A stretch of 64,000 bases of DNA from Nitrososphaeraceae archaeon (lineage in GTDB: Archaea; Thermoproteota; Nitrososphaeria; Nitrososphaerales; Nitrososphaeraceae), in the NCBI GenBank assembly GCA_035250975.1, contig DATFEP010000040.1:1-64000 (forward strand), given 5' to 3'. The notes under the pieces are model-generated. The model was not told the origin of the DNA. It ran no database searches and saw nothing but the letters and a program-made list of their open reading frames with translations. Within the stretch, counting starts at the first letter, position 1, and every line of letters starts with the position of its first letter. Position numbers and translations under genes: made by a program. Shown here in pieces: positions 1 through 64,000 of the stretch.

Positions 1-519
1 CACATCAATAGCATCTTTAAATAAATCTTTTACATTTAATGGTTCAGTAACCATATGTACTGAATGATCTTTCCATTTCCATTCTTTAGGATCCCTATCG
101 CTATAAACTTCAATTCCATTAAAATCAGGATCATGCATGTATATTGATTCTGATACTGCATGATCTGTCATCCCTTCATAATATTCACGGTCAAGATTCT
201 TTTGTATATGTTTTAGAAAATATGCTAAATATCTTCTTTCTGGTAATAAAATAGCAAAGTGATATAATCCAGCTATCCTTGGTTTACGTTGAAATATGTA
301 AGAAGTAGTACTATCTTTTATTTCAGTTAATGCAACTAAATATTTAGATGAATCTCGGTTATTAGATGATGATAGAAAGACAGTATTCTCTTCTTGTCTT
401 ACTCTTTTAAATCCAAGAATAGACTTATAAAATTCAAGAGATCTTTCTAAATTTGGTACTCTAATATGTACATGATCTATCTTTAAGTCAGGACTTAGCA
501 ATATAAGAATAATACTCAT
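1..519 (-). CDS. VOC/glyoxalase family protein, CatE-like catechol 2,3-dioxygenase (3' end outside window)
   Basis: Manual translation: ...LKIDHVHIRVPNLERSLEFYKSILGF...AGLYHFAILLPER...DHAVSESIYMHDPDFNGIEVYSDRD. Open to the window edge, so absent from the ORF track. Confidence 0.85.
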   Translation of the reverse strand, partial: MSIILILLSPDLKIDHVHIRVPNLERSLEFYKSILGFKRVRQEENTVFLSSSNNRDSSKYLVALTEIKDSTTSYIFQRKPRIAGLYHFAILLPERRYLAYFLKHIQKNLDREYYEGMTDHAVSESIYMHDPDFNGIEVYSDRDPKEWKWKDHSVHMVTEPLNVKDLFKDAIDV

Positions 520-559
520 TATGAAATATTAAGGTAAAGTAATGCAACACTTCTGTTAG

Positions 560-897
560 TTTAAGCTCATTATATTTTCTCAACTTCTTTAACAACGTTT
601 TGATCTTACCAACAATTCATGGTTGTTCTGTCTATCATATGCTGATCTCGAAATACTTTTTAATTTGGGGAAAGAAGAGACTAGAAAAACTTTTCTCTGC
701 TACTGTAGTTAAAATAGTTGGAACATTGAATATCTTTGCTGCCTTTGCAAGACCTTCAGCATTATTAATTAGAATTTGTCCATCTATTTATTTAACTGCA
801 AATGCCATCTGTGGTTAAAAATCTATCATTATTAGGGTGCAGTTGCAGGAGTCAACAAGCTATGAATTTTATTACTGGCTAAGATTTCACTTGTCAT
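560..897 (-). pseudogene. YcaC-like isochorismatase-family hydrolase, disrupted and truncated
   Basis: Reverse strand reads MTSEIL..HSLLTP / CTLIMIDF*PQMAFAVK*IDGQILINNAEGLAKAAKIFNVPTILTTVAEKSFS..FPQI / VFRDQHMIDRTTMNCW*DQNVVKEVEK. YcaC motifs with three stops and two frameshifts. Confidence 0.8.
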
Positions 898-1032
898 TAA
901 ATTATATTATTGATAATAAATAAAAAGATTTGGTAACCATTTAGTAACATAGTGTGTACATATTCATATAATAAGTATTATTAAAATAATTAATGTGATA
1001 AACTATATACAAAAAATGAGTTATATTATTTA

Positions 1033-1380
1033 ATGTCTGAAGTACAATCGAAGATCTGTAAAGCTAGTGGCATAGTCGAAGCAATGGATAAAAAATGGTC
1101 TTTATCAATATTAAAAACTCTTGGCACAAGTTCACCTCTTCATTTTAATTAATTAAAAAAAATATTGTCAGGAATAAGTAATAAAGTTTTATCAGAAAGA
1201 TTGCAACAATTAGAAAGAGAGAAACTAGTGATAAAAATAATATCAAAAAATAAAGAATCTCGTGACATATTATATAGTCTTACTCCATTAGCATTAGAAT
1301 TTCATAAAACATTGCAAGACATAGAGAATTGGGTTGATAAGTGGAAAGATTATAAAAGAAAAGGACAAGAAAAAAAGTAA
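1033..1380 (+). pseudogene. HxlR/DUF24 winged-helix regulator with one in-frame stop
   Basis: ATG 1033: MSEVQSKICKASGIVEAMDKKWSLSILKTLGTSSPLHFN*(TAA 1150-1152)LKKILSGISNKVLSERLQQLE...YSLTPLA. N-terminal Cys and KW motif are typical of HxlR. Confidence 0.8.
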
Positions 1381-1401
1381 TTAGGCAATTGGTGATTTTT
1401 T

Positions 1402-2019
1402 GTGAGTAATAAAAATAACTGTAACTTGATAACAAAAATAGCAAAAACAGATTTTCCTATACACGACTTAATTGCTAGACGATGGAGTGCAAGAGCATTT
1501 TCGACAAAACCAGTAGAAAAATCAAAATTATTTTCTATTCTCGAAGCAGCTAGATGGGCACCATCATCAAGAAATGAACAGCCATGGCGTTACATAGTTT
1601 TTACTGATGATAATCCAGAGAAGCTTGATAAAGCAAGATCAGTTTTATTGGAAATAAACAATTATGCCAAACGAGCTCCAATTTTAATTTGTGCAATAAC
1701 AAAAAAAACTTATTCTGATAATAGAATTTATAATAAACTTCATTTCCATGATTTAGGAGCGGCAAATGAAAATATGTTTCTTGAATCATTCAATCAGGGG
1801 TTAATTATGCATGAAATGGGTGGATTTGATCGTGAAAAGGCCAGAGGAGTTTTCAATATTCCTGAAGACTATGAGGTTGGCATAATGATAGCAATAGGAT
1901 ACCAAGATTCTCATAAAATACTGCCTGAAAGATATCGAGAAAAACCAGATTCTCCAAGAGAAAGAAAACCGTTGTCAGAAATTGCGTTTCTTGAGGAATT
2001 GGGTAACGGTATAAGATAA
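1402..2019 (+). CDS. Nitroreductase family protein
   Basis: RRWSARAF, EAARWAPSSRNEQPWRY, HEMGGFD motifs. Confidence 0.92.
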   Translation: MSNKNNCNLITKIAKTDFPIHDLIARRWSARAFSTKPVEKSKLFSILEAARWAPSSRNEQPWRYIVFTDDNPEKLDKARSVLLEINNYAKRAPILICAITKKTYSDNRIYNKLHFHDLGAANENMFLESFNQGLIMHEMGGFDREKARGVFNIPEDYEVGIMIAIGYQDSHKILPERYREKPDSPRERKPLSEIAFLEELGNGIR

Positions 2020-2169
2020 TAATAAAAAATAGCGATTCTAATATTATAGAACTTTTCATTATAATTGAAAGTTATAGTATGAAAGCAACATAGCATGTCA
2101 TAAAACTTATACTTATTAATCAAGTGAAAAAGATTAGAGATTTATATCATATGACATATTTTATTTAAA

Positions 2170-2841
2170 ATGAGTGAAAATAGAAAAACCATTAACATAC
2201 TAATAGTATTTTACACTCGATATGGAAATACTGCCCGTATGGCCGAGGAAATCTCTCAAGGTATTAATGAGATACCTGAAACAAATGTGACACTTATACG
2301 AATTGCAGATGATGTTCCAATGGACGTAATATCGAAAAATCCATCATGGTCACAATTGGTTGAAAACCTAGATAAAAAATATCCTCCAGTGTCTGTAGAC
2401 GATCTTGTAGATAAGCTTCCAAAATATGATGCAATTATTTTTGGTTCACCAACGAGATTTGGCAATATGGCAGCACAAATGAAAACGTTATGGGATAGAA
2501 CAAGTCGCCTGTGGTTGAACGGATCTCTTATTGGAAAAGTAGGTGGCGTATTTACTAGTGCCGCTTCAGTTCATGGAGGACAAGAGTCAACAGCTATATC
2601 TATGATGTTCCCCATGTTGCATCATGGGATGATAATAGTTGGGGTTCCGTATTCCATACCTGAACTTACAGAGACGGGCAGTCCCTATAGTCCCAGTAGA
2701 ATAGTAGGACCTAAAGCTGATAGGCCTTTTGATGAGAAGGATATAAAAGTTGCAAAGGGATTTGGAAAAAGAATTGCAGAGATTACCTCTAAGTTAGTAA
2801 GAAAAGATGATAAAGACAATGCTGGCATAAAAGTATCCTAA
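2170..2841 (+). CDS. wrbA: NAD(P)H:quinone oxidoreductase WrbA
   Basis: YTRYGNT, DAIIFGSPTRFGNMAAQMK, SVHGGQEST, HHGMIIVG. Confidence 0.93.
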   Translation: MSENRKTINILIVFYTRYGNTARMAEEISQGINEIPETNVTLIRIADDVPMDVISKNPSWSQLVENLDKKYPPVSVDDLVDKLPKYDAIIFGSPTRFGNMAAQMKTLWDRTSRLWLNGSLIGKVGGVFTSAASVHGGQESTAISMMFPMLHHGMIIVGVPYSIPELTETGSPYSPSRIVGPKADRPFDEKDIKVAKGFGKRIAEITSKLVRKDDKDNAGIKVS

Positions 2842-3197
2842 TTATATGACTACAATGATATTTCTCTAAATCCAATCTAAAATCCTTTTTTTAATAAACA
2901 TAATGTTGTAAGGATTTTATTACTAATAATAGAACTCAATTAGAGTTTACCGTAAAAAAATTAAAACAAAATTTTATATATCTGTCTAATTTTTAGTAAA
3001 TTTCAAAAATGCATCTCATTATCTGCCACGAATTTTGTAGATTATCGTTCCTGTTAATGTCTTGATGCTGATACCCTCGTAGAAGACATTTTGTCCCTTG
3101 AATCACATACTTGTCGTTTATTTTGAAACTAACAACGTATATACCATTGAAATAAATGCCATTAATCATAGAAATCCTAATGTTAAAATTTGTTATC

Positions 3198-3353
3198 CTA
3201 TCTAGCTTTTATAGGTTCGTCTTCTATAATATCTAACCCATAGACAGAAGCAATTATTGCCTTAGCCCTATTATAGGATTCAGATGTACTAATTAGCTTT
3301 TGCCTTTCTTTGCTCTGATTCTTTTTTATCTTAGGACGATGAGTTATTCTCAT
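3198..3353 (-). CDS. Small basic hypothetical protein (51 aa)
   Basis: ATG...TAG open frame MRITHRPKIKKNQSKERQKLISTSESYNRAKAIIASVYGLDIIEDEPIKAR; no recognised family. Confidence 0.35.
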   Translation of the reverse strand: MRITHRPKIKKNQSKERQKLISTSESYNRAKAIIASVYGLDIIEDEPIKAR

Positions 3354-3949
3354 AATAATAATACGACATTATCATTAATATGTGTTGTACAACATACGTC
3401 CAAAATAATGGTATTAATATATTTATTATTGATTGCTAAAAGTTACTATTAGGCATATATGTCGGTTTACTATAACTTTTATATATTTTTAAGTACTCGT
3501 GACTTACCTTAATATATTGAGACAGCTGCCAGAATATTTGAGGATATAAATTTTGATTTGTATCATAATTCTATTTCTTAAAACCTCAGAGTGGTGGTAA
3601 TAGATTGAGCAACAATATCACAGAATTAGAACTTTCTCAAAAACTTCAAAATGAGCAAATAATTACAGATTTCGATTTTGACCTTGAAGATAAACATTTT
3701 GTTCTTCAACTGAATTACATATTCCAGGATTCTGTTTTTATATATAGCAGTTGATTATCTTAACAATAGTAAAACACTAGATGAACTGATAAAACAAGAA
3801 TCAATTTTTTGCTATTTAATATATTCAACAAATATAAAAAACAAAATAGCACATTGAATGAAATCATGCTATGAAGACGCTATTAGTTTATTTAGCAAAA
3901 GTTAGTAAAATGATCTGGATTTATTAGATACTAATGTATTACCATTTTA

Positions 3950-4504
3950 ATGATATATCAATATTTTTGGATTATATTCACCTTATCTATATTAGTTGCA
4001 AGCATTGGTTTTGGTTATGTGATTTCTCCATCTTATAGTCAATCCAATCTTACTGACTCACAAGATCAAGAAGCAATAGTAAAGGCCAACCTTGAAAGAT
4101 TTGATGCATTAGACTTTGAAGCCTTTAGCAAACAAAACTGGACGCTTTTTAATGAAATCCATGCTCCAGATGTATTGGTTGTATGGCCAGATGGGAGACA
4201 GACTGTTGGTATCGAACAACATGATAAAGACATTATGGATATGTTCGTCTATGCTCCAGATACTGAAATAAAAGTTCACCCCATTAAGTTTGGTTCTGGT
4301 AACTGGACAGCCGTGACAGGATCCATGACTGGCACCTTCTCTGAACCAATGCCTATTGCAAATGGTAGTATGATACCACCAACAGGAAAACAGTTCAACC
4401 TCACGATGGCTACGATAGCACAATGGGACGATGGCAGAATAACTGAAGAGCATTTATTCTGGGATAATGATGCATTTATGAAACAGATAGGATTAAGTGA
4501 GTGA
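3950..4504 (+). CDS. Secreted/anchored SnoaL-like (ester cyclase, NTF2 fold) protein
   Basis: N-terminal hydrophobic signal; FDALDFEAF..W, HPIKFGSGNWT, PPTGKQF, EEHLFWDN. Confidence 0.85.
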   Translation: MIYQYFWIIFTLSILVASIGFGYVISPSYSQSNLTDSQDQEAIVKANLERFDALDFEAFSKQNWTLFNEIHAPDVLVVWPDGRQTVGIEQHDKDIMDMFVYAPDTEIKVHPIKFGSGNWTAVTGSMTGTFSEPMPIANGSMIPPTGKQFNLTMATIAQWDDGRITEEHLFWDNDAFMKQIGLSE

Positions 4505-4544
4505 TCGTTAACTATATACAATCAGCTATTTTTTAAACTAACAT

Positions 4545-4855
4545 AATACTCTACTTTTACGTCTGTAACCTTCTTGGTATTCTTAAGAAGAAGCTCCATA
4601 AATCTTCTGTCACTAACGTTTTTGGGTTGCCATTTCTCCAAGGACTTCATGAGCCAGGCTCTCAGGATCTAAAGGAATCCGTCCTCCAACTGGGCTAGCT
4701 ATATCCATTGAAAATCCAGCCTGCTCAGCAACATCCCAAAAGTGCGTCAGCTCCCCGAGCCAAAGTCCAGTCCTCATACCAACTTTCTCATATTCACCAG
4801 CATTAGTAACGATAACCAGGATCTTCTTCGTGCCTTCTTCCTTTCTTTATGTCAT
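4545..4855 (-). pseudogene. DJ-1/PfpI (Hsp31-like class I glutamine amidotransferase-like) fragment
   Basis: Reverse strand MT*RKEEGTKKILVIVTNAGEYEKVGMRTGLWLGELTHFWDVAEQAGFSMDIASPVGGRIPLDPESL..., then a frameshift and truncation before the catalytic Cys region. Confidence 0.8.
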
Positions 4856-4935
4856 GAAATAAGAAAAGAGCGATTGTCGGTAAAAAGATTAGCTCATGTT
4901 ATTATATCATCAATCTTTACAATGCAGACTATACT

Positions 4936-5262
4936 ATGAGTAAGTGGAAGTTTTCTTTTCCTATTGATGGTCTTCATGATGTAATAAAACAGAAAGATCC
5001 CAAGAAAGGTCCGATTATTAAGATTGATGAGGTATTATTTCATTATCGTGGAGATAACGAACGAGTTGGAACAGTTACTATAGAAGCTAATACTGTGGAA
5101 GAAGCAGAAAAAGAATCAAAATACTTGTTAGATAAAGCATTAGGAAAAATCTGTTTTGTATTCAATGTAGAAGCATCTATTTCTCGAGAAGGATTCTATT
5201 TTGTAGATTTAATAAATAATCCAGATGTAGAAAGCGTTTGCAATTTTCACAGAAGTTTTTAA
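4936..5262 (+). CDS. Hypothetical protein, possibly a truncated fragment
   Basis: 108-aa ORF with plausible composition; coding-like sequence continues downstream in other frames. Confidence 0.45.
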   Translation: MSKWKFSFPIDGLHDVIKQKDPKKGPIIKIDEVLFHYRGDNERVGTVTIEANTVEEAEKESKYLLDKALGKICFVFNVEASISREGFYFVDLINNPDVESVCNFHRSF

Positions 5263-5505
5263 AAACATAAAGCGAACAGTCAAAGAATTAAAAGGATATG
5301 CAATTTTGGAAAATATAGAAAATGGTAGAGAAACTATTGTTCTAACCTTTCCGGATACTAGAGAAGATATGGAAAATTACTATTCTAAAGATAACAATAT
5401 TTTATCTGATCTAGTAGGGAGTCAAACCAATGTTTGAACAAATGCCGGAAAGATATTATGAAATAGAATTATTTGAATTAGACCAATACTTCTTTAAAAT
5501 CTAAT

Positions 5506-6258
5506 TTATATTGAAAAATTATTTGATATCCATTTTCTTGCAAGAAGTATATCTTCTTGAATTAAATTGTGACTTGAATTCTGCCATTTTAACATGATAT
5601 TTGCATTAGTTTTTTGAAGTAATCTAAAAAGATTTTCTGTTTCAGTTCTAGAAACTATAGGATCATTTACTTCTGCAGATAATAGTATTTTTTTGTTTGA
5701 AAGATTAGGTAAAGGATTAGGAACTAAGGGTATCATTGCTCTGAAAAGAATGGCACCTTGAAGTACCTCAGGACGCAGAAGTAGTAAACTGGTGGCAATA
5801 TTAGCTCCATTTGAAAATCCTACCGCTATTGTTTGGTTTAAATCAAATTTATAATGCAAAGAACACTTTTGAATAAATTCAGCAAGCTCAAGAGTTCTAA
5901 ATTTAAGATCTTCAACATCAAAGACTCCTTCAGCCAATCTTCTAAAGAAGCGAGGCATACCATTTTCCAATACTTTACCTCTAGGACTTAATATTGATGC
6001 ATTAGGGTCAATTTCCTTTCCAAGGAAAATAAGATCTTCTTCATTTCCACCTGTTCCATGTAGTAAAACAAATGTTATTTTCTTATTTGTTTCATCATAT
6101 TCCTTTTTATTTTCGTTGGAACTATTAGTAGAAGAATAAGAAGTATCAGCAAAAATATGATGAAATCCAAAATCGTTCGATTTAATCATTTTGCTGGTGC
6201 TATAGTTTATTCCCTTTATTTTGATTATTGAAATAATAATATTTTTATCAAAAACCAA
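5506..6258 (-). CDS. Alpha/beta hydrolase (phospholipase/carboxylesterase, MhqD-like)
   Basis: LLHGTGGNEEDL, SPRGKVLENGMPRFFRR, GFSNGANIA nucleophile elbow; true start probably ~6189. Confidence 0.9.
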   Translation of the reverse strand: MVFDKNIIISIIKIKGINYSTSKMIKSNDFGFHHIFADTSYSSTNSSNENKKEYDETNKKITFVLLHGTGGNEEDLIFLGKEIDPNASILSPRGKVLENGMPRFFRRLAEGVFDVEDLKFRTLELAEFIQKCSLHYKFDLNQTIAVGFSNGANIATSLLLLRPEVLQGAILFRAMIPLVPNPLPNLSNKKILLSAEVNDPIVSRTETENLFRLLQKTNANIMLKWQNSSHNLIQEDILLARKWISNNFSI

Positions 6259-6312
6259 TTCTGTCTATTGTAGGATAAAACTTTAATAATTCAACTGACC
6301 CCTTATACCATA

Positions 6313-6408
6313 TGGGGCCAGTGGGATTTGAACCCACGACCGCCAGCGCCCCAGGCTTATACCTTCAAGTTGAAGATGGTATCCTGATCCAAGCTAGACG
6401 ATAGCCCC
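6313..6408 (-). tRNA. tRNA-Pro(GGG) with 20-nt non-canonical intron at 29/30 (intron 6357-6376)
   Basis: Acceptor stem GGGGCTA/TGGCCCC, T-arm GTGGG-TTCAAAT-CCCAC. Removing TCTTCAACTTGAAGGTATAA restores the arm CCAGC-CT-GGG-GC-GCTGG. Full BHB motif. Confidence 0.92.
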
Positions 6409-6681
6409 TCAAATTATTCAAATAAATGAATGCTATTATTAAATGTACACTGAAATTATTAACCAAATGAAATTCATTTTTTCTTCCACAAATCAAATTA
6501 TTAGTTGATTAGCAAGACATTTTTATTTGATTTTATATATGTGTGATTTATTTTTCTTTTTGTTACATAAATAATGATCAATTAGATGTTACCAATTGAG
6601 GATAAACATATAGTTATGTTATTGAATCAATAATTTCATTATTTAATAATATATAATTTAATTATAGATCCTCTTTTTTTA

Positions 6682-7470
6682 TTAAACCGCCTTCATCCTC
6701 TTAAACGATAACATTCCGAATAGGCCAAATCCTAAAGTAAAACCAAATAATATCAAAACATCATACTCAAAGATAAAATTTCCTGTTCCTAGCATTGAAA
6801 TTCTTAGGGCATCTACTGCATATGTTGCCGGATCAACAGATGTTAATACATATAACCATTGTGGCAAATTTTGTAGCGGAAATAAAGCACCACTCAAAAA
6901 AAATAGAGGAAAAACAACAAAACTTACGATCATCTGAAATCCTTCCAAGCTGTACATATAACTTCCTAAACCCAGACCAAGCGAAGTCAACAGAAAAGAT
7001 AGTAAAAGGCTAATAAAAATAATTTGTATTAGCGACAGAGCAGAATAGTCAACTCCTATTAAGAATCCAATAAACAGTAACACAATAACCTGTATCATTG
7101 AATTTGTCATTCCCCCTATGGTTTTCCCTAAAAATATGACCTCTCTCCTTACAGGAGTCACCATTACACTCTTTAGAAAGTCAAATTTTCTATCCCATAT
7201 TATGTAGGCTCCATAAAAAACTGACGTAAATATTATAGACATACTAACTATGCCTGGAAAAATAAACAATTGATAACTAAATTCACTACCAGTAGAAGTA
7301 TTAGTAGATGATCCTAGGCCTGAACCAACAATAAATAACCATAATAAAGGTGTAAATAATGAAGCTATTAACCTGCTCTTCTCTCTTAAGAAAACCTTGA
7401 TCTCCCTTAACCAGATAGCATAAATATTTTTGATAACAGAATAACTTGTCTTTGCTATGGTACTTTTCAA
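6682..7470 (-). CDS. ABC-2 type transporter permease
   Basis: FIFPGIVSMSIIF, FPLFFLSGALFPL..LPQWL...DPATYAVDALR. Confidence 0.92.
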   Translation of the reverse strand: MKSTIAKTSYSVIKNIYAIWLREIKVFLREKSRLIASLFTPLLWLFIVGSGLGSSTNTSTGSEFSYQLFIFPGIVSMSIIFTSVFYGAYIIWDRKFDFLKSVMVTPVRREVIFLGKTIGGMTNSMIQVIVLLFIGFLIGVDYSALSLIQIIFISLLLSFLLTSLGLGLGSYMYSLEGFQMIVSFVVFPLFFLSGALFPLQNLPQWLYVLTSVDPATYAVDALRISMLGTGNFIFEYDVLILFGFTLGFGLFGMLSFKRMKAV

Positions 7471-7497
7471 ATCAGCTTCATCTCCATTTAAATAATT

Positions 7498-8508
7498 CTA
7501 GTCATATTGTGCATACCTTTCCATGAATCCCCCTTCTGGTTGTTCATCTATATTTTCATTTGTAAATTTATAAAAGACGTCATTCAGTGTGGTCTCAGAA
7601 AATTCCACTGATTCTACATTATCTAATACTTTCAATAAAACCGGTAAATTGAACCTTGCATTCTTAACAGTCAACGTCAATAGATTATTGTCTAATCTAA
7701 AGTCATGTACAAAATCAAATCTTTTTATAGTTTTTAAAATGAATTTGTTACTATTATCTCCAACTTTGATATTAACACTGTCTCTGTCTGTATTTTTAAA
7801 TGTTAGTTTTACAATATCTCCTCCAACTTTTCTATTTATCATACTTTTTAACTTCGAAGGAGTATCAATAGCGATGATCTTTCCCTTATTAATGAAGCCT
7901 ATTCTGTCACAAAGAAGATCCGCCTCCTCCATATAATGTGTTGTTAGTATGACAGTTATCTTTTCTTCTCTTACCAGTTCTTGGATATATTTCCACATAA
8001 GTTTCCTGCTATTAGGATCTAATCCAAGGGTAGGCTCATCCAAGAAAATAACTTTGGGTCTGTGTATTAACCCCCGTGCAATTTCCAACCTTCTTCTCAT
8101 ACCCCCAGAATATTTCTTGACGAGATCATTTTTTCTCTCACTAAGGCCCACCAATTCTAACAACTCTAAAATTCTTTTTTCCCTATCTTTGCTTGAGATA
8201 TTATAAAGATATGAATAAATTTTCAAATTTTCATAACCAGTTAGCATATCATCGCTGCTGGGAGCTTGAAAAACAATTCCTATGTTGTCCCTTACCTTTG
8301 ATGGATGTTTGACTATGTCATAGTCATTAATAGTGGCTGTACCACTGGTAGGCTTTAACAAGGTGGCTAACATATGTATAGTTGTAGTCTTACCTGCACC
8401 ATTCTGACCTAAAAGTCCGAATACCTCATTCTCTTGGATAGTCAGGGAGATGTTATCAACAGCAGTAAAATTATCAAATTTTTTGGTAAGCTCTTTTAGT
8501 ATAATCAA
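7498..8508 (-). CDS. ABC exporter ATP-binding subunit (DrrA-like)
   Basis: Walker A GQNGAGKTT, signature YSGGMRRR, Walker B FLDEPTLGLD, H-loop TTHYMEEA. Confidence 0.95.
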   Translation of the reverse strand: MIILKELTKKFDNFTAVDNISLTIQENEVFGLLGQNGAGKTTTIHMLATLLKPTSGTATINDYDIVKHPSKVRDNIGIVFQAPSSDDMLTGYENLKIYSYLYNISSKDREKRILELLELVGLSERKNDLVKKYSGGMRRRLEIARGLIHRPKVIFLDEPTLGLDPNSRKLMWKYIQELVREEKITVILTTHYMEEADLLCDRIGFINKGKIIAIDTPSKLKSMINRKVGGDIVKLTFKNTDRDSVNIKVGDNSNKFILKTIKRFDFVHDFRLDNNLLTLTVKNARFNLPVLLKVLDNVESVEFSETTLNDVFYKFTNENIDEQPEGGFMERYAQYD

Positions 8509-8728
8509 AATATAATAGCAAATAATAGAGTATTACGTATTAATCTTATCAAATCCCCATTAAATTCTACCCATTCACGTATCTACGAACCTCCTTTGTC
8601 AATTCTTTTTACAGTCTTTCTTATCTTCAAACGAAATAACATCATGTATGTTATAGTGAAACTTAGATTAAATAAATTTATGATACAACTAATATAATAT
8701 AAAAACAATATTTTGATAAGTAAAACAG

Positions 8729-9925
8729 GTGTCATCTTACGAAGATATTAAAAGACGGTTAGAAAAATATTGGATAGACCATCTTAATAAAAATATAAAA
8801 AATTTTTCTTCAAGTATTTCTGGCGCTAGTCCACCATCTGTTTTTGTAGGACAATATGGATATCCTAGAGTAAATTTAGGTCCTATGGTGCCTCCACTAC
8901 ATGGAGATACAAAGGTTTTGGATTCTCCAGAAATGTGGATTGGAAAAAATCTACAGGAAATTCTAGATTATCGTTTATCTCTTGTACGTGGTGTAAATTC
9001 CTTTAAGGTGACAGACGTTAATCAAAGATTCATCACGTCTTTACAGGAATTAATAATGTCTTCCAAACCCGCAGAAAGCGAAATGAATTTCCACTCCAAA
9101 TCCCAGTTATATTCGAATATTTTCAGTCAAAATTCTAGTTTCAACTTTGAATCCCCTCCTTTCGGACCCAAAGTTGATCTAAAATCTTTTAAGGTATCAT
9201 CTATAACTACAAACAAAAAAATTGAATATTATTTTTCTGATGGTGATATTAAAGCCGCTAAGGCAGTAGTAGAACTTTACAAAAATGGGATTGAGATTAG
9301 TCAAATAAATAAGATATTGAGTCTAGGTATGCTCGGAAAAAAGAAGAATAGAAAACTAGTTCCAACTAGATGGAGCATCTCTGCAACAGATGACATAATA
9401 TCTTCATATTTAATCAAAGAATTAGAACATAATCCTTCAATAGATTCATTTACAGTTTTGAAGTATAACCACTTTTCAAATTATTACTCTGTAATTTTAC
9501 TTCCAAGTGAAGTCTGGAGTTTTGAAATGGTTGAAGCTTGGTACGATGATATGAATAAAAAATTTGTATTAGAATCAGATTTTGAAGATGCAAATGGTTT
9601 AGATCATTATCCAAAGATTGCAGGAGCTTACTTTGCAGCAAGATTAGGGGTTGCAGAATATTTGTCAATAATGAAAAGAAAAAGTACTGTATTGATCTTT
9701 AGAGAGATACATCCAGATTATATCATTCCTCTTGGAGTGTGGCAAATAAGAGAAGGGATAAGAGAAGTTCTACGAAGAGGATCGGCTGAGATCTTTGATG
9801 ATTTTCAATCTGCGCTAATGTACTCATGCAAAGATTTCAAAGTCTCTATTTCGGATTGGTTAAATAAAAGTAAACTTTACAAAAATTATGGACAACAGCT
9901 CAGAATATCTCAGTTTTTTAAATAA
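8729..9925 (+). CDS. nreA: Archaeal DNA repair protein Nre with C-terminal PCNA-interacting (PIP) motif
   Basis: SPPSVFVGQYGYP, RKLVPTRWSISATDD, GAYFAARLGVAEYL, PLGVWQIRE; C-terminal QLRISQFF. Confidence 0.9.
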   Translation: MSSYEDIKRRLEKYWIDHLNKNIKNFSSSISGASPPSVFVGQYGYPRVNLGPMVPPLHGDTKVLDSPEMWIGKNLQEILDYRLSLVRGVNSFKVTDVNQRFITSLQELIMSSKPAESEMNFHSKSQLYSNIFSQNSSFNFESPPFGPKVDLKSFKVSSITTNKKIEYYFSDGDIKAAKAVVELYKNGIEISQINKILSLGMLGKKKNRKLVPTRWSISATDDIISSYLIKELEHNPSIDSFTVLKYNHFSNYYSVILLPSEVWSFEMVEAWYDDMNKKFVLESDFEDANGLDHYPKIAGAYFAARLGVAEYLSIMKRKSTVLIFREIHPDYIIPLGVWQIREGIREVLRRGSAEIFDDFQSALMYSCKDFKVSISDWLNKSKLYKNYGQQLRISQFFK

Positions 9926-10098
9926 TTATAGGAAACATTTAAAAATTGTAATTAAACTAAAAACTCAAATATCATTATTTTTGTTTCTGTTACTTTATGG
10001 ATATTATATACAAATTTCTTCTAAAAGTAACTATCAGCAACTTTTAGTCTTAGACTATTCCCCCCTTTATTTTCTTCTATAATTTTATTGTTTCTATA

Positions 10099-11028
10099 CT
10101 ATATCTCTTTATCATAAAGAATAAGTTTTGTAAAATATTCTTTCTTTTGGTCACTTAGAACTGAGAAATTGAAATCGGTATCTGGACAGAATATTTGAAC
10201 TCTCTCGTTTCTAATCTCCTTAGTTTCAAATCTATCTTTTTGCTCTTTTTTATCCCTTTGGGTATAGTAATTGTTATAATTGTAAAAAACGGATATACAA
10301 TATTCTAACATGCTACTAATTATCTCTTTAGAATCTCCATCCAAATAGACAATTCTATAATTATCTTGTCCGTTCCAAAAATCTGTTATATCTATGATCA
10401 CAATACCCCTGATATTCTGATCATCAAAAAAATATATTTGACCGTTATTTATTAATCTAAATAAATCGTGACTTGTTAGTATGTACCACCTCCATGCGTT
10501 AACGTATCTCGTATATTTTGATCCTGTTAAATAATTGTATATTCTTTCCTGATCTTTTATATCTGCTCTTTTTATTATATGACAATACTCATGGATATTC
10601 TTGACACCTTTGATGCTTGCATATATCCATCTAGAAACTGGATTGAAATCCAATTTTTCCATTAACTTTCTAGATTCAATGTTATCTATAGATACTATCA
10701 GCGAGGCTAGAGTTGCTCCTTTATCTTTTCCATATGTAATAATATTTTTAATTAAACTAGATGCAATGCCTTTTTCTCGATATTCAGGATGAACCCGTAT
10801 TCCCTCAACCCAAATCATATTTTTATGACATAATTTTCCGTGTATCATTGCAACAATTTTTTTAACAGACAATATCGCATCCATTGTTTCTGCTACCAGT
10901 AACAAACTATCTTTTTCATTAATCCAGCAATCCCAGACTTCTTGGATATAATCACCCCATTCAAAAGTATTCTTACAAAAATCAAATATTTGGTCCTTGT
11001 CTGAATCAATTGCAGGCCTATAAATCAA
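10099..11028 (-). CDS. GNAT family N-acetyltransferase
   Basis: WVEGIRVHPEYREKGIASSL acetyl-CoA motif; N..SRKLMEKLDF. Confidence 0.88.
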   Translation of the reverse strand: MIYRPAIDSDKDQIFDFCKNTFEWGDYIQEVWDCWINEKDSLLLVAETMDAILSVKKIVAMIHGKLCHKNMIWVEGIRVHPEYREKGIASSLIKNIITYGKDKGATLASLIVSIDNIESRKLMEKLDFNPVSRWIYASIKGVKNIHEYCHIIKRADIKDQERIYNYLTGSKYTRYVNAWRWYILTSHDLFRLINNGQIYFFDDQNIRGIVIIDITDFWNGQDNYRIVYLDGDSKEIISSMLEYCISVFYNYNNYYTQRDKKEQKDRFETKEIRNERVQIFCPDTDFNFSVLSDQKKEYFTKLILYDKEI

Positions 11029-11233
11029 ATTTATATATATTTACAAATATTGTCTGAATTATATTTAATATTGTCTTAGAAATATACTAATTACACTTGC
11101 AATATTGGATGCTATTATATTTTTATATTTTAGATTGGTAATGTCAACATCTTTACAAGAGTAATATAAACCTACAAAATATATGGATTAACAATATAAA
11201 TCCCAGGAATATTTGAATATATAATTTACCATA

Positions 11234-12292
11234 ATGAACACTATTGAACGAAAATTTAAAGAAAATCTGAATCACCTATACGAAAAGAATAAAATTACTT
11301 CTGAACAATTGGAACATTTTTTTAAACGTGGTATTCAGGTCATTGACACTCAGGAGGATTTAAAACTAAAATTGTTATCTTCCATCTTACCAAAGATTGT
11401 CATAGGGGCATCTAAAGAGTACATATCTCGACTAAAAATCCCATATCAGGCAACTAGCTTTCTTGCTGCGGAATTTACTCCTGAAAGTCGAAGATACATC
11501 TACAAAGTACCTGGATATCCTGGAGGAGGAGTAATAAAATTGACAGGAAATAAAAGAAATCTCGGTGACAATGTATTTGCATCGACACACAGAATCTTGA
11601 TAGGTTATAGAGCAATTCTCTTCAGTGTTAATACCCTTATGGCAAGCAAAAGTCAGATCTGGGATTGGACTTTTTTTGGCAATCATATCAAGAGCAGCCA
11701 TTCTGGTGTTTATGATGATTTATGTAAACTTTATCAACAATACAAACAGAAACGGGATTCAAGTTATTTTATTATCGTTTCGCGAACAGCAAATTCTTTT
11801 AAAAAATCTGGAATAATCGAATCATATCTAAAAAAAGAAATTGCAATTTTGAACAAAGATATAAGAAAGGTCATTTTTTTGACAAGTCAAGAAGGATACG
11901 ATTATGGCTCAAAATATATACCCGAATCTGATTTTATAAAATACATTAACACTGGTTCAACATTTAACCTATTCAAAGCATTATTATCCTTAAGAAAGGA
12001 TCATAAAATAGATCTAATTTTGAATGATGGAGGTAGAATTATGTGTAATGGATTTAGAATTGCAGGTGTGCTTGGTGAAGAGAGAATAACTCTTGAACCC
12101 TATCCCGGTAAAACCCTGATTGATCCACATAATTATGAAATGGTGGAAGAATGTACTCTCGGTGTTGGTGGGTCAGGTATTGATGGCAGTGAATTACGTG
12201 ACTCTATATTACTGCATTCGTCTCCAATTGGAGATGAACGGGCTAATACATACATCTATCCTCTTGATGATTCAAAATTATTATCTTTTTAG
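11234..12292 (+). CDS. Divergent RibD C-terminal/DHFR-like reductase domain protein
   Basis: RAILFSVNTL and LILNDGGRIMCNGFRIAGVLGEERITLEP resemble the RibD DAIlvG..T and vEGG..l..sfl.agLvDEl.l..aP motifs. Confidence 0.5.
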   Translation: MNTIERKFKENLNHLYEKNKITSEQLEHFFKRGIQVIDTQEDLKLKLLSSILPKIVIGASKEYISRLKIPYQATSFLAAEFTPESRRYIYKVPGYPGGGVIKLTGNKRNLGDNVFASTHRILIGYRAILFSVNTLMASKSQIWDWTFFGNHIKSSHSGVYDDLCKLYQQYKQKRDSSYFIIVSRTANSFKKSGIIESYLKKEIAILNKDIRKVIFLTSQEGYDYGSKYIPESDFIKYINTGSTFNLFKALLSLRKDHKIDLILNDGGRIMCNGFRIAGVLGEERITLEPYPGKTLIDPHNYEMVEECTLGVGGSGIDGSELRDSILLHSSPIGDERANTYIYPLDDSKLLSF

Positions 12293-12437
12293 TGGTAAAC
12301 GATAGTCATAATAACTATCTAATAGATGAACAATAAATAAATTTTTAATTTTTTTATATCTTTTCGATTTCATAACATAAATATTATTTGGAATATTAAA
12401 GAAAAAATCTTATATGCGATTATGAGCTCTTTTTATT

Positions 12438-12923
12438 ATGAAAATTTTTAATGCTAGTCCTGGATTTAGTGATCCATTAACGGAAGATGAAATTGTATCG
12501 TTTCTTGTTAATCAAACACATAACATTCATCTTGGTACAATAGATGAAAAAAAGCACCCGAATATTCATCCAACTTGGTACTATTATGACCCAAACAAGA
12601 ATAAAATATATGTTGAAACTGCTAAAAACTCAAAAAAAGTCCAAAATATCTCAAATAACCAAACCATATATTTCTGTATAGATGATCCCAAACCTCCATA
12701 CAAAGGAGTAAGAGGAAAAGGCAAAACAGCAATTTCTCAATCACTTGATTTCAATTTAATGATATCTAAAAAAATTATGATTAAGTATCTAGGGAGCTTA
12801 GATAACGCTATGGCAAAAATTCTACTAGAAAACGTCGAACATGGAAATTCGGTTATTTTAGAAATTACACCACTATATTTTTCCACATGGGATTATGGTA
12901 AAAATAAAAAAAATCTAACCTGA
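12438..12923 (+). CDS. Pyridoxamine 5'-phosphate oxidase-like split-barrel protein (flavin/F420-binding)
   Basis: HLGTID..HPNIHPTWY, SKKVQNI..N, PYKGVRGKG, STWDYGK. Confidence 0.85.
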   Translation: MKIFNASPGFSDPLTEDEIVSFLVNQTHNIHLGTIDEKKHPNIHPTWYYYDPNKNKIYVETAKNSKKVQNISNNQTIYFCIDDPKPPYKGVRGKGKTAISQSLDFNLMISKKIMIKYLGSLDNAMAKILLENVEHGNSVILEITPLYFSTWDYGKNKKNLT

Positions 12924-12984
12924 AAAAGCGAATCTGTCCATTTATCAAAAGAATATAATAAATTGAACTTTATTCTATCCGATT

Positions 12985-13956
12985 ATGTTTCATATGATTG
13001 AATCTTTTTCTGAGGCTCTAAAAAAAAGAATACTGCTTTTTGATGGCGCAATGGGTACAGAAATACAGAAATTAAACCCTCAACCTCAGGATTTTCCTAA
13101 TAATAAAGATGGTTTTAACGATGGTTTGATATTGAGTAGGCCAGAATGGATAAAACAAATCCATAGAAATTACTTAAATGCAGGTGCAGATTGTATAGAG
13201 ACCAATACGTTTGGTGGCAACAAATTCAAATTAGATGAATATGGCTTTGGGGATCAGACAGTTAAATTCAATAAAAGAGCAGCCGAATTGGCACGAGAAG
13301 TATGTAATGAATTTCACGATAAACCGAGATATGTTATTGGTTCGATGGGTCCGTCTGGATTTCTTCCAAGCTCAAATGATCCCGATTTGGGTCAAAAACC
13401 ATTGGAACAGATAATAGAATCTTTTGCATTACAGGCTGAAGGTCTGATTCTTGGAGGTGTTGATGCGCTGCTAATTGAAACGAGTCAGGATATTCTCGAG
13501 GTAAAGTTAGTAATAGAGGCATGTAGGAATACTATGTCTAAATTAGGAAAGAAGATTCCACTCATTGCCAATGTTACTTTGGACCAATACGGAAAGATGC
13601 TTCTTGGAACCAATGTACAAGCAGCATTTACAACTGTTAGTGATATGGGAATTGATGTCTTTGGGTTAAACTGTTCCACAGGTCCAGATGAGATGACTCC
13701 TAGCGTAATATGGTTAAATGAACAAAATGACCTTCCGCTATTAATAGTACCCAATGCAGGAATGCCACTTAATGATGGAGGTAAAGCAGTCTACAAGATG
13801 ACACCAGAACAGTTGAGAAAAAAATTAGAGGAGTTCATATTAAAATTTCAGAAAGTCAGAATTATAGGAGGCTGTTGTGGTACAACACCTGAGCACATTT
13901 CACAATTACACAAAATGCTTGATAAATATTATAAAAATGATAATAAACAGATCTAA
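12985..13956 (+). CDS. metH: Methionine synthase, homocysteine-binding subunit (split MetH)
   Basis: DGAMGTEIQ, AGADCIETNTF, GLNCSTGP, GGCCGTTPEHI zinc ligands. Confidence 0.93.
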   Translation: MFHMIESFSEALKKRILLFDGAMGTEIQKLNPQPQDFPNNKDGFNDGLILSRPEWIKQIHRNYLNAGADCIETNTFGGNKFKLDEYGFGDQTVKFNKRAAELAREVCNEFHDKPRYVIGSMGPSGFLPSSNDPDLGQKPLEQIIESFALQAEGLILGGVDALLIETSQDILEVKLVIEACRNTMSKLGKKIPLIANVTLDQYGKMLLGTNVQAAFTTVSDMGIDVFGLNCSTGPDEMTPSVIWLNEQNDLPLLIVPNAGMPLNDGGKAVYKMTPEQLRKKLEEFILKFQKVRIIGGCCGTTPEHISQLHKMLDKYYKNDNKQI

Positions 13957-14067
13957 CTAAACCTTCAGAATTATTCATTGTTATCAATACTTTATATGAT
14001 TATTAAAACGAATATTACTCTGTATACGCAATTAAAGAGGAAATAGATATTAGCGAGGATAGAAAAT

Positions 14068-16596
14068 TTGATGAAGATCCCAAGAATTAGTTCTGCATTA
14101 AATGCAGTAGATATACAACAAAATCCTCCTCCACTTATTATTGGAGAGCGTGTAAACAGTCAAGGCTCAAGAAAAGCCAAGGATATGGTATTACGTGATG
14201 ACGTTGATGGGTTAGTGAGTTTAGCAAGAACACAGGTAGAGGAAGGAGCTCATTGTTTAGATGTGTGTGTTGCTACTACTGAACGATCCGACGAACTGGA
14301 TTTCATGTGTAAACTAGTCAAAAGACTAAGTTTAGAGATCGAAGCACCGTTGGTAATAGATTCTACAGACCCTATTGTAGTAGAAGCGGCCATTAAACAG
14401 ATTCCAGGAAGACCAATAATAAATTCAATAAATTTGGAAGGAGATGGAAGCAGATATCATCTTTTAGCACCTCTTATGGCAAAATATGGATTACCAGCAA
14501 TTGCAATGTGTATTGGTCCAAAGGGAATGGCTAAGACCCCACAAGAGAAACTAGAAACTGCCCAGCTCTTATTTCGAACAGGGAAGAAATATGGTTTAAA
14601 ACCTTGGCAATTCCTTTTTGATGTACTAACATTTACTTTGGCTACGGGACAGGAAGAATTTCTTGATTCTGCAAAAAATACATTAGAAGGTATCCGCCTT
14701 GTAAAACAAAATCTTCCCGGCTGCTTTACCACGCTCGGATTAAGCAATGTTAGTTTTGGACTTCCAGTTCAAGCAAGGAAAATAGTTAATTCAGTCTTTT
14801 TATATCATGCAATAAAAGCCGGATTGGATTCGGTGATAATAAATCCTAAAGACATAGTAGCATATAGTGATATTGTTCCTAAGGAAAGGGAGCTCATTGA
14901 AAATCTAATATTTAATCTGAATAATAACGCGCTAGCTGAATTAATATCTTATTTTGAAAACAAAAAGGACTCAAATCAGGGAATAGGAAAGATTACAAAA
15001 TTAGATTTAGATCCTAAATGGAGTTATGATAAAAAATGTTACTATAGAATTGTTAACAGATTACCCGATGGTATTGAGCAAGATGTAATTGGCGCAATAA
15101 AAGACAATATAATGAATAAGAAAAAAGAAGAACAAGGAACAAAGATAGATTCTCTTGAGATACTTTTTGACGTTGTATCTAAACAAGATATTCATGATGC
15201 TGCTGTCCAGACTCTAAATGATACTCTTCTTCCAGCAATGAAAGAGGTCGGAGATAAATTTGGAGCCGGAGAAATAATTTTACCATTTGTTCTTAAATCG
15301 GCAGAATGTATGAAGGCAGCTGTTGCTGAGCTCGAAAAATATCTGATTAAACAGAAAGATGTATCAAAAGGTAAGATTGTATTATGTACTGTTTATGGCG
15401 ATGTTCATGATATAGGAAAGAATCTAGTTAAAACTATCTTGACAAATAATGGATATTCAGTATATGACCTTGGTAAACAGGTTCCATTACAAAATATTCT
15501 TGACAAAATTGAAGAAGTAAAAGCAGATGCAGTTGGACTTTCTGCGCTTTTGGTTTCAACATCAAAACAGATGCAGATATTTGTAGATTACGCAAGAGAA
15601 CATAATTTGAGTATACCCGTATTGTGTGGAGGAGCCGCAATAAACAGTAATTATATTAACAGAATTGCTAAAGAAAAAGAAATTTATGAACCAGGAGTCT
15701 TTTATTGCAAGACAGCCTTTGAAGGATTAAATGTTATCAATAATATAATGTCTGATACAAGAGATCAATATGTACTAAATTGGAGACAAAGATTACAGCA
15801 ATGGAAAGAATCAAAAATTGCGATAGGGACAACTGAAAAAATACTTCCACACAGTAGCATTAAACCAGTTGAACCCCCAATACCTCCTCATATTAATATC
15901 CCTATTAGACTTGAAACAGAGACTATCGATCTCAATGAAGTGTGGAAATTCATAAATAAAAAATCGCTTTTTGTTCTTTCCTGGAGTTTTAGGGGAAAGG
16001 CAGCAAAGGGATTATCTGATGAATCAGAAAAGTTATTTATAGAATGGAAAAAAAAAGTTATAGATGAAGATCTATTTTCACCCAAAGTAGTGTATGGCTA
16101 CTTTAGATGTCATAACAACGGAAATAAACTTGTTGTTGATTCTCCTGACGGTAGTCAGGTTGTATTTGACTTTCCGCGTTCTACAAAGAGAAAAAACCTG
16201 TGCATAACTGACTATTTTGGAAAGGATGACATCGTGGCATTTCAAGCGGTTACAGTTGGAGTTAAGGTTTCTGAGATTATCGAAAAATGGAATTTAGAAA
16301 ATCTATACACTGACGCATATTTTTTACATGGTCTTGCAGTTGAAACTGCTGAAGCATTAGCTGATTGGACTAACAATTTAATCCGTAAAGATCTAAAACT
16401 CGAATCTAATCGGGGTCTTAGGTATAGCTGGGGATACCCAAGCTGCCCAGACATTTCTCAACATAAGTTGGTATGGACTCTTTTAGATCCTTCAAAATCA
16501 GGAATGACATTAACAGAATCTGGACAGATAATACCAGACCAGTCTACTGCCGCTATAGTAGTCCATCATCCTAAGGCAGAATATTTCATTCTATAG
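14068..16596 (+). CDS. metH: Methionine synthase, pterin/cobalamin-binding and reactivation subunit (split MetH)
   Basis: IIGERVN, GDVHDIGKNLV B12 His motif, GLSALLV, RYSWGYPSCPD, HHPKAEYF. Confidence 0.93.
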   Translation: MMKIPRISSALNAVDIQQNPPPLIIGERVNSQGSRKAKDMVLRDDVDGLVSLARTQVEEGAHCLDVCVATTERSDELDFMCKLVKRLSLEIEAPLVIDSTDPIVVEAAIKQIPGRPIINSINLEGDGSRYHLLAPLMAKYGLPAIAMCIGPKGMAKTPQEKLETAQLLFRTGKKYGLKPWQFLFDVLTFTLATGQEEFLDSAKNTLEGIRLVKQNLPGCFTTLGLSNVSFGLPVQARKIVNSVFLYHAIKAGLDSVIINPKDIVAYSDIVPKERELIENLIFNLNNNALAELISYFENKKDSNQGIGKITKLDLDPKWSYDKKCYYRIVNRLPDGIEQDVIGAIKDNIMNKKKEEQGTKIDSLEILFDVVSKQDIHDAAVQTLNDTLLPAMKEVGDKFGAGEIILPFVLKSAECMKAAVAELEKYLIKQKDVSKGKIVLCTVYGDVHDIGKNLVKTILTNNGYSVYDLGKQVPLQNILDKIEEVKADAVGLSALLVSTSKQMQIFVDYAREHNLSIPVLCGGAAINSNYINRIAKEKEIYEPGVFYCKTAFEGLNVINNIMSDTRDQYVLNWRQRLQQWKESKIAIGTTEKILPHSSIKPVEPPIPPHINIPIRLETETIDLNEVWKFINKKSLFVLSWSFRGKAAKGLSDESEKLFIEWKKKVIDEDLFSPKVVYGYFRCHNNGNKLVVDSPDGSQVVFDFPRSTKRKNLCITDYFGKDDIVAFQAVTVGVKVSEIIEKWNLENLYTDAYFLHGLAVETAEALADWTNNLIRKDLKLESNRGLRYSWGYPSCPDISQHKLVWTLLDPSKSGMTLTESGQIIPDQSTAAIVVHHPKAEYFIL

Positions 16597-16699
16597 CTAA
16601 TTTACTTGATTTTTATTTCATGTATTTTTTTTTAATAAAAGCAATTTCATGTCTTTCTGATAAATACAGTTAATTAAAATACATTCTGATATACTTCTG

Positions 16700-17026
16700 A
16701 TGTCTATTAGAGATTTTATTTTCGCATGTTCTATTGATGATTCTCCAGCATATTTTACATATGACAATGAAGATAGCATGATTATCATTCAATCCAGATC
16801 CAGTGCGATCTCTTGCAATAATGATTTTCAATATATTGAACCTTTCATGGAATCTCTGATATCCCATGAAACTATTCATGTTGTAATTAAAAAATATGAA
16901 GGTGAATTGGTTTCAGAAGGATTGGATGATATCGAATTAATAGTCGATAGACATGGAAGATCGTATCATATTACTATTAATAATATGTTGTTTGCAAAAG
17001 ATATCTCTGGATTAGTCCTTTGTTGA
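16700..17026 (+). CDS. Hypothetical protein with HExxH motif
   Basis: LISHETIHVVI; clean 108-aa ORF between metH and trpA. Confidence 0.65.
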   Translation: MSIRDFIFACSIDDSPAYFTYDNEDSMIIIQSRSSAISCNNDFQYIEPFMESLISHETIHVVIKKYEGELVSEGLDDIELIVDRHGRSYHITINNMLFAKDISGLVLC

Positions 17027-17049
17027 TTATTTATAATACTTTAACTCTA

Positions 17050-17901
17050 TTATTTTCCTCTAATTTCATGACAAGTAGTTTTCATGTCCACTGTAAAATT
17101 TCTTAATATACTTGGTAAGTTTTTCTTATTTTCAGTTTCTTTTATTTTTCTTATAATAGCGCTTCCAACAATCACTGCATCTGCACCCGCTTGAAGCATA
17201 TTCCTCACATGTTCAGGTTTGCTTATTCCAAATCCTGCTGCAATAGGTATCTTGTTCTTAGTTATCTTTTTGACTTTCTTTATTACGTCATATGTATATC
17301 TGTCAAACTTTTTACGTTCGCCAGTTATTCCAAATACCGAAACAACATATAGAAATCCAGAGCAAATCTCATTAATATCTTTCAGCCTCTTTTCTTCAGT
17401 ATTAGGAGCTGTCAAGAAAATTGTAGCAATACCTGTCTTTCTTGCTGCAGTAACATATTCTTCTGATTCCTCAAAGGGAATATCTGGTAATATACATCCA
17501 TCGATACCTTTTTCCTTTGCCAAGCTCAGGAACTCTTCATAACCTTTCCTGAATAAAATATTAGAATATGTCATTATAATTAATGGTACGTCTGGAAATT
17601 TGTTCCTAATCCTTTCTGATAATTCCAAACACTGCTCTGGTGTAATTCCTGATAGTAAGGATTGATGGATAGCCTCCTGTATGGTATTACCATCTGCAAT
17701 GGGGTCTGAAAAAGGAATTCCAATCTCTATCATATCTGCACCCCCTTCAATCAGAGCCACAATAATGTCTTCAGAAGTTTTTATGTCTGGATATCCAGAC
17801 ACAACATAACATATTAAAGCATTGTCTTTTTTTTCTTTTAATTCCTTAAATTTTTCATCTATTCTGTTTGATACAATTTTCGTCAATAATGCCATCTCCA
17901 A
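17050..17901 (-). CDS. trpA: Tryptophan synthase alpha chain
   Basis: IEIGIPFSDPIADGNTIQ, GFLYVVS..GITG, GFGIS, IVGSAI. Confidence 0.96.
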   Translation of the reverse strand: MEMALLTKIVSNRIDEKFKELKEKKDNALICYVVSGYPDIKTSEDIIVALIEGGADMIEIGIPFSDPIADGNTIQEAIHQSLLSGITPEQCLELSERIRNKFPDVPLIIMTYSNILFRKGYEEFLSLAKEKGIDGCILPDIPFEESEEYVTAARKTGIATIFLTAPNTEEKRLKDINEICSGFLYVVSVFGITGERKKFDRYTYDVIKKVKKITKNKIPIAAGFGISKPEHVRNMLQAGADAVIVGSAIIRKIKETENKKNLPSILRNFTVDMKTTCHEIRGK

Positions 17902-19089
17902 TTATTTCTCAATATATTTTTGAACTATTTCTACGTCTTTATCTCCTCTTCCCGACAAAGTGATGACAATCTTTTCTGTTGACCGCAACTTTTTCGCTAA
18001 TTTCATTCCATAGCTGATAGCATGAGCTGATTCGAGTGCAGGAATTATTCCCTCACGTTTTGATAGTGTCATGAAGGCTTGTATGGCTTGTTCGTCTGTA
18101 CAGGATTTGTAAATTACTCGCCTTATCTCCTTCAAAAAGGAATGTTCTGGACCTACACCTGGATAGTCAAGGCCCGCAGATACACTATGAGTTTCAGAAA
18201 CCTGCCCTGTGCTGTCCTGTAGTAGATAGGTCTTCATCCCGTGAAGGATTCCTATAGATCCTGATACTAAAGTTGCAGCATGTTTTCCAGATTTTGTACC
18301 ACGTCCCCCTGCCTCGATTCCATACAAAGATACTTCCTTATCGTCAATAAATGGATAGAATGAACCTATTGCATTACTGCCGCCACCCACACAAGCAACT
18401 ATTGCGTTGGGTAATCCACCAAATTTCTCATTACATTGTTGTTTTATTTCTTTTCCAATAATACTCTGGAAATCTCTAACTATCATTGGGTAAGGATGAG
18501 GACCAACTACTGAACCAATTACATAATAGGTAGTTTTGACATTGGTTATCCAATCCCGTAGTGCTTCGTTAATTGCATCTTTTAGTGTTTGTGAACCAGA
18601 CAGTACAGGATGAACCTTGGATCCTAATAATTTCATTCTAAAAACATTAAGTTTCTGTCTCTCAGTATCTTTTAAACCCATATAAACTTCACAGTCAAGT
18701 CCAAGAACAGCAGATGCTAAAGCCGTACCGACACCATGTTGTCCCGCCCCTGTTTCTGCGATTATTCTCTTCTTGCCCATTCTTTTTGCTAGAATGCACT
18801 GTCCAATGGTATTATTTGTCTTATGAGCTCCCCCGTGAAGCAAGTCTTCTCTTTTGATGTAAATCTTTGCTCCGCCAACATAATTTGTTAGATTTTTAGC
18901 AAAATACAAGGGTGTTGGTCTACCTGCATAGTCTTTCAAATATTCGGATAGCTCTCTTTTAAAATCCGGATCCTTGCTATATTTTTGATATGAATATTCT
19001 AATTCTTCTATAGCAGGAATTAAGGTTTCCGGAATATATTTCCCACCAAATTTTCCATATCTGCCATCTTTAGGAAAATTATATTTCAT
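17902..19089 (-). CDS. trpB: Tryptophan synthase beta chain
   Basis: [51 protein letters not shown]. Confidence 0.97.
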
Positions 19090-19775
19090 CTTGTAATGCT
19101 GTTAATCAATTTATAGACAATATGAATTGATATATTTGGAATTGTGGATAAATATAGAATCCATAATTAATTTGCTACCAAATAACCACCTATCATCGTT
19201 ATTAAAATATTGAAGAGGCTGCTACCAACATATTAAAATTTATTTTTTTCACCTGATACTAACATTTTAAAAAAAATTTGAGCATAATAGGAATGCATGG
19301 TAGGAATTTCTGGAATGCAGTACTGTTGATACCGGTTAGATGAATATCAACTGCCTCAATCACTAAAAGTTTCTTCACAAAACAGCAATTTACTAGAATT
19401 TTCTAACTTTCGAATTTTTTCTAGAGTTATATAATATACTAAAAATACAACTAAATTTTATCAAATCCAAGTGATAGACCTCCATAACTTTTGAGGTATA
19501 AACTTCATTTAATATCCAATTTTAATTGATTGAAATCATAGAGGTTTACAGATAAACAAAAATTCATTAAATTATCGGCAGGGAACTCCTATTTTTCTAA
19601 TTATGCAGACAATATTTTAAAATTAAAATTAAAACCTTATGACTGGTGTGGCGATATGGAATGAGGCTATATACCAATTTTGTAACAACAAACAATTAAC
19701 TAAGATAATCTAATATTGGCTAGAGTTGCGATATTACTCAAAGAATCCGATGATTTCTGATGGGCTCTTGGCTGG

Positions 19776-20621
19776 TTAGTAGCTACTCGTATCATTAACG
19801 AGTTCTTTTACTTTGGACGAGATATTTTCAGCTTTTTCCATTATGCTCGTCCCTATTAAAAACGCATCTGCCCCTGCCTTTTTCAGATATCTTATTTGTT
19901 CTGTGTTCTCAATGCCACTTTCGCTTACAATCAAGTTCCTTCCTTTGTCATATTTTTTCAACAAATTTTCAGTAGTTTTCAAATCAATTTTCAGATTATC
20001 GAGATTGCGATTATTGATTCCAATTAAATCATTTCTTCTGACTTTAAAATCAAGGATCTCTTTGAATTCATCGTCTAAATGAACCTCATACAAAATATTC
20101 AATCCTTTTCTGTATGAATACTCTGAAAATTTTTCTATGCTTGCTTCAGCTAAATTTTTATCAAATACTGTCTTTATTAACAATACATAGTCTGCTCCAA
20201 TTTCTTTAGCACAATCAATTTGGTTTTCACTCACGATAATATCTTTCATCAACATTGGAACACTAGTATTTTTCCTAATAACGATAAAGTTATTTATTGA
20301 CCCGTTAAAAAAATACTTTTGTGTTAAAACAGAGAGTCCTATAGCCCCACCACCTATCATTTGATTAGCTATATTTACTGGATTTACCTTTTGACTATCA
20401 ACAATATTTCCCTTTGATGGAGAAGAAAATTTTACTTCAGTTATGATCGGTACTTTTCTTATATTGATCATGGAACGAATGTTGTTTGTAAGACTCATTG
20501 CATCATGTGTATGATCAAAATTTGCTACCTCATACAATCCTTCATCTATTGATCGGAAAGAATTCTTAACTAATTTTTCTATTAGATTTGACTCACTATC
20601 AGGGGAGAAAAAACGACTCAT
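19776..20621 (-). CDS. trpC: Indole-3-glycerol phosphate synthase
   Basis: ITEVKFSSPSKG, LSVLT, LMKDII, GINNRNL, SESGI, FLIGTSIM. Confidence 0.94.
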   Translation of the reverse strand: MSRFFSPDSESNLIEKLVKNSFRSIDEGLYEVANFDHTHDAMSLTNNIRSMINIRKVPIITEVKFSSPSKGNIVDSQKVNPVNIANQMIGGGAIGLSVLTQKYFFNGSINNFIVIRKNTSVPMLMKDIIVSENQIDCAKEIGADYVLLIKTVFDKNLAEASIEKFSEYSYRKGLNILYEVHLDDEFKEILDFKVRRNDLIGINNRNLDNLKIDLKTTENLLKKYDKGRNLIVSESGIENTEQIRYLKKAGADAFLIGTSIMEKAENISSKVKELVNDTSSY

Positions 20622-20759
20622 TTGTACATAACTTCCAGCAGATATTAATCGATTATTTTATGTTATATTTATTTATGTCAATTTATTGTTTGACAACTTA
20701 TTTTTTCTCACGTTTTTAAAAAAAGGTAAAGATTTAATTAATTTTAAGCACAATTAATA

Positions 20760-22100
20760 TTGATGACTAAGGTGATAACTGAGGAAATTTCCTCGCTTAT
20801 TTCTGAATTTGGGGACGTCAGAAAATTAACTGATAACCTTTTCAAGTCCCTCAAGATAGAGGATGCCGTTATCCAATCCGACCCGTTTGGAAGCCCGCCA
20901 AATTGGCATATATCTCATGTAACATGGTTCTTTCATAAGATATTGACAAAATATGGAATTAAGGTATCTTTTGAAAATATAAATTTAGATTATCTAAATT
21001 CTTATTATCAAAAATTTGAAACGATTTTACCAAAAAATGAAAGAGGAAGATTTCCACGACCGACTGTATCAGAGAGTCTTCTCTATAGAAAGCAAATTGA
21101 AAAGAATGTCATTTCCTTTTTAGAAGCACTAGGCAATGAAAAACACCTCTTGCCAAACATCCTGTATGATATACAATTAGGGAATCAACATGAAATGCAA
21201 CATCAAGAATTGATGATTTATGATTTTCAAAACTATTTTGAGAGGTTTCCTGATCCACACGATAACTACAAACCTTTTAAAGTTAACAAGGACCCAGAAA
21301 AAACTATTTCAGAAGAACAGCGTAAAGAGATGATATCTATCCCAGGTGGAATATATCAACTTGGATATTCTGGAGAAGGTTTCTCTTATGATAATGAACT
21401 ACCAGAGCACAATGTGTTTTTGTATCCCTTTAAAATAGATACTACACCTGTATCCAACGAAGATTTCATGAGATTTATTGACGATGGTGGATACCAAAAA
21501 TACAGGTATTGGCTGTCTGATGGATGGGATCATGTTCAGGAATTTGATTGGCAATGTCCTCTTTACTGGTTTAAAAGGAATGGTGTATGGATGAAAAAAG
21601 ATTTTTTTGGAGTAAATCCAGTAGATCCTGATGAGCCTGTAATAAATATCAGTTACTATGAAGCTGATGCTTACGCAAGATGGGCAGGAAAAAGATTGCC
21701 TACTGAAACAGAATGGGAAAAGGCATCTAGTTGGAATGAAGATCTAAATAGAAAAACAATTTATCCTTGGGGGGATGATTCTCCAAAGCCCGAAAACGCC
21801 AACCTGTTAGAATCTTTTCTTTGGAAAACATCTAAATGTGGTTGTTATGAAAAGGGAAAGAGCTTCTACGGGTGTTATCAAATGATTGGCGATATTTGGG
21901 AATGGACAAGCTCTGAATACTCACTTTATCCAGGATTTCAACCAAAATTTCCGGAGTACACCGATAAATGGGCTATAAACCAAAAAGTTTTGCGCGGCGG
22001 ATGTTTTGCAACACCACGACGTCAAATTCGAAACAGCTATAGAAACTACTTCAAACCCCACGAACGGATCCTCTTTGCAGGATTTCGTTGTGCAAAATAA
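20760..22100 (+). CDS. egtB: Ergothioneine sulfoxide synthase EgtB (DinB + FGE-sulfatase domains)
   Basis: SPPNWHISHVTWFF, LNSYY, QHEMQHQELM iron ligands, RLPTETEWEKA, YRNYF..GFRC. Confidence 0.9.
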   Translation: MMTKVITEEISSLISEFGDVRKLTDNLFKSLKIEDAVIQSDPFGSPPNWHISHVTWFFHKILTKYGIKVSFENINLDYLNSYYQKFETILPKNERGRFPRPTVSESLLYRKQIEKNVISFLEALGNEKHLLPNILYDIQLGNQHEMQHQELMIYDFQNYFERFPDPHDNYKPFKVNKDPEKTISEEQRKEMISIPGGIYQLGYSGEGFSYDNELPEHNVFLYPFKIDTTPVSNEDFMRFIDDGGYQKYRYWLSDGWDHVQEFDWQCPLYWFKRNGVWMKKDFFGVNPVDPDEPVINISYYEADAYARWAGKRLPTETEWEKASSWNEDLNRKTIYPWGDDSPKPENANLLESFLWKTSKCGCYEKGKSFYGCYQMIGDIWEWTSSEYSLYPGFQPKFPEYTDKWAINQKVLRGGCFATPRRQIRNSYRNYFKPHERILFAGFRCAK

Positions 22101-22102
22101 TC

Positions 22103-23092
22103 TTAATTTGGAACCAAAAGAGATAAACTAAACCAGTTGTTATCATCTAAAAAGTTTTTTTCCACCTTCATTTTACTTTTTTTAGCGATATTTTCAATAT
22201 CTTCTAACCTGTACTTGTAAGAATTTTCAGTATGGATTGTCTCATTCTTTAAAAAATTAAATGATTTGTTAATTTTTCCTATCTTAACATTTTGTTTGAT
22301 TTTTGAAACAAGATGCATTTCAATTCTACTTTTTTTTTCGTTAAAGTAAGCAAAGTGCTTAAATGATTCTAAATCAAATTCTCCATCTAATTCATTATTT
22401 ATTCTCCTTAAAATGTTTAAATTGAATTGAGCTGTTATTCCATTGTCGTCGTTATAAGCTGCTTCCAAAACCTCTTTTTTCTTTACAATATCAAATCCTA
22501 TCAAAAAAGAATCATCTGGGGCTAATCCTTTTCTAATGCATGTTAAAAAATTGATGGCATTTTTTGGCTCAAAGTTTCCCAAACTTGAACCAAAGAATAG
22601 TATCAATTTTTTATCTGGAATGTTACCATTAGAACGAATATATTCATTAGCTTGTCTTATTCCATCAAAATAATCAGAGGATATTGGATAACTCGTAATT
22701 TTTGGAAAATCCTTTAGCAGTTTTTTATTACTATTGAACAACATTTCGTAAGATACATCTATTGGAAAATAATGCAATTTGTTCTCTTGTTTTTCCAGAA
22801 AATATTTGAGGATTATTTTGGTTTTCTTAGAGCTACCACTACCTAATTCAATAATGGACACATTTTGATTGTCAAAATAATTAACTAAATCTCCTATATT
22901 TTTTAGTATTATTTTGTATTCCGTTCTAGTTAAATAATATTCAGGTTGAGTACAAATTGATTCAAAAAGTTCTGAGCCTGTCTTATCATAAAAGTATTTT
23001 GGGTCAAGTCTCTTTCTTTTTCGGCCTAATCCATATTTTACATCTCTGGCAAATTCATCAATAGTTGTGTTACTCTTATTTTGATCCGACAA
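22103..23092 (-). CDS. egtD: L-histidine N-alpha-methyltransferase EgtD
   Basis: PKYFYD..GSELFE.I...PEYYLTRTE, ELGSGSSKKT, AAYND..GITAQFNLNIL, RIEMHL, IHTENSYKY. Confidence 0.92.
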   Translation of the reverse strand: MSDQNKSNTTIDEFARDVKYGLGRKRKRLDPKYFYDKTGSELFESICTQPEYYLTRTEYKIILKNIGDLVNYFDNQNVSIIELGSGSSKKTKIILKYFLEKQENKLHYFPIDVSYEMLFNSNKKLLKDFPKITSYPISSDYFDGIRQANEYIRSNGNIPDKKLILFFGSSLGNFEPKNAINFLTCIRKGLAPDDSFLIGFDIVKKKEVLEAAYNDDNGITAQFNLNILRRINNELDGEFDLESFKHFAYFNEKKSRIEMHLVSKIKQNVKIGKINKSFNFLKNETIHTENSYKYRLEDIENIAKKSKMKVEKNFLDDNNWFSLSLLVPN

Positions 23093-23670
23093 ATGCTATA
23101 TCAATTTGCACTTGATATTTATTAAATTCTTTGAAATTAGTGGAAAAGTTGGTATAATTTTCATTTGACGGCATAAGCACAGCATAGTCTTTTTTTAAGA
23201 AAATGTGTGCAATTATATGACCCATTAAATACATTATAGTTAAATCAAAATTAACTCATGAATTTGATCCTATAGTTTTTATATTTTTTAATAATGAAAA
23301 AAGGTTCATATTTAAAAACAAATAACGTATTAATAAAAAATTATCACCAAATTAAAAGTTAATGAAAATATATTTATTCTTGCTGTCTATTGGTATTGCA
23401 AATAAAATGAAAATCTTCCGTTATATTTCATTTTGTATTTAATGATGATCAATGTTTTTGAAGAAGAAAAAAATTATTGTATATAGGTAATTTTAAATTC
23501 AAAACAGAGTACAAAAATCATCAGAATTTTGGTATCAAAATTAGTCAGGATCAAATTTAGATTAAAAATTCCGGATCTATTGTCAGTTGATTTTGGATGA
23601 TAACTCTAAATATCCAAGCTAAAATTGTATTATTGTCAGGCAAAATTGTTAAAAACTCTAATTTTGAGTT

Positions 23671-23777
23671 GGAGGAGTCGCGAAGCCTGGTCAAACGCGC
23701 AGGACTCAAGATCAAATCCTGAATAATGGGTGATCCCGTCCTTTAGGGGTTCGTGGGTTCAAATCCCACCTCCTCCA
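23671..23777 (+). tRNA. tRNA-Leu(CAA) with 22-nt intron at canonical 37/38 (23711-23732)
   Basis: Acceptor GGAGGAG/CTCCTCC, CT-CAA-G anticodon loop, long variable arm, GTGGG-TTCAAAT-CCCAC; splice helix CUCA/UGGG. Confidence 0.9.
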
Positions 23778-23981
23778 TTTAATTTTTATAATATTATATA
23801 TCTATGACCATGTATTGTTAAATGATATTAGTAATCCTTTTTTTTTCTTATTTATCATATTTTTTCAAAAAATTTCTAGAGTATATTGGTGTCCACAATA
23901 AATTAATTTCAGTATGTAATACTAAAGTAATAAAGCTAGTAGTACGTTTGTTATATATTAGAGGTTTTTGACTGCCATTTT

Positions 23982-24769
23982 ATGGTTCAGAACTTACATA
24001 GAGATCCTCAAGGTATTAACAAAAACAACAAAGAAGTTAAAAAGATAGATCTACACAAGTGTCTACAGATATAAACAAAAACAACAAAGAAGTTAAAAAG
24101 GATAGACATAAACGTATACGTCTGACAGTGCGTATTTCAGACGAAGAATATCAATACTACTCTTTAATGCTGAGCATATTTAATGGTCTGACCGTAAATG
24201 GTAAACCGGTTTTCGGCAAGTTTCTTAGTATGCCTAGTTTCTGCAAAATAACACTGCGGTTTATCTGTAATACCTATAGATAACCTGTTTACTGACTGAG
24301 GTATTGTTGAGAAGATGAATGATCTGGACACCATTGTAAAATTTATAAAATTCCGAGATAAATATATGAAAAATCCAAATAATAATCAAATATTACTCAA
24401 AGCAGCTATTATATCTTTACTAATAATATTAAGTATTATACAAAGTTCAACAGCTCAACGCCATGATGGTCATAGACGTTATAGATATGATGATGACGAC
24501 CGCTATTGACAAAAAGATTTTTAATTAACTGTTAGATTAATCAGCAATGAAGACGAAAGATGCCAGATTTTACTTTAGGAGCTGCTGGAGAAAAACAATA
24601 CATACACGATGAAGAATTTGAGGATGATGGAAAAGCAAACGTAAAATTCTACTTGGATGACGTAGATAATATAGAGAGAGTACGCATTACCAATGAAAGA
24701 CATGATTTTGATACGTGTAAGACATTTAAGACCTACCGTGAAGTTACTGTTAATTTCTATTTAGACTAA
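23982..24769 (+). pseudogene. Cluster of fragmented small ORFs downstream of tRNA-Leu (RHH-like DNA-binding fragment and a split secreted protein)
   Basis: RIRLTVRISDEEY ribbon-helix-helix-like segment. Signal-peptide ORF 24315-24509 appears to continue through stops and a frameshift into 24560-24769. Confidence 0.45.
24018..24100 (+). repeat. 27-bp direct repeat, period 56 bp
   Basis: aacaaaaacaacaaagaagttaaaaag at 24018-24044 and 24074-24100. Confidence 0.9.
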
Positions 24770-24971
24770 TATACTAAAAATTTTTTTTCATAGTCTTAGT
24801 AGAATGAAAACAACAAAGTAATTTTTAAATAATAAAATTTAAAACATGCCTTCCTTTGTCAGAATTCAATCTTTGAATTTGGAATTTCTTATATTGATGT
24901 TGTGAATATATACAAAGTATGCAATCCTATATTTCCTCTATTAATGACATACATTTCTCTGGTGTGTAAAT

Positions 24972-25868
24972 GTGATTAGGTCTGATACCATAACAAATTA
25001 CTTGACTCTCATAAGGCTTCCAAATATTTTTACCACTATACCAAATATCCTTGTGGGATATTTTCTATTTACTCATATAAAGGATACAAATTATATTGAT
25101 CTGTTTTTTTTGATATCTATTTCTATTTTATTGTATATTGGAGGAATAGTTTTAAATGATTATGTCGACTTAAAAAAAGACAAAAAAGAAAGACCATCAC
25201 GACCTCTTCCTTCAAACAAAATTCCAAAGAAAAATGCTCTCTATATTTACATTATATCTATTTCATCTTCGTTAATTTTATCTATATTAACAAGTGTCAA
25301 TGGCTTTTTGATAACTGTTATAATAATTGTTTTAATTTTTATCTATAATTTATACTCAAAAGAAAGATCGTTGGGACCTGTAAATATGGGATTGATAAGA
25401 AGCTTGAACGTTCTATTAGGTTCAAGTATTTCTTTTTCCTTGTTCGATCTACAATTTATTGGCCTTAAGGTTATTATTATTCTCTTTTTTGAATTCTTAT
25501 ATGTTTTTATAATTACATTTACAAGCAGAAACGAAGTCAAAAAAGATTCTACAGAGAGCCACTTTCTGTTATCATTTTCTATAATTTATTTAATAATATT
25601 TTCAATTTTATTTTTAATTTTTATTGACATCTTTAACTTCGATTCAATAATAAATACCATAATATTTACAGTTGCTATAGTTTATTCACACCTATATTTC
25701 TACAAGAATAAAGTCTCCATACAAAAATTAATATCATTGCTCATAATTTTTATGGTTATATACGATTCAATTTTTATCGCCGATAGCATAGGATATTTAT
25801 ACGGTTCCACCGTACTTCTTTTAATACCTCTTATTATATTTCTTGGAAAAAAGATGTATATGACATAG
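24972..25868 (+). CDS. UbiA-family prenyltransferase, EboC/SCO3242-like
   Basis: YLTLIRLPNIFT, GGIVLNDYVD...DKKERPSRPLPS, GPVNMGLIRSLNVLLG; multiple TM helices. Confidence 0.85.
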   Translation: MIRSDTITNYLTLIRLPNIFTTIPNILVGYFLFTHIKDTNYIDLFFLISISILLYIGGIVLNDYVDLKKDKKERPSRPLPSNKIPKKNALYIYIISISSSLILSILTSVNGFLITVIIIVLIFIYNLYSKERSLGPVNMGLIRSLNVLLGSSISFSLFDLQFIGLKVIIILFFEFLYVFIITFTSRNEVKKDSTESHFLLSFSIIYLIIFSILFLIFIDIFNFDSIINTIIFTVAIVYSHLYFYKNKVSIQKLISLLIIFMVIYDSIFIADSIGYLYGSTVLLLIPLIIFLGKKMYMT

Positions 25869-25971
25869 CTTTTTATTTTTAGTATCTTAAAGAGGACACC
25901 TTTTATAGAAAAAATCCATTTTTAAACCATATTCTTTAAATCTAGTAACACCCAGATACTAATACAAATTC

Positions 25972-27303
25972 ATGAAAAGACATATTATAGTTATTGATAT
26001 AGTTGGATTAGAAGAAAAACATCTTGCTTCTAACTATCTTCCTACAATAAACAATCTTGCAAACCTTGGAGAATATTGCAAACTAAAACCGGTATTTCCA
26101 GCAGTTACCAGTTCTGTACAGACTAGCTTCTTAACTGGTGAATATCCAAATAGACATGGAATCGTATCAAACGGTTTTATGGATCGCAATACATATAATG
26201 TATCATTTTGGGAACAATATTCTTCGTTAGTTCAAGCTCCTAGAGTATGGGATCTTATAAAGAGAAGAGATCCTAACTTAAATACTGCAGTACTTTTTTG
26301 GCAGAATACTCTATTTGCAAATTCAGATGTTATAATAACTCCAAAACCCATCCATCTAGAAAATAAGATGATCATGTGGTGCTATTCAAAACCTGTTGGT
26401 TATTATGAAGAGATTGGGGGAAAAATTGGTAATTTCGACTTATCAAAATATTGGGGGCCATTCGCATCACACTTATCTAGCGAATGGATTTGTAATGCAA
26501 CTCAATATACCATCGAAAAATATAAACCTAATCTGATGTTTACGTATATTCCTCATGTTGATTATTCAGCTCAAAGATTTGGAAAAGATAGTAGTGAAGT
26601 TCATAACGATCTAGTAAAGGCTGATAGGCTTGTTGAAAGGATTATCGAATCTACAAAGACCGTTGGAATCTACGATAATACTGAATTTATAATTTTTTCA
26701 GAATATTCTTTTAATAACGTTACTGATGCTATCCCTATCAATTTGGTTCTTAGGGATAATTCTATGCTAAATGTTAGAGAGATAAATGGAAAAGAATACG
26801 TAGATTTTGAATTCAGTAAAGCATTTGCTGTAGTTGATCATCAAGTTGCCAATATTTATGTTAAATTTAGTCAAGAATTCAACAACGTGTTAAAAATCCT
26901 TCAAAATATTCCTGATATAGAAATAATAATAACTAATGAAGAGAAAAAATTTTTTAATATTAACCATGAACGTACAGGAGATATTATAGCAGTCTCAAAA
27001 CGTAATAAATGGTTTAGTTACTACTGGTGGTACGATAAGGAACATGCACCAGATTTTGCCAACCGTGTGGATATCCATAGAAAACCAGGTTATGATCCAC
27101 TTGAATTATTTATTAATCCTCAAACCAAATCTATTCCATTTGAAACTAATTTAATTAAAGGTTCACATGGACGACCGTTCAATCCACAAACCTTGGAAGG
27201 TTGTTCACTTTATGTTTCTAATGTTAAATCTGGTATTCAAAAGGACTCTGAAAATGCCATCAACGTAGTAGATGTTGGAAAATATTTGATTGGTTCTATC
27301 TAA
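25972..27303 (+). CDS. Alkaline phosphatase/nucleotide pyrophosphatase superfamily protein, EboF-like
   Basis: FPAVTSSVQTSFLTG..P..HGIVSNG, AVVDHQVA, YYWWYD...APDFANRVDIHRKPGYDPLELF, KGSHGR. Confidence 0.88.
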   Translation: MKRHIIVIDIVGLEEKHLASNYLPTINNLANLGEYCKLKPVFPAVTSSVQTSFLTGEYPNRHGIVSNGFMDRNTYNVSFWEQYSSLVQAPRVWDLIKRRDPNLNTAVLFWQNTLFANSDVIITPKPIHLENKMIMWCYSKPVGYYEEIGGKIGNFDLSKYWGPFASHLSSEWICNATQYTIEKYKPNLMFTYIPHVDYSAQRFGKDSSEVHNDLVKADRLVERIIESTKTVGIYDNTEFIIFSEYSFNNVTDAIPINLVLRDNSMLNVREINGKEYVDFEFSKAFAVVDHQVANIYVKFSQEFNNVLKILQNIPDIEIIITNEEKKFFNINHERTGDIIAVSKRNKWFSYYWWYDKEHAPDFANRVDIHRKPGYDPLELFINPQTKSIPFETNLIKGSHGRPFNPQTLEGCSLYVSNVKSGIQKDSENAINVVDVGKYLIGSI

Positions 27304-27315
27304 CCAAATTATAGG

Positions 27316-28170
27316 GTGCTATCCTTGATAAATTATTGTATCACACTCAATTCATTTCATAATACTCAATCACTCGAGAAAATTCTGGAAAATCTAGTGA
27401 GATGTAATTATGATGGAATAGAAATTGAGGGAACCCCAAATCAATTTTCTTGGAAACAATATCTGGATAAGATAAAGTGCTATAATTTATCAGTAATCGG
27501 GGTAACCGGAGCGTGGACAAAAAGAGATGTTGAAAACGGACATACTCCCATTCTTCTAACAAATGATTATAATAAATTATCATATTCAATAACATATATC
27601 CAAAATTGTATTAAAATGTGTAACTATTTAGGTGGTAACTTATTTAATATCTGTTTGTTATCTGATTATTCAGAATCACAAGATTTCAATCATAGATATA
27701 TTTCTCCCCGAGAAAAAAAGAAATCTTTGCAACAAATAACTTCAATTTTATCAGATCTATCAAAATTCTCCCAAGAATATGGCGTATATATCTTATTAGA
27801 ACCCTTGAATAGATATTCGACACCCTATTTTGTTCAAGCAAAAGATGCTATAGATCTTTCTTCAAAGATTAGTCATGACCACCTACTCCTCTTATTAGAT
27901 ACATATCACATGAATATTGAGGAAAAAAATTTTGCTGAAGTAATCAATGACAGTAAAAAATTTCTAAAACACATTCACTTATCCGATAATAATAGACTAA
28001 TGCCAGGACGAGGTCATATAGATTTTGACTTGATAATAAAATCATTAAAAAATATTAATTACAAAAATAAAATCAGTTTTGAAACTATTCTTCCCCGTAA
28101 AAACTATACAGCAGATCTTAAATACGGTCTTAATTATATAAAAAAAATATCAAAAAAATACGATTTATGA
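27316..28170 (+). CDS. Sugar phosphate isomerase/epimerase (xylose isomerase-like TIM barrel)
   Basis: LEPLNRYST, LDTYHMNIEE, HIHLSDNNRLMPGRGHIDF. Confidence 0.88.
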   Translation: MLSLINYCITLNSFHNTQSLEKILENLVRCNYDGIEIEGTPNQFSWKQYLDKIKCYNLSVIGVTGAWTKRDVENGHTPILLTNDYNKLSYSITYIQNCIKMCNYLGGNLFNICLLSDYSESQDFNHRYISPREKKKSLQQITSILSDLSKFSQEYGVYILLEPLNRYSTPYFVQAKDAIDLSSKISHDHLLLLLDTYHMNIEEKNFAEVINDSKKFLKHIHLSDNNRLMPGRGHIDFDLIIKSLKNINYKNKISFETILPRKNYTADLKYGLNYIKKISKKYDL

Positions 28171-28232
28171 CAAACAATCGTTTTAAACGATTCAATAAAG
28201 AATTCTATATCTTACCTCCAAATTTATTGATC

Positions 28233-29171
28233 CTAGAAATGTTTTTTCAAATCTTCCTGCCATGCAATTAAACTGTTAATATCCGAGGTTACATAATCCG
28301 GATTGAGGTCTTTAGCGATCGACAAAATTTCTCGTTTTACAAATATGATTATCTTGATTTCTTCAGTCAATTTATTTTTTAAAAATTTCGCAGTTGTAAA
28401 TAGAAATCGAAGAGAAGTTTCTTCTGAGGAAAAGATAAAAATATTCTTTAATCCTTTTTTACGATCCCATGATTTGGTTATATACCTTTGAATGTCTATA
28501 TCAAAAAAGGGATCTATATGAAGTTCTATATTTCCTACATAATTAGTATGATATCCTATTATTTCAGATGCTATTGAAGCAATTTTAGAATTATATGTTT
28601 GATCTTCATTTCCAGCTATGAATATATTATATACATTATAATTAGCTGTTTCCCTATGATGATGCTGCGAGAGTAAAATCATCAAGTCAAATAATTGGTT
28701 ATTTAACGAAATTAATTCTGTTTCTCCTAATCTTCCTCGATTGTAAATCTCATTCAAAGTATTAAATGAAGGAATAAAAATATCTTTGATTATTCTAATA
28801 ATATTCCTATCTGAATAAATAGTACTTAATAATATTTTACCTGTTTCGTTCTTATTATTACCTAATAATGCAGTAATAAAATTTTGTTGTATTTGCAAAT
28901 AATTTAAAGGAAGTTCTAATTCCATGACGCCCGGTTCCAATGTCCAAATATTTACCGAACCAATTTTCTTTCTTTTAATTAATCCTATTACTGCCAAAAT
29001 GTTAAGATATTTCGTTATGGTCATTCGATTTACATGAAGGGAATCAGCTAATTCGACACTAGACATGCCTGCATCATTCTTTTTCAAAGTTTCAATAACT
29101 TTATGTTTAATTTCATCAATTGTATATCTTCTATACAATAATCTAAGATTATTCATAGAATACAAAAACAT
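28233..29171 (-). CDS. HTH transcriptional regulator with degenerate cobalamin-binding-like domains
   Basis: N-terminal wHTH (GMSSVELADSLHVNRMTITKYLNIL); helical cap and Rossmann-like C-terminus resemble B12-binding folds but lack the HxxG ligand. Confidence 0.65.
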   Translation of the reverse strand: MFLYSMNNLRLLYRRYTIDEIKHKVIETLKKNDAGMSSVELADSLHVNRMTITKYLNILAVIGLIKRKKIGSVNIWTLEPGVMELELPLNYLQIQQNFITALLGNNKNETGKILLSTIYSDRNIIRIIKDIFIPSFNTLNEIYNRGRLGETELISLNNQLFDLMILLSQHHHRETANYNVYNIFIAGNEDQTYNSKIASIASEIIGYHTNYVGNIELHIDPFFDIDIQRYITKSWDRKKGLKNIFIFSSEETSLRFLFTTAKFLKNKLTEEIKIIIFVKREILSIAKDLNPDYVTSDINSLIAWQEDLKKHF

Positions 29172-29291
29172 TTAGCATGTTCACTCAATTTTATCAACAG
29201 TACATCATATTCTTTAGTATTTGATTCTGGTGTTAGATTCTAGTGTCACCAAAAAGTTTAAATTTAATGTAATTATTGGCATCGCCTAACT

Positions 29292-30509
29292 ATGGTTAAA
29301 GAAAAATGTGTACTTGCCTATTCTGGTGGTCTTGATACTTCAGTATGTATAAAGTATTTACAGTTATTGCATGATCTAGATGTAGTTACTGTTACCGTAA
29401 ACATTGGACAGAATGATGATTTCGAAGAGATAGCAAATAGATCTAAACAAGTAGGTGCGATAAAACATTATAATATTGATGCTTCCTCAGAATTCACCCA
29501 AAATCACATCATTCCATCTATAAAAGCAAACGGATTGTATGAAAATCGATATCCGTTAGCTACAGCCTTAGCAAGACCCTTAATAGCTAAAAAAGCTGTA
29601 GATATAGCATCAAAGGAAAATGCAAAATATATTGCACACGGATGTACCGGCAAAGGTAACGATCAAATAAGATTCGATATTACTATTAGATGCTTAAATC
29701 CTGATCTAAAAATTATTGCTCCTATTCGTGATTTGAATCTGACAAGAGATAAAGAAATACAGTTTGCCAACGAACATAAAATACCTGTAAATACTGAGGT
29801 AAAGAAATATAGCATTGACGAAAATTTATGGGGCAGATCTATTGAAGGTGGCGATCTAGAGGATCTATTAAATGAACCACCAGATGAGTGTTTCAAATAT
29901 GTCAAGTTTGATAATCCGAAAGCCGGATATTTAGAAATTGATTTTGAAGCTGGTATTCCTGTCTGTGTAGAAGGACAAAGAATGAATTTGACAGATTTGA
30001 TAAAGTACATAAATATCAAGGCAGGGTCTTATGGGGTAGGCATAATTGACCATTTGGAAGATAGAGTAATAGGTATCAAATCTAGAGAAATTTATGAATG
30101 TCCAGCTGCTTGTGTCTTGATCGAATCACACCAAGATCTTGAAAAAATGGTTTTAACTTCCCATGAATTACGATTTAAACATTTGGTAGACCAACAATGG
30201 AGTTGGATGACCTACTCAGGACTGTGGCAAGATCCATTGGTAAACGATTTGGATAGGTTTATAGATGCAACGCAAAACAGAGTTACAGGAACAGTAAAGA
30301 TGAGAATGCAAAACGGTTCTATGAGGGTTGTAGGAAGAAGATCAGAATTCTCTTTATACAAAAACGAATTGGCAACTTATTCTTCTGGTTCTATTTTTGA
30401 TCAAACATTAGCGAAGGGTTTTGTTGAATTATGGGGATTACAATCGGTTACTGCAAATTCTATAGCAATTAATTTAAATAAAAAAGAGAATAAAGGAGAA
30501 GAACAATAG
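29292..30509 (+). CDS. argG: Argininosuccinate synthase
   Basis: LAYSGGLDTS, HGCTGKGNDQIRF, SIDENLWGRS, GIKSREIYE. Confidence 0.97.
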   Translation: MVKEKCVLAYSGGLDTSVCIKYLQLLHDLDVVTVTVNIGQNDDFEEIANRSKQVGAIKHYNIDASSEFTQNHIIPSIKANGLYENRYPLATALARPLIAKKAVDIASKENAKYIAHGCTGKGNDQIRFDITIRCLNPDLKIIAPIRDLNLTRDKEIQFANEHKIPVNTEVKKYSIDENLWGRSIEGGDLEDLLNEPPDECFKYVKFDNPKAGYLEIDFEAGIPVCVEGQRMNLTDLIKYINIKAGSYGVGIIDHLEDRVIGIKSREIYECPAACVLIESHQDLEKMVLTSHELRFKHLVDQQWSWMTYSGLWQDPLVNDLDRFIDATQNRVTGTVKMRMQNGSMRVVGRRSEFSLYKNELATYSSGSIFDQTLAKGFVELWGLQSVTANSIAINLNKKENKGEEQ

Positions 30510-30510
30510 A

Positions 30511-30684
30511 ATGAAGAAAGAATGTAGTGATTGTGGAGGAGAAATAAATATTCCAGACGATGCCGTGGTTGGCGAAATTGTTTCATGTCCTGATTGCGGA
30601 GGCGACTTTGAAATATCTTCAAAGTCAAATGGTAACATTGAATTAAAAAATGCAGAATCCGTAGGAGAAGACTGGGGAGAATAA
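30511..30684 (+). CDS. lysW: Amino-group carrier protein LysW/ArgW copy 1 (57 aa, canonical EDWGE end)
   Basis: Manual translation MKKECSDCGGEINIPDDAVVGEIVSCPDCGGDFEISSKSNGNIELKNAESVGEDWGE; below ORF-track cutoff. Confidence 0.95.
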   Translation: MKKECSDCGGEINIPDDAVVGEIVSCPDCGGDFEISSKSNGNIELKNAESVGEDWGE

Positions 30685-30696
30685 ACTTGAAAAAAA

Positions 30697-31551
30697 ATGG
30701 AACTAGCTATTATTTATGATAAACTACGATTTGAAGAAAAAGCTCTCTACGATGATGCAGTAAAGAAAGGAGTTAATACTAGATTACTCGATGTAAAATC
30801 TGTTTCAATAAGTACTGAATTTAATGATAACCAATATTTTGGAGATATTTTTCTACAAAGATGTATCAGTCATTTTAGAGGACTTTATATCACTTCTTGT
30901 TTAGAGTTCTTGGGATATCCGGTAATAAACAAGTATGAAGTAAGCGAAATATGTGGAAATAAATTAAGAACATCCCTAATTTTAGCAAAATCCAATGTAG
31001 CTGCTCCAAAAACATATTTTTGCTTTAACTCAGATTCATTTAAACTTCTGATCGATAAGCTTGGTTATCCAATCGTCTTAAAGCCAATAGTGGGATCTTG
31101 GGGACGTGGTGTTTTTCCGGTAAGAAATGAAGAGATTGCAAATATGTTGATAGAAACACGGGAAGAAAACGATTCTCCATTTTCAAGAATATATTATGTT
31201 CAAGAAATGATAAAGAGACCGCCACGCGATATTCGATGTATCGTGGTAGGAGACCAAATCGTAACTGCAATATATCGTTATTCTGCAGATAATGAATGGA
31301 GAACAAATGTAGCCAGAGGAGGTCATACTGTCCTAGCTCCTTTAACGAATGAGCTTGAGGAGATTGTTCTAAATGCATCTAAAGCAGTTGGCGGGGGAAT
31401 TCTTGGTGTTGATATAATGGAAGATAAAACTCGAGGATTTGTAGTTCATGAAATTAATAGCACTGTCGAATTTCGTGGGGCCTCTCAGGTATCGCAATCT
31501 AATATTGCAGGTTACATGATTGATTATGTTCTTCAGTTTTCAAAAAAATAA
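30697..31551 (+). CDS. argX: ATP-grasp LysW ligase, probably glutamate-specific ArgX
   Basis: KPIVGSWGRG, WRTNVARG, HEINSTVEFRG (EF-x-G, ArgX-like); follows argG and lysW. Confidence 0.8.
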   Translation: MELAIIYDKLRFEEKALYDDAVKKGVNTRLLDVKSVSISTEFNDNQYFGDIFLQRCISHFRGLYITSCLEFLGYPVINKYEVSEICGNKLRTSLILAKSNVAAPKTYFCFNSDSFKLLIDKLGYPIVLKPIVGSWGRGVFPVRNEEIANMLIETREENDSPFSRIYYVQEMIKRPPRDIRCIVVGDQIVTAIYRYSADNEWRTNVARGGHTVLAPLTNELEEIVLNASKAVGGGILGVDIMEDKTRGFVVHEINSTVEFRGASQVSQSNIAGYMIDYVLQFSKK

Positions 31552-31657
31552 TTCTTACTAGAAGATATCCTAATTTTAATAATGATAGGGATTATCCTTT
31601 TACACATATAATAAAATTCATAAGATACAGCAATATTCTGATCTATAGTTTAACATA

Positions 31658-32710
31658 ATGAAGGTAGGAGTCATAGGAGCATCAGGATATGTTGGTGGCG
31701 AGTTAATTAGACTACTTGTAAGTCATCCAAAAGTGGAGCTTAATATGGTGACTTCTCGACAACAAGCCGGAGAATATGTACATAGAGTTCATCCAAGTCT
31801 TAAAGGATTCATTGATCTCACTTTTTCACCAATGGATATTAAAAAAGTTTTAGACTCATGTGATTTGGTCTTTGTATCAGTTCCACATGGAAGTGCAAAT
31901 CAAATAGTGAAAGATCTCTACGATAGTGATGTTAAAATTATAGACCTTTCTGCTGATTTTAGATTAAAAAATCCTAAAGATTATGTAAAGTGGTATGGAT
32001 GGGAGCATCCATATCCAGAACTTCTTTCCAAGTCTGTATACGGTGTCCCAGAATTTCATCGCGAGGAGATTAAAGCCGCAAAATTGGTTTCGTGTCCAGG
32101 ATGTATGGCAGTCACTTCTTTACTGGCACTTAAACCCTTAATAGAACATGATCTTATTGACACGAATCATATCGTTGTTGATAGTAAAATTGGATCTTCT
32201 GGGGCAGGAGCTCAAGCTAACGCAGGTACTCATCATGCCATGAGATACGGAGTGATTCGACCATATAAACCAGCAAAACATAGGCATACTGGTGAAATAA
32301 TACAAGAATTAAGTCTTATAGCAAAAAAAGAGATCAAGATTAGTATGAGTCCTCATGCCGTAAATCTTGTTCGAGGAATACTAACTACAAATCATACATT
32401 TCTCAACAAGCCCATTGGTGAGTTAGAGCTTTGGAAAGTTTATCGAGAGTTCTACAGTCATGAACCATTTATACGTCTCATAAAAGATAAGAAAGGACTT
32501 TACAAGTTCCCCGATCCGAAATTTTTGATAGGTTCAAACTTTTGTGATATCGGATTTGATATAGATGAAGATAATCAACGTGTTGTTGCACTGTCCGCTT
32601 CTGATAATTTAATGAAAGGTGCCGCAGGATCTGCAATCCAAAATATGAATGTCATGTTTGGATTTGATGAAATGGATGGTCTTAAATACACTCCTCTGAC
32701 TCCAGTATGA
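31658..32710 (+). CDS. lysY: LysW-aminoadipyl/glutamyl-phosphate reductase (LysY/ArgC)
   Basis: GASGYVGGEL, DLSADFR, CPGCM, DNLMKGAAGSAIQNMN. Confidence 0.93.
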   Translation: MKVGVIGASGYVGGELIRLLVSHPKVELNMVTSRQQAGEYVHRVHPSLKGFIDLTFSPMDIKKVLDSCDLVFVSVPHGSANQIVKDLYDSDVKIIDLSADFRLKNPKDYVKWYGWEHPYPELLSKSVYGVPEFHREEIKAAKLVSCPGCMAVTSLLALKPLIEHDLIDTNHIVVDSKIGSSGAGAQANAGTHHAMRYGVIRPYKPAKHRHTGEIIQELSLIAKKEIKISMSPHAVNLVRGILTTNHTFLNKPIGELELWKVYREFYSHEPFIRLIKDKKGLYKFPDPKFLIGSNFCDIGFDIDEDNQRVVALSASDNLMKGAAGSAIQNMNVMFGFDEMDGLKYTPLTPV

Positions 32711-33507
32711 TAGTTATCAAAATAGGTGGAAGTATAGTAGATGGATTACATCCTTCTACTATTTCTGACATCAAAACTCTGCTGGAAAAGGAGAAAATTG
32801 TTCTTGTACATGGCGGAGGAAAAGAAGTCACAAATATTGGAAATAAATTAGGTAAGGAACAAAAGTTTATAGTCTCTCCAGGAGGTGTGAGGAGCAGATT
32901 TACAGACAAAGAGACTGTAGAGATTTATACGATGGTGATGTCTGGTAAAATAAACAAAGCCATTGTCCAAATGTTATTGAATAGCAATATACGTGCAGTA
33001 GGTATTTCTGGAATTGATGGTGCAACCATAAAAGCAGAAAGAAAGAAAAAATTGGTTATTCTGAATGCAAAGGGTAGGAAGATGGCAATTGATGGAGGAT
33101 ATACTGGAAAAATAAAAAATGTAGATCCTGCTCTGATAATGATATTGTTGTCAAATGGTTTTGTTCCTATCATTTCTCCGATCGCTTTGAGTGAGGAAAC
33201 TGAATTTCTAAATGTAGATGGTGATAGGGCTGCGGCCTATGTTGCGGGCAGTCTGAGTGCAGATAAAGTTATTTTTATTACCAATGTAAATGGTTTAATT
33301 TTAGATGATGAGTTGGTGAAAAATATGAATTATAGCGAAGCTAAGGCATCATTGCCCAAAATTGGTCATGGAATGGAAAAGAAAGTTCTTGCTTGTACCG
33401 AAGCTATAGAAATGGGTGTAAAAGAAGCGATTATTGCATCAGGCAATGTAGAAAATCCTATATCTGCAGCTCTTTCTCATGCAAATTGTACGGTGATTAG
33501 CAAATGA
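32707..33507 (+). CDS. lysZ: LysW-aminoadipate/glutamate kinase (LysZ/ArgB)
   Basis: IKIGGS, VHGGG, VSPGGVRSRFTD, GGYTGKI, LNVDGDRAAA. Confidence 0.93.
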   Translation: MIVIKIGGSIVDGLHPSTISDIKTLLEKEKIVLVHGGGKEVTNIGNKLGKEQKFIVSPGGVRSRFTDKETVEIYTMVMSGKINKAIVQMLLNSNIRAVGISGIDGATIKAERKKKLVILNAKGRKMAIDGGYTGKIKNVDPALIMILLSNGFVPIISPIALSEETEFLNVDGDRAAAYVAGSLSADKVIFITNVNGLILDDELVKNMNYSEAKASLPKIGHGMEKKVLACTEAIEMGVKEAIIASGNVENPISAALSHANCTVISK

Positions 33508-34685
33508 ACGGCGAGGATCTTTATGTAGGAAACATCTACCAGAGGTTTCCTGTCAATATATCAAAGGGGAAAGGCGCAACAGTCTGGGATACATCTGGCA
33601 GAGAATATATTGATTGTATGGGAGGATATGGAGTTGCCTTGGTTGGGCATTGTAATGACAGGGTGGTACAGGCAATTAAGGATCAAATAGAAAATTTAAT
33701 AACTTGTCACATGTCCATATATAATGATACACGATTAAAATTTCTGCAAAAAATGTCAGAAATTTCTCCGAAACAACTTTCAAAGTTTTTCTTTAGTAAT
33801 AGCGGAGCAGAATCCGTAGAAGCAGCAATTAAATTTTCGAGAAAGTATACTGGAAAAAGTGGAATAATTTCTATGAATGGTGGATATCATGGAAAAACTT
33901 TCGGGGCTTTATCTGTAACATTCAATGAGAAATATAGAAAATCGTTTCAGCCCCTACTTGAAGGAGTAAAATTTGTTCCACCTCATACTCCATCAGTGAT
34001 CGAGGAGGTATTGGATGAAAGTATCGGAACGGTAATAGTTGAACCAATCCAGGGAGAAACCGGTATAATAGTCCCGGAAGATGGAATTTTACAAGAAATT
34101 AGAGAAATCTGTGACCGTAATAATCTAGTATTAATTTTTGATGAGATCCAAACTGGATTGGGTAGAACAGGAAAAATGTGGGCCGGACAAAATTGGAATA
34201 CTACTCCTGATATTATGTGTCTCGCCAAAGGTATTGCTGGTGGATTGCCTATGGGCTTGACTCTTTGTAAACCTGAAATTCTTGATTCCATAAAAATCGG
34301 CGAGCATTCATCAACCTTTGCTGGTAACCCACTTGCTTGTTCTGCAGGAATAGCTACAATTGATTCTATCGTGGAAGATAAGCTGCTAGAAAATGCTCTT
34401 CACATAGGAAGTTTATTTAAAAATGGATTATTAGAGCTACAAAAAAAACATAAAATAATTCGGGACGTAAGAGGATTAGGATTGATGCTTGCAGTAGAAT
34501 TACGCTTTGACGTAAGAGACGTCTTAATGGATGGAATAAAAGAAGGAGTTCTTATGTTATATTCAGGCAGAAATATAATTCGGTTACTTCCTCCTTTAGT
34601 GTTAGACGAAGTAAAGGTATTAAAAACCTTGGAAATCATGGATAAGATATTGACCAAAGAAGAGGTTAGAAGAAATGTTAAATAA
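33504..34685 (+). CDS. lysJ: LysW-semialdehyde aminotransferase, class III (LysJ/ArgD)
   Basis: NSGAESVEAA, EPIQGE, DEIQTGLGRTG, AKGIAGG, HSSTFAGNPL. Confidence 0.93.
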   Translation: MNGEDLYVGNIYQRFPVNISKGKGATVWDTSGREYIDCMGGYGVALVGHCNDRVVQAIKDQIENLITCHMSIYNDTRLKFLQKMSEISPKQLSKFFFSNSGAESVEAAIKFSRKYTGKSGIISMNGGYHGKTFGALSVTFNEKYRKSFQPLLEGVKFVPPHTPSVIEEVLDESIGTVIVEPIQGETGIIVPEDGILQEIREICDRNNLVLIFDEIQTGLGRTGKMWAGQNWNTTPDIMCLAKGIAGGLPMGLTLCKPEILDSIKIGEHSSTFAGNPLACSAGIATIDSIVEDKLLENALHIGSLFKNGLLELQKKHKIIRDVRGLGLMLAVELRFDVRDVLMDGIKEGVLMLYSGRNIIRLLPPLVLDEVKVLKTLEIMDKILTKEEVRRNVK

Positions 34686-35100
34686 TATTGATTCTTTTGA
34701 TGAACAAATTATTCGGATCCTACAAAATGATTCACGTAAATCATTTGTAGAAATAGCTACTTCTGTAGGACTTTCAGAATCTGCAGTAAGAAGAAGAGTT
34801 AAAAATTTAATAGAGAATCAAATAATAAAAAAATTTACTATTGAAGTAAATCAAAAGGAAGAGACAAGCGCAATAACTCTAATTTCAGTCGCTTCGACGT
34901 CAGATACTTCTACCGTCACCGCTAGATTGTTAAATCTGGAGGGAGTCAAAGTAGTATATGAGATAACTGGACAATATGATATTGCGGCAATAATAAGTGC
35001 TTCTACTATATCAGAAATCAATTCCTACATTGATGATGTAAGAAAAATTGTAGGCGTTTCTGATACCAATACAGTGATTATCCTAAAAACTCTAAAGTAA
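34675..35100 (+). CDS. lysM: Lrp/AsnC-family regulator LysM
   Basis: DSRKSFVEIA..VGLSESAVRRRV, YEITGQYDI; embedded in lys cluster. Confidence 0.85.
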   Translation: MLNNIDSFDEQIIRILQNDSRKSFVEIATSVGLSESAVRRRVKNLIENQIIKKFTIEVNQKEETSAITLISVASTSDTSTVTARLLNLEGVKVVYEITGQYDIAAIISASTISEINSYIDDVRKIVGVSDTNTVIILKTLK

Positions 35101-35215
35101 TTTTGTTTATATACAGAATCTTGGTTTCATCAACATAGAATGATTTCGTTTTTTTTTAAATAATTTCGTCATAAACATTTATATCATATACGAAAGATGT
35201 TTAAGTTGCATTACA

Positions 35216-36424
35216 ATGACACTAAAATCGGACGATCCTAACTATTATGCGCATTACTATAATAAAATAGATGAGGGACAAAAAAAAATAAAGGTTCTAG
35301 ATTCGACTCTAAGAGAAGGAGAACAACATCCTGGAGTATCTTTTACTAGCAAACAGCGGATTCAAATTGCATGGATGTTAGATTCTTTTGGAGTTGACCA
35401 AATAGAAATCAGCCCTGTTGTTTCTCAAGATCATTTTGAAGCAACCAAAATCATAATTAAACAAGGATTAAAAGCAGATATTGTTGCCCATGTTAGGGCA
35501 ATAAAATCTGATGTGGATACAGCAATTAAAACTAACGCTGCGTGGGTAGCGACATATATGGGAATTTCTGATATACATTTAAGTGCTAAATTAAAAATTT
35601 CTAGAGAAGAAGCAAAAATGAGAGCAATAGAAGTAGTCGAATATATAAAATCCCATGGATTAAAATCTCGATTTACAATGGAGGATGCGAGTAGAACTGA
35701 ACCCTCATTTCTATTAGAAATGTGCAAAGAAATCAATGGACTGGGCGTTGAAAGAATAAGTATCCCTGATACTGTTGGAATTATGCGACCAAATGGCATG
35801 TATAATTTGGTAAAAATGGTTTATGATAATATTGATAAATCCAAGAGCTCCCTTGATGTTCATTGTCACAATGATGTTGGATTGGCACTAGCAAATGCAT
35901 TGGCTGGATGTGAAGCTGGTGCAGATCAGATTCACACAACAATAGATGGATTTGGGGAAAGAACCGGAATACCTTCTCTCGCTGAAACTTCTATAGCTTT
36001 AAATCTCATTTACAAATCTAGCAATAATTTTAGGTTACATATGTTGAAAGATTTATCAAAAACAATATCTCAATATACAGGTCTCGAGATTCCAGAATCT
36101 ACACCGATCGTAGGTGATAGTGCTTATAAGCACAAAGCGGGAACACATCTTGCAGCCATTCTTCGAAATCCTTCTGCTTATGAGATAATTGAACCCAAAC
36201 TTGTGGGAAATAGAAGAAAAATCGTTTTTGGCGAGCTAGCAGGTAAAAACGGAGCAGCTTACCTTTTATCGTTATTGGGTCTTGAAACAAGCAAACATGA
36301 GGCTGAAACTCTTGCCCGTGGATTAAAGGAACTTAGAATGGGTGACGTTTTAGAATTGTTTCTGGATGAACGTCTAGAAAGAAAAATACTTAATGAAGGA
36401 TCGCCAAATGTGATAAAGGAGTAA
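35216..36424 (+). CDS. Homocitrate synthase (LeuA/DRE-TIM family, no regulatory domain)
   Basis: DSTLREGEQ, EDASR, PDTVG, HCHNDVGLALAN, HKAGTH; lysine-cluster context. Confidence 0.82.
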   Translation: MTLKSDDPNYYAHYYNKIDEGQKKIKVLDSTLREGEQHPGVSFTSKQRIQIAWMLDSFGVDQIEISPVVSQDHFEATKIIIKQGLKADIVAHVRAIKSDVDTAIKTNAAWVATYMGISDIHLSAKLKISREEAKMRAIEVVEYIKSHGLKSRFTMEDASRTEPSFLLEMCKEINGLGVERISIPDTVGIMRPNGMYNLVKMVYDNIDKSKSSLDVHCHNDVGLALANALAGCEAGADQIHTTIDGFGERTGIPSLAETSIALNLIYKSSNNFRLHMLKDLSKTISQYTGLEIPESTPIVGDSAYKHKAGTHLAAILRNPSAYEIIEPKLVGNRRKIVFGELAGKNGAAYLLSLLGLETSKHEAETLARGLKELRMGDVLELFLDERLERKILNEGSPNVIKE

Positions 36425-36430
36425 AAGAAT

Positions 36431-36598
36431 ATGGTCAAATGTAAAGAATGTGATGCAGAAATAAGAATCCCCGATGATTCAATTGAAGGTGAAATAGTTG
36501 CCTGTCCAGATTGTGGTTCAAGCTATGAACTAGTCAAGGGAGCAGATGGATTCAGTATTAAGCCATCTCAAGTAGTTGGCGAGGATTGGGGACAGTGA
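36431..36598 (+). CDS. lysW: Amino-group carrier protein LysW copy 2 (55 aa, variant EDWGQ end)
   Basis: Manual translation MVKCKECDAEIRIPDDSIEGEIVACPDCGSSYELVKGADGFSIKPSQVVGEDWGQ; last codons CAG TGA at 36593-36598. Confidence 0.93.
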   Translation: MVKCKECDAEIRIPDDSIEGEIVACPDCGSSYELVKGADGFSIKPSQVVGEDWGQ

Positions 36599-37455
36599 CT
36601 GAGAGAAAGAACAGAACCTCCCTCACTCTTCTTTATGATAATATACGCTGGGAAGAAAAAGCTATCTACGAGTCTGCTAGAAAAAGAGGAATTGACATAA
36701 CGAATGTTGATTGTAAAGATCTAATTTTGGAACTAGACGGTCCTAGCTATTCTAATAAAATAATTATACAAAGATGTGTTAGTTATTTCAAAAGTCTTCA
36801 TTCTACTGCTGCACTGGAAGGTTTGGGAGCTAGTGTTATTAATCCACTTAATACTTCTATTGTTTGTGGTAATAAATTATTTACACATATGAAATTGAAA
36901 AACGCTGGAATAAAAACTCCAAAAGTCATAACAACTTTTTCATATGAAGCCGCACTTTCTGCTCTTGATATTTTTGGATATCCGACCATAATTAAACCCA
37001 CAATTGGAAGTTGGGGAAGATTAATTGCGTTACTAAAAGACAAAGATGCAGCGAAGGCTGTAATTGAAGATAGACAACATATGTTTCCACTTTATCAAAT
37101 ATATTATTTTGAGGAATTTGTTGATAGACCGCCTAGGGATATAAGAGCAATAGTAATAGGCGATACAGTAGTGGCTGCTATATATCGTTATTCGGAAAAT
37201 AGCGAATGGAAAACCAATATGGCTTTAGGAGGCAGAGCAGAATCATGTCCAATTACAAAAGAGCTCGAAGATATTTGTATAAAATCTACACAAGCAGTAA
37301 ATGGAAAAATAGTTGGAGTAGATCTTATGGAAAGTTCACGAGATGGTTTATTGGTTCACGAAGTTAATAATACAACAGAGTTTAAAAATACTGTCAGAGT
37401 TACAGGAATACCAATTCAAGATATGATAGTAGATTACTCTTTGCAATACAACTAA
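36595..37455 (+). CDS. lysX: Alpha-aminoadipate--LysW ligase LysX
   Basis: KPTIGSWGRL, WKTNMALGG, HEVNNTTEFKN (EFKN, LysX-type); likely GTG start overlapping the lysW stop (GTGA). Confidence 0.88.
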   Translation: MTERKNRTSLTLLYDNIRWEEKAIYESARKRGIDITNVDCKDLILELDGPSYSNKIIIQRCVSYFKSLHSTAALEGLGASVINPLNTSIVCGNKLFTHMKLKNAGIKTPKVITTFSYEAALSALDIFGYPTIIKPTIGSWGRLIALLKDKDAAKAVIEDRQHMFPLYQIYYFEEFVDRPPRDIRAIVIGDTVVAAIYRYSENSEWKTNMALGGRAESCPITKELEDICIKSTQAVNGKIVGVDLMESSRDGLLVHEVNNTTEFKNTVRVTGIPIQDMIVDYSLQYN

Positions 37456-37469
37456 TATTATTATTAAAA

Positions 37470-38585
37470 TTGGTCTCACCTAATTATGCTGTGGAACTCT
37501 TAAAAAGATCAATAGAGCTCTATACACCCTCAAGATCTGAATCTCAATTAGCTAATATGCTTAAGGAAAAATGTATTGATGATCTGGGATTTGAACAGGC
37601 TCAGATAGATAGTGTAGGAAATGTTATAGCTACAAAGGGAACAGGATACCCTAGGATTCTACTTTGTGGACATATGGATACAGTTCCAAATAAAGTGCCT
37701 ATCAGAATAGAAGATGGTTTATTGTATGGTCGTGGTTCCTCAGATGCTAAAGCTCCTTTAATCGCCATGCTCTTAGCAGCTTCGGAATTTCCTAAACAAA
37801 ACGGAACAATTATTTTCGCAGGCGTAGTAGATGAAGAAGGAAGCGCTACTGGTAGCAAACAACTTGTTAAAAATAACATAGAGGTTGATTATGCAATTTT
37901 TGGTGAACCGAGTGGCATCGAGAACATAACGATATCGTATAAAGGTAGGTTAGCAATTAAACTAATATGCGACGTACTCCAAAGTGCTCATGCAAGTGCC
38001 CCTTGGCTAGCAAAAAATTCGATTGAAGAATCTTATGAGTTTTGGCAGGCCATAAAAAAGGAAATTAACAAAACAAACAATAGTGAAAAAAAAACTAGTT
38101 CAATAAGTTGCAGTCTGACGGAAATAACTGGAGGGTCGAGTCATAATGTTACTCCTCAAAAATGCAAGCTTACCATGGACATACGAATTCCTACTACAAA
38201 TACATGCCAACAAGTATTAGACATGATCGATAAAGTAATTTCTAATATTTCTAGGCAAAAAGGAATAAAATCCAATTATATAATCGAAGATTTTACAGAT
38301 CCATTTGAAGCAGATCATTCATCTCCTTTGGTAAGGTCTCTAGTTCTTGCAATACTGGATGTCTGTAAAAAACGACCGAATTTATTACGAAAAACTGGTA
38401 CTGGTGACATGAATATTATTGGTAATGCGCTTAAAATACCAGTAGTTACTTATGGACCGGGAGATCCTCATTCTTCCCATAGTGTAGACGAGCATGTTGA
38501 TATCCAAGAATATATTACCGGAATAGAGGTCTTTAAAAGATCGCTTTTTCATATGTCTAGGTTACACAATTATCAAAGAAAATAA
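37470..38585 (+). CDS. lysK: LysW-lysine/ornithine hydrolase (M20 family, LysK)
   Basis: GHMDTVP, GRGSSDAKAP, VDEEG, GEPS, KTGTGDMN, YGPGD...H..DEH. Confidence 0.9.
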   Translation: MVSPNYAVELLKRSIELYTPSRSESQLANMLKEKCIDDLGFEQAQIDSVGNVIATKGTGYPRILLCGHMDTVPNKVPIRIEDGLLYGRGSSDAKAPLIAMLLAASEFPKQNGTIIFAGVVDEEGSATGSKQLVKNNIEVDYAIFGEPSGIENITISYKGRLAIKLICDVLQSAHASAPWLAKNSIEESYEFWQAIKKEINKTNNSEKKTSSISCSLTEITGGSSHNVTPQKCKLTMDIRIPTTNTCQQVLDMIDKVISNISRQKGIKSNYIIEDFTDPFEADHSSPLVRSLVLAILDVCKKRPNLLRKTGTGDMNIIGNALKIPVVTYGPGDPHSSHSVDEHVDIQEYITGIEVFKRSLFHMSRLHNYQRK

Positions 38586-38639
38586 TCCAAACTACGATAC
38601 CCCAAAGATAATAAGACAATCTTATCTATTTTTAATAAC

Positions 38640-39737
38640 ATGTTATACTTTGTTGGAATAGGAATAGACGGTTGTAACAGTATAAGTTTAAACGCTATAG
38701 AAATTATGAAAGGTTGTCAGAAAATTTATATTGAAAGATTCACAAGTTACATAAGTAAAAAAGAAATAGAAAAACTAGCTCAACTTATAGACCCCGAGAA
38801 GAAAAAACAAATTAATTTAGTTCAACGTTGGTTTATTGAGGATGGAAAAGAGATACTTTCCAAATCTAAAAATGCAATTGTTGCAATAGTAACTTATGGT
38901 GACCCATTTATGGCAACAACATTGAATGAATTACTGATAAGAGCTAAAAGAAATTTAATTGAAACACGTATTATTCACGGTTCTTCTGGACTTTTTTCTT
39001 TCATCGGGGAAAGTGGCCTTCATAACTATAAATTCGGTCGTACTACTACAATAATGTCAGATCCTCAATCTGCAATAAGTGTCTATAATATTATTTATGA
39101 GAATCTAAAAGTAGGTAATCATACCTTGATATTAACTGAATATAACAATAATGATGATAGAGATTTTTTCTTTCTAAATCCTCAATTAGCTCTTGAAATG
39201 TTAGTGGAAGTTGAAAAAGATCTAAAATATGGAATTATATCAGAAGATACTTTTATTATAGTTGGATCAAGAATCGGAACTGATTCTCAAAAAATTCAAT
39301 CAGGAAAGATTCACTCTTTTGAGAATATGGATTTTGGTAAAGGACCTCATTCTATAATCATTCCTGGACACCTTCACTTTACTGAAATTGATTCTATAAC
39401 ATCACTTTATCAAAATTTTGACAATCCATCTGATAATACAAAACTATTCCAACACCTTGCCGTATCAATGGTTAACAGATATCTCCCAAAAGCTAAAGAA
39501 GCGCTAAAAACAATGAAGTCATTTCTAGATAAAGAAAATAGTATCTCCACTAATAACAATAAACCTGATAATAAGGGTATGTACAATGTACTAGAAAACG
39601 CTGAATATTACTTGCTTGATTCAGAGAGATTTCTTAACCAAAATAAATATGAATTAGCCGTCTTAAGCATTGGTTATGCAGAAGGATTAATAGATTCATT
39701 ACGATTTCAGAAAAATATCAATCCATGGTTATCTTAA
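38640..39737 (+). CDS. dph5: Diphthine synthase fused to a C-terminal DUF357-like domain
   Basis: LYFVGIG, GDPFMATT, YKFGRTTT, PHSIIIPG.LHFTE; C-terminal AEYYLLDSERFL...YAEGLIDSLR. Confidence 0.9.
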   Translation: MLYFVGIGIDGCNSISLNAIEIMKGCQKIYIERFTSYISKKEIEKLAQLIDPEKKKQINLVQRWFIEDGKEILSKSKNAIVAIVTYGDPFMATTLNELLIRAKRNLIETRIIHGSSGLFSFIGESGLHNYKFGRTTTIMSDPQSAISVYNIIYENLKVGNHTLILTEYNNNDDRDFFFLNPQLALEMLVEVEKDLKYGIISEDTFIIVGSRIGTDSQKIQSGKIHSFENMDFGKGPHSIIIPGHLHFTEIDSITSLYQNFDNPSDNTKLFQHLAVSMVNRYLPKAKEALKTMKSFLDKENSISTNNNKPDNKGMYNVLENAEYYLLDSERFLNQNKYELAVLSIGYAEGLIDSLRFQKNINPWLS

Positions 39738-39834
39738 TTTTATACCTCATTTTTTTAAAGATTTTTTTTATATTCTGATGATAAGAACTATTATTATAAT
39801 AGAAGGTGTTTATTTCTCTGGGTGAGTATTATTA

Positions 39835-41205
39835 TTGAGCAAAAATAATCAAGCTTTTAAAATACCAGATGAACTATTACTTTTTCTTAAAAATGAAACT
39901 TATTCGTTATTAATTAAAGGTGAACCTGGTATCGGTAAAACAGCATTATGTCTTGCTATTTTAAAGGAATTGAATATTAAAAATAATTTCTTTTACATAT
40001 CTACTAGAGTTTCTCCAAATAAATTATTTTATTACTTTAAATGGGTAAATAAATACCTTAAAATCAAATCTTCCAATCTACATAATAAATTTTCTAAAAC
40101 TGAAACTACGTTTGGACCATTCTTCGAAGATGCTCGACTGGATGAACCAGAATCTCTATTTGAACGAATTACAAATCAACTTATGGACGTACGTGCTCCC
40201 TTAATTATTGTCGATAGTTGGGATGGTGTGGCATCTTTTATGGATAGAGAATCCAGATTAAACAACGAACGAGTATTACAGACTTGGTTAGAAAGAGCTG
40301 GGGGTCGTCTAATATTAGTCGGAGAAGGAACAGCCACATCCACATTGGATTATTTAGTTGATGGGGTCGTGACATTAAGGAACATAAAGTATTACGGACG
40401 CGATCTCAGAGAAATATCTTTAAATAAGTTAAGAGGAGTAAATGTAATAAAAAATTCTTATTTATTCACGTTACATGAAGGTATGTTTAAGACATTTGAA
40501 TCTTATAGCGATCCCTGTTCACCGTCTATCCAAATTTCTGAATCTGATTTAGATAAATCCGCTAATTTGTCTACTGCGAAGAAATTTAGTTCTGGATATG
40601 AGATTATAGACAGAGATTTTAATGGTGGTTTTTTAGATAAGTCTGTAGTCCTGATTGAATATGATCCTAGAATTGGAATCAATGCCGCTATTATTTTTTT
40701 ATCACAATTTATTAGTGAATCGATGAAAAAATTATACTCCATATTTTTAAACTATAGTTTGAAAAATTCATATAGTTTATTATTAAATCAGATAATTAAA
40801 AATCATAATGATGATTTGATCAGATATATTAATTTCTTTAAAAAATCTAGAAATAATTCTGAAAATGATCAATATGTTGCAAAAAATATGCAGTCATATG
40901 ATTTTATTGATGAGATAGAGAAATTTAAATCGCAATCTCCTGTATTTAGTATTATAGATATAGACAGGGATCAAAAAATAGACCCTGCAGTATTAGAAAG
41001 TCTAAAGAATCATATGAATATCACATTTATGATAAAGACGCTTGATGTTTCAGATAAATATTATGGTCTAATATTTCCTGATTACCATTTTCAACTTCTC
41101 TTAATTAATGGTGTACTTTGTATTAATATACTTCATCCTTTATCAAAAATGTATGTCCTAGAGCTAAACAAAGAAAAAAATAATGTTAATTTAATTGAAA
41201 TTTGA
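39835..41205 (+). CDS. KaiC/RAD55/GvpD-like ATPase (active N-terminal domain, degenerate second domain)
   Basis: LLIKGEPGIGKT, IVDSWD, LDYLVDGVVTL, KLRG; second repeat SSGYEIID..FNGGF lacks Walker A. Confidence 0.8.
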   Translation: MSKNNQAFKIPDELLLFLKNETYSLLIKGEPGIGKTALCLAILKELNIKNNFFYISTRVSPNKLFYYFKWVNKYLKIKSSNLHNKFSKTETTFGPFFEDARLDEPESLFERITNQLMDVRAPLIIVDSWDGVASFMDRESRLNNERVLQTWLERAGGRLILVGEGTATSTLDYLVDGVVTLRNIKYYGRDLREISLNKLRGVNVIKNSYLFTLHEGMFKTFESYSDPCSPSIQISESDLDKSANLSTAKKFSSGYEIIDRDFNGGFLDKSVVLIEYDPRIGINAAIIFLSQFISESMKKLYSIFLNYSLKNSYSLLLNQIIKNHNDDLIRYINFFKKSRNNSENDQYVAKNMQSYDFIDEIEKFKSQSPVFSIIDIDRDQKIDPAVLESLKNHMNITFMIKTLDVSDKYYGLIFPDYHFQLLLINGVLCINILHPLSKMYVLELNKEKNNVNLIEI

Positions 41206-41792
41206 TCGGAGTGCTGTGATACAGATAAGTCTTTTTATTAATTTTAATATGTAGACTGATTTTAGATCTTTAATTTTTTAGTTTTTTCTAAAAATTGATG
41301 TCAAATAGTTATAGATTTTTAATAAAACATACATATTGGTTATATATTATTGATTATTGGAATGCTTGCTCTCGATTATCAATAGATTTTGTTGATTTTA
41401 TTAAATAATTTAATCATCTTCAATCTCGTAATTATTGCCAATTTTAAAAATTGTAAGATATCAATTGTCTATTAAAATAGTTTATAAGTTATTCGTTCAT
41501 CATTTTTATAACTATCGATAAATCGATAATTCTAAGAAAATCAATTCTCATCATCCTTATCAAATCATTGGATTGTTTTACTCTACAATCATTTAATCGT
41601 TAATATCAACTACAAAGATATGTCAAGATTTGGTTCCAATAACTCCTTAGATATGACCTTGTCTAAATTTAAGAATTCAAGACTATTAATATAATTATTA
41701 ATTCTTGATGTTGATGTATAAATAGACTTTACAAAAATTCGGTAAATCTTTGACACAATGCGTCTTTATTTGTTACTTTTAAGCCATAAAAA

Positions 41793-41866
41793 TGGGCCGA
41801 AAGGGAGTTGAACCCTCGACCTTTCGATTATCAGTCGAACGCTCCACCAAGCTGAGCTATCGGCCC
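41793..41866 (-). tRNA. tRNA-Ile(GAT)
   Basis: GGGCCGA/TCGGCCC acceptor, TTCGA-CT-GAT-AA-TCGAA anticodon arm, GAGGG-TTCAACT-CCCTT. Confidence 0.95.
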
Positions 41867-42014
41867 TCTATACAGATTAGTATTTTGTTGGTGCTTTATT
41901 TCCGAGACAATTTAAATATTTATCTTATGATTTTCTAAAATATACTCTCTCTTGCAGATAAAACTACTAAAATCTATATGAATAATAATGCATTTAAGAC
42001 TATAAAATTGTAAT

Positions 42015-42845
42015 ATGATATTATTAATGAAAGACAAGATCCATAACGTTGCTATAATAACAAAAAATCTAAATGATCTTGCCGCTGAATTCGAGAAACG
42101 AATCACAAAACTTTTGTTGGAAAAAAATATCAAAGTATATTCATTTCCGCCCTTCGAAATATCTGGTACTCATACAGTATCTTTAAATTTTAAATCTGTT
42201 GAAGACGTTGATCTTATTATTTGTCTTGGTGGCGATGGAACTACTTTACGTGCATTTAGATTTTATCCAAGCAATATTCCTGTATTTAGTATTAATGTTG
42301 GCGGTACTAGAGGAATCTTATCAGAAATTAAAGTTGATTTAATTAACAGTGCAATTGATGCACTTTTAAAAGGTGATTATTTCTTTGATGAAAGGTTAAG
42401 AATCCAAGTTTCTTCTGAAAACCAATTATTCCCTCCTGCACTAAATGATGTATTATTATTCAGGTCAAATCTTACACGAACACCGACATTTACTATAAAA
42501 TATCGTGGAGATAAAATTGTTCAACGTATGGACGGAATTTTGATATCTACTCCAACAGGATCTACAGGACATTGTCTATCTTTAGGTGGTCCAATCTTGC
42601 ACGAAGAACTATATTGTTTAATTATCAATCCAATAGCTTCTATCAACAAGTTACCACAATTCATAGTCCCCCCAGATGATATAGAAATCATTTGTAATAA
42701 CAATGTAGACTTGATAGTGGATGGTCAAGACAGATATTTAGTAGACGCAGAAGAACCAATTACCCTAAAAAGATATGAAATTAATGCTAAATTTATTCGA
42801 TTAAGAAAAAAAGGCTTAAGGCAACTTGAAAAACTTGGATTCTGA
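42015..42845 (+). CDS. nadK: NAD(+) kinase
   Basis: LGGDGTTL, ALND, DGILISTPTGSTG...SLGGPI, VDGQ. Confidence 0.93.
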   Translation: MILLMKDKIHNVAIITKNLNDLAAEFEKRITKLLLEKNIKVYSFPPFEISGTHTVSLNFKSVEDVDLIICLGGDGTTLRAFRFYPSNIPVFSINVGGTRGILSEIKVDLINSAIDALLKGDYFFDERLRIQVSSENQLFPPALNDVLLFRSNLTRTPTFTIKYRGDKIVQRMDGILISTPTGSTGHCLSLGGPILHEELYCLIINPIASINKLPQFIVPPDDIEIICNNNVDLIVDGQDRYLVDAEEPITLKRYEINAKFIRLRKKGLRQLEKLGF

Positions 42846-43323
42846 AGTATTTGTATTGGATTCTAGTGCTTTTTATTCTGGATTTCATCTTTCAAATAGT
42901 AAAAAATATTACACTACTCCATTGATTCTTGATGAGGTTCGTCATTTAAAGAATTTGACTTCGAGTTACGATGCTTTAATAATTTCAGAGTCATTATTCG
43001 CACTTGAACCAAATGTTGAATCCGTTTCAAAGACGAGAACTACAGCCTTTAGCTCTGGAGACATTGATAGACTTTCTGATGCGGATATTTCAATTATTTC
43101 TCTATCTTATCAATTGGGCTATCCCCTAGTTTCAGATGATTATTGTGTTCAAAATGTATCGAAGATCATGGGTATTGAGATCATTTCTCTAGGCATATCT
43201 GAAATTTCAAAAATCCGGAAATGGATCAATTTTTGTAAAACTTGTGGTAAAGGTTATTCACCTAAAATAACTGAATGTACAATTTGTGGTAACAAAACTA
43301 GAAGAAGATATAAAAATAAGTAA
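42826..43323 (+). CDS. nob1: Nob1-family PIN endonuclease with C-terminal zinc ribbon
   Basis: VLDSSAF, GDIDRLSDADISII, SDDYCVQNV, CKTCG...CTICG. Confidence 0.88.
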   Translation: MKNLDSEVFVLDSSAFYSGFHLSNSKKYYTTPLILDEVRHLKNLTSSYDALIISESLFALEPNVESVSKTRTTAFSSGDIDRLSDADISIISLSYQLGYPLVSDDYCVQNVSKIMGIEIISLGISEISKIRKWINFCKTCGKGYSPKITECTICGNKTRRRYKNK

Positions 43324-43453
43324 TTTGATATTTTAAATATTCTGCAACTTTCTTGAATTACAGTTTCTTGTTTTTAAGGCATTGTTATGACTTTCATGGG
43401 AGCGAATAAGAAGAAAATATTAGCATACGATTTTTCTATAATATTTCTTCTAG

Positions 43454-45340
43454 TTGATTTATTTATTAGAATATAATCTTCTTATTTGTCTGCAGTTGGT
43501 AGGTTTCTCTATAATAAAAAACAATTTTTCTTTTCTTTTGATAATTATAATAATTGGTATTGGTTTTCTTTCCATAATATCCTATCAGTCGGCTTCATTT
43601 ACTGCAGATGAGATAAAAAAGATTGCTCAGGAAGATATCCGTTCTAATGCAAGAATACAGACTTATGACCTTTCAAGGATTCTTGTTCATAGTTTAGACT
43701 CGATTATTTCAAATCTAGAACTCTTGACTTCTTCCCCCTTGATTTTGCAAAACGATCTTGACCAAATTCAAAACCTTCTTTATACTGCACAGCTATCAAC
43801 CTTGCAAATAACTGATGCGTATTATTGGATGGATATTAATGGTAGAATAGTAAGCTCTAGTAAAATCTATCAAGGAGAAAACCTCAATACCAATCTAAAC
43901 CTTCAAAATCAACCTTTTTTTCTATACCCAAAAAAGACACTATCTCCTTACTACAGTACTTCGATCAAGTCAGAAGATAGTCCGTCCTCTTCTTTATACA
44001 TTTCATATCCTTTATTAAAACAACAAATAATAAAACATCAAAATGATACCTTTAGCATAAGACAGACATTTGATGGGGTAATTGTTGCTGCAATAAGTGT
44101 AAAATCCTTAGGTATATTTTTACAAAATGAAATGGTATCTTCTATTATAGGTAATGTTGGTTTAATGGATAGAAATGGTGTGATAATCTATGCTAGAAAT
44201 CAGTCTCTAATAGGCAACAATTATCTTTCCACCGAATTTCAATCTTTAATTCCAGAGAATCTCAGGGGGGATTACAATAGTATTCTTAAGAAAGGTCTTG
44301 AAGGAAAATCCCTTGCCGAAGATTTAGCGTATAACGGAACTACAGTAACCTTATCATACGAGCCAATAGTAATTAGTGATAAATACCTGTGGACTTTATA
44401 TGTTAGTTTTCCACATCAGCTTGCCAGTAACGTCGGTTCTCTGATAGCTCAACAAAATAACTTCAGTACTCTGATAGTTGTAATTACTGGCTCAGTCACA
44501 GTTGGAATAATATATCTAATTCTTTCCTGGAACAGACGATTAGAGGGGGAAGTTAGTACTAGAACGTCACAATTAAAAAGTATTAACCTGTCTTTGGTGG
44601 AGTCAAATAGACTTCTGGAAGAAGCTAATGAACAGCTAAAGGTACACGATAAAATGCAAAAAGAATTCATTAACATTGCAGCTCATGAATTACGAACCCC
44701 TATAATGCCTATTCTAGGAGAGGTTGAGTTAATAGAAGAGGACCTTGATCCAGAGGACAAGACTGTAAAAGTTCAAGAAGAACAAATTAAATTAATCATT
44801 AGGAATGCAAAACGGTTAGATAGATTAGCTTCTGACATTCTCGATGTAACTAGGATCGAAAGCAATTCTTTAGTCCTTCAAAAAGATTACTTTGATCTTA
44901 ATGATATTCTTTCTGATTCAATCAACGATATCGAGAAGCGTATATCTTCCGGAGATGGTTATGCCAAAAATATTAAAGCTATCTATCAGCCAACTAATGT
45001 GAGGATTTTTGGAGATAAGGAGAGGATAAACCAAGTAATTAGTAATTTATTGAGTAACGCATTGAAATTTACAGAAAAAGGTTTTATTAAAATGAGTGTT
45101 ACAAAGAAGGATCAGGATGTACTTATTAGTGTTGAAGATACGGGCAGTGGAATAGATGCGGAGATTTATCCTCGTCTATTTTGTAAATTTGCTACAAAAT
45201 CCGATAAAGGTACTGGACTGGGTCTGTATATTTCTAAAAATATAGTTGATGCACATCACGGTAAAATATGGGCTCAGAACAATCCTAACGGGATAGGAGC
45301 TACTTTTTTCTTTAAACTTCCACTAGATGATAAAACTTAA
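43454..45340 (+). CDS. Membrane sensor histidine kinase with extracellular Cache-like domains
   Basis: Two TM helices, AAHELRTP H-box, NLLSNALKFT, DTGSGI, GTGLGL. Confidence 0.93.
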   Translation: MIYLLEYNLLICLQLVGFSIIKNNFSFLLIIIIIGIGFLSIISYQSASFTADEIKKIAQEDIRSNARIQTYDLSRILVHSLDSIISNLELLTSSPLILQNDLDQIQNLLYTAQLSTLQITDAYYWMDINGRIVSSSKIYQGENLNTNLNLQNQPFFLYPKKTLSPYYSTSIKSEDSPSSSLYISYPLLKQQIIKHQNDTFSIRQTFDGVIVAAISVKSLGIFLQNEMVSSIIGNVGLMDRNGVIIYARNQSLIGNNYLSTEFQSLIPENLRGDYNSILKKGLEGKSLAEDLAYNGTTVTLSYEPIVISDKYLWTLYVSFPHQLASNVGSLIAQQNNFSTLIVVITGSVTVGIIYLILSWNRRLEGEVSTRTSQLKSINLSLVESNRLLEEANEQLKVHDKMQKEFINIAAHELRTPIMPILGEVELIEEDLDPEDKTVKVQEEQIKLIIRNAKRLDRLASDILDVTRIESNSLVLQKDYFDLNDILSDSINDIEKRISSGDGYAKNIKAIYQPTNVRIFGDKERINQVISNLLSNALKFTEKGFIKMSVTKKDQDVLISVEDTGSGIDAEIYPRLFCKFATKSDKGTGLGLYISKNIVDAHHGKIWAQNNPNGIGATFFFKLPLDDKT

Positions 45341-45570
45341 TAATGTTTAAGAAATTTTTAGGTTTTCATTTTTATACGTTGATTTAAAAATAATATAATA
45401 TTTTTATCTTTAAAAATCTTTCAATAACAAGATATATCAAATTCCAATTATACTCTTATCTGTATTAATCTTCTAATATTATTTTACATATTATTTTCCA
45501 TTCAAATATAATCACAGATTGCTATGGATTGAACTATCCTAAATCAAATATATTTATTTAGAACTAGATA

Positions 45571-45933
45571 TTGCAAGCAAAAATGAATTTACAGATTGTA
45601 TTAATCATTGGACTTGTGTGTACATTCATTTTTCTATCATCGTTTACAAATCTTGTGTTTGCTGAGGATTTTCCCGTAATTTTCGCATTTAAAGAACAAT
45701 ATCTTCCATCGAAATATACCCCGTCATATCTCACATTCATGATAAATAATGCATTAGGTGGTTCATCTTCATACGTTTCTAATAGTGAATCCCATGAAAC
45801 ATTTAAAGAACAATTCGTCTCAATTGAATCATTGGACTATAATAATAAAATGATGTTTGAAGATCCATCCCAACAATTAACGTCTCTTAGTACTAATAAT
45901 GCACCATTTATTCTGCCATTACCCTTTCCCTAA
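45571..45933 (+). CDS. Secreted hypothetical protein with PFILPLPFP C-terminus
   Basis: Signal peptide ending VFA; Pro/Phe-rich tail. Confidence 0.6.
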   Translation: MQAKMNLQIVLIIGLVCTFIFLSSFTNLVFAEDFPVIFAFKEQYLPSKYTPSYLTFMINNALGGSSSYVSNSESHETFKEQFVSIESLDYNNKMMFEDPSQQLTSLSTNNAPFILPLPFP

Positions 45934-46016
45934 TGTATTTTAGAGGAGTTAAAAATAGAAACAAATTGAAAATAACTATTAAGAATATATATCTGAATTG
46001 TATTTTTTTCAATATC

Positions 46017-46091
46017 GCGAGGTTAGCCTAGGCCGGTTAGGGTACGAGCTTCCCAAGCTCGGGGTCGCGGGTTCAAATCCCGCATCTCGCA
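46017..46091 (+). tRNA. tRNA-Gly(CCC)
   Basis: GCGAGGT/ATCTCGC acceptor, CGAGC-TT-CCC-AA-GCTCG, GCGGG-TTCAAAT-CCCGC. Confidence 0.94.
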
Positions 46092-46543
46092 TATTGCAAA
46101 ATAAACAACATGTTCATAATGGTCCTAAATAATCAAAGCCGGTTTTTCTTTTAATCAAATTCGATATTTATCAAGCATTATTAACAAGTAAATTAATAAA
46201 AAATAGACGGGTTTTAAGTATCATTAAGTTCCTCTAGTTGTATTAAAATTTAAAATAATATAACTCAAATTGAAATTTGATTTTATTTTTGGCAACTGTT
46301 TAGACATATTTTAATCTATCATACCATGAATCATATGTTAGCTGAGATGTTCTGACAGATAGTTTCTTATATCTAGATTATATTTTTTCTTCTAAGATAT
46401 CTACATATTTTATTTCTGAAACCTGTAACTAATGAATAGACTGCCAAATGATAATGAGTTTTTTGTATTTGATTTGGAATTACTTTTAAAAAGATACGAA
46501 TAATTTAAATCTTTAAATATAATCGTTAATTTTCATTAAATGG

Positions 46544-46921
46544 ATGAAATTTCTTTTTTCCAAATTTGTTGTATTTACTTTTATTTCCTTCACAATAATA
46601 TTATTTTCTAATATTCAGTTTTTTAATATTACAATATTTTCACAAGAAGATGATAAGAAAGGGTTTGGAGTACAAGAAAGAGAACGTGCTAGAATACATG
46701 CGGATAATGACTCAAAAGTTGATGATAAGAAAGGGTTTGGAGTACAAGAAAGAGAACGTGCTAGAATACATGCTGAGAACGATTCTCAAATTTTTAATAA
46801 TGACTTTGCCGGTTTGATCATACTTGTAACAATAATTGTTATTGTTGCTGTAAGTTCATATGCATTATACAAAATATTGATAATCAGAAGAAAGTCCGAT
46901 CATTCAAAACCAAAAAAATAA
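46544..46921 (+). CDS. Small membrane-anchored protein with 24-aa tandem repeat
   Basis: Signal/TM + 2x DDKKGFGVQERERARIHA(D/E)NDS + C-terminal TM and basic tail. Confidence 0.7.
   Translation: MKFLFSKFVVFTFISFTIILFSNIQFFNITIFSQEDDKKGFGVQERERARIHADNDSKVDDKKGFGVQERERARIHAENDSQIFNNDFAGLIILVTIIVIVAVSSYALYKILIIRRKSDHSKPKK
46649..46792 (+). repeat. 72-bp in-frame tandem duplication
   Basis: gatgataagaaagggtttggagtacaagaaagagaacgtgctagaatacatgc identical at 46649 and 46721. Confidence 0.93.
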
Positions 46922-46939
46922 TAATAATGGTTTAGTCAA

Positions 46940-47458
46940 TTGATTAAAAAAATTTTTTTTAGAAATTACATCTTAGTACCAATATCAATTTCGTTATTGT
47001 TATTGATTCAATATGCTCATGGTGATAATCATAATAGAAGTTTACATGACAATGCAGAATTATTAGGATGGCTTTCCATTAGTTGTGGATTAATTGCTAA
47101 TATTCCATTCATTTTATACGTACGCGTAAAGAGATTATCAGTTAAAAAATTAGGTGGAGCTGACAGTCTAACGCGAAATCTTTCTCTAGAACACAGACCA
47201 ATAATTAATTTCCATATTATTTTGAATCTAATTGGATTTTTTACAGGCATTTTTCATGGAGTATTGTTAATTAGGGGAATAGATTTTATTTCTATATCGT
47301 TAGTAATTGTTATAACTACGCTTACTGTTAGTGGCATTTTGATGAGATTTGCAAAATTAAGAATTCTTAATCAGTTAAATAGAATAATACATACACATAT
47401 TATTCTCACAATTTTACTTGTAATTTTGGTAGTCTTACATCTCTCGATTTCACAGTAA
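46940..47458 (+). CDS. Multi-TM membrane protein with four intramembrane His (cytochrome b/ferric reductase-like)
   Basis: NFHIILNLIGFFTGIFHGVLL and IIHTHIILTILLVILVVLHL helices. Confidence 0.6.
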   Translation: MIKKIFFRNYILVPISISLLLLIQYAHGDNHNRSLHDNAELLGWLSISCGLIANIPFILYVRVKRLSVKKLGGADSLTRNLSLEHRPIINFHIILNLIGFFTGIFHGVLLIRGIDFISISLVIVITTLTVSGILMRFAKLRILNQLNRIIHTHIILTILLVILVVLHLSISQ

Positions 47459-47549
47459 AAGCGCTTATTCTTGAAGTTAACATTGTCCAATTTGGAACAT
47501 AAATGACAAAGTTTATAATATCACGCTTGATTCATGCATGAGATTAGTT

Positions 47550-48200
47550 CTATAAAACTCATTGGAAATGCTACAAAAGTAGGGTATATTTTGTCATGCA
47601 AGATAGAAAGGAAGAACTTGTATAAGCTGGCCTATCGATCATTATATTATTTTGAGAGTATGAGCATTATGGATGTAAATGTTGACATACAAATTTCGTG
47701 ATTTCACTGGAACTTATATTGAAGAATTTGACTATTCCCAAGGTATAATACATCATCTTGTTTACATCTTTACATAAAGTATCCCTGCATACAGAACACG
47801 ATTTTACGTATATATCAATATAAAAACAATAGAAAGAACATTAAGAATATTTACACAACCAATCATGATACTCTATTTGAAGATATGTGAAATCTAAAAC
47901 TATCTTGTCAAATCGAAATTGATGAAAGTTTGTTTGGTCCTCATAAGAGAGAATTTAAATGCGGATTAGGTTCAAATGAGCACAAAAATTGGACAACATC
48001 AAGTAGTGGCCGGTTGAAGAGAGGAATAGGTAAGAAAATAATTACATAAATAGAATTGAAGGAGTCTGAACTTATGCCAATACATCGTTGTATCGTTATT
48101 GAGGAGTTCCTAAACAATATGTTCATCTATATTAAAATAGATAGAATTCAGATTCAATAACAGACAAAGATATATTTTATATGTTAACAAATATTCTCGT
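47550..48200 (+). mobile_element. Degenerate IS1595-family (ISXO2-like) transposase remnant
   Basis: Fragments DFTGTYIE; KLSCQIEIDESLFGPHKREFKCGLGS; NYINRIEGV*TYANTSLYRY*GVPKQYVHLY..IEFRFNNR match IS1595 EIDES..G and INxIE..W / EFRFNNR motifs. Many stops and an internal deletion. Confidence 0.75.
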
Positions 48201-48326
48201 TAAAACTGTTCCTAAATCTTTACGTATTACCTTTCTAGGAGCATATTTTTTTCTTTACTTTTATAATTTTTAACCAATCAATTTAGGAAAAAATCTATTA
48301 ATTTTTTAAATTATGTATTTTTTAAA

Positions 48327-49151
48327 TTATGTATCTATCTCTTTATAGGTTTCAAATCTTTCGTGTTTTATAGCCTCTTTTATAATAGTAAATGATACCT
48401 GTTCTGCCATTTTACTAAGTACAGAAACATCATCTTTATATTCATCAAACGAAGAATGATTTTTATTTCCAAGATAGACTTCTTTAATTTTATACCCTGA
48501 AACGGCTGCCTCAATTAGGAACCAAACATCTATTCCCCATCCATCAGGAGGATTACAATCCAGCATTTTCTTCCATACCGCAACGTTGGAACATACCTCT
48601 CCGCTTAATGGTTGTTCAATATGAGATAGTTCAGGAAAGAAAATTCGTAGCATAGGTTTTGCAATAAGTTTTGTTACAGCAGCGTCACGAGGAAGTCGTT
48701 GATAGAAGCCTCTTGTCATATCAAACCCGCCTTCCAATACCGGTTTTGCCAAATCATCAACCCACTCAGCACTAATATTTTTTATATCGGAGTCTAAAAA
48801 AAGAATAGCTTTATAGGTTTTTCCTGGATTGTTAGGATTAATATTACCATTTATTGCCTCAATCAAACCAGCCTTCATAGCTAATCCTTTACCCGGAAAT
48901 TTTTGCAAGGCTTGTTGTATTATCTTAACGCCACCAACATTATTTGCAATTTCTATTGTATTGTCTGTAGAAAAACCATCAACTATTATAATATCTGGTT
49001 TAAATGAGCTACTTTTTACATTTATCAAGACATTCTCAATTGTACTACCTGAATTTTTTGTACATAAAATAACTGCTAAATCAGGAGAACTAAGTTCAAA
49101 TGAATCATATTCACTTCCTTTAATGATATTATTTTCTAATGATTCATTCAT
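48327..49151 (-). CDS. Glycosyltransferase family 2, glucosyl/mannosyl-3-phosphoglycerate synthase-like
   Basis: VDGFSTDNT, PGKGLAM, FLDSDI, VTKLIAKPML..FFPEL..IEQPLSGE, GWGIDV. Confidence 0.8.
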   Translation of the reverse strand: MNESLENNIIKGSEYDSFELSSPDLAVILCTKNSGSTIENVLINVKSSSFKPDIIIVDGFSTDNTIEIANNVGGVKIIQQALQKFPGKGLAMKAGLIEAINGNINPNNPGKTYKAILFLDSDIKNISAEWVDDLAKPVLEGGFDMTRGFYQRLPRDAAVTKLIAKPMLRIFFPELSHIEQPLSGEVCSNVAVWKKMLDCNPPDGWGIDVWFLIEAAVSGYKIKEVYLGNKNHSSFDEYKDDVSVLSKMAEQVSFTIIKEAIKHERFETYKEIDT

Positions 49152-50164
49152 TTTTTATTTTTAAGCTTTAATGGTATATAGGTTTTGGTTGGAAATCTTT
49201 ATAAACTAATTTTTTTAGGATTTTAATTTCTAAATTTCATATATTTTAGAGTCCATAACAAAACCCTTGAATTTTTAAATTATCTTTTGAGAATTAAATT
49301 GAAAAGAATTATTATGCTTTCAATAAGATTGTTAGGATAAATAGAAATCTGTCCTAGCGTATTAGGCTAGATTATCTGGTTTCCAAAAAGAAGATCTGGC
49401 AAACCCATTGTAACAGATAAAACCTCTCAACTAATTAAAAAAGATCACCATTTATTTTTATAGATGATGTCATATAGGTTTATGCTGAGACACAATTCAC
49501 TATTACGTAAAATGAAAAAACCGGATACAAAATCCGATATTGCAAAAAAAACGTTGACCTGCTACTGTATTGTGTAGCCATTATACAGAAATTCTTTATT
49601 CGTCAAATGATGAATATTCTATTGTCATTACTCTTCTTTCCACTGTTTGTGGCAAGTATTTATCCTTTTTATTTCAATATCACTTTTGTTCTTCTAGTTA
49701 AGACAAATTTCATTTTGCGAAAATTCTTTTCTATTCCTTTTACTAAAGATCGAAATAGTTTCTATATTAGATAATATAATTGGATATTCATTGTTGTAAA
49801 AAGTATAGGAATGTCGTCTTCCTTTCTTCTTGTTGTGATTTGATTTATACACTATAATAGCTTCTTTGTTGACGATCATGAAAATCATATCAAATTTTAA
49901 AAGAAAATAACATCAGTATAGCCTTAGAATTAGTATCCAAAAAATGAAAATAATTAGATAATTAAAAAAATTATTTCTAACTCACAAATCATTAAAGACT
50001 GAATACAGAAAAAATACTAGAGTTTATAAAATGTTATTAAATTATTAAAACTTTAAAAGAATAATAGAAAAACCCCTACTCTTAAAGTGAATATTAAATA
50101 ATAGGAGGGCAAAGTACCTGAAAAATTTATTAGCAAACGATGATAATCTTTCTGCATCCAACAA

Positions 50165-50974
50165 TCAAGTTAAAGATACATCAAGGATCATCATTAATAC
50201 AAATCCAAATAACAGAAAAAAGGTTGCTAAATCTATATTACCACGTCTATGGGATTCTGGAATTACTTCTTCGGCAACAACGAATATCATAGCACCTGCA
50301 GCAAAACTCAAGGCATAGGGTAAAAGTGGTTGAGCCATAAAAACAAAGATTGCCCCTAAAACACCTGCAACTGGTTCAACTGAAGCTGATAACTGGCCAT
50401 AAAAAAAACTTTTTCTCGTTGAATATCCTTCTTGTTTTAGTGGCATAGCAACAGCAAGACCTTCAGGAAAGTTTTGTAAACCTATACCGATGGCGAGAGA
50501 AATTGCAGCTCCTAGAGTTGCTTCGGGTAAACCTAATGATGCAGCACCAAATGCAACACCAATAGCTAATCCCTCAGGAATATTGTGTATAGTAATAGCT
50601 AGGACTAGTAGATTACTTTTCTTTAACTTTGTTTTAGGACCTTCTAAGGCTACAGGAGGTAGATTTGGATGAAGATGCGGTAAAATTTTATCTATTATTC
50701 TAATAAATATACCTCCCAATAGAAAACCAATTGCAACTGGTAACCATGGCATCATATCGTGTTTTGAAAGTTCTAATGCTGGAGAAAGAAGAGACCAATA
50801 GCTAGCAGCAAGCATAACTCCTGCAGCAAATCCTAGCATTCCATCAAAAATTTTTCTATTCATGTCTTTGAGCAAGAATACTAAAGAAGCTCCAACGGCT
50901 GTAACAAACCATGTAAAAAAAGTAGCGAGTAATGCCTGTGTAATAGGATTTAAATCAAAAAACCACGGTATCAA
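50165..50974 (-). CDS. ZIP-family metal transporter (GufA/ZupT-like)
   Basis: [51 protein letters not shown]. Confidence 0.93.
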
Positions 50975-51278
50975 TATAAAAACTAGTGAAAACTTGATCT
51001 ATTATTTTAAAATTTCTATCTGTAATTATGTGAATTTCAATACTAAATTCGGCTCTATTAATTAAGACAATTTCTGTTTCCTGTTTCTTCTTGTCGCTAA
51101 AAATTTTACAATATCATCAATAAAATTAACTTGTGAAAAGTTTTTTTTCTTGACTAAAAATCGCAAACATCAATATAATTGTGACAAAGTGATGCTTAAG
51201 AACTAATAAGAAGAACAAAAAAGAAAAGTTAAACTGTCAGTATAATAAATCATTATATGTATATTTTCGTATATACAC

Positions 51279-51318
51279 TATCCTAAATTTCCAAGATTAT
51301 CGATATTTAATATTCGTG
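51279..51318 (+). repeat. 40-bp direct repeat, copy A (copy B 56670-56709)
   Basis: tatcctaaatt(t/g)ccaagattatcgatatttaatattcgtg, 39/40 identical. Confidence 0.9.
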
Positions 51319-51777
51319 ATGATCATGATTAGTTTATCTAATATTCATTTTTCTAATTGTAGCAGTAATGATAACAATAATACTAGCTTTGAAGAAAATA
51401 AGTATTTGGAGTTATCATCAAAAGACACTGTGACTAAAAACATCACATTTGAAGAATTATGTCCAGTATGGTCTAAAAAAATATCTTTAGGGTTGGATAG
51501 AGTAGATAGATTCATGATTGAGCGAGATTCAAAGTATTGCATTGTAGGTGAAGCGTGGAAATTTTCAGGAAGATATACTGGATATTATTTGGCACCTTTG
51601 ATTCCGTTTGTTGGATGCTGGACTTGTATAAATTACGCACGTAAATTTGCAAAGATTTCAAAGAATAAAAATATAAAAGAAGGTGTAACAAGAACCGATT
51701 TTGAACCTTTAATTGAATATTTTATAAACCATTGGAATGAAAAACATACTAATAAAAATATAAAAAATAAAGAATAA
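51316..51777 (+). CDS. Hypothetical protein (Cys/Trp-rich), copy 1
   Basis: FEELCPVWS...KYCIVGEAW...GCWTC...FINHWNEKH; paralog at 59767. Confidence 0.8.
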   Translation: MMIMISLSNIHFSNCSSNDNNNTSFEENKYLELSSKDTVTKNITFEELCPVWSKKISLGLDRVDRFMIERDSKYCIVGEAWKFSGRYTGYYLAPLIPFVGCWTCINYARKFAKISKNKNIKEGVTRTDFEPLIEYFINHWNEKHTNKNIKNKE

Positions 51778-52267
51778 TACAAAGAAAATAAAAATAATGC
51801 TGTAGTAGGTTAATACATATCATAACTACAATGATCATACCTAAAGAATGAATAAATGAATGTTTGAATGACCTTATTCTTATAGAAGCTTAGATACTAT
51901 AATGGCAAAGTTCAAGAAATGATTATTTAAAATTTTTTTCTTAGAAATATTATAAAATATTTTTATGTTGATTCTTTGAGGATTACATTAATAGTTATAC
52001 TCATTCACCCCAGCCCAATATTTTACTACTAAAGTTAAAATGCCAAGAGAGAACATATAAGATAAATTTCAATGTACCATATTACAACAGATATTCATGA
52101 ATAATAATTCCAATTCAATATTATGGATCAATATTAGAATTTTTTGTATAAAAATTTACGGTAATAAATACGGATTATTTATGGTTAAATTTCTATAATA
52201 TTATAAATTGATAACATTCTAAAAAAAAATTAAAAATATCAAAAAAAGTATTTATTATTTACAAACC

Positions 52268-52360
52268 ATGAAAAATAAGAATCTGCAAGACTTGTACAAC
52301 GATGACGATGAAGCAATGGATAAAGTCTTAAATAATAAAAAAGTAGATCACCCGAAATAA
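52268..52360 (+). CDS. Putative 30-aa micropeptide, copy 1
   Basis: MKNKNLQDLYNDDDEAMDKVLNNKKVDHPK; frame conserved in paralog 60782-60877 with synonymous changes. Confidence 0.6.
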   Translation: MKNKNLQDLYNDDDEAMDKVLNNKKVDHPK

Positions 52361-53147
52361 CTGGGCGACTACTACCTATCAATACTGGATTTGTATTCCA
52401 ATATCTTCAAAGGCCATATTTTAACGAGTCTTTCCATTAACCTGGATCGTTTGCTCATTTAGAAAAGGCTTTGTAATCAAAATGTAAATTATTGTATACG
52501 AATTACAAATTCGCAAAGTTTTATTTTTTCAACTCAAAATACACGAACCCAAGAAAATTATTGAGCCAGTAGGGATAACATCGATATTCATAAACAGAAA
52601 GGAAATGTACTATGAATATAACGAATAGCTGTCTACTGTGGTTGCGGTGTTTGATATCATGATTATAGTGATAATTATTTCGGTGACTGATATCTATGGA
52701 CAGACAAAAGAGATAACTTTTTTTAGATTGTTATTCTGAAAACACTGCTATTCTTGAGTTCATTATTATCTACGACATCATCTCGTTTCCATGATTTTTG
52801 CAAACAAAATATAAGATAAAAAATCCGAAACTTATCTGGGTCACTGCCGGGGCTTGATCTTATGAACGAATCGAATTTCTTGAAAAAGAAAAAAGAATCA
52901 AGAAAAGATATTGAGTTTAAACATGAATTTAATTTTACTAAATATCGTAATTAACTACAAAAGACTATCTTGATATGCTATCTTCAGTAATTATTGTGTA
53001 GATTTATTAAATTACAAAATCGTTATTATATATAAATGATAAAATCTATCAATACTGGATATAAGTTTAAAGATGAATAATAAAATAAACCATAAATTCA
53101 GATACAAAATCTTAGGAAATATTATATATATTTAGATTCGATATTGT

Positions 53148-54545
53148 TTGTATGAGATATCAATGTATGATGGTGGAGCAGATCATCTAGCAGGTGAAGA
53201 TCTAAACGTCATACAGGATTCTACTTTTATTTTGAAAAAATACATAGAAATTCTAAAGTCAGCCACCAGTGAAATACATTGGACCTATCACAATACTAAT
53301 ACAATTTCTTATCAGAGAAGCGGAATATTCGAAATATTAAGATCTCTTAAAAAGAACATTAGAGTTCAAGTGTTAATCCAAAAAACTGAGTCTAATAAAT
53401 CAATTAATCCAGAAATATACAATAAATATAACAAGAGTATAGAAGTTAGAGTAATAGAGGGAATTCCAACGTCTCCTGCTGCTTCATTCTTTGTGGTTGA
53501 TAAAAGTTTAGTATTCATAGTCATATTAAAAAATAATATTAGTAATAACTTGTCTGAAAATATTGATTCTGCAATTCTTACTACTAGAAGCTATATCGTT
53601 TCTTCTTATCATTATATATTTGATTTACTCTGGCATCAAACAGATTTACATCAACACATACAAGAAAAGAATTTGCAACTAGAAAGAAAAAATGAAGAAT
53701 TAATTGATCTCTATTCTGACTTGCGTACATCATTTGAGGCTCTTGCTAAAACAAATAAGAATCTCCAATCAGCCAATAAAGAGATTGAAATACAAAAGAA
53801 CAAACAAATAGAGTTCTTCAACATGGCAGCTCACGAACTTAGAACCCCTACTCAGTCAATTATAGGATATATTGAAATGATAAAGAATTTTCCACATAAC
53901 CTTCCAAAATATCTTGAACCATTAGATAGAAATTTAAACAGACTTTACAGGTTGACAGAAGACCTTTTTTATATAGCAAAAATAGAAAGTGATAATCTAA
54001 ATTTACATAAGATAAATTTTGATATTATTAAATTAGTAAATGAAACACTGACAGATTTCATCAATGAGTCAGACAGTAAAAATAATAATAACGATTTTAA
54101 ATTATTACTATGTTACAATAATTATGATTATCATATCCATAATAAGGACAAAATAAATAATAACAATAAATTAGATAAAAAAGGAAAACAATTATTTGTA
54201 AATGCTGATAGAGACAGAATACAACAAGTTTTATATAATTTATTAAATAATTCAAATAGATTTACCGAAAATGGTAACATTATTATCAAAATAAGAAAAC
54301 AAGAATCTGATAATGATGAAATATCAGTAAGTATACAGGATAGCGGTAAGGGAATCGACCCTGAAATATTGCCAAGACTATTTACAAAATTTACGAGTAC
54401 TTCTAAATATGAGGGTGGAACTGGACTTGGGTTATACATATCAAAGAAGATTATTGAAGAACATGGTGGCAAAATATGGGGTAGAAATAACCCTAACGGT
54501 ATGGGTCAAGGTGCAGAATTTGGCTTTTTATTGCCATTGGTCTAA
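53148..54545 (+). CDS. Soluble sensor histidine kinase
   Basis: No TM; coiled coil; AAHELRTP, NLLNNSNRFT, DSGKGI, GTGLGL. Confidence 0.92.
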   Translation: MYEISMYDGGADHLAGEDLNVIQDSTFILKKYIEILKSATSEIHWTYHNTNTISYQRSGIFEILRSLKKNIRVQVLIQKTESNKSINPEIYNKYNKSIEVRVIEGIPTSPAASFFVVDKSLVFIVILKNNISNNLSENIDSAILTTRSYIVSSYHYIFDLLWHQTDLHQHIQEKNLQLERKNEELIDLYSDLRTSFEALAKTNKNLQSANKEIEIQKNKQIEFFNMAAHELRTPTQSIIGYIEMIKNFPHNLPKYLEPLDRNLNRLYRLTEDLFYIAKIESDNLNLHKINFDIIKLVNETLTDFINESDSKNNNNDFKLLLCYNNYDYHIHNKDKINNNNKLDKKGKQLFVNADRDRIQQVLYNLLNNSNRFTENGNIIIKIRKQESDNDEISVSIQDSGKGIDPEILPRLFTKFTSTSKYEGGTGLGLYISKKIIEEHGGKIWGRNNPNGMGQGAEFGFLLPLV

Positions 54546-54627
54546 CCAATTGAGTAAAAAATAATAATTTCTCTAATTTGGACAACACTTAGTTTATATA
54601 AATAAGATAAATGTAACTGACCAAAAA

Positions 54628-54966
54628 TTATAAGTTTCTCTTTAAAAGTTTGTTATATCTCTCTCGAGCTTCATTTACACGTTCTTCGAATGAGACAATA
54701 CCTGTACTTGAAAGATTGTCTGACAATCCCATTTTTTTATAAAGAATAGTTATTATCCTTCTTTCAATGATTAATTTGCCACCATCTATTACATGGTTTA
54801 ATGCTTCATCAAGTATATACGGTTTATCAGCTGTTTTGGTAATATCAATAGAGTATTTATGTGCTAAATAATCTGTTACTATTTTTGAAACAATATCACC
54901 CAATATTTTTATCGCATTACCTACAGATTCTGCATAAACTTCTTCAAAGGAAATATTTTTAGACAT
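54628..54966 (-). CDS. Small helical protein typical of archaeal KaiC-associated loci (DUF3227-like)
   Basis: YLAHKYSI...P..LDEALNHVIDGGKLIIERRIITILYKKMGL; directly downstream of the KaiC-like gene. Confidence 0.6.
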   Translation of the reverse strand: MSKNISFEEVYAESVGNAIKILGDIVSKIVTDYLAHKYSIDITKTADKPYILDEALNHVIDGGKLIIERRIITILYKKMGLSDNLSSTGIVSFEERVNEARERYNKLLKRNL

Positions 54967-55061
54967 GAATCATAAATCACTATTATTTTTTAAGTTAGAT
55001 TCATTAGCAGTCAAAGTTACTGAGAATATTGAAACTTTATTTCTTGTTCTTGTTAATATTA

Positions 55062-56624
55062 TCATTTGTAAATTGCTTTCCTACGTTTATTTTTCATATT
55101 TTTTTCTTTCTTGGCTATTTCTTTCAGATCTATTGGAAGTTTTTGCTTTCTTTTTCGTCTCTCCATATTCTCCTCAAATTTTATCTTTTGTTCCCTATCA
55201 GCAGATCGTTGATAGGTTTTCTGAGCAATACCACTCATAATACCAGTATATTTTTTCATTGGACCTACTATTTTCATTCCTCTATCACTCACAATCAAAA
55301 ATTCTATGATTGACTGGTCGTGATTGGAAGCTCTCATTTTCAGTATCAATAACGAGCGCTTTATTTGTGATTCTGCCTCGAAATATCTAAGAACAATGAT
55401 ATTTTGAAAAATAGACGATAAACCAAGTGAAGTTACATTAATACCTGGCTGCTGGGGTTGTAGAATGGTTATTATAGAAGTCATTTCTTTACTCCGAAAT
55501 AGATTACATAGCCTTTTTGCGATTAAATAGATTTCTTGATTAGATGAATATTTGAATCCTGACAATCCATCTACCACTATACGTGACGGTTTTATAGTAT
55601 CTATATTAGATGCTAATTCTGAAATAAATGCATCCTGACTCTGATTTTCTGGGATCCAAGATAGTATATGCAGTCCTTTTTTTTCAAGGTTCTTCACATC
55701 GTAACCAATAGAGGCACCACTAGTTCTAATGTCATTAGGTGATTCTTCAAGAGAACAGAATAAGCCAATCTGACCATCAAGAACTCCTTCCGCAACAAAC
55801 TGAAATCCAAAAGTAGTTTTACCTGTACCTGACGCGCCAACCAATGCTGTTGTAGAATACTTGAAAAGTCCTCCCTGAGTTCTTTCATCTAAACCTGAAA
55901 TACCAGTTCTAATTCTATCAGTTGAAACTGGCAGAATAATCTTTAGTGGTTGTTTGGGATATACTACCATACCTTTTTCTTTAATAAAAGACACATGAGG
56001 TTCCCTAATTATCGATGTAGACCTCATTTTAATTACCCTCAAAATAATAGGAACTGCCTCCCTAAAACCATGATCAAGTTGTATAATACCATCAGCCACA
56101 AATTCCTCCATTCCTGAACCTATGCTTTTGCTTCCAAAAGGAATCTCTACTATCAGTATATTTGTTACACCTTCAGCTCGTAACATCTTTCCTAAAACAA
56201 CCTGCAAGGCAATTCTAGACTCGATAATATTATCAAAAGCAAGTTGTATTACAGAAAAGGAATCAATTACTAATCTTTTACAATCGATACTTTTACAAGT
56301 TTCAATAATTTGTTCTAGTGCATCTGCTATACCTTCCTTTGTTACAGCAGAAAAGTCTAAGAATGCAAATTTATTATCTTTCTCAAAATCTCTAAAATTC
56401 ATTCCAAATCGCTCAAGATTATCGTAGTATTGAGTTTTAGACTCACTGAATGAAACGTATACACAACTTTCCCTACGTGTTAACCCTTCATAAAGAAAGT
56501 GAGATCCAAGTATAGTTTTACCTGTACCTGGATTACCTGCTAATAAAACCGTAAATCCTTTTGGTATTCCACCCTCAATGAGTGTATCAAGAGCACTTAT
56601 ACCTGTCGATAGGCGTTCAACCAA
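55062..56624 (-). CDS. KaiC-like double-domain RecA-superfamily ATPase
   Basis: Two intact Walker A motifs (GNPGTGKT, GASGTGKT), FSES/SLEES, KMRS/KMRA arginine fingers, LSSIFQNIIVLRY. Confidence 0.9.
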   Translation of the reverse strand: MVERLSTGISALDTLIEGGIPKGFTVLLAGNPGTGKTILGSHFLYEGLTRRESCVYVSFSESKTQYYDNLERFGMNFRDFEKDNKFAFLDFSAVTKEGIADALEQIIETCKSIDCKRLVIDSFSVIQLAFDNIIESRIALQVVLGKMLRAEGVTNILIVEIPFGSKSIGSGMEEFVADGIIQLDHGFREAVPIILRVIKMRSTSIIREPHVSFIKEKGMVVYPKQPLKIILPVSTDRIRTGISGLDERTQGGLFKYSTTALVGASGTGKTTFGFQFVAEGVLDGQIGLFCSLEESPNDIRTSGASIGYDVKNLEKKGLHILSWIPENQSQDAFISELASNIDTIKPSRIVVDGLSGFKYSSNQEIYLIAKRLCNLFRSKEMTSIITILQPQQPGINVTSLGLSSIFQNIIVLRYFEAESQIKRSLLILKMRASNHDQSIIEFLIVSDRGMKIVGPMKKYTGIMSGIAQKTYQRSADREQKIKFEENMERRKRKQKLPIDLKEIAKKEKNMKNKRRKAIYK

Positions 56625-56669
56625 TGTTTTTTTGATAAAATAACAAACTAATAAGAGTTATTTATCCTA

Positions 56670-56709
56670 TATCCTAAATTGCCAAGATTATCGATATTTA
56701 ATATTCGTG
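56670..56709 (+). repeat. 40-bp direct repeat, copy B, upstream of the KaiC-like gene
   Basis: tatcctaaattgccaagattatcgatatttaatattcgtg. Confidence 0.9.
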
Positions 56710-57386
56710 TATTTTAATGGATGTTGTAATAACTTCAGGATTAAGAATAAAATATCAAGATACAATTAAACTAGGTATGGGTATAACTTGAAATTGTGAT
56801 ACGTCTAGTTCTACAATTAATATTTTTTAAAAAATATTAAAAATGCAAACTATCTGGACCAACAATGGATAGTAATTTTAAATCCCTTTGGTGGTTCATC
56901 TAAGGGGGATATGCTTTGATAAGATGGTGGATAAAGTCCTAAACGTTAGACTCATATTTTTTGTTATTAAAAATTTATTTAAGAGAATTCCTAACTTAGA
57001 AATTCTATTAAACATATTATATAAATATTTGAATAATCACTATTACATCAGTTGTTAATATACTTATTAACTTTATTGTAAGCTTACAATCAAAACTAAA
57101 TGATAAAAAAAATTGAGCAAAAAATTGGGGAAGCACTTGGTTTAAAAATTTCACACTCAAAAGTCTGAAATACTAATTCGAAAGGGTTGTCAAAAGCAGA
57201 ACATGAAAGGGAATTAATAACTATGAAAGAGGAACCAAGCAAGCAACAAAAAGAAATGGAGGATTATACTTAACTTTAATCTTATTATTATTGTAGCTAT
57301 TTCATATAAATTATTAACCATCTTCTCATTTAGCTAAAGCAGCTCTTTAAAGACATAAAGGGGGTGTATATTTAGATAATTGTTAT

Positions 57387-57923
57387 TTGGGTAAAAAAAA
57401 TAATACAAGTAATAATAGAATTTTCAACAGACTTCCTGCTAATTTTTACAAGAAATATAGAGAAACTATTTTAATGAATAAAGATTTACTTATTGCTGGC
57501 ACAATTGGATTTTTAGCTAGTGCTGTTATAGCAGAACTATATGCGATTTATTCTCCTAATAATGTATTAACTTCCACAGTAACGGTATTGGTGGGATTTA
57601 TAATATACAAGATAATTTTTATAATTCTTTTTCATATCGACAACAAACAAAAATACACCGATAAATTTACTAGGCAGATTAATTTCAATATTCTAAAGAA
57701 AATCATAAAGAAGATGGTATTTGCTTGGTCTATATTTGATATTGTTAACAATATATCACGATGGATAATACTATTTGAATTATTATTAATAGGATTCAGA
57801 CCTTTTGAAGCAGCTATAATATCTTCTATAACTGCTTCTTCTATATCCTATTTAGCAATAAATATAATCTCAAAACGTATCAAAATCTTTTCATCATTAA
57901 AGAAGAAGAATACTCAAAAATGA
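57387..57923 (+). CDS. Four-TM membrane protein (GtrA-like topology)
   Basis: Four hydrophobic segments; no firm family motif. Confidence 0.6.
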   Translation: MGKKNNTSNNRIFNRLPANFYKKYRETILMNKDLLIAGTIGFLASAVIAELYAIYSPNNVLTSTVTVLVGFIIYKIIFIILFHIDNKQKYTDKFTRQINFNILKKIIKKMVFAWSIFDIVNNISRWIILFELLLIGFRPFEAAIISSITASSISYLAINIISKRIKIFSSLKKKNTQK

Positions 57924-58211
57924 AAATAATGCCAAAGATATCTTAGAATTATAAATGAAACGCTACCAATTAGTGGAGAACTTAAACAATAAAAAAGTAT
58001 ACCTAAAGAATGTCATCATGCACTAGATACTATTACATTAGCTCATATCTGCAGGTAACATATGTATAATTATGTCAGCAAAAAAAGAAAAGATAAATGA
58101 AAAAAATTCAACTAAATTTAGTCCAGACAGTACTAATTTCAATGAAAGAACAAATAGAGACAATCACAAGTAGACAAAAAAAGTGGTGTAAACTCCATCG
58201 GATTATGGGAC

Positions 58212-58415
58212 TTGTATAATCCACAGAAAATTGTTGAAAATCACGCAGTATTGGTCAATAACTTTACAAGTTTTCTGTTAAACACGAGCAATCTCATAAA
58301 TAACACTCTAGCATCAAATATGAGGATTTACAATACAGCACTCGAGCAAACACGTGACAATCTAAAGACTTTGGTAAGAACAAATACTAGTTACATAAGA
58401 TCAGTTGTAAAATAA
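58212..58415 (+). CDS. Asn-rich helical hypothetical protein, probably a C-terminal fragment
   Basis: PQKIVENHAVLVNNFT...LINNTLASNMRIYNTALEQTRDNLK; upstream frame broken. Confidence 0.4.
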   Translation: MYNPQKIVENHAVLVNNFTSFLLNTSNLINNTLASNMRIYNTALEQTRDNLKTLVRTNTSYIRSVVK

Positions 58416-58727
58416 GTTAATACACAATGATTTAGGAATCATACCAGTAAGTAAAAATAGACCATGTTAAATATCTAACATAGTCTAATAATCTTTGGTA
58501 TTTTTTAAATCGTACCATTAGTAATATTTATTTTATTTTATAACCAAATTAAGAAGTATGTTTTATTAGGAAGAACTATGAAAATTAGAATAATTATATA
58601 TATTTTTTGATAATACTATCTTTAGCAATGAAGTCCTATATCTAGTAGGATTTTATCAATTTATACTAGATTTTTATGAAATATCAATAAATAAATTAGT
58701 AGAAATGATATATTACAAATTTAAAGA

Positions 58728-59357
58728 ATGAAGAAAAATTATACAAAAACTATTGAATTACAGAATGAATTTGCCAAGAAGGTTATAACTCATGATTATC
58801 TGAATAATAATAACATTCGGAATGTTTGTGGTATAGATGTTTCTTACAAGGATTTAAATGCTTTTTGTTCTGCTGTAATGGTTAATAAAAATACATTGCA
58901 AATAATTGAAATTGTAAATGAAAAAAGTATTGTTAAATATTCATACATTCCAGGGCTTTTTATGCTGAGAGAAGCAAAACCTTTACTAAAAACGTTGAGA
59001 TTATTAAAAAATACATTTGATTTAGTATTAATTGACGGTCATGGAATTCTACATCCAAGAAAATGTGGATTGGCTTCCTACATAGGCATTATGATTGACA
59101 AACCAACAATAGGTGTTGCAAAGAGCCTATTATGTGGATCAATACTAAAAAATAATTACGTCGAATACAACAAAACAATTCTTGGATATAGAATTAGCAA
59201 AAATAATAAAAAAGACATCTATGTCAGTGTAGGACATAAAATTAGTTTAGAAACGGCAATTGATATTATTAAAAAACTGACCAAAAAATCTGAATTTCTT
59301 CCAGAACCTTTAAGGATTGCAGATATCAATTCAAAAAAATATTCTAATTTTATATAG
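58728..59357 (+). CDS. nfi: Endonuclease V
   Basis: CGIDVSY, YIPGLFMLRE, IDGHGILHPRKCGLAS, PTIGVAKS, YVSVGH, PEPLRIAD. Confidence 0.95.
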   Translation: MKKNYTKTIELQNEFAKKVITHDYLNNNNIRNVCGIDVSYKDLNAFCSAVMVNKNTLQIIEIVNEKSIVKYSYIPGLFMLREAKPLLKTLRLLKNTFDLVLIDGHGILHPRKCGLASYIGIMIDKPTIGVAKSLLCGSILKNNYVEYNKTILGYRISKNNKKDIYVSVGHKISLETAIDIIKKLTKKSEFLPEPLRIADINSKKYSNFI

Positions 59358-59766
59358 ATAACAATATGGTAATTCATAGTTATAATGTAAATAGCAATAA
59401 TTGTTAAGTGCTATGACTTCTGAGGTTAATACGATAGCTTTACTATAATAAGGGTCTATGTTTTAGTGATTACGAAGATAAAATTTAAAAATTACTGCTA
59501 TATTTAACTTGTCTATTTTAATCATTCTGACTAGTCCATTTAGGAAATTTGTTGTTATAACTTGATTTAGAGATCTTGGCTATTTTAATTTCTTTTTTAT
59601 GTGGATTACTACGTCTTTCTGTTGTTGCTATGTAATAATTAATTGATCCGTAGTTTTTATTGGTTTGTTCACATCTAGCGATTCTAGCGAACTAATAATG
59701 AGAACAGGAAAGAAAAATTAAATTATCAGTTAATAAATTATTATATACAATGCTTTCATATATGGT

Positions 59767-60222
59767 ATGATGATAAGCGATAATTTATCTAATAATGTTT
59801 TTTCTCATGGTCGCAGTAATGATAACAATAATGCTAACTTTGAAGAAAATAAGTATTTGGACTTATCATCAAAAGACACTGTGACTAAAAACATCGCATT
59901 TGAAGAATTATGTCCAGTATGGTCGAAAAAACTATCTTTAGGATTAGATAGAGTAGATAAATTCATGATTGACCGGGATTCAAAGTATTGCATTGTAGGT
60001 GAAGCGTGGAAATTTTCAGGAAGATATACTGGATATTATTTGGCACCTTTAATTCCGTTTGTTGGATGCTGGACTTGTATAAAGTACTCACGAAAATTTG
60101 CAAAGATTTCAAAGAATAAAAATATAAAAGAAGGTTTAACAAGAACCGATTTTGAACCTTTAATTGAATATTTTATAAACCACTGGAATGAAAAACATAC
60201 AAATAAAAATATAAAAAAATAG
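59767..60222 (+). CDS. Hypothetical protein (Cys/Trp-rich), copy 2
   Basis: Near-identical to 51316-51777. Confidence 0.8.
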   Translation: MMISDNLSNNVFSHGRSNDNNNANFEENKYLDLSSKDTVTKNIAFEELCPVWSKKLSLGLDRVDKFMIDRDSKYCIVGEAWKFSGRYTGYYLAPLIPFVGCWTCIKYSRKFAKISKNKNIKEGLTRTDFEPLIEYFINHWNEKHTNKNIKK

Positions 60223-60781
60223 AAGATAATACAAGATAAGAAAAAAAATATGATATATTGTGCTAATACACGTTATATCATATGTAACTATTATAGCCAA
60301 AGAATGAATAAATGAATGTTTGAATGACCTTATTTTAAAGAATATTCAATTCCGGTAATGGGGAATGTACAAGAAAACATTCTTTTAATATTTTTTGTAA
60401 CAAATATTCAGAACATTTTTTCACTTGATCCATGGAGAATTGCGTTAATAGATAAACTTACCTCCTAGCCCAAGACGTTAGTACTAAAGTTAAAATGCAT
60501 AGAGAGAATAGGAAATCGCTAAAAGGAGACTAGCATGAGAAAATTGTAAGCCCGTTGGGTGAAGGGCATTTTTGACCTTATCTTATGTATATCATATTAT
60601 GGCAGATTTTCACGAATGATGGTTCCAAATCAAAATGATGAAAACAATATAACATTTTTCCTATGGAAATTTATGGTAACAAATATGGATTATTTCTAGC
60701 TAAGTTTCTAGAATGTTATAAAGTCATAAGATTCTAAAAAAAATTAAAAATACTGAAAAAACTATTTATTATTTACATATC

Positions 60782-60877
60782 ATGAAAAATAACAATCTGG
60801 AAGAATTATACAATGATGACGATGAAGCAATAGATAAAGTGTTCTTAAGTAGAAAAAAAGTTGATCATCCAAAATAA
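60782..60877 (+). CDS. Putative 31-aa micropeptide, copy 2
   Basis: MKNNNLEELYNDDDEAIDKVFLSRKKVDHPK. Confidence 0.6.
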   Translation: MKNNNLEELYNDDDEAIDKVFLSRKKVDHPK

Positions 60878-61176
60878 TGAGCGGTTACTATCTATCAATA
60901 CTAGACTGGTGATCAATATTTGCAAAGGCTATCTTATTAATGACTTTTCCATTACAATTAAACTAGTAGACATATAACTTTAGGCTCCTATAGACCTGTA
61001 ATTCCATTACTAATATCTTTTAAAAATATTAAACACAGAAGATCATATGAACAATTCCAAAACTACTTATTATTGTTGGTTCTAAAAGCTATTATGGATT
61101 GTTGAAATAAAAGGAACGAAATTTTGGGAGTTAGATTTAAAAAATTAATTAAAAATATAGAAAGACAAGGAAGTTT

Positions 61177-61836
61177 TCAACGTTTTCCTTTACTGCGATC
61201 AAAGAGCACTTTATTCTTATTTGCTGCAACTTGATCCATTACTGGTTCTCTGTCATTAAGTGTTATTCCCGTCAATGATTCTTCACCTACGTTAGTGGTA
61301 TTGGCCGTGTCAGAAAATGGACTATGATCCTGTTTATTTCTATCTTTTAATTCATTCTTTACCAAATTTTTTATTTGATCTGCAGTAACAATAAGTTTTT
61401 TTGGTTCTTTTTTTGAAGTAATTTTCAATTTTTGTTTAGTTGGCATCAAAGAAGATCGTTGTTGTTTTTTCTTTGTAGTACGTGTCGATCTATTTTGAAC
61501 TGATTTTTTTATTTTCTTTGTTATTGATTTTGCTACATCTCTTGCTACAGGAAAAGATACGCCTGACCTACTTACGGTTTGAGTTAACCTATCAGTATTA
61601 AATTTCTCCTCTCTTCCACTCGATCTTCTTAAAACTATATCTTTTTTAATTTTCGCAGTCGACTTACTGGTTTTTTTAAGTTTAGTCTTACTTGGTTTTT
61701 TAGATTTTAGTTTATTTGAAACATTTTTAGAATTTAGGTTAGGTTTACTTTTTTTTAATACTTTTATCTTTTCTTTTTTGGTATGATTTTTAATTTTTTT
61801 TTGTTTACCATTTTGTTTAGATATCTTTTTTATCAT
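61177..61836 (-). CDS. Lysine-rich protein containing an ATP-cone-like domain
   Basis: K/S-rich N-terminal ~65 aa; VLRRSSGREEKFNTDRLTQTVSRSG...VAKSI...VTADQIKNLVKNELK matches the ATP-cone pattern. Confidence 0.65.
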   Translation of the reverse strand: MIKKISKQNGKQKKIKNHTKKEKIKVLKKSKPNLNSKNVSNKLKSKKPSKTKLKKTSKSTAKIKKDIVLRRSSGREEKFNTDRLTQTVSRSGVSFPVARDVAKSITKKIKKSVQNRSTRTTKKKQQRSSLMPTKQKLKITSKKEPKKLIVTADQIKNLVKNELKDRNKQDHSPFSDTANTTNVGEESLTGITLNDREPVMDQVAANKNKVLFDRSKGKR

Positions 61837-62037
61837 ATTATATTATTTCTAAGATAATAAGAACAAATACTAATTTAAATATTTTCAAAACTTTAATTAA
61901 ATTCACCTAATGTAATTCAAAAAAGTTGTTAATTTGGCATAAACTGATTCTTTAGATTATAGAGAAACAAGATATATAATATAAATTTCCCTATTCTTTA
62001 ACGCTTCTAAGAATAAGTTGTTGGATCCTGAAATTTA

Positions 62038-62076
62038 TTATAAAACTAATACCATGTTTTATAAAACTAATACCAT
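62038..62076 (+). repeat. 18-bp tandem repeat, period 21 bp
   Basis: ttataaaactaataccat at 62038-62055 and 62059-62076. Confidence 0.85.
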
Positions 62077-62502
62077 CTTTTTTAGATATCAATACTGAAT
62101 TTACAACGAAAGAAAAAAGGAACTGGTGATTTTTGCAAATTTTGTATATTCTAGGCTAGGGCGATAAAATCTACAATTTTCTTCTGCTCCTAAATTTCAT
62201 TAGGTTTAACATAAATTAAAAATCCTTATTTTAGTTAAATAAGCTCCTTATGATAGGTACTCTGGTCTCGATGTTCTACAAGAGGTACCATCCGCTAATT
62301 TTTAAGGTGATGAATTTTATCAAGCTAAGATTGCAAGGTATATCATATCATGATGAAATAATAAAATCAAAAAGAAAAGAAACTTGAAAAGAGAGCTAAA
62401 ACCAAGTAATATTAGAGTTACATATGACAAGAGTTATAGTATGATTGCATTTATTTATTATCATTATAATACCTTAATAAAATATGTTACATATTAAGAT
62501 AT

Positions 62503-63570
62503 ATGAAACAATTGGGATATTGGGCTTCACAAGAACAATATTCAATGAATGATTTGATTAAATTTGTAAAAGAAGCTGAGAATGGTGGATTTGATCAGAC
62601 TCTTACAAGTGATCACTTTCATCCATGGTCACATACTAACGGTTATGGAAACTTTACATGGGTTTGGGTAGCGGCTGCCGCTGAAAGAACGAAAAATATG
62701 AAATTTATAACCGGAGTAACTGCAGCTGTCTATAGATATAACCCAGGTGTAATAGCACAAGCATTTGCATCCTTAGATGTATTATATCCTGGAAGAATAG
62801 GTCTTGGAATCGGTACGGGAGAAGCCATGAATGAAGTTTCTCTAGGTTTTGATTGGCCCTCTGCAGATATAAGATTAGAAAGAACGACTGAAGCTATTCA
62901 AATAATAAAAAAATTATGGAATAAAGAAAATAGTAATGGTGTTCTTAAAGGAATAAGACCGTCATCAAATAAAAATGATGATAATATGATGGATAATGAT
63001 GATTTTGTAAATTTTAATGGCCAATATTTTAGTCTAAAAAATGCCAAGCTGTATACTGCTCCTTCTACTAATATTCCTCTTTACATGGCAGGATCAGGAG
63101 AAGAAGCTGTACAAACTGCTGGTAGATTAACTGATGGATTGATTACTACTTCAAAGCCAAATGATTGTAAGGAGACATTCCATATATTTGATAAAGCAGC
63201 AAGAGAAGAGGGAAAAGATCCCGATAAACTAGAAAAAATAGCCAAACCTAAGATTTCTTATTCTGAAGACTATGACAAGGCTTTCAGATCATGTGAATTT
63301 TGGAGAACTTCTAAAATAGATGATGCGTTTGATAGAGATATAAATGATCCACGAGTACTAGAAAAAACAGCAAAGCGAGAAGTAACAGATGAAGAATTAA
63401 AAAAATCAATATTAATAGTTACTTCTATAGAAGATTTAATTAAGCCAATAGAAGAATATTTCAAAGCTGGTTTTACCCAAGTATATACACATAGTACAAG
63501 TCCAAATGAAGTACAATTTATTCAAAGGTTTACAAAAAAGGTATTACCATATTTTAACAAAAACATATAA
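62503..63570 (+). CDS. F420-dependent LLM-class oxidoreductase (G6PDH/Fgd-like family)
   Basis: ASQEQY, SDHFHPW, RYNPGVIAQAFASL..LYPGRI.LGIGTGEAMNE. Confidence 0.9.
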   Translation: MKQLGYWASQEQYSMNDLIKFVKEAENGGFDQTLTSDHFHPWSHTNGYGNFTWVWVAAAAERTKNMKFITGVTAAVYRYNPGVIAQAFASLDVLYPGRIGLGIGTGEAMNEVSLGFDWPSADIRLERTTEAIQIIKKLWNKENSNGVLKGIRPSSNKNDDNMMDNDDFVNFNGQYFSLKNAKLYTAPSTNIPLYMAGSGEEAVQTAGRLTDGLITTSKPNDCKETFHIFDKAAREEGKDPDKLEKIAKPKISYSEDYDKAFRSCEFWRTSKIDDAFDRDINDPRVLEKTAKREVTDEELKKSILIVTSIEDLIKPIEEYFKAGFTQVYTHSTSPNEVQFIQRFTKKVLPYFNKNI

Positions 63571-63738
63571 AGAGACATTAATTTTAGATAAAAAGTACAT
63601 TGGGGGAAAATTGTTTCAAGATATCAACTAAATTATCATAAATTGTATGTAATTGTTATATACCATATAATTACCTAGACTTTAAATATTGCATTTGTAT
63701 ATTATACCGATAATTTTTTTGACAATCTCTTAATAACT

Positions 63739-63960
63739 ATGTTGTTCAAAATTAATATGATGACGTTTTACCATCACGAAGATGATAGATTTAAAGAAAT
63801 TATAGATGAATTTATCTTATCATCATCAGGTAATGAATCCTCAAGATATGCTCTAAAAAATATTGACGTTCTAGCATCGAAATTGGGAATCTCGTTTTAT
63901 CATATGATGTTCATATTAATTAAAAAAAATATTGTTAGTAGCAAAAATATTATTAAATAA
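63739..63960 (+). CDS. Small hypothetical protein
   Basis: 73-aa ORF, ..ALKNIDVLASKLGISFYHMMF.. Confidence 0.55.
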   Translation: MLFKINMMTFYHHEDDRFKEIIDEFILSSSGNESSRYALKNIDVLASKLGISFYHMMFILIKKNIVSSKNIIK

Positions 63961-64000
63961 TGATTGAATTTGTAAAAATCTGCTTAGTCTAAAAAACTAC

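Follow-up and report, generated by a model that had tools for sequence, protein, structure and literature searches.

Glutamine (Gln) is the encoded C-terminal residue of most LysW amino-group carrier proteins in a whole archaeal order of ammonia oxidisers. This end is inherited and widespread, not one genome's quirk, and it is compatible with a role as sole carrier. It is found in lysW2, one of two carrier genes on a 64,000-nucleotide stretch of DNA from a Nitrososphaeraceae archaeon, the whole of which is called the window here. In work on Thermus, the bond to the substrate is reportedly formed on the gamma-carboxyl of the terminal glutamate (Glu) of LysW. According to PMC10433800, the residue to which the substrate is attached is the C-terminal Glu of the EDWGE motif, and every published account found treats this Glu as indispensable. 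A preliminary description, made from the window's letters and reading-frame translations, had argued that the lysW2 product could not be loaded as encoded by the published chemistry, and in this it was right. As Gln is without a side-chain carboxylate, the encoded residue has either to be converted or to be joined to the substrate in some other way, which means that activation or attachment must involve chemistry not yet described.

The lysW2 gene (36431..36598, + strand) codes for a 55 aa zinc-ribbon protein (MVKCKEC...CPDC...VVGEDWGQ). In profile searches it scored above the cut-offs of both the archaeal carrier family NF041070 (carrier_LysW_Arch; 83.8 bits, cut-off 75) and PF21344 (47.3 bits, cut-off 27). 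The zinc-ribbon cysteines lie in CKEC (residues 4-7) and CPDC (residues 26-29), and the gene adjoins a GSWGR-motif LysX/ArgX ligase and LysK. The tail retains EDWG, but it closes with Gln where the EDWGE motif that defines LysW/ArgW has Glu. The terminal CAG codon (36593..36595, + strand) is followed directly by the TGA stop (36596-36598), and its G is base 1 of the GTG start of lysX (36595-36597), giving a GTGA overlap between the lysW2 stop and the lysX start. The second carrier gene, lysW1 (30511..30684, + strand; 57 aa; NF041070, 94 bits), ends in GEDWGE. These are the only two LysW genes in the window's genome (91 contigs, 94.6% complete). The open reading frames and the NF041070 match thus bear out what the preliminary description had read from the letters, namely an intact lysW2 with two CxxC pairs, EDWG and a terminal CAG, beside a lysW1 ending in EDWGE.

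The CAG codon stands up in independent sequence data. Contigs from two DNA runs of different studies (X2, X3) cover 36593-36595 with no other letter there, and contigs of two RNA libraries (X15, X16) also span these positions with CAG unchanged; contigs speak for presence, and those of the RNA libraries are a weak hint at transcription that cannot prove it. An error of sequencing or assembly is ruled out by the independent runs, by the terminal Gln common to the 30/30 loci collected first, and by the close homologues described below. The overlap with lysX does not force the codon either: as had been pointed out from the window alone, it would equally allow GAG, and GAGTGA is indeed the end of lysW2 in 21/77 genes of the window's family. 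In one of the RNA libraries (X16), the word depth was ~212 on the lysW2 contig (36338-36592) and 15.5 on the lysX contig (36641-37600), which hints at a higher abundance of the small carrier mRNA than of the lysX mRNA, contig depth being a measure that cannot rank genes.

Both carriers belong to one gene cluster. Its first gene, upstream of lysW1, is argG-like (29292..30509, + strand); it is named from its translation and its conserved position. An argX-like ligase gene adjoins lysW1 (30697..31551, + strand; TIGR02144, 287.6 bits), its signature I-I-V-G-A being ArgX-like at 3/5 positions. Then come lysY, lysZ and lysJ (31658..34685, + strand), which are present as single copies in the locus, are common to both branches and keep their order in the family loci; the Lrp-type regulator gene lysM (34675..35100, + strand; NF040947, 172.8 bits, slightly under the cut-off of 180); and, directly upstream of lysW2, a homocitrate synthase-type gene (HCS; 35216..36424, + strand; TIGR02146, 366.8 bits, under the cut-off of 413.55). 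The ligase gene that overlaps lysW2 is lysX2 (36595..37455, + strand), with its GTG start in the GTGA overlap (alternative TTG at 36586) and a TIGR02144 score of 319.7 bits (cut-off 275.6). It is followed by lysK (37470..38585, + strand), an M20 metallohydrolase gene whose product is the candidate deamidase (TIGR01902, 273.6 bits, cut-off 163.1; PF01546 and PF07687); the lysK match to NF003367 (282.9 bits) is under the cut-off of 363.

Alignment to PDB entries 3vpd and 5k2m places both the GSWGR motif and the RDIR arginine in lysX2, whose signature positions read I-I-M-N-T. The enzyme is a member of the RimK family (TIGR00768, alpha-L-glutamate ligases, 277.6 bits), with MptN and CofF as the next matches. 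The residues named in PMC12998189 include Asn258-Ser259 of Thermus LysX, and Val203 and Gly258 in glutamate-directed variants. When these positions are mapped by alignment, the ligase adjoining lysW2 has Asn-Thr at the Asn258-Ser259 positions, and the ligase adjoining lysW1 agrees with the glutamate-directed variants in having Val at the position of Val203 and Gly at that of Gly258. These residues are consistent, in the window, with lysW2 serving a lysine branch and lysW1 an arginine one. Downstream of lysK lie a gene for a tetrapyrrole-methylase-type domain fused to DUF357 (38640-39737), presumably diphthine-synthase-like, and one for a GvpD/KaiC-type P-loop ATPase (39835-41205); no tie of either gene to the carrier system was seen.

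The distribution of the two ends was followed in loci from 80 genomes (18 genera) of the window's family, out of 151 searched, and in 18 genomes (11 genera) of a sister family of the same order. The initial family search found a match in 143/151 genomes, a tally that includes two flagged as unpublished, from which no sequence was taken. In the sister family the assignment is uniform, lysW1 ending in Glu and lysW2 in Gln in 18/18 genomes each. In the window's family the end of lysW2 is Gln in 56/77 genomes and Glu in 21/77 (the gene closes with CAGTGA in 47/77), and that of lysW1 is Gln in 42/47 and Glu in 5/47. Where the two copies are taken as a pair (lysW1, lysW2), the window's own type, Glu with Gln, occurs in 4 genomes, Gln with Gln in 22, Gln with Glu in 17, and Glu with Glu in 1. 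The 17 genomes of genera g5 and g16 show the reverse of the window, with Glu in the copy adjoining lysX and Gln in the copy adjoining argX. The idea that Gln is peculiar to the lysX-adjoining copy therefore has to be given up, since the arrangement is reversed in these two genera and both copies carry Gln in 22 genomes; what stands from it is that the C-terminal alignment does place Gln in this copy throughout the sister family and in most of the window's, Glu being found in the remainder.

The same two residues recur outside the collected loci. Of 72 close homologues in a large protein collection, Gln is the end in 62 and Glu in 6, and 4 have unrelated or truncated tails; such sharing of the Gln, like that in the sister family, goes beyond chance. 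One metagenomic homologue (P0013) has a duplicated tail, EDWGQWDWGQ, which is possibly an assembly artefact or a true tandem duplication of the last five codons. Cluster representatives at 50% identity with a LysW-type tail (n=104) comprise 86 Glu, 18 Gln and 0 other ends, and a second count of tails (n=95) gave 57 Gln and 38 Glu. In LysW-type tails the last position is thus Glu or Gln only, in all genome loci as well, and since no other residue is used, the delta-carbonyl is indicated as the functional group. In other families of Thermoproteota (40 genomes), the carriers end in Glu in 37 and in Gln in 3, the Gln cases being sole carriers; 2 of the 3 families concerned also have a sampled relative with a Glu end. 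Gln-ended LysW is not limited to ammonia oxidisers. The suggestion that deamidation serves as a gate, sensitive to ammonia in an ammonia oxidiser, gained no support from these sole carriers in 3/40 genomes or from the 18/104 representatives.

Conservation of the terminal codon has to be read together with that of the codons around it. In the sister family it is CAG in 18/18 lysW2 genes and GAR in 18/18 lysW1 genes, and the adjoining Gly codon has all four third bases. The Glu five codons before the end is GAG in lysW2 (18/18 in the sister family, 68/77 in the window's family) and GAA in lysW1 (18/18 and 45/47); the corresponding stretches of the window are 36578-36598 and 30664-30684. The terminal Gln of lysW1 is written with both CAA and CAG within genera. 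This paralogue-specific synonymous fixation shows a nucleotide-level constraint on the tail, which probably comes from signals needed to translate the overlapping ligase gene, e.g. a Shine-Dalgarno-like GAGGA upstream of the GTG. The invariance of the terminal Gln looks like selection for Gln, and would suit a persisting Gln better than a transient cap; because the tail is constrained at the nucleotide level, the invariance of the codon is not taken as clean evidence for such selection.

Genomes with a single carrier are the most informative about function. In seven genomes of four genera (g2, g9, g13, g17), lysW1 is missing from its place in the cluster between argG and the next gene. Three of these are closed, 99%-complete genomes of g2, and they contain exactly one LysW by the family HMM, with the tail EDWGQ, together with two LysX-family ligases that occupy the argX and the lysX positions. 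In the four others (g9, g13, g17) the cluster is without lysW1. All sole carriers found so far in the window's family end in Gln (7/7). Two ligases beside a single Gln-ended LysW in closed genomes, and the lack of any ArgJ in a search of 5 genomes, argue that this protein must, on its gene content, be a working carrier and not a decoy. A decoy or inhibitor role for lysW2, which the preliminary description had listed among its alternatives, is ruled out by the genomes whose only LysW ends in Gln.

Several further arrangements were seen. A lysA-family match (fold-type III decarboxylase), below the cut-off, is present in all 5 genomes searched for it (at most 236.8 bits, against 297.9; G000:C7:2998-3621, G001, G032, G043, G111), and may be a diaminopimelate decarboxylase or some different decarboxylase. 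In genus g9, the cluster at loci L043 and L044 (genomes G008 and G111) has neither lysW1 nor argX. The whole of G111 (87% complete) yields just one LysX-family match, so that both pathways may run there on one ligase and a single Gln-ended carrier. In genome G006 (genus g7), lysW1 (L041, 10042-10230, - strand) is without any zinc-ribbon cysteine and has the tail EEWGQ; it looks like a decaying gene. This copy, with the four genera that have no lysW1, suggests that the second carrier is dispensable in the window's family. Genera g4 (L038/L148, G003) and g14 (L053 in G014; L143-L147 in other genomes) have a split cluster, in which argG-lysW1-argX(-lysY) is either on a different contig from HCS-lysW2-lysX-lysK or at a long distance from it.

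The switch between Glu and Gln leaves no trace in the rest of the system as far as it was followed. The gene order argG-[lysW1]-argX-lysY-lysZ-lysJ-lysM-HCS-lysW2-lysX-lysK does not differ between Glu and Gln genomes. When the state of the adjoining lysW2 is mapped onto a LysX tree (75 genomes), 4 changes (g5, g16, g15, g11) are needed, of which well-supported branches force 1 only. No column of the LysX alignment has a state that is common to the four Glu genera and missing from the Gln genera; the variable positions 117-118 come nearest, setting apart 3/4 of the Glu genera with no common residue. No third LysX paralogue that might be an analogue of Dop, the Pup deamidase, was present in the genomes searched, TIGR02144 giving 2 matches in G001, G032, G043 and G052 and 1 in G111. 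A stand-alone EgtC-like hydrolase (TIGR03442) was likewise not found in G000, G001, G032, G405, G161, G317, G306 or G183, where the profile matched only weakly and over part of its length, within ORFs of 485-619 aa; in G000, the genome of the window, asparagine synthase gives the best of these matches. An M20 LysK is present throughout: it scores above the cut-off in the three Gln-ended cases outside the order as well, and these too are without an EgtC-like gene. Neither an added gene nor a paralogue or substitution of LysX was thus found to accompany the switch. Repeated switches between Glu and Gln without any co-change imply, therefore, that the capacity to use Gln resides in the standard enzymes.

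The mechanism favoured here, with about even confidence, is that a pathway enzyme, most likely LysK, would convert Gln to Glu once in the life of each carrier molecule. lysW2 would be translated as the Gln-ended pro-form of a functional carrier, and the gamma-carboxamide of its terminal Gln would become a gamma-carboxylate before or at the first loading. LysK is put forward as the converting agent on the grounds that it is the usual hydrolase of amides at the same gamma-carbonyl (LysW-gamma-Lys/Orn). Afterwards the Glu form would enter the ordinary cycle, in which LysX would load aminoadipate, LysZ/Y/J would modify it, and LysK would free lysine and restore Glu. The amide would cost one slow turnover per carrier molecule and, because the cost would stop there, Glu and Gln could be interchanged in evolution without any other change. 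If the linkage is to the gamma-carbonyl, Gln would last only until the first release by LysK. Two points weigh on the other side. The alpha-carboxylate of the leaving amino acid is what M20 enzymes usually hold on to, and ammonia has no such group, so LysK may perform poorly. It is also hard to see why a transient Gln should have stayed fixed for so long. The preliminary description had arrived at LysK by analogy with Pup and Dop; the enzyme is a reasonable candidate and the parallel is apt (PMC8599861), the deamidation itself being what we infer.

Gln might instead be the working end and not a transient cap, through either alpha-carboxyl ligation or a direct, ATP-sparing side-chain transamidation by LysX/ArgX across ammonia-oxidising archaea, a view that we regard as doubtful. 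If LysX and ArgX activated the alpha-carboxyl in the manner of RimK, Gln would persist, the substrate would be carried as a peptide extension, and LysK would act as a carboxypeptidase. The RimK family, to which LysX belongs, has precedent for alpha-carboxyl activation; an arginine that contacts the C-terminal residue is common to RimK and LysX (PMC10375531) and is retained in lysX2. Such a linkage would account for the long fixation of Gln, as in the whole of the sister family (18/18), and for the fact that the 7/7 sole carriers have it. However, LysZ, LysY, LysJ and LysK would have to accept a linkage two carbons shorter, and the same single-copy enzymes would have to handle Glu- and Gln-ended carriers in one cell. 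The sporadic Glu-to-Gln switches in other Thermoproteota would need a pathway that was alpha-linking beforehand, a strict restriction of the end to Glu or Gln would not be needed if the side chain is a bystander, and no LysX substitution follows the switch. An alpha-linkage is for these reasons judged unlikely.

It is quite unlikely, in our estimate, that LysX uses the amide itself, with ADP and phosphate or with ATP, through an acyl-phosphate-type intermediate that would be hydrolysed or transferred directly to aminoadipate with release of ammonia. Glutamine synthetase provides a precedent in its classic ADP/phosphate-dependent gamma-glutamyl transfer reaction, but we know of no ATP-grasp enzyme that uses an amide in this way. 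The Gln side chain would occupy the place of the Glu side chain, and no added gene would be needed, which is consistent with the finding of no paralogue, substitution or hydrolase; that no LysX feature separates Gln-partnered from Glu-partnered enzymes speaks neither for nor against it. Dop, a homologue of a ligase, deamidates the Gln-ended form of Pup (PupQ) by phosphate chemistry in a ligase-type site, the proposal being that the PupQ amide oxygen attacks ATP (PMC8599861), but LysX is unrelated to Dop and PafA. Conversion by an unrelated cellular amidase or by slow spontaneous deamidation is very unlikely. One conversion per carrier lifetime would suffice and the cluster shows no gene dedicated to it, yet such a route would be fragile for a sole, essential carrier and no stand-alone EgtC-like hydrolase was found in the genomes searched. 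Spontaneous deamidation of Gln is, moreover, slow. That lysW2 is a decoy or inhibitor, or CAG an error, has next to no likelihood: beyond the missing carboxylate nothing speaks for it, and against it stand the independent runs, the counts of Gln in the two families and the closed genomes in which this is the only LysW.

The Gln-ended LysW is the majority state in a whole order, is found beside an ordinary LysK, and occurs as the sole carrier, in genomes where it would serve lysine and arginine alike, so that either the pathway contains a hidden activation step or its linkage chemistry is different. One-time deamidation, if true, would bring a parallel of Pup and Dop into a biosynthetic carrier system. 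A persisting Gln, if true, would mean that lysine and arginine synthesis in highly abundant archaea runs on a linkage unlike that of Thermus, Sulfolobus and Thermococcus. Either outcome would bear on annotation, on metabolic models of globally important nitrifiers and on the engineering of amino-group-carrier pathways. No description of a Gln-ended LysW or of EDWGQ was found in the literature searched, the scope of which excluded subscription journals and supplements.

The closest known systems are those of LysW/ArgW in Thermus thermophilus, Sulfolobus and Thermococcus kodakarensis, which share with the present one the zinc ribbon, the acidic EDWG tail, the GSWGR LysX, the M20 LysK, and the gene set and order. 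They differ in that the substrate-bearing Glu (PMC10433800) is encoded here as Gln, and in that most of these archaea have two carriers, with Glu and Gln interchangeable between the paralogues. RimK, MptN and CofF are of the same ATP-grasp family as LysX, act on the C-terminal Glx of an acidic tail and have the common arginine; they activate the alpha-carboxyl and add glutamate, which for LysX in these archaea is a candidate reading. The nearest parallel for the residue itself is Pup of actinobacteria, also a small protein, which is joined to an amine through the side chain of its C-terminal Glu and which ends in Gln or Glu by lineage (GGQ/GGE; PMC8599861). According to the same source, some actinobacteria encode PupQ, and Dop both cleaves the Pup isopeptide and deamidates the Pup Gln. 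LysW resembles a Pup-like pro-form in that lineages with Gln have close relatives with Glu and no other residue is used, and it differs in that no dedicated deamidase paralogous to the ligase, as Dop is, was found. The proteins and folds of the Pup/Dop/PafA system are unrelated to those of the carrier system, and, unlike Dop, which is paralogous to its ligase, the candidate here is a metallohydrolase. Finally, the LysW carrier is recycled instead of being degraded.
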